From the IMG/VR virus record IMGVR_UViG_2541047751_000001: a stretch of DNA of 10,720 nucleotides; one strand, given 5' to 3'. Below are positions 1 to 10,720 of the stretch, piece after piece. The notes under the pieces were generated by a model. That model was not told where the DNA came from. It worked only from the letters and a program-made list of their open reading frames with translations, and ran no database searches. This DNA comes from a virus (Duplodnaviria > Heunggongvirae > Uroviricota > Caudoviricetes). Position numbers and translations under genes: made by a program. Each line of letters begins with the position of its first letter. Positions within the stretch are counted from its first letter, which is position 1.

Positions 1-50
1 CGTCAGCAGACGGTGATGCGGACGTGAAAATGCTCATGGCCATGCCATGA
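1..50 (+). CDS. 3' end of an upstream head gene (partial, runs off the window start); possibly the scaffold/protease-family gene that precedes D in lambdoid phages
   Basis: Frame 3 is open from the window edge to TGA at 48..50 (…SADGDADVKMLMAMP*), immediately upstream of the D-like gene. Product not identified from the sequence itself. Confidence 0.3.
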   Translation, partial: SADGDADVKMLMAMP

Positions 51-86
51 AGTCAGTGCTGAACATCAATACGAGGTTTTAACAAT

Positions 87-434
87 ATGGTGACGAAAAC
101 CATCACTGAACAGCGTGCGGAAGTACGTATTTTTGCCGGTAATGATCCGGCTCATACCGCCACAGGCAGCAGCGGGATTTCCTCGCCAACACCGGCACTG
201 ACGCCCCTGATGCTGGATGAAGCCACCGGGAAACTGGTGGTCTGGGACGGACAGAAAGCCGGTAGTGCGGTTGGCATACTGGTACTGCCGCTTGAAGGCA
301 CAGAGACGGCGCTGACGTATTACAAGTCGGGAACCTTTGCGACGGAGGCAATCCACTGGCCTGAAAGTGTGGATGAACACAAAAAGGCCAACGCCTTTAC
401 CGGCAGTGCCCTGAGTCACGCGGCGCTGCCGTAA
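87..434 (+). CDS. D: Head decoration protein (lambda gpD / SHP family), 115 aa
   Basis: ATG at 87 with GAGG about 10 nt upstream. Size and position directly before the major capsid gene match gpD. Motifs such as DPAHTAT, TPLMLD, YYKSGTF resemble lambda gpD but the protein is clearly diverged (from recall). Confidence 0.8.
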   Translation: MVTKTITEQRAEVRIFAGNDPAHTATGSSGISSPTPALTPLMLDEATGKLVVWDGQKAGSAVGILVLPLEGTETALTYYKSGTFATEAIHWPESVDEHKKANAFTGSALSHAALP

Positions 435-442
435 CACGTTAT

Positions 443-462
443 CAGGCCACCACGGTGGCCTG
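443..462 (+). other. Perfect 9-bp inverted repeat (CAGGCCACC-AC-GGTGGCCTG) in the D-E spacer; candidate RNA stem-loop
   Basis: Read directly: caggccacc ac ggtggcctg, just after the D stop and about 30 nt before the E start. No strong T-run follows, so it is more likely an mRNA stability or processing element than a terminator. Confidence 0.3.
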
Positions 463-491
463 ACTGATTTCTGAATGAAAGGAACTGATTT

Positions 492-1520
492 ATGGGATTG
501 TTTACGACCCGCCAGTTACTCGGTTATACCGAACAAAAAGTTAAATTCCGTGCGCTGTTTCTGGAGCTGTTTTTCCGCCGTACGGTGAATTTCCATACCG
601 AAGAGGTGATGCTGGACAAAATTACCGGAAAAACGCCGGTGGCGGCCTATGTCTCCCCGGTTGTTGAAGGAAAAGTGCTGCGTCATCGTGGTGGTGAAAC
701 CCGCGTGTTGCGTCCGGGCTACGTCAAGCCGAAACACGAATTTAATTACCAGCAGGCGGTTGAGCGCCTTCCTGGTGAAGATCCATCTCAACTGAATGAT
801 CCGGCTTACCGCCGTCTGCGTATCATTACCGATAACCTCAAACAGGAAGAGCACGCGATTGTCCAGGTGGAAGAAATGCAGGCGGTAAATGCTGTGTTGT
901 ATGGCAAATACACCATGGAAGGAGACCAGTTCGAGAAAATTGAGGTCGATTTTGGCAGGTCGACGAAGAATAACATCACTCAGGGTAGTGGTAAGGAGTG
1001 GTCAAAACAGGATCGTGACACGTTCGATCCTACACATGATATTGACCTCTACTGCGACCTGGCCAGCGGTCTTGTGAATATTGCCATTATGGACGGTACC
1101 GTCTGGCGTCTTCTGAATGGTTTTAAGCTGTTCCGCGAAAAACTGGATACCCGTCGCGGTTCAAATTCTCAACTCGAAACGGCAGTGAAAGATCTGGGCG
1201 CAGTGGTGTCCTTCAAGGGGTATTACGGCGATCTGGCCATTGTGGTGGCGAAAACGTCTTATGTGGCAGAGGACGGTACCGAAAAACGTTATCTGCCGGA
1301 GGGCACACTGGTCCTGGGGAATACGGCAGCAGAGGGCATTCGTTGCTATGGTGCCATTCAGGATGCGCAGGCGTTGTCCGAAGGTGTGGTGGCCTCTTCC
1401 CGTTATCCGAAACACTGGCTGACTGTGGGCGATCCGGCCCGTGAATTCACCATGACGCAGTCCGCACCGCTGATGGTGCTGCCGGACCCGGATGAGTTTG
1501 TGGTGGTACAGGTGAAATAA
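492..1520 (+). CDS. E: Major capsid protein (lambda gpE family), 342 aa
   Basis: ATG at 492 with AAGGA about 10 nt upstream. 342 aa against 341 aa for lambda gpE. Shared blocks include PGYVKPKHE, DPAYRR-RII, QVEEMQAV, KLDTRRGSNS-LETAVKDLG, GDPAREFTM-QSAPLM (recall of lambda gpE). Confidence 0.95.
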   Translation: MGLFTTRQLLGYTEQKVKFRALFLELFFRRTVNFHTEEVMLDKITGKTPVAAYVSPVVEGKVLRHRGGETRVLRPGYVKPKHEFNYQQAVERLPGEDPSQLNDPAYRRLRIITDNLKQEEHAIVQVEEMQAVNAVLYGKYTMEGDQFEKIEVDFGRSTKNNITQGSGKEWSKQDRDTFDPTHDIDLYCDLASGLVNIAIMDGTVWRLLNGFKLFREKLDTRRGSNSQLETAVKDLGAVVSFKGYYGDLAIVVAKTSYVAEDGTEKRYLPEGTLVLGNTAAEGIRCYGAIQDAQALSEGVVASSRYPKHWLTVGDPAREFTMTQSAPLMVLPDPDEFVVVQVK

Positions 1521-1528
1521 TCCGTGAG

Positions 1529-1558
1529 CGGGGGCGAAATGCCCCCGTGTCTTTTTTC
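1529..1558 (+). terminator. Intrinsic-terminator-like hairpin plus T-tract downstream of E
   Basis: GC-rich stem GGGGGC(1530-1535)/GCCCCC(1541-1546) with loop GAAAT, extendable by flanking C-G, followed by TGTCTTTTTTC (six T at 1552-1557). Sits between the E stop (1520) and the FI start (1572). Confidence 0.5.
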
Positions 1559-1571
1559 ACAGGGGGCTGAT

Positions 1572-1946
1572 ATGGCAACGAAAGAGCAAAATCTGAAACG
1601 GCTTGATGAACTGGCCCTGATTCTGGGGCGTGAGCCGGATATATCCGGGAGTGCCGCAGAGATAGCGCAGCGGGTGGCAGAATGGGAAGAGGAAATGCAG
1701 TCATCCGGCGATGATGTACAGGTTATGAATATGGATATCCGGGAGCGGGAAACCGCGGCTCATGATGTTCGTGAGGAAACATCCGGCGCGTTAACGCGCA
1801 TCAGAGTTCTGACCTGCCTCCATCTCTGTGGCGTTGATGGTGAAACGGGGGAATCCGTTGAGCTTGCGGATGTTGGTCGGGTGATTCTGATTATGTCCTC
1901 AGATGCAAAAACACACGTTGATGGTGGAATGGCTGTTTATGCGTGA
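1572..1946 (+). CDS. FI: DNA-packaging / head assembly protein FI-like, about 124 aa
   Basis: ATG at 1572 preceded by AGGGGG. The track ORF starts earlier at GTG 1524, but that start would run through the terminator hairpin and has no RBS. Position between E and FII, acidic character and size match lambda gpFI; sequence is diverged. Confidence 0.7.
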   Translation: MATKEQNLKRLDELALILGREPDISGSAAEIAQRVAEWEEEMQSSGDDVQVMNMDIRERETAAHDVREETSGALTRIRVLTCLHLCGVDGETGESVELADVGRVILIMSSDAKTHVDGGMAVYA

Positions 1947-2292
1947 TTTTCAGAATGCCTTTGATGCCGCCCTTGCCGGGGTGGACAGTACGATTGTTGA
2001 AGTGATGGGCATCAGTGCGCAGTTCACCTCCGGTGCACAGCGTGGCGGCGAGGTTCATGGCGTTTTTGACGATCCGGAGTCGCTGGGTTTTGCCAGTAGT
2101 GGGATCCGTATTGAAGGAAGTAACCCGTCATTATTTGTGCTTACGGATACGGTTTGTGCTGTACGGCGTGGTGACACGCTGACCATTAACGGCGAGATGT
2201 TCTGGGTGGACCGTGTTTCTCCGGATGACGGAGGGAGTTGTTATCTCTGGCTCAACCGGGGGCAACCACCTGCCGCCAGCCGTCGCCGCTGA
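1939..2292 (+). CDS. FII: Head-tail joining protein FII-like, about 117 aa
   Basis: ATG at 1939 overlaps the FI stop (ATGCGTGA). The C-terminal half (RRGDTLTI…FWVDRVSPDDGGSC-LWL-RG-PPA--RRR) matches lambda gpFII closely from recall; the N-terminal half is more diverged. Confidence 0.85.
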   Translation: MRDFQNAFDAALAGVDSTIVEVMGISAQFTSGAQRGGEVHGVFDDPESLGFASSGIRIEGSNPSLFVLTDTVCAVRRGDTLTINGEMFWVDRVSPDDGGSCYLWLNRGQPPAASRRR

Positions 2293-2303
2293 AAGGGGGA
2301 TGT

Positions 2304-2882
2304 ATGGCCATAAAAGGTCTTGAGCAGGCCATTGAAAACCTCAGCCGTATCAGCAAAACGGCAGTGCCTGGTGCCGCCGCAATGGCCATTAACCGCGTTG
2401 CTTCATCCGCGATATCGCAGTCGGCGTCACAGGTTGCCCGTGAGACAAAGGTACGCCGGAAACTGGTAAAGGAAAGGGCCAGGCTGAAAAGGGCCACGGT
2501 CAAAAATCCGCAGGCCAGAATCAAAGTTAACCGGGGGGATTTGCCCGTAATCAGGCTGGGTAATGCGCGGGTTGTCCTTTCGCGCCGCAGGCGTCGTAAA
2601 AAGGGGCAGCGTTCATCCCTGAAAGGTGGCGGCAGCGTGCTTGTGGTGGGTAACCGTCGTATTCCCGGCGCGTTTATTCAGCAACTGAAAAATGGCCGCT
2701 GGCATGTCATGCAGCGTGTGGCCGGGAAAAACCGTTACCCCATTGATGTGGTGAAAATTCCGATGGCGGTGCCGCTGACCACGGCGTTTAAACAGAATAT
2801 TGAGCGGATACGGCGTGAGCGTCTTCCGAAAGAGCTGGGCTATGCGCTGCAGCATCAACTGAGGATGGTAATAAAGCGATGA
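2304..2882 (+). CDS. Z: Tail completion protein Z, 192 aa
   Basis: ATG at 2304 with RBS AAAGGGGGA. Translation (MAIKGLEQAIENLSRISKTAVPGAAAMAINRVASS…) is essentially lambda gpZ from recall. Confidence 0.9.
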   Translation: MAIKGLEQAIENLSRISKTAVPGAAAMAINRVASSAISQSASQVARETKVRRKLVKERARLKRATVKNPQARIKVNRGDLPVIRLGNARVVLSRRRRRKKGQRSSLKGGGSVLVVGNRRIPGAFIQQLKNGRWHVMQRVAGKNRYPIDVVKIPMAVPLTTAFKQNIERIRRERLPKELGYALQHQLRMVIKR

Positions 2883-3274
2883 AACATACTGAATTCCGTG
2901 CAGCCGTACTGGATGCACTGGAAAAACATGACACCGGGGCGACGCTTTTTGATGGTCGCCCCGCTGTTTTTGATGAGGCGGATTTTCCGGCAGTTGCCGT
3001 TTATCTCACCGGCGCTGAATACACGGGCGAAGAGCTGGACAGCGATACCTGGCAGGCGGAGCTGCATATCGAAGTTTTCCTGCCTGCTCAGGTGCCGGAT
3101 TCAGAGCTGGATTCGTGGATGGAAAGCCGGATTTATCCGGCGATGAGCGATATCCCGGCACTGTCAGATTTGATCACCAGTATGGTGGCCAGTGGCTATG
3201 ACTACCGGCGCGACGATGATGCGGGCCTGTGGAGTTCAGCCGATCTGACTTATGTCATTACCTATGAAATGTGA
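2879..3274 (+). CDS. U: Tail terminator protein U, 131 aa
   Basis: ATGA overlap with the Z stop. The 131-aa translation ([54 protein letters not shown]…) matches lambda gpU. Confidence 0.95.
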
Positions 3275-3281
3275 GGACGCT

Positions 3282-4022
3282 ATGCCTGTACCAAATCCTG
3301 TAATGCCGGTGAAAGGGGCCGGGACCACACTGTGGGTTTATAAGGGGAACGGTGACCCTTATGCGAACCCGCTTTCAGACGTTGACTGGTCGCGTCTGGC
3401 AAAAGTTAAAGACCTGACGCCCGGCGAACTGACCGCTGAGTCCTATGACGACAGTTATCTCGATGATGAGGATGCGGACTGGACTGCGACCGGGCAGGGG
3501 CAGAAATCCGCCGGAGATACCAGCTTCACGCTGGCGTGGATGCCCGGAGAGCAGGGGCAGCAGGCGCTGCTGGCGTGGTTTAATGAAGGTGATACCCGTG
3601 CCTATAAAATCCGCTTCCCGAACGGCACGGTCGATGTGTTCCGTGGCTGGGTCAGCAGTATCGGTAAAGCGGTGACGGCGAAGGAAGTGATCACCCGCAC
3701 GGTGAAGGTCACCAATGTGGGCCGTCCGTCAATGGCAGAAGATCGCAGTACGGTGACGGCGGCAACCGGTATGACCGTGACGCCTGCCAGCTCCTCGGTG
3801 GTGAAAGGGCAGAGCACCACGCTGACCGTGGCCTTCCAGCCGGAGGGCGCAACTGACAAGAGCTTCCGTGCGGTGTCAGCGGATAAAACAAAAGCCACCG
3901 TGTCGGTCAGTGGTATGACCATCACCGTGAAAGGTGTTGCTGCAGGCAAGGTCAACATTCCGGTTGTATCCGGTAATGGTGAGTTTGCTGCGGTTGCAGA
4001 AATCACTGTCACCGACAGTTAA
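3282..4022 (+). CDS. V: Major tail tube protein V, 246 aa, with C-terminal Ig-like domain
   Basis: ATG at 3282 with RBS GAGGA. The track ORF starts at 3252, but lambda gpV begins MPVPNP and is 246 aa. The Thr/Val/Ser-rich C-terminal roughly 90 aa is typical of the Big_2-type Ig-like domain of gpV. Confidence 0.95.
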
Positions 4023-4037
4023 TCCGGAGAGTCAGCG

Positions 4038-4460
4038 ATGTTCCTGAAAACCGAATCATTTGAACATAACGGCGTGACCGTCACGCTTTCTGAACTGTCA
4101 GCCCTGCAGCGTATTGAGCATCTCGCCCTGATGAAACAGCAGGCAGAACAGGCGGAGTCAGACAGCAACCGGCAGGTTACTGTGGAAGACGCCATCAGAA
4201 CCGGTGCTTTTGTGGTGGCGATGTCCCTGTGGCATAACCATCCGCAGAAGACAAAGCTGCCGTCCATGAATGAAGCCATTAAACAGATTGAGCAGGAAGT
4301 GCTTACCACCTGGCCCGCGGAGGCAATTTCTCATGCTGAAAACGTGGTGTACCGGCTGTCCGGTATGTATGGGTTTGTGGTGAATGATGCCCCTGACCAG
4401 GCAGAGGACTCCGGGCCTGCAGAGCCTGTTTCTGCGGGAAAGTGTTCGACGGTGAGCTGA
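4038..4460 (+). CDS. G: Tail assembly chaperone G, 140 aa
   Basis: ATG at 4038 with RBS GGAGAG. 140 aa, ends …PVSAGKCSTVS*; matches lambda gpG. Confidence 0.9.
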   Translation: MFLKTESFEHNGVTVTLSELSALQRIEHLALMKQQAEQAESDSNRQVTVEDAIRTGAFVVAMSLWHNHPQKTKLPSMNEAIKQIEQEVLTTWPAEAISHAENVVYRLSGMYGFVVNDAPDQAEDSGPAEPVSAGKCSTVS

Positions 4461-4876
4461 GTTTTGCCCTGAAACTGGCGCGAGAGATGGGGCGACCTGA
4501 CTGGCGCGCCATGCTTGCCGGGATGTCATCCACGGAGTATGCCGACTGGCACCGCTTTTACAGTACCCATTATTTTCATGATGTTCTGCTGGATATGCAC
4601 TTTTCCGGGCTGACGTACACCGTACTCAGCCTGTTTTTCAGCGATCCGGATATGCATCCGCTGGATTTCAGTTTGCTGAACCGGCGTGAGGATGACGAAG
4701 AGCCTGAAGATGATGTGCTGATGCAGAAAGCGGCAGGGCTTGCCGGAGGCGTCCGCTTTGGCCCGGACGGGAATGAAGTTATCCCCGCTTCCCCGGATAT
4801 GGCGGGCATGACGGAGGATGACGTAATGCTGATGACAGTATCAGAAGGGATCGCAGGAGGAGTCCGGTATGGCTGA
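4038..4876 (+). CDS. G-T: Tail assembly chaperone G-T fusion made by programmed -1 ribosomal frameshift near 4436-4442
   Basis: The T reading frame (track ORF 4442..4876) lies in the -1 frame relative to G and overlaps its 3' end. Slippery heptamer G GGA AAG sits at 4436..4442 in the correct X_XXY_YYZ register. Conserved G/GT arrangement of lambda-like tails. Confidence 0.8.
4436..4442 (+). promoter_or_regulatory. -1 programmed ribosomal frameshift slippery site GGGAAAG (G to G-T)
   Basis: Heptamer read directly, in frame as G_GGA_AAG, 6 codons before the G stop. The -1 frame continues open to 4876. Confidence 0.8.
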
Positions 4877-7430
4877 ACCGGTAGGCGATCTGGTCGTTGA
4901 TTTGAGTCTGGATGCGGCCAGATTTGACGAGCAGATGGCCAGAGTCAGGCGTCATTTTTCCGGTACGGAAAGTGATGCGAAAAAAACAGCGGCAGTCGTT
5001 GAACAGTCAATGAACCGGCAGGCGCTGGCTGCACAGAAAGCGGGGATTTCCGTCGGGCAGTATAAAGCCGCCATGCGTATGCTGCCTGCACAGTTCACCG
5101 ACGTGGCCACGCAGCTTGCAGGCGGGCAAAGCCCGTGGCTGATCCTGCTGCAACAGGGGGGGCAGGTGAAGGACTCCTTCGGCGGGATGATCCCCATGTT
5201 CCGGGGGCTTGCCGGTGCGATCACCCTGCCGATGGTCGGGGCCACCTCGCTGGCGGTGGCGACCGGTGCGCTGGCGTATGCCTGGTATCAGGGCAACTCA
5301 ACCCTGTCCGATTTCAACAAAACGCTGGTCCTTTCCGGCAATCAGGCGGGACTGACGGCAGATCGTATGCTGGTCCTGTCCAGAGCCGGGCAGGCGGCAG
5401 GGCTGACGTTTAACCAGACCAGCGAGTCACTCAGCGCACTGGTTAAGGCGGGGGTAAGCGGTGAGGCTCAGATTGCATCCATCAGCCAGAGTGTGGCGCG
5501 TTTCTCCTCTGCATCCGGCGTGGAGGTGGACAAGGTCGCTGAAGCCTTCGGGAAGCTGACCACAGACCCGACGTCGGGGCTGACGGCGATGGCGCGCCAG
5601 TTCCATAACGTAACGGCGGAGCAGATTGCGTATGTTGCTCAGTTGCAGCGTTCCGGCGATGAAGCCGGGGCATTGCAGGCGGCGAACGAGGCCGCAACGA
5701 AAGGGTTTGATGACCAGACCCGCCGCCTGAAAGAGAACATGGGCACGCTGGAAACCTGGGCAGACAGGACAGCACGGGCATTCAAATCCATGTGGGATGC
5801 GGTGCTGGATATTGGTCGTCCTGATACCGCGCAGGAGATGCTGATTAAGGCAGAGGCTGCGTTTAAGAAAGCAGACGACATCTGGAATCTGCGCAAGGAT
5901 GATTATTTTGTTAACGATGAAGCGCGGGCGCGTTACTGGGATGATCGTGAAAAGGCCCGTCTTGCGCTTGAAGCCGCCCGAAAGAAGGCTGAGCAGCAGA
6001 CTCAACAGGACAAAAATGCGCAGCAGCAGAGCGATACCGAAGCGTCACGGCTGAAATATACCGAAGAGGCGCAGAAGGCTTACGAACGGCTGCAGACACC
6101 GCTGGAGAAATATACCGCCCGTCAGGAAGAACTGAACAAGGCACTGAAAGACGGGAAAATCCTGCAGGCGGATTACAACACGCTGATGGCGGCGGCGAAA
6201 AAGGATTATGAAGCGACGCTGAAAAAGCCGAAACAGTCCGGCGTGAAGGTGTCTGCGGGCGATCGTCAGGAAGACAGTGCTCATGCTGCCCTGCTGACGC
6301 TTCAGGCAGAACTCCGGACGCTGGAGAAGCATGCCGGAGCAAATGAGAAAATCAGCCAGCAGCGCCGGGATTTGTGGAAGGCAGAAAGTCAGTTCGCGGT
6401 ACTGGAGGAGGCGGCGCAACGTCGCCAGCTGTCTGCACAGGAGAAATCCCTGCTGGCGCATAAAGATGAGACGCTGGAGTACAAACGCCAGCTGGCTGCA
6501 CTTGGCGACAAGGTTACGTATCAGGAGCGCCTGAACGCGCTGGCGCAGCAGGCGGATAAATTCGCACAGCAGCAACGGGCAAAACGGGCCGCCATTGATG
6601 CGAAAAGCCGGGGGCTGACTGACCGGCAGGCAGAACGGGAAGCCACGGAACAGCGCCTGAAGGAACAGTATGGCGATAATCCTCTGGCGCTGAATAACGT
6701 CATGTCAGAGCAGAAAAAGACCTGGGCGGCTGAAGACCTGCTTCGCGGGAACTGGATGGCAGGCCTCAAGTCCGGCTGGAGTGAGTGGGAAGAGAGTGCC
6801 ACGGACAGTATGTCGCAGGTTAAAAGTGCTGCCACGCAGACCTTTGATGGTATTGCGCAGAATATGGCGGCGATGCTGACCGGCAGTGAACAGAACTGGC
6901 GCAGCTTCACCCGTTCCGTGCTGTCCATGATGACAGAAATTCTGCTTAAGCAGGCAATGGTGGGGATTGTCGGGAGTATCGGCAGCGCTATTGGCGGGGC
7001 TGTTGGTGGCGGCGCATCCGCGTCAGGCGGTACAGCCATTCAGGCCGCTGCGGCGAAACTCCATTTTGCAACCGGAGGATTTACGGGAACCGGCGGCAAA
7101 TATGAGCCTGCGGGGATTGTTCATCGTGGTGAATTTGTCTTCACGAAGGAGGCAACCAGCCGGATTGGCGTGGGAAATCTCTACCGGCTGATGCGCGGCT
7201 ATGCCACCGGCGGTTATGTCGGTGGCACCGGAAGTCCGGCGCAAATGCGGCGTTCAGAGGGTATCAGGTTTGAGCAGAACAACAACGTGGTGATTCAGAA
7301 CGACGGTACGAATGGTCTGCCAGGTCCACAGATGATGAAGGCGGTGTATGACATGGCCCGCAAGGGTGCCCGTGATGAAATCCAGGCACAGATGCGCGAT
7401 GGTGGTCTGTTCTCCGGAGGTGGACGATGA
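4869..7430 (+). CDS. H: Tail tape measure protein H, 853 aa
   Basis: ATG at 4869 with strong RBS AGGAGGAG; overlaps the T stop. 853 aa, same length as lambda gpH, near-identical from recall. Has a long charged, coiled-coil-like central region and a Gly/Ala-rich hydrophobic segment near the C-terminus. Confidence 0.95.
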   Translation: MAEPVGDLVVDLSLDAARFDEQMARVRRHFSGTESDAKKTAAVVEQSMNRQALAAQKAGISVGQYKAAMRMLPAQFTDVATQLAGGQSPWLILLQQGGQVKDSFGGMIPMFRGLAGAITLPMVGATSLAVATGALAYAWYQGNSTLSDFNKTLVLSGNQAGLTADRMLVLSRAGQAAGLTFNQTSESLSALVKAGVSGEAQIASISQSVARFSSASGVEVDKVAEAFGKLTTDPTSGLTAMARQFHNVTAEQIAYVAQLQRSGDEAGALQAANEAATKGFDDQTRRLKENMGTLETWADRTARAFKSMWDAVLDIGRPDTAQEMLIKAEAAFKKADDIWNLRKDDYFVNDEARARYWDDREKARLALEAARKKAEQQTQQDKNAQQQSDTEASRLKYTEEAQKAYERLQTPLEKYTARQEELNKALKDGKILQADYNTLMAAAKKDYEATLKKPKQSGVKVSAGDRQEDSAHAALLTLQAELRTLEKHAGANEKISQQRRDLWKAESQFAVLEEAAQRRQLSAQEKSLLAHKDETLEYKRQLAALGDKVTYQERLNALAQQADKFAQQQRAKRAAIDAKSRGLTDRQAEREATEQRLKEQYGDNPLALNNVMSEQKKTWAAEDLLRGNWMAGLKSGWSEWEESATDSMSQVKSAATQTFDGIAQNMAAMLTGSEQNWRSFTRSVLSMMTEILLKQAMVGIVGSIGSAIGGAVGGGASASGGTAIQAAAAKLHFATGGFTGTGGKYEPAGIVHRGEFVFTKEATSRIGVGNLYRLMRGYATGGYVGGTGSPAQMRRSEGIRFEQNNNVVIQNDGTNGLPGPQMMKAVYDMARKGARDEIQAQMRDGGLFSGGGR

Positions 7431-7756
7431 AAACCTTCCGCTGGAAAGTGAAACCCGGGATGGATGTGACATCGGCTCCTTCCGTCAGGGAGGTGCGCTT
7501 TGGTGATGGCTATTCCCAGCGAGCGCCTGCCGGGCTGAATGCCAACCTGAAAACGTACAGCGTGACGCTGTCTGTCTCCCGTGAGGAGGCCACGGCGCTG
7601 GAGTCGTTTCTGGCTGAGCACGGGGGCTGGAAGGCCTTTCTGTGGACGCCGCCTTATGGTTACAGGCAGATAAAGGTGACCTGCGCAAAATGGTCGTCGC
7701 GGGTCAGTATGCTGCGTGTTGAGTTCAGCGCAGAGTTTGAACAGGTGGTGAACTGA
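7427..7756 (+). CDS. M: Tail tip protein M, 109 aa
   Basis: ATGA overlap with the H stop, RBS GGAGGTGGA. 109 aa, matching lambda gpM in position and length. Confidence 0.9.
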   Translation: MKTFRWKVKPGMDVTSAPSVREVRFGDGYSQRAPAGLNANLKTYSVTLSVSREEATALESFLAEHGGWKAFLWTPPYGYRQIKVTCAKWSSRVSMLRVEFSAEFEQVVN

Positions 7757-8454
7757 TGCAGGATATCCGGCAGGAAACACTGAATGAATGCACCCGTGCG
7801 GAGCAGTCGGCCAGCGTGGTGCTCTGGGAAATCGATCTGACAGAGGTCGGTGGAGAACGTTATTTTTTCTGTAATGAGCAGAACGAAAAAGGTGAGCCGG
7901 TCACCTGGCAGGGGCGACAGTATCAGCCGTATCCCATTCAGGGGAGTAGTTTTGAACTGAATGGCAAAGGCACCAGTACGCGCCCCACGCTGACGGTTTC
8001 TAACCTGTACGGTATGGTCACCGGGATGGCGGAAGATCTGCAGAGTCTGGTCGGCGGAACGGTGGTCAGGCGTAAGGTTTACGCCCGTTTTCTGGATGCG
8101 GTGAACTTCGTCAACGGAAACAGCGACGCCGATCCGGAGCAGGAGGTGATCAGTCGCTGGCGCATCGAGCAGTGCAGCGAACTGAGTGCGGTCAGTGCCT
8201 CCTTTGTACTGTCCACACCGACGGAAACGGATGGTGCCGTTTTTCCGGGGCGCATCATGCTGGCTAATACCTGCACCTGGACCTATCGCGGTGATGAGTG
8301 CGGTTATCACGGTCCGGCAGTCGCGGATGAATATGACCAGCCGACGTCCGATATCACGAAGGATAAATGCAGCAAATGCCTGAGCGGCTGTAAGTTTCGC
8401 AATAACGTCGGCAACTTTGGCGGCTTCCTTTCCATTAACAAACTTTCGCAGTAA
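7756..8454 (+). CDS. L: Tail tip protein L, 232 aa, with C-terminal Cys cluster
   Basis: TGATG overlap with the M stop. 232 aa as in lambda gpL. C-terminal cysteines at residues 173, 182, 205, 208, 212 (CTWTYRGDEC…CSKCLSGC). Confidence 0.9.
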   Translation: MQDIRQETLNECTRAEQSASVVLWEIDLTEVGGERYFFCNEQNEKGEPVTWQGRQYQPYPIQGSSFELNGKGTSTRPTLTVSNLYGMVTGMAEDLQSLVGGTVVRRKVYARFLDAVNFVNGNSDADPEQEVISRWRIEQCSELSAVSASFVLSTPTETDGAVFPGRIMLANTCTWTYRGDECGYHGPAVADEYDQPTSDITKDKCSKCLSGCKFRNNVGNFGGFLSINKLSQ

Positions 8455-8459
8455 ATCCC

Positions 8460-9203
8460 ATGACACAGACAGAATCAGCGATTCTGGCGCACGCCCGGCG
8501 ATGTGCGCCAGCGGAGTCGTGCGGCTTTGTGGTGAGAACGCCGGAGGGAGACAGATATCTTCCCTGCGTAAATATCTCCGGTGAGCCGGAGGCGTATTTC
8601 CGGATGGCTCCGGAGGACTGGCTGCAGGCAGAGATGCAGGGTGAGATTGTGGCGCTGGTCCACAGTCATCCCGGTGGTCTGCCCTGGCTGAGTGAGGCCG
8701 ACCGGCGGTTGCAGGTGCAGAGTGATTTGCCGTGGTGGCTGGTCTGCCGGGGGGCGATTCATAAATTCCGCTGTGTGCCGCATCTCACCGGGCGGCGCTT
8801 TGAGCACGGGGTGACGGACTGTTACACGCTGTTCCGGGATGCTTACCATCTGGCGGGGATTGAGATGCCGGACTTTCATCGTGAGGATGACTGGTGGCGT
8901 AACGGCCAGAATCTCTATCTTGATAATCTGGAGGCCACAGGGCTGTATCAGGTGCCGTTGTCAGCGGCGCAGCCGGGCGATGTGCTGCTGTGCTGCTTTG
9001 GTTCATCGGTGCCGAATCATGCCGCTATTTACTGTGGTGACGGCGAGCTGCTGCACCATATTCCTGAACAACTGAGCAAACGAGAGAGGTATACCGACAA
9101 ATGGCAGCGACGCACACACTCCCTCTGGCGTCACCGGGCATGGCACGCATCTGCCTTTACGGGGATTTACAACGATTTGGCCGCCGCATCGACCTTCGTG
9201 TGA
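8460..9203 (+). CDS. K: Tail tip assembly protein K, 247 aa, with JAB/MPN-like and NlpC/P60-like domains
   Basis: Longest ORF from ATG 8460; an alternative internal start is ATG 8604 (MAPEDW…). JAMM-type motif H-S-H-x7-S-x2-D at residues 68-81 (HSHPGGLPWLSEAD, nt 8661..8702). Downstream Cys (DCYTLF, residue 121) and His (NHAAIY…HH) are consistent with an NlpC/P60 papain-like fold. Confidence 0.85.
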   Translation: MTQTESAILAHARRCAPAESCGFVVRTPEGDRYLPCVNISGEPEAYFRMAPEDWLQAEMQGEIVALVHSHPGGLPWLSEADRRLQVQSDLPWWLVCRGAIHKFRCVPHLTGRRFEHGVTDCYTLFRDAYHLAGIEMPDFHREDDWWRNGQNLYLDNLEATGLYQVPLSAAQPGDVLLCCFGSSVPNHAAIYCGDGELLHHIPEQLSKRERYTDKWQRRTHSLWRHRAWHASAFTGIYNDLAAASTFV

Positions 9204-9772
9204 AAACGGGGGCCGAAGCCATCCGGGCGCTGGCCACACAGCTCCCTGCGTTTCGTCAGAAACTGAGCGACGGCTGGTATCAGGTACGGATTGCCGGGCG
9301 GGACGTCAGCACGTCCGGGTTAACGGCGCAGTTACATGAGACTCTGCCTGATGGCGCTGTGATTCATATTGTTCCCAGAGTCGCCGGGGCCAAGTCAGGT
9401 GGCGTATTCCAGATTGTCCTGGGGGCAGCCGCCATTGCCGGATCATTCTTTACCGCCGGAGCCACCCTTGCAGCATGGGGAACAGCCATTGGGGCCGGTG
9501 GTATGACCGGCATCCTGTTTTCTCTCGGTGCCAGTATGGTGCTCGGTGGTGTGGCGCAGATGCTGGCACCGAAAGCCAGAACTCCCCGTACACAGACAAC
9601 GGATAACGGCAAACAGAACACCTATTTCTCCTCACTGGATAACATGGTTGCCCAGGGCAATGTTCTGCCTGTTCTGTACGGTGAAATGCGCGTGGGGTCA
9701 CGCGTGGTTTCTCAGGAGATCAGCACGGCAGACGAAGGGGATGGTGGTCAGGTTGTGGTGATTGGTCGCTGA
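9101..9772 (+). CDS. I: Tail tip assembly protein I, 223 aa; N-terminal ubiquitin-like region, central Gly/Ala-rich hydrophobic segment
   Basis: ATG at 9101 with RBS GAGAGAGG. Overlaps the K 3' end by about 100 nt in a different frame, as in lambda. 223 aa, matching lambda gpI. Confidence 0.9.
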   Translation: MAATHTLPLASPGMARICLYGDLQRFGRRIDLRVKTGAEAIRALATQLPAFRQKLSDGWYQVRIAGRDVSTSGLTAQLHETLPDGAVIHIVPRVAGAKSGGVFQIVLGAAAIAGSFFTAGATLAAWGTAIGAGGMTGILFSLGASMVLGGVAQMLAPKARTPRTQTTDNGKQNTYFSSLDNMVAQGNVLPVLYGEMRVGSRVVSQEISTADEGDGGQVVVIGR

Positions 9773-9790
9773 TGCAAAATGTTTTATGTG

Positions 9791-9810
9791 AAACCGCCTC
9801 CGGGCGGTTT
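9791..9810 (+). other. Stem-loop in the I-J spacer (AAACCGCC-TCCG-GGCGGTTT) followed by a T-rich stretch
   Basis: 8-bp perfect stem with 4-nt loop read directly, followed by TATCGTTTAT. Could be a weak terminator/attenuator or an mRNA-stabilising hairpin ahead of J. Confidence 0.35.
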
Positions 9811-9832
9811 TATCGTTTATGGAGCATGACGA

Positions 9833-10720
9833 ATGGGTAAAGGCAGCAGTAAGGGGCATACCCCGCGCGAAGCGAAGGACAACCTGAAATCCACGCAGTT
9901 ACTGAGTGTGATCGATGCCATCAGCGAAGGACCGATAGAAGGTCCGGTGGATGGATTAAAAAGCGTGCTGCTGAACAGTACGCCGTACGCCGGTGCTGGA
10001 CAGTGAAGGGAATACCAACATCGCCGGTGTCACGGTGGTGTTCCGGGCCGGTGAGCAGGAGCAGACACCGCCGGAGGGATTTGAATCCTCCGGCTCCGAG
10101 ACGGTGCTCGGTACAGAAGTGAAATATGACACGCCGATCACCCGGACCATCACGTCTGCAAACATCGACCGTCTGCGCTTTACCTTCGGTGTGCAGGCTC
10201 TGGTGGAAACCACTTCAAAGGGGGACCGGAATCCGTCGGAAGTTCGCCTGCTGGTTCAGATACAACGTAACGGTGGCTGGGTGACGGAAAAAGACATCAC
10301 CATTAAGGGCAAAACCACCTCGCAGTATCTGGCCTCGGTGGTGGTGGATAACCTGCCGCCGCGCCCGTTTAATATCCGGATGCGCAGGATGACGCCGGAC
10401 AGCACCACAGACCAGCTGCAGAACAAAACGCTCTGGTCGTCATACACCGAAATCATCGATGTGAAACAGTGCTACCCGAACACGGCACTGGTCGGCGTGC
10501 AGGTGGACTCGGAACAGTTCGGCAGCCAGCAGGTGAGCCGTAATTATCATCTGCGCGGGCGCATTCTGCAGGTGCCGTCGAACTATAACCCGCAGAGGCG
10601 GCAATACAGCGGTATCTGGGACGGAACGTTTAAGCCAGCATACAGCAACAACATGGCCTGGTGTCTGTGGGATATGCTGACCCATCCGCGCTACGGCATG
10701 GGGAAACGTCTTGGTGCGGC
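9833..10720 (+). pseudogene. J: Tip attachment / host specificity protein J, 5' portion, interrupted by a +7 bp frameshift; continues beyond the window
   Basis: ATG at 9833 with RBS GGAG. The N-terminus MGKGSSKGHTPREAKDNLKSTQLLSVIDAISEGPIEGPVDGLKSVLLNSTP matches lambda gpJ, then the frame hits TGA at 10004..10006. From 9993 a different frame reads VLDSEGNTNIAGVTVVFRAGEQEQTPPEGFESSGSETVLGTEVKYDTPITRT… (lambda J continuation) with no stop to the window end. Confidence 0.65.
9979..9992 (+). repeat. Exact 7-bp tandem duplication TACGCCG-TACGCCG inside J
   Basis: Read directly: agTACGCCGTACGCCGgtgctg. Removing one copy gives AGT ACG CCG GTG CTG GAC (S-T-P-V-L-D), which restores a continuous J frame. 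Confidence 0.8.

Follow-up and report, generated by a model that had tools for sequence, protein, structure and literature searches.

Genes K and I of a lambda-like phage: a JAMM-domain protein and its probable ubiquitin-like substrate at the tail tip

Genes K and I of the lambda-like phage analyzed here very probably encode a protease–substrate pair, in which the JAMM domain of K removes the ubiquitin-like (Ubl) domain of I as a checkpoint in the assembly of the tail tip. The preliminary description of these genes, which was made from the sequence alone, is accurate, and the gene pair itself was already known. The Ubl domain in I and the JAB and NlpC/P60 domains in K were identified by Iyer, Burroughs and Aravind (2006), who also proposed that the JAB domain cuts at the C-terminal glycine of the Ubl and thereby frees it (PMC1779556). 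The mechanism was thus predicted in 2006, and a meeting talk given in 2025 reports its experimental confirmation.

Results

Gene order around K and I

The window, which is the whole analyzed stretch of DNA of 10,720 nt (10.7 kb), spans the late morphogenesis region in a lambda-like phage, with its genes arranged as in lambda and ending with M, L, K, I and the first part of J. Gene K occupies positions 8460–9203 of the plus strand as an open reading frame of 247 aa plus stop, and gene I occupies positions 9101–9772 of the same strand as an open reading frame of 223 aa plus stop, with an overlap of 103 nt. The comparison of the K–I stretch with many lambdoid phages showed a DNA identity of 96–98%. 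The I protein of the window differs from lambda gpI at two of 223 residues (A128T and I164T), and its K protein differs from that of resequenced lambda at seven of 247. The order tape measure-M-L-K-I-J was also kept in six distant loci, where K is about 40% identical. In five of these six loci I directly follows K, the exception being L087, where it lies 162 nt downstream. The gene order, together with the identity of I as the tip plug found in virions, marks the region as a lambda-type tail-tip assembly module (L-K-I-J).

The preliminary description had placed K and I in a Ubl processing or conjugation module. No ThiF/E1 or UBC families were listed for the immediate neighbors of K (M, L, I and J) in the window and in the six distant loci. 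A match to PF16190 (E1_FCCH) was observed at the far edge of L087, on a tail-tube-like ORF, which is not a ThiF/E1 enzyme. Hence, the processing role is supported, while the conjugation role is not, because K has no E1/E2-like neighbor in these loci; the K–I pair behaves like a deubiquitinase–Ubl pair and not like a conjugation system.

Unusual forms of I were observed in two loci. The contig of Pseudomonas sp. RIT-PI-AD contains two tandem I paralogues of 202 aa each (L087:3892-5140), which follow a K with JAB and NlpC/P60 domains, and the first of which does not overlap K but starts 162 nt downstream from it. The I homologue encoded at L088:3713-4681 is 322 aa long, and has past its plug domain a C-terminal extension of about 115 residues, which is Gly/Ser-rich at its start.

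The start of gene K

The correct start of K is at position 8460, which gives a protein of 247 aa. This ATG is located 5 nt past the stop codon of L (TAA, 8452–8454), and both ev017 and resequenced lambda have a product of this length annotated as a "C40 family peptidase". The classical start of K is the ATG at position 8604 (M49), which is preceded by a GGAGG sequence (8588–8592) and by G8594, as defined for the plus-strand region 8588–8606 by alignment with NC_001416. The lambda reference sequence from 1982 (J02459/NC_001416) does not contain one G, which corresponds to position 8594 of the window (GGAGGC[G]TATTTCC) and to lambda position ~14267. The missing G puts codons 1–45 in the wrong frame, and K is annotated in the reference from the next ATG as a protein of 199 aa (14276–14875). 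Hence, the classical annotation results from the lack of a single G in this record, which could be either a frameshift artefact or a stock mutation. The window and ev017 both contain this G, and so do four lambda genomes that were sequenced independently (PV340536, OM418625, LC730321, and KT232076), in which the 247-aa ORF is intact. Records derived from the reference carry the 199-aa K, which is devoid of most of the JAMM domain.

The variation of the upstream codons was compared with that of the remaining part of the gene, using counts from near-identical lambdoid loci only. In 75 distinct alleles the variable sites of codons 1–48 were distributed 27:11:6 among codon positions 3, 1, and 2, which is the same pattern as the 76:32:13 distribution in the rest of K. 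This similarity argues against the reading that the 199-aa protein from ATG 8604 is the real or the sole product of K, and that the 48 upstream codons are not translated as K. This reading could explain why GGAGG is present 11 nt upstream of ATG 8604, while ATG 8460 has no Shine–Dalgarno sequence, and it agrees with the short form annotated in the lambda reference and in some curated records. However, the short form traces to the missing G, and the frame of 247 codons is open in the four lambda resequencings; additionally, the Pfam match and the AlphaFold2 model of K begin at residues 1–3, E19 is conserved, and the homologues from the six distant loci start 0–30 nt from the L stop. Together, these data make it extremely unlikely that the short protein is the real or the only form of K, although a minor isoform from the internal start is possible because of the GGAGG sequence preceding it. 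The translation from 8604 would be devoid of E19, in agreement with the earlier claim that the long start is needed for the full MPN fold and that the classical start would truncate it. The lesson for annotation is that K should be called from 8460, as a protein of 247 aa, and not from 8604.

Domains and active sites of K

K is a two-domain protein with both active sites conserved, and its sequence predicts catalytic activity. The JAMM/MPN+ (Prok-JAB) metalloprotease domain covers residues 1–105 (8460–8774, plus strand), and the Pfam Prok-JAB family (PF14464) matched residues 3–98 (2.9e-14, 53.4 bits, cut-off 25). The NlpC/P60 (C40) papain-like cysteine peptidase domain covers residues 111–224 (8790–9131, plus strand), where Pfam NLPC_P60 matched over the same residues (5.8e-13, 49 bits, cut-off 23). 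The JAMM site consists of E19, the upstream catalytic glutamate (codon 8514–8516, plus strand), and of the residues H68-S-H70-PGGLPWL-S78-EA-D81, which form the zinc motif H68-S-H70-x7-S78-x2-D81 (HSHPGGLPWLSEAD) at positions 8661–8702 of the plus strand. The putative catalytic residues of the second domain are C121 (8820–8822), which is located within a D-C-Y motif, followed by H187 (9018–9020) and H199/H200 (9054–9059), all on the plus strand.

To assess the conservation of these sites, 1.84 billion representatives were scanned in full with HMMER, and 2739 relatives of K were found. Among 94 full-length representatives with 32–59% identity, each of the residues E19, H68, H70, S78, D81, C121, H187, H199, and H200 was invariant or at least 90% conserved; H68 and D81 were invariant, while the conservation of E19, H70 and S78 was at least 90%. 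The same conservation of the active sites was observed in a second set of 135 further sequences, in which E19 was invariant. The intact JAMM motif at residues 68–81, reported in the preliminary description, is thus borne out by the sequence, the Pfam match and the conservation. The Cys/His-containing region resembling NlpC/P60 peptidases was also recognized correctly, as indicated by C121 and the Pfam match, with the correction that the NlpC/P60 histidine is H187.

Structural comparisons pointed to the same two folds. The family profile of K matched the JAMM proteins 2kks (4e-14), 2kcq (8e-13), and PfJAMM1 (1.3e-11) in the PDB, and among the solved NlpC/P60 enzymes it matched Spr/MepS (5e-7) and also CwlO. 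The AlphaFold2 model of K, built from a deep alignment, had a pLDDT of 93 and a pTM of 0.85, with pLDDT values of 95–97 for residues 1–40. The model contained the MPN and papain-like folds, as had been expected of a structure prediction in the preliminary description. Its structural matches included Rpn11 (11.0), Cap3 (9.7), and the BilC deubiquitinase (9.2), and the Foldseek search gave concordant results.

Domains and start of I

The I protein matched chain I of PDB 8iyk over residues 1–223 with an E value of 9e-141, which defines it as the tail-tip plug precursor. Matches were also obtained to the gpI chains of the lambda tail structures 8k35, 8xcg, and 9e7m, with residues 133–222 corresponding to the 90-residue gpI chains of 9e7m, and to the F-pyocin chains 25vf_9 and 9l9p_A (3e-18 to 5e-21). 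The matches to PDB chains define the C-terminal structural domain at residues 134–223 (9500–9769, plus strand), which forms the trimeric plug. A predicted beta-grasp, MoaD/ThiS-like Ubl domain at residues 14–101 (9140–9403, plus strand) is followed by a Gly/Ala-rich hydrophobic segment at residues 102–155 (9404–9565, plus strand). Hydropathy peaks near residues 110 and 145 of I were observed, and the segment is predicted to form the membrane helices H1 and H2, which have been described for gpI (PMC11101478). The Ubl domain ends with the Gly motif VPRVAG96-A97-KSG100-G101 (residues 91–101; 9371–9403, plus strand), which is the candidate cleavage region. The position of this motif and the hydropathy peaks agree with the earlier observation of I's N-terminal region ending with VPRVAGAKSGG, ahead of a Gly/Ala-rich hydrophobic segment.

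The Ubl fold of the N-terminal domain is likely, as judged from structure modeling. The Pfam family Lambda_tail_I (PF06805; TAPI family) matched residues 14–97 of I (1e-28, 100 bits, cut-off 23.8). The AlphaFold2 model of I, which was based on 40 close homologues, had a low overall pLDDT of 44, with values of 57–70 over residues 14–94. Among the top 50 Foldseek matches of this low-confidence model nearly all were beta-grasp Ubls, the best E value being 1.4e-2; the top match was MoaD (prob 0.99, TMt 0.63), followed by ThiS, Urm1, SUMO, NEDD8, and ubiquitin. The comparison of the I sequence profile with the PDB found no Ubl, but only gpI homologues and a spurious thiolase.

The I proteins of distant loci contain the same three parts, which are the Ubl, the hydrophobic segment, and a C-terminal domain with the GGV-QML-P...AQG-PVP-YG pattern. 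The hydrophobic segment differs among homologues in both length and sequence. The residues G96, A97, and G101 were invariant in the 40 close homologues, and the G-[AS]-[KG]-x-x-G pattern was kept in seven distant ones; the junction motif P-x3-G-[AS]-[KG]-x2-G was common to the I proteins of the six distant loci. This conservation makes G96-A97 and G101 candidates for the scissile region of I.

Three forms of I are present in database annotations, which are 223 aa from ATG 9101, 210 aa from ATG 9140 (M14), and 190 aa from GTG 9200. The 210-aa form makes up cluster P0133 with 5268 members, and the distant homologues begin at the position equivalent to M14. The GTG 9200 start was chosen to avoid the overlap with K, and it would remove the first beta-strand of the Ubl. 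The sequence GAGAGAGG is located 11 nt upstream of ATG 9101. In some close homologues M14 is replaced by L or V, which favors the start at 9101. It follows for annotation that the start of I is to be placed at 9101 or 9140 and not at GTG 9200.

The K/I overlap and the neighboring sequence

In the overlap of K and I (9101–9203, plus strand; 103 nt), the frame of gene I is −1 with respect to that of K. The comparison of 70 alleles revealed 14 variable sites in the overlap, 11 of which are third positions of I codons and at the same time second positions of K codons, and no variation was observed at positions 9101–9135. Changes at the third positions of I codons in this region always alter K. The location of the variable sites mostly at third positions of I codons suggests that selection protects the N-terminus of I, while the last ~22 residues of K are weakly constrained.

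The arrangement of the two frames raised the question of a programmed −1 frameshift leading to a K–I fusion protein, which was rejected. There is no slippery heptamer of the X XXY YYZ type in the overlap, and the relation of the frames varies across distant loci, with overlaps of 4, 8, and 26 nt and one 162-nt gap. ORFs corresponding to K–I fusions exist in databases, but these are mostly singletons.

Fused K–I and L–K ORFs were found in public data (P0015, P0035, P0090, P0117, P0066, and P0084), and they even make up the PHROG families phrog_28576, phrog_35166, and phrog_30. These fusions, which are mostly singletons in E. coli assemblies, are consistent with frameshift errors or decaying prophages. 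Natural fusions of I were previously remarked on by Iyer et al. (PMC1779556).

The 60-nt gap between I and J contains a stable RNA hairpin at positions 9780–9826 (GUGAAACCGCC-UCCG-GGCGGUUUUAU...), which is followed by a U-rich sequence. The folding energy of this hairpin was −21.6 kcal/mol (z = −4.5 versus shuffled sequences). The hairpin was not reported by a consensus terminator scan; a terminator is annotated in the I–J region of the phage 21 record.

Discussion

A proposed cleavage of I by K at the tail tip

In the proposed mechanism I would be made as a three-part precursor, consisting of the Ubl at about residues 14–96/101, the two-helix segment at residues 102–155, and the plug at about residues 134–223. 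The plug domain would insert as a trimer into the J/L hub and seal the tube beneath the C-terminal end of H, the tape-measure protein. K would act as a non-virion enzyme, the JAMM/MPN+ domain of which would engage the Ubl of I in the way that deubiquitinases bind ubiquitin, and would cut at the Gly motif closing the Ubl, where we infer the scissile bond to lie between G96-A97 and G100-G101. The Ubl would then be released, and the C-terminal part of I alone would stay in the particle. The cleavage would take place once I has joined the tip complex, and in this way it would enforce the order of assembly. The basis provided by the present analysis consists of the domain identities, the conservation of both active sites, the 247-aa start of K, and the M-L-K-I-J synteny.

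Published data on lambda and on F-type pyocins are consistent with this mechanism. In the cryo-EM structures of the lambda virion gpI was built as residues 135–223 (PMC10721106) or 134–222 (PMC12617516), and its trimer plugs the lumen of the tail tip below the C-terminus of gpH, in contact with gpJ and with this C-terminus (PMC10721106, PMC12617516). In another report the model of gpI in the closed state is stated to begin at residue 101 (PMC11101478). The absence of the N-terminus from the cryo-EM maps could alternatively be caused by disorder; the published mass spectrometry table of the lambda virion contains a single gpI peptide, with 9.9% coverage. In the F-type pyocin, stalled precursors still contain the N-terminus of PA0640, the homologue of gpI, as shown by mass spectrometry, and mature particles do not; tubes without tips result when PA0639, the homologue of gpK, is deleted (bioRxiv 10.64898/2026.02.24.707460). 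The removal of the N-terminus of I need not require K in every context. According to a conference summary of a talk by the Davidson lab in 2025, the cleavage of the gpI Ubl by gpK takes place solely after gpI has joined the tip complex.

Neither mass spectrometry (PMC10721106) nor cryo-EM (PMC10721106, PMC12617516) detected gpK in the lambda virion, and this result also bears on the proposal that K is, by virtue of its NlpC/P60 domain, a peptidoglycan hydrolase, which would aid the passage of the tail through the cell wall, as has been proposed for g14 of RcGTA. Lambda virions were reported to be free of such an enzyme (PMC12617516), and an assembly factor confined to the cytoplasm would have no access to murein. 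Moreover, a hydrolase function would leave unexplained the JAMM domain of K and its linkage to the Ubl-bearing I. Because K is not present in virions, such a role is improbable for lambda.

The similarity of the JAMM domain to deubiquitinases could also suggest that it serves mainly in counter-defence, stripping Ubl conjugates of a host Bil-type system from the central tail fibre J. However, K adjoins its own Ubl-bearing substrate I in every locus examined. Mutants of lambda with amber mutations in K are lethal in ordinary K-12 hosts, which also counts against counter-defence as the main role. Additionally, deletion of the K homologue abolishes tip assembly in the F-pyocin with no Bil system invoked (bioRxiv 10.64898/2026.02.24.707460), and the conference summary of the 2025 talk assigns the cleavage of gpI to gpK. 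Because the linkage of K to I is obligate, a mainly anti-Bil function is very unlikely.

The checkpoint mechanism, in which the JAMM domain cleaves I, leaves the NlpC/P60 triad, which is strictly conserved, without a role. One rival reading is that K, perhaps by means of its NlpC/P60 site, is the protease which cuts gpH into gpH* and gpHC, besides or instead of cutting I. This would assign a job to the second conserved active site of K, and it would fit the location of the C-terminus of gpH directly on the gpI plug (PMC10721106, PMC12617516), while both the protease and the site of gpH cleavage are stated to be unknown in PMC12617516. On the other hand, gpH was reported to be cut after tail assembly (PMC12617516), while K is absent from finished particles (PMC10721106). 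This reading has a low probability. The usual targets of NlpC/P60 enzymes are gamma-D-Glu-type or amidase bonds and not ordinary peptide bonds, which is a further argument against it. A broader and still doubtful, if somewhat better, possibility is that the NlpC/P60 site (C121/H187/H199) performs a second maturation cut in the tail, which could be either that of gpH to gpH*/gpHC or a trimming of gpI between residues 101 and 134. If it were so, K would be a dual-protease checkpoint enzyme.

With the JAMM domain of K as the protease acting on I, the K–I pair would be a natural prokaryotic example of a deubiquitinase-type enzyme which acts on a Ubl domain in a system devoid of conjugation machinery, and which orders the assembly of a virus tail. 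Such a pair is relevant to the question of how ubiquitin signalling originated, and to the engineering of lambda-type tails and F-type tailocins.

Comparison with known systems

The closest known system is bacteriophage lambda itself, where gpK and gpI are encoded by the same genes, in the same M-L-K-I-J order and with the same 103-nt overlap as in the window. The lambda reference record differs in having K of 199 aa, as one G is absent from it, while the window and the resequenced lambda genomes contain the intact 247-aa frame. The F-type pyocin PA0639/PA0640 ("tip plug") pair has the same gene order and plug architecture as K and I, but it belongs to a tailocin and not to a phage, and the preprint describing it left the protease unidentified (bioRxiv 10.64898/2026.02.24.707460). 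In RcGTA, the gene for the NlpC/P60 protein g14 is located between those for the gpL-like hub and the gpJ-like megatron, and g14 is required for tail formation. Unlike K, it is only 150 aa long and lacks a JAMM domain, and there is no separate I with a Ubl; its muralytic activity has been shown, and the protein is possibly carried inside the particle.

Among JAMM enzymes, K differs from JAMM1 of Pyrococcus furiosus, which was studied with SAMP2 (PDB 5LD9/5LDA), and from other stand-alone JAMM/MPN+ proteins (2KKS, 2KCQ, and AfJAMM) in being fused to an NlpC/P60 domain. In comparison with the JAMM1/SAMP2 system, the predicted Ubl substrate of K forms the N-terminal part of a structural protein, which would be cut within a linear fusion, and K has no E1-type conjugation partner in the six distant loci. 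Similarly, BilC, CBASS Cap3, and the eukaryotic Rpn11, CSN5, and AMSH remove Ubls which had been attached by E1 and E2 enzymes, while the Ubl on which K would act is encoded in cis within its substrate.

Follow-up and report, generated by a model that had tools for sequence, protein, structure and literature searches.

The tail-tip gene J of a lambdoid prophage in the Escherichia coli HVH 109 (4-6977162) draft genome is interrupted by an exact tandem duplication of the heptamer TACGCCG, and as written in the DNA analysed here J is a pseudogene, i.e., a null allele. Comparison with relatives indicates that the second heptamer copy is an insertion of 7 nt, and we consider it probable that it reflects a real slippage mutation in a prophage that was already defective. 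The analysed DNA, in the following called the window, comprises 10,720 nt and corresponds to one complete contig, flanked by an N gap at either end, that forms part of scaffold KE699784.1 in draft assembly GCA_000457515.1.

The tandem heptamer and the two frames of J

The two TACGCCG copies were read directly, back to back, in the context CTGAACAG TACGCCG TACGCCG GTGCTGGACAGTGA (Table 1), the two-copy version of the junction being GTACGCCGTACGCCGG. Tandem Repeats Finder reported positions 9978-9992 with a period of 7, 2.1 copies and 100% match. An extra flanking G extends the pair to G-TACGCC-G-TACGCC-G, which amounts to a microhomology of 1 nt, and the choice of which copy counts as the new one is arbitrary. 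Upstream, J starts with ATG 9833 behind a GGAG motif, and the phage 434 record carries an annotated ribosome_binding_site in the stretch homologous to this motif. Translation from ATG 9833 yields 57 aa (MGKG...LLNSTP followed by YAGAGQ; in full MGKGSSKGHTPREAKDNLKSTQLLSVIDAISEGPIEGPVDGLKSVLLNSTP-YAGAGQ), of which residues 1-51 are native, and this stub is deposited in GenBank as hypothetical protein G770_01335 (EQQ77595.1 / WP_021528543.1). The +1 frame of J contains a stop at TGA 9972-9974, after which it stays open from 9975, where it reads TVRRTPVLDSEGNT..., to the end of the window; across the break it reads ...TP VLDSEGNTNIAGVTVVF... Native codon 52 is GTG 9993, which is at the same time the sole start-like codon near the break. 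A gene for lambda gpJ / TipJ is made up of about 1130-1165 uninterrupted codons, whereas here the frame breaks after codon 51 and a further 214 nt of the gene are unsequenced.

Table 1. Features of the J region on the analysed strand (positions in the window).
Feature	Position	Strand	Evidence
GGAG Shine-Dalgarno motif of J, 8 nt 5' of ATG	9821..9824	+	Direct reading
Truncated J ORF: gpJ residues 1-51, YAGAGQ and premature TGA	9833..10006	+	ORF reading
Heptamer TACGCCG, copy 1	9979..9985	+	Direct reading, HM670 alignment, Tandem Repeats Finder
Heptamer TACGCCG, copy 2; +7 insertion relative to all homologues	9986..9992	+	Sequence, alignments, Tandem Repeats Finder
Rest of J in the +1 frame (native codons 52-293), incomplete at the contig end; carries FNIII-A_GpJ	9993..10720	+	ORF reading, homology, domain search
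Premature TGA in the shifted J frame	10004..10006	+	Direct reading

An earlier note on this DNA, made from the sequence alone, had described a perfect tandem duplication at 9979-9992, an N-terminal J frame of 57 codons from ATG 9833 to the premature TGA, and a remainder of J open in another frame up to the end of the window. Reading of the sequence and Tandem Repeats Finder agree with the first of these statements, the coordinates of the second are right, and the third holds as well, with the addition that the second frame is open already from 9975. The same note had placed the break at codon 51; J is indeed broken, but the break falls after this codon. Its expectation that removal of one heptamer brings ...NSTPVLD... 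into one frame was borne out, and J repaired in this way is open for all 293 codons. Finally, it had proposed an insertion of 7 nt relative to wild-type J, which is what the alignments returned: with one copy deleted, the sequence is gap-free with every relative examined and the encoded protein is 98% identical to lambda gpJ.

An exact 7+7 tandem repeat is by itself not improbable. In dinucleotide-preserving shuffles of the window such repeats occurred with a mean of 0.95, and half of the shuffles contained at least one. The exact 8-bp tandem repeat TGTGCTGC (2.1 copies) at 8981-8997 in K, which involves no insertion relative to the relatives, serves as a control and indicates that short exact tandem repeats arise by chance in the window. 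The status of 9979-9992 as a lesion rests on the alignments with homologues and not on the repeat itself. Without one heptamer, the window aligned to E. coli HM670 ungapped across 10,713 bases, with 139 mismatches and no other indel, and the repaired I-J region (1,514 nt), which matched 15,070 places across 4,508 complete E. coli genomes, was gap-free against the best of these matches. For the 101-nt junction, the best full-length matches in complete E. coli genomes reached 94/101 and differed solely by the 7 extra bases. At the protein level, 288 of the 293 N-terminal residues of repaired J are identical to lambda gpJ (PDB 8IYK, 9E7M), residues 1-293 aligning to residues 1-293 of 8IYK_J with E = 1.3e-194, and the FNIII-A_GpJ domain (PF24801) was detected with 146 bits as compared to a cutoff of 27. 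Relative to its relatives, repaired J showed 34 nucleotide differences, mostly synonymous, and 5 amino acid differences. As judged from this identity to lambda gpJ and from the mostly synonymous differences, J was functional until recently. What is found at J is thus what a slipped duplication leaves behind, namely an exact copy of the adjoining sequence that is absent from homologues and is followed by a premature stop.

The duplication is a singleton in everything searched. No junction-spanning match was present among the 8,034 places matching the 101-nt query in the 5,426 complete E. coli genomes searched, nor in 50,697 phage records, where the best match reached 96.4% and contained the gap. 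The exact junction 31-mer had no match in species-representative genome contigs or in viral contigs, and the exact 23-mer had none in metagenome contigs. The junction 20-mer matched five genome contigs, all from high-GC actinomycetes (four Kribbella and one uncultured Actinomycetota MAG) and none from Escherichia or a phage, and these matches were dismissed as chance. Exact look-ups among about 15 billion proteins placed the 57-aa stub on one contig and found neither K (247 aa) nor H (853 aa) of the window anywhere else, stub, K and H all being confined to GCA_000457515.1; V was found in this assembly and in one unrelated 2.4-kb metagenome contig that ends before J. Ten other loci encode an identical gpI, and all of them carry a single heptamer in the variants TACGCCG, TACACCG or TACGCCA. 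With at least 66 mismatches to the window over 3 kb, all ten were too divergent to serve as a near-identical sister haplotype by which the duplication might be dated.

The prophage, its relatives and the terminase stop codon

The window belongs to an icd-integrated lambdoid prophage with sitABCD, iss and an ompC-like porin gene, as in CFT073, ATCC 25922 and ABU 83972, and its host is an E. coli of the phylogroup-B2 type, here HVH 109. It is byte-identical to positions 169-10888 of the stub-bearing locus (L002; KE699784.1 positions 57359-77532), where it is flanked by N runs at 1-168 and 10889-11159, and this identity to a public record ruled out that the sequence had been planted or edited. 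J follows H-M-L-K-I in a tail operon of the lambda type, the upstream genes being intact and syntenic. All 14 other genes of the window (D, E, FI, FII, Z, U, V, G, T, H, M, L, K and I) are full-length and free of internal stops, and their differences to the relatives are mostly synonymous. Identity to lambda itself amounted to 96.2% over 80% of the window, so that the description of the tail operon as lambda-identical in the earlier note was overstated. Higher values of 98.4-98.6% were obtained with phage ev017 (98.4%) and with prophages of the CFT073/HM670 type. The likeness to lambda gpJ (PDB 8IYK, 8XCG, 9E7M) covers the N-terminal 293 residues, the FNIII-A_GpJ domain and the gene order L-K-I-J after the tape-measure gene, whereas the HVH 109 frame is broken after residue 51 by the 7 additional nucleotides, with the DNA being about 96% identical.

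Between terminase and sitABCD, tail genes included, the prophage of CFT073 matches that of HVH 109 in gene content and order, and it is 98.4% identical over the window and 99.5% identical over the 9 kb downstream. By contrast, its J (WP_000515327.1, 1160 aa) and its large terminase gene are intact. The C-terminal part of J in HVH 109 is likewise of the CFT073 type, with 98.7% nucleotide identity over J nt 1096-3483, and is gap-free and open over this range; the 795-aa piece encoded there, after the assembly gap in J, contains the domains Phage-tail_3, Ig_J, Phage_Tail_Tip and Ig_GpJ_C. The prophages of HM670, KE51 and OZ546918 gave the best whole-window matches (98.6%) and share with HVH 109 a rare terminase allele, whereas all three have a single heptamer copy and tail-gene alleles similar to those of CFT073. 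The 139 positions at which HVH 109 and HM670 differ are clustered, giving a mosaic picture. Mismatches to the closest relatives are concentrated in two stretches, with 20 at 3001-3500 and 43 at 9001-10500, and are mostly synonymous. Clustered mismatches together with unique K and H sequences may stem from natural mosaicism of lambdoid elements, or else from a consensus in which paralogous prophages of one genome are mixed.

The allele shared with these relatives is a TGG>TGA change (W>stop) in the large terminase gene, which in HVH 109 lies at L021 603-605, some 6.1 kb upstream of the first position of the window, and by which the gene is called as two pieces, ATPase and nuclease. The codon is TGG in CFT073 and TGA in HM670. 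Complete E. coli genomes contained 2,063 homologous places, and exactly this allele was present in only three records, namely HM670, KE51 and OZ546918. These genomes were finished independently and are three of the four that match the whole window best, and PGAP annotated an 'internal stop' in the terminase of HM670 and KE51. Because the identical allele occurs in three finished close relatives, the nonsense codon is real and inherited, and it marks a small clade that includes HVH 109. The earlier view that J carries the one clear lesion is accurate inside the window, where the 14 other genes are intact, but not for the prophage as a whole, given this nonsense codon upstream. On the evidence of these alleles, the HVH 109 prophage was unable to package DNA before the J lesion. 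The phage would therefore be non-viable whatever the state of J, so that nothing could be learned from testing adsorption or plaque formation. Within the clade, J is found in three states: intact in KE51, cut in HM670 by an element of the IS3 family (L001 24782-25995, with an annotated AL1L pseudoknot frameshift site) and carrying the 7-bp duplication in HVH 109. Independent J lesions thus accumulate in this clade, and relaxed selection is indicated both by the terminase TGG>TGA shared with three finished genomes and by the IS3 element in the J gene of HM670.

Recoding, assembly artefact or mutation

A functional J in two pieces, or one recoded across the break, would require either a shift of +1 (or -2) within 9975-10003, i.e., in AAC AGT ACG CCG TAC GCC GGT GCT GGA CAG TGA, or termination at TGA 10004 followed by re-initiation at GTG 9993, in which latter case two polypeptides (residues 1-51 with the 6-aa tail, and residue 52 to the end) would have to co-assemble in the tail tip. 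We regard this as very improbable, even though the ORFs have 14 nt in common (GTG 9993 ... TGA 10006) with no native residue lost, and even though the hub of lambda is naturally divided among gpL, gpI and gpJ as compared to the single pb3 of T5 (PMC10721106). Structural work puts gpJ's N-terminal region, in which the break lies, in the HDII-insertion fold of the hub; gpL completes this fold, and gpI is in contact with it (PMC10721106, PMC11101478). However, reading of 9975-10003 with its stop context revealed no shift-prone codon of the CUU-U / CCC-U / UUU-Y type, no Shine-Dalgarno-like stimulator 3-6 nt upstream and no homopolymer for transcriptional slippage. The A-rich stretch TTAAAAAGC at 9956-9964 was rejected as a shift site, as it lies upstream of TGA 9972-9974, which closes the target frame, and would favour a shift of -1, i.e., in the wrong direction. 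Furthermore, no Shine-Dalgarno or purine-rich stretch was seen before GTG 9993, and a motif scan of 9600-10300 returned no promoter-like site. What a real recoding site looks like can be seen in the same operon: the heptamer GGGAAAG of the lambda G/G-T programmed -1 frameshift is conserved in the window at 4436-4442, at the overlap of G (4038-4460) and the T frame (4442-4876). The J break does not resemble it: a slippery heptamer is lacking, a shift of +1 would be needed, and no homologue shares the break. Indeed, a two-frame arrangement of J was found in none of the 8,034 junction places, the ten gpI loci and the best matches of the 15,070 places. Moreover, the prophage is unable to package DNA, so that nothing would select for a rescue of J. 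With no slippery site, no Shine-Dalgarno motif and no conservation, programmed recoding at the break was rejected, which upholds the remark in the earlier note that the site carries neither a slippery heptamer nor a ribosome binding site and does not look like recoding. Its conclusion that full-length J is not made from this sequence is equally sustained, J being a null allele as written with no recoding or restart signal. More remote still is the thought that re-initiation at GTG 9993 gives a viable split J, extending the division among gpL, gpI and gpJ, or, as a related idea, that tail production is switched on and off by ready reversion of the duplication. What is left are exactly the two alternatives that had been named at the outset, a lesion in a cryptic prophage and an assembly indel.

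If the duplication is an assembly artefact, the strain carries one TACGCCG and the 7 bases were added while a short-read assembler was filling in or connecting sequence within a repeat-rich prophage region, e.g., through a small overlap left unmerged at a join or through a local consensus error, and J would then be intact outside the gap. This is a tangible, albeit less probable, explanation. The window is a whole contig between N runs; J is also cut by a gap of 271 N, 728 bp downstream of the duplication, which replaces 214 nt (J nt 882-1095); and the HVH 109 prophage has three N gaps within 20 kb (L021 1704-2113, 4350-6719 and 17440-17710). J-like copies number three per E. coli genome (median), and local assembly errors concentrate in such repeats. 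The lesion is present in no other collection, the unique sequences of K and H are compatible with a chimeric consensus, and no second lesion is seen in J, which fits a gene that is in fact intact. These features, i.e., a singleton in a draft with three N gaps, in a repeat region and next to unique K and H, count against a real mutation. On the other hand, the site lies 728 bp inside the contig, and the additional heptamer is the sole indel in about 20 kb aligned from KE699784.1, as no other was found in the 10.7 kb compared with HM670 and none in the 9 kb downstream of the J gap compared with CFT073; the assembly is accordingly of high quality in this area. Short-read consensus errors rarely take the form of a clean 7-bp tandem duplication in sequence that is not repetitive, and graph-based assemblers require read k-mers across such a junction, which further speaks against an artefact. 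In addition, the terminase lesion in three finished genomes makes a second real lesion expected rather than surprising. A real mutation is likewise favoured by the exactness of the adjacent copy with its 1-nt microhomology, by the defectiveness of the prophage as judged from finished genomes and by the independent J lesions in the clade. The weighting of these two readings includes a rough estimate of the rate of small indels from the assemblers concerned, for which we took the HVH genomes to be Broad Institute drafts assembled from Illumina reads with ALLPATHS-LG, an assumption on which none of the other results rests; the literature yielded nothing usable on small tandem duplications made by assemblers or on the HVH strain collection.

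Following the reading of a real mutation, which we prefer, we propose that the G-flanked TACGCCG in J was duplicated in tandem in the DNA of the strain, most likely by replication slippage. The ribosome would then read residues 1-51 of J and six wrong residues before it stops, leaving about 1100 codons unreachable in the +1 frame, and no functional tail-tip/central-fibre protein would be made. Since packaging had already been lost through the earlier terminase nonsense codon, J would have been under no selection, and the duplication would represent a further step in the neutral decay of the prophage.

Prophage decay and annotation

Frameshifted tail genes in decaying prophages are routine, as are small indels in draft assemblies, and the present case adds nothing beyond known biology. 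If the duplication is real, it exemplifies the stepwise decay of a domesticated prophage that is kept for its cargo (sitABCD for iron/manganese uptake, iss and the ompC-like porin gene); J would have been lost after the terminase, and the three J states in the clade would illustrate neutral erosion after an initial knock-out. In the case of an artefact, it would illustrate that short 'hypothetical proteins' of draft genomes, WP_021528543.1 being an example, can stem from assembly. Either way, G770_01335 should carry the label of a J pseudogene's 5' fragment instead of that of a hypothetical protein. The small added value lies in this correction and in the order of events, with the terminase being affected first and independent J lesions following.

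Apart from the J break, some further observations were made on the prophage and its relatives. The IS3 family found in the J gene of HM670 is also represented in CFT073, where one copy sits between ren and ninB. Downstream of J, a side-tail-fibre-like gene forms one ORF of 686 aa in HVH 109 (L002 13606-15666; L023 19374-21434), and in KE51 and HM670 PGAP annotated the same gene as an N-terminal 'pseudogene' fragment with an overlapping separate protein. As the pair in KE51 is in the same frame, this split appears to be a peculiarity of the annotation and not a lesion. A scan of the window against Rfam returned no RNA family at gathering score. The 60-nt spacer between I and J contains a strong GC-rich hairpin at 9788-9813 followed by a U-rich tract (RNA fold of -21.6 kcal/mol, z = -3.7); a simple terminator scan did not report this hairpin, and in the phage 434 record a terminator is annotated in the homologous stretch.
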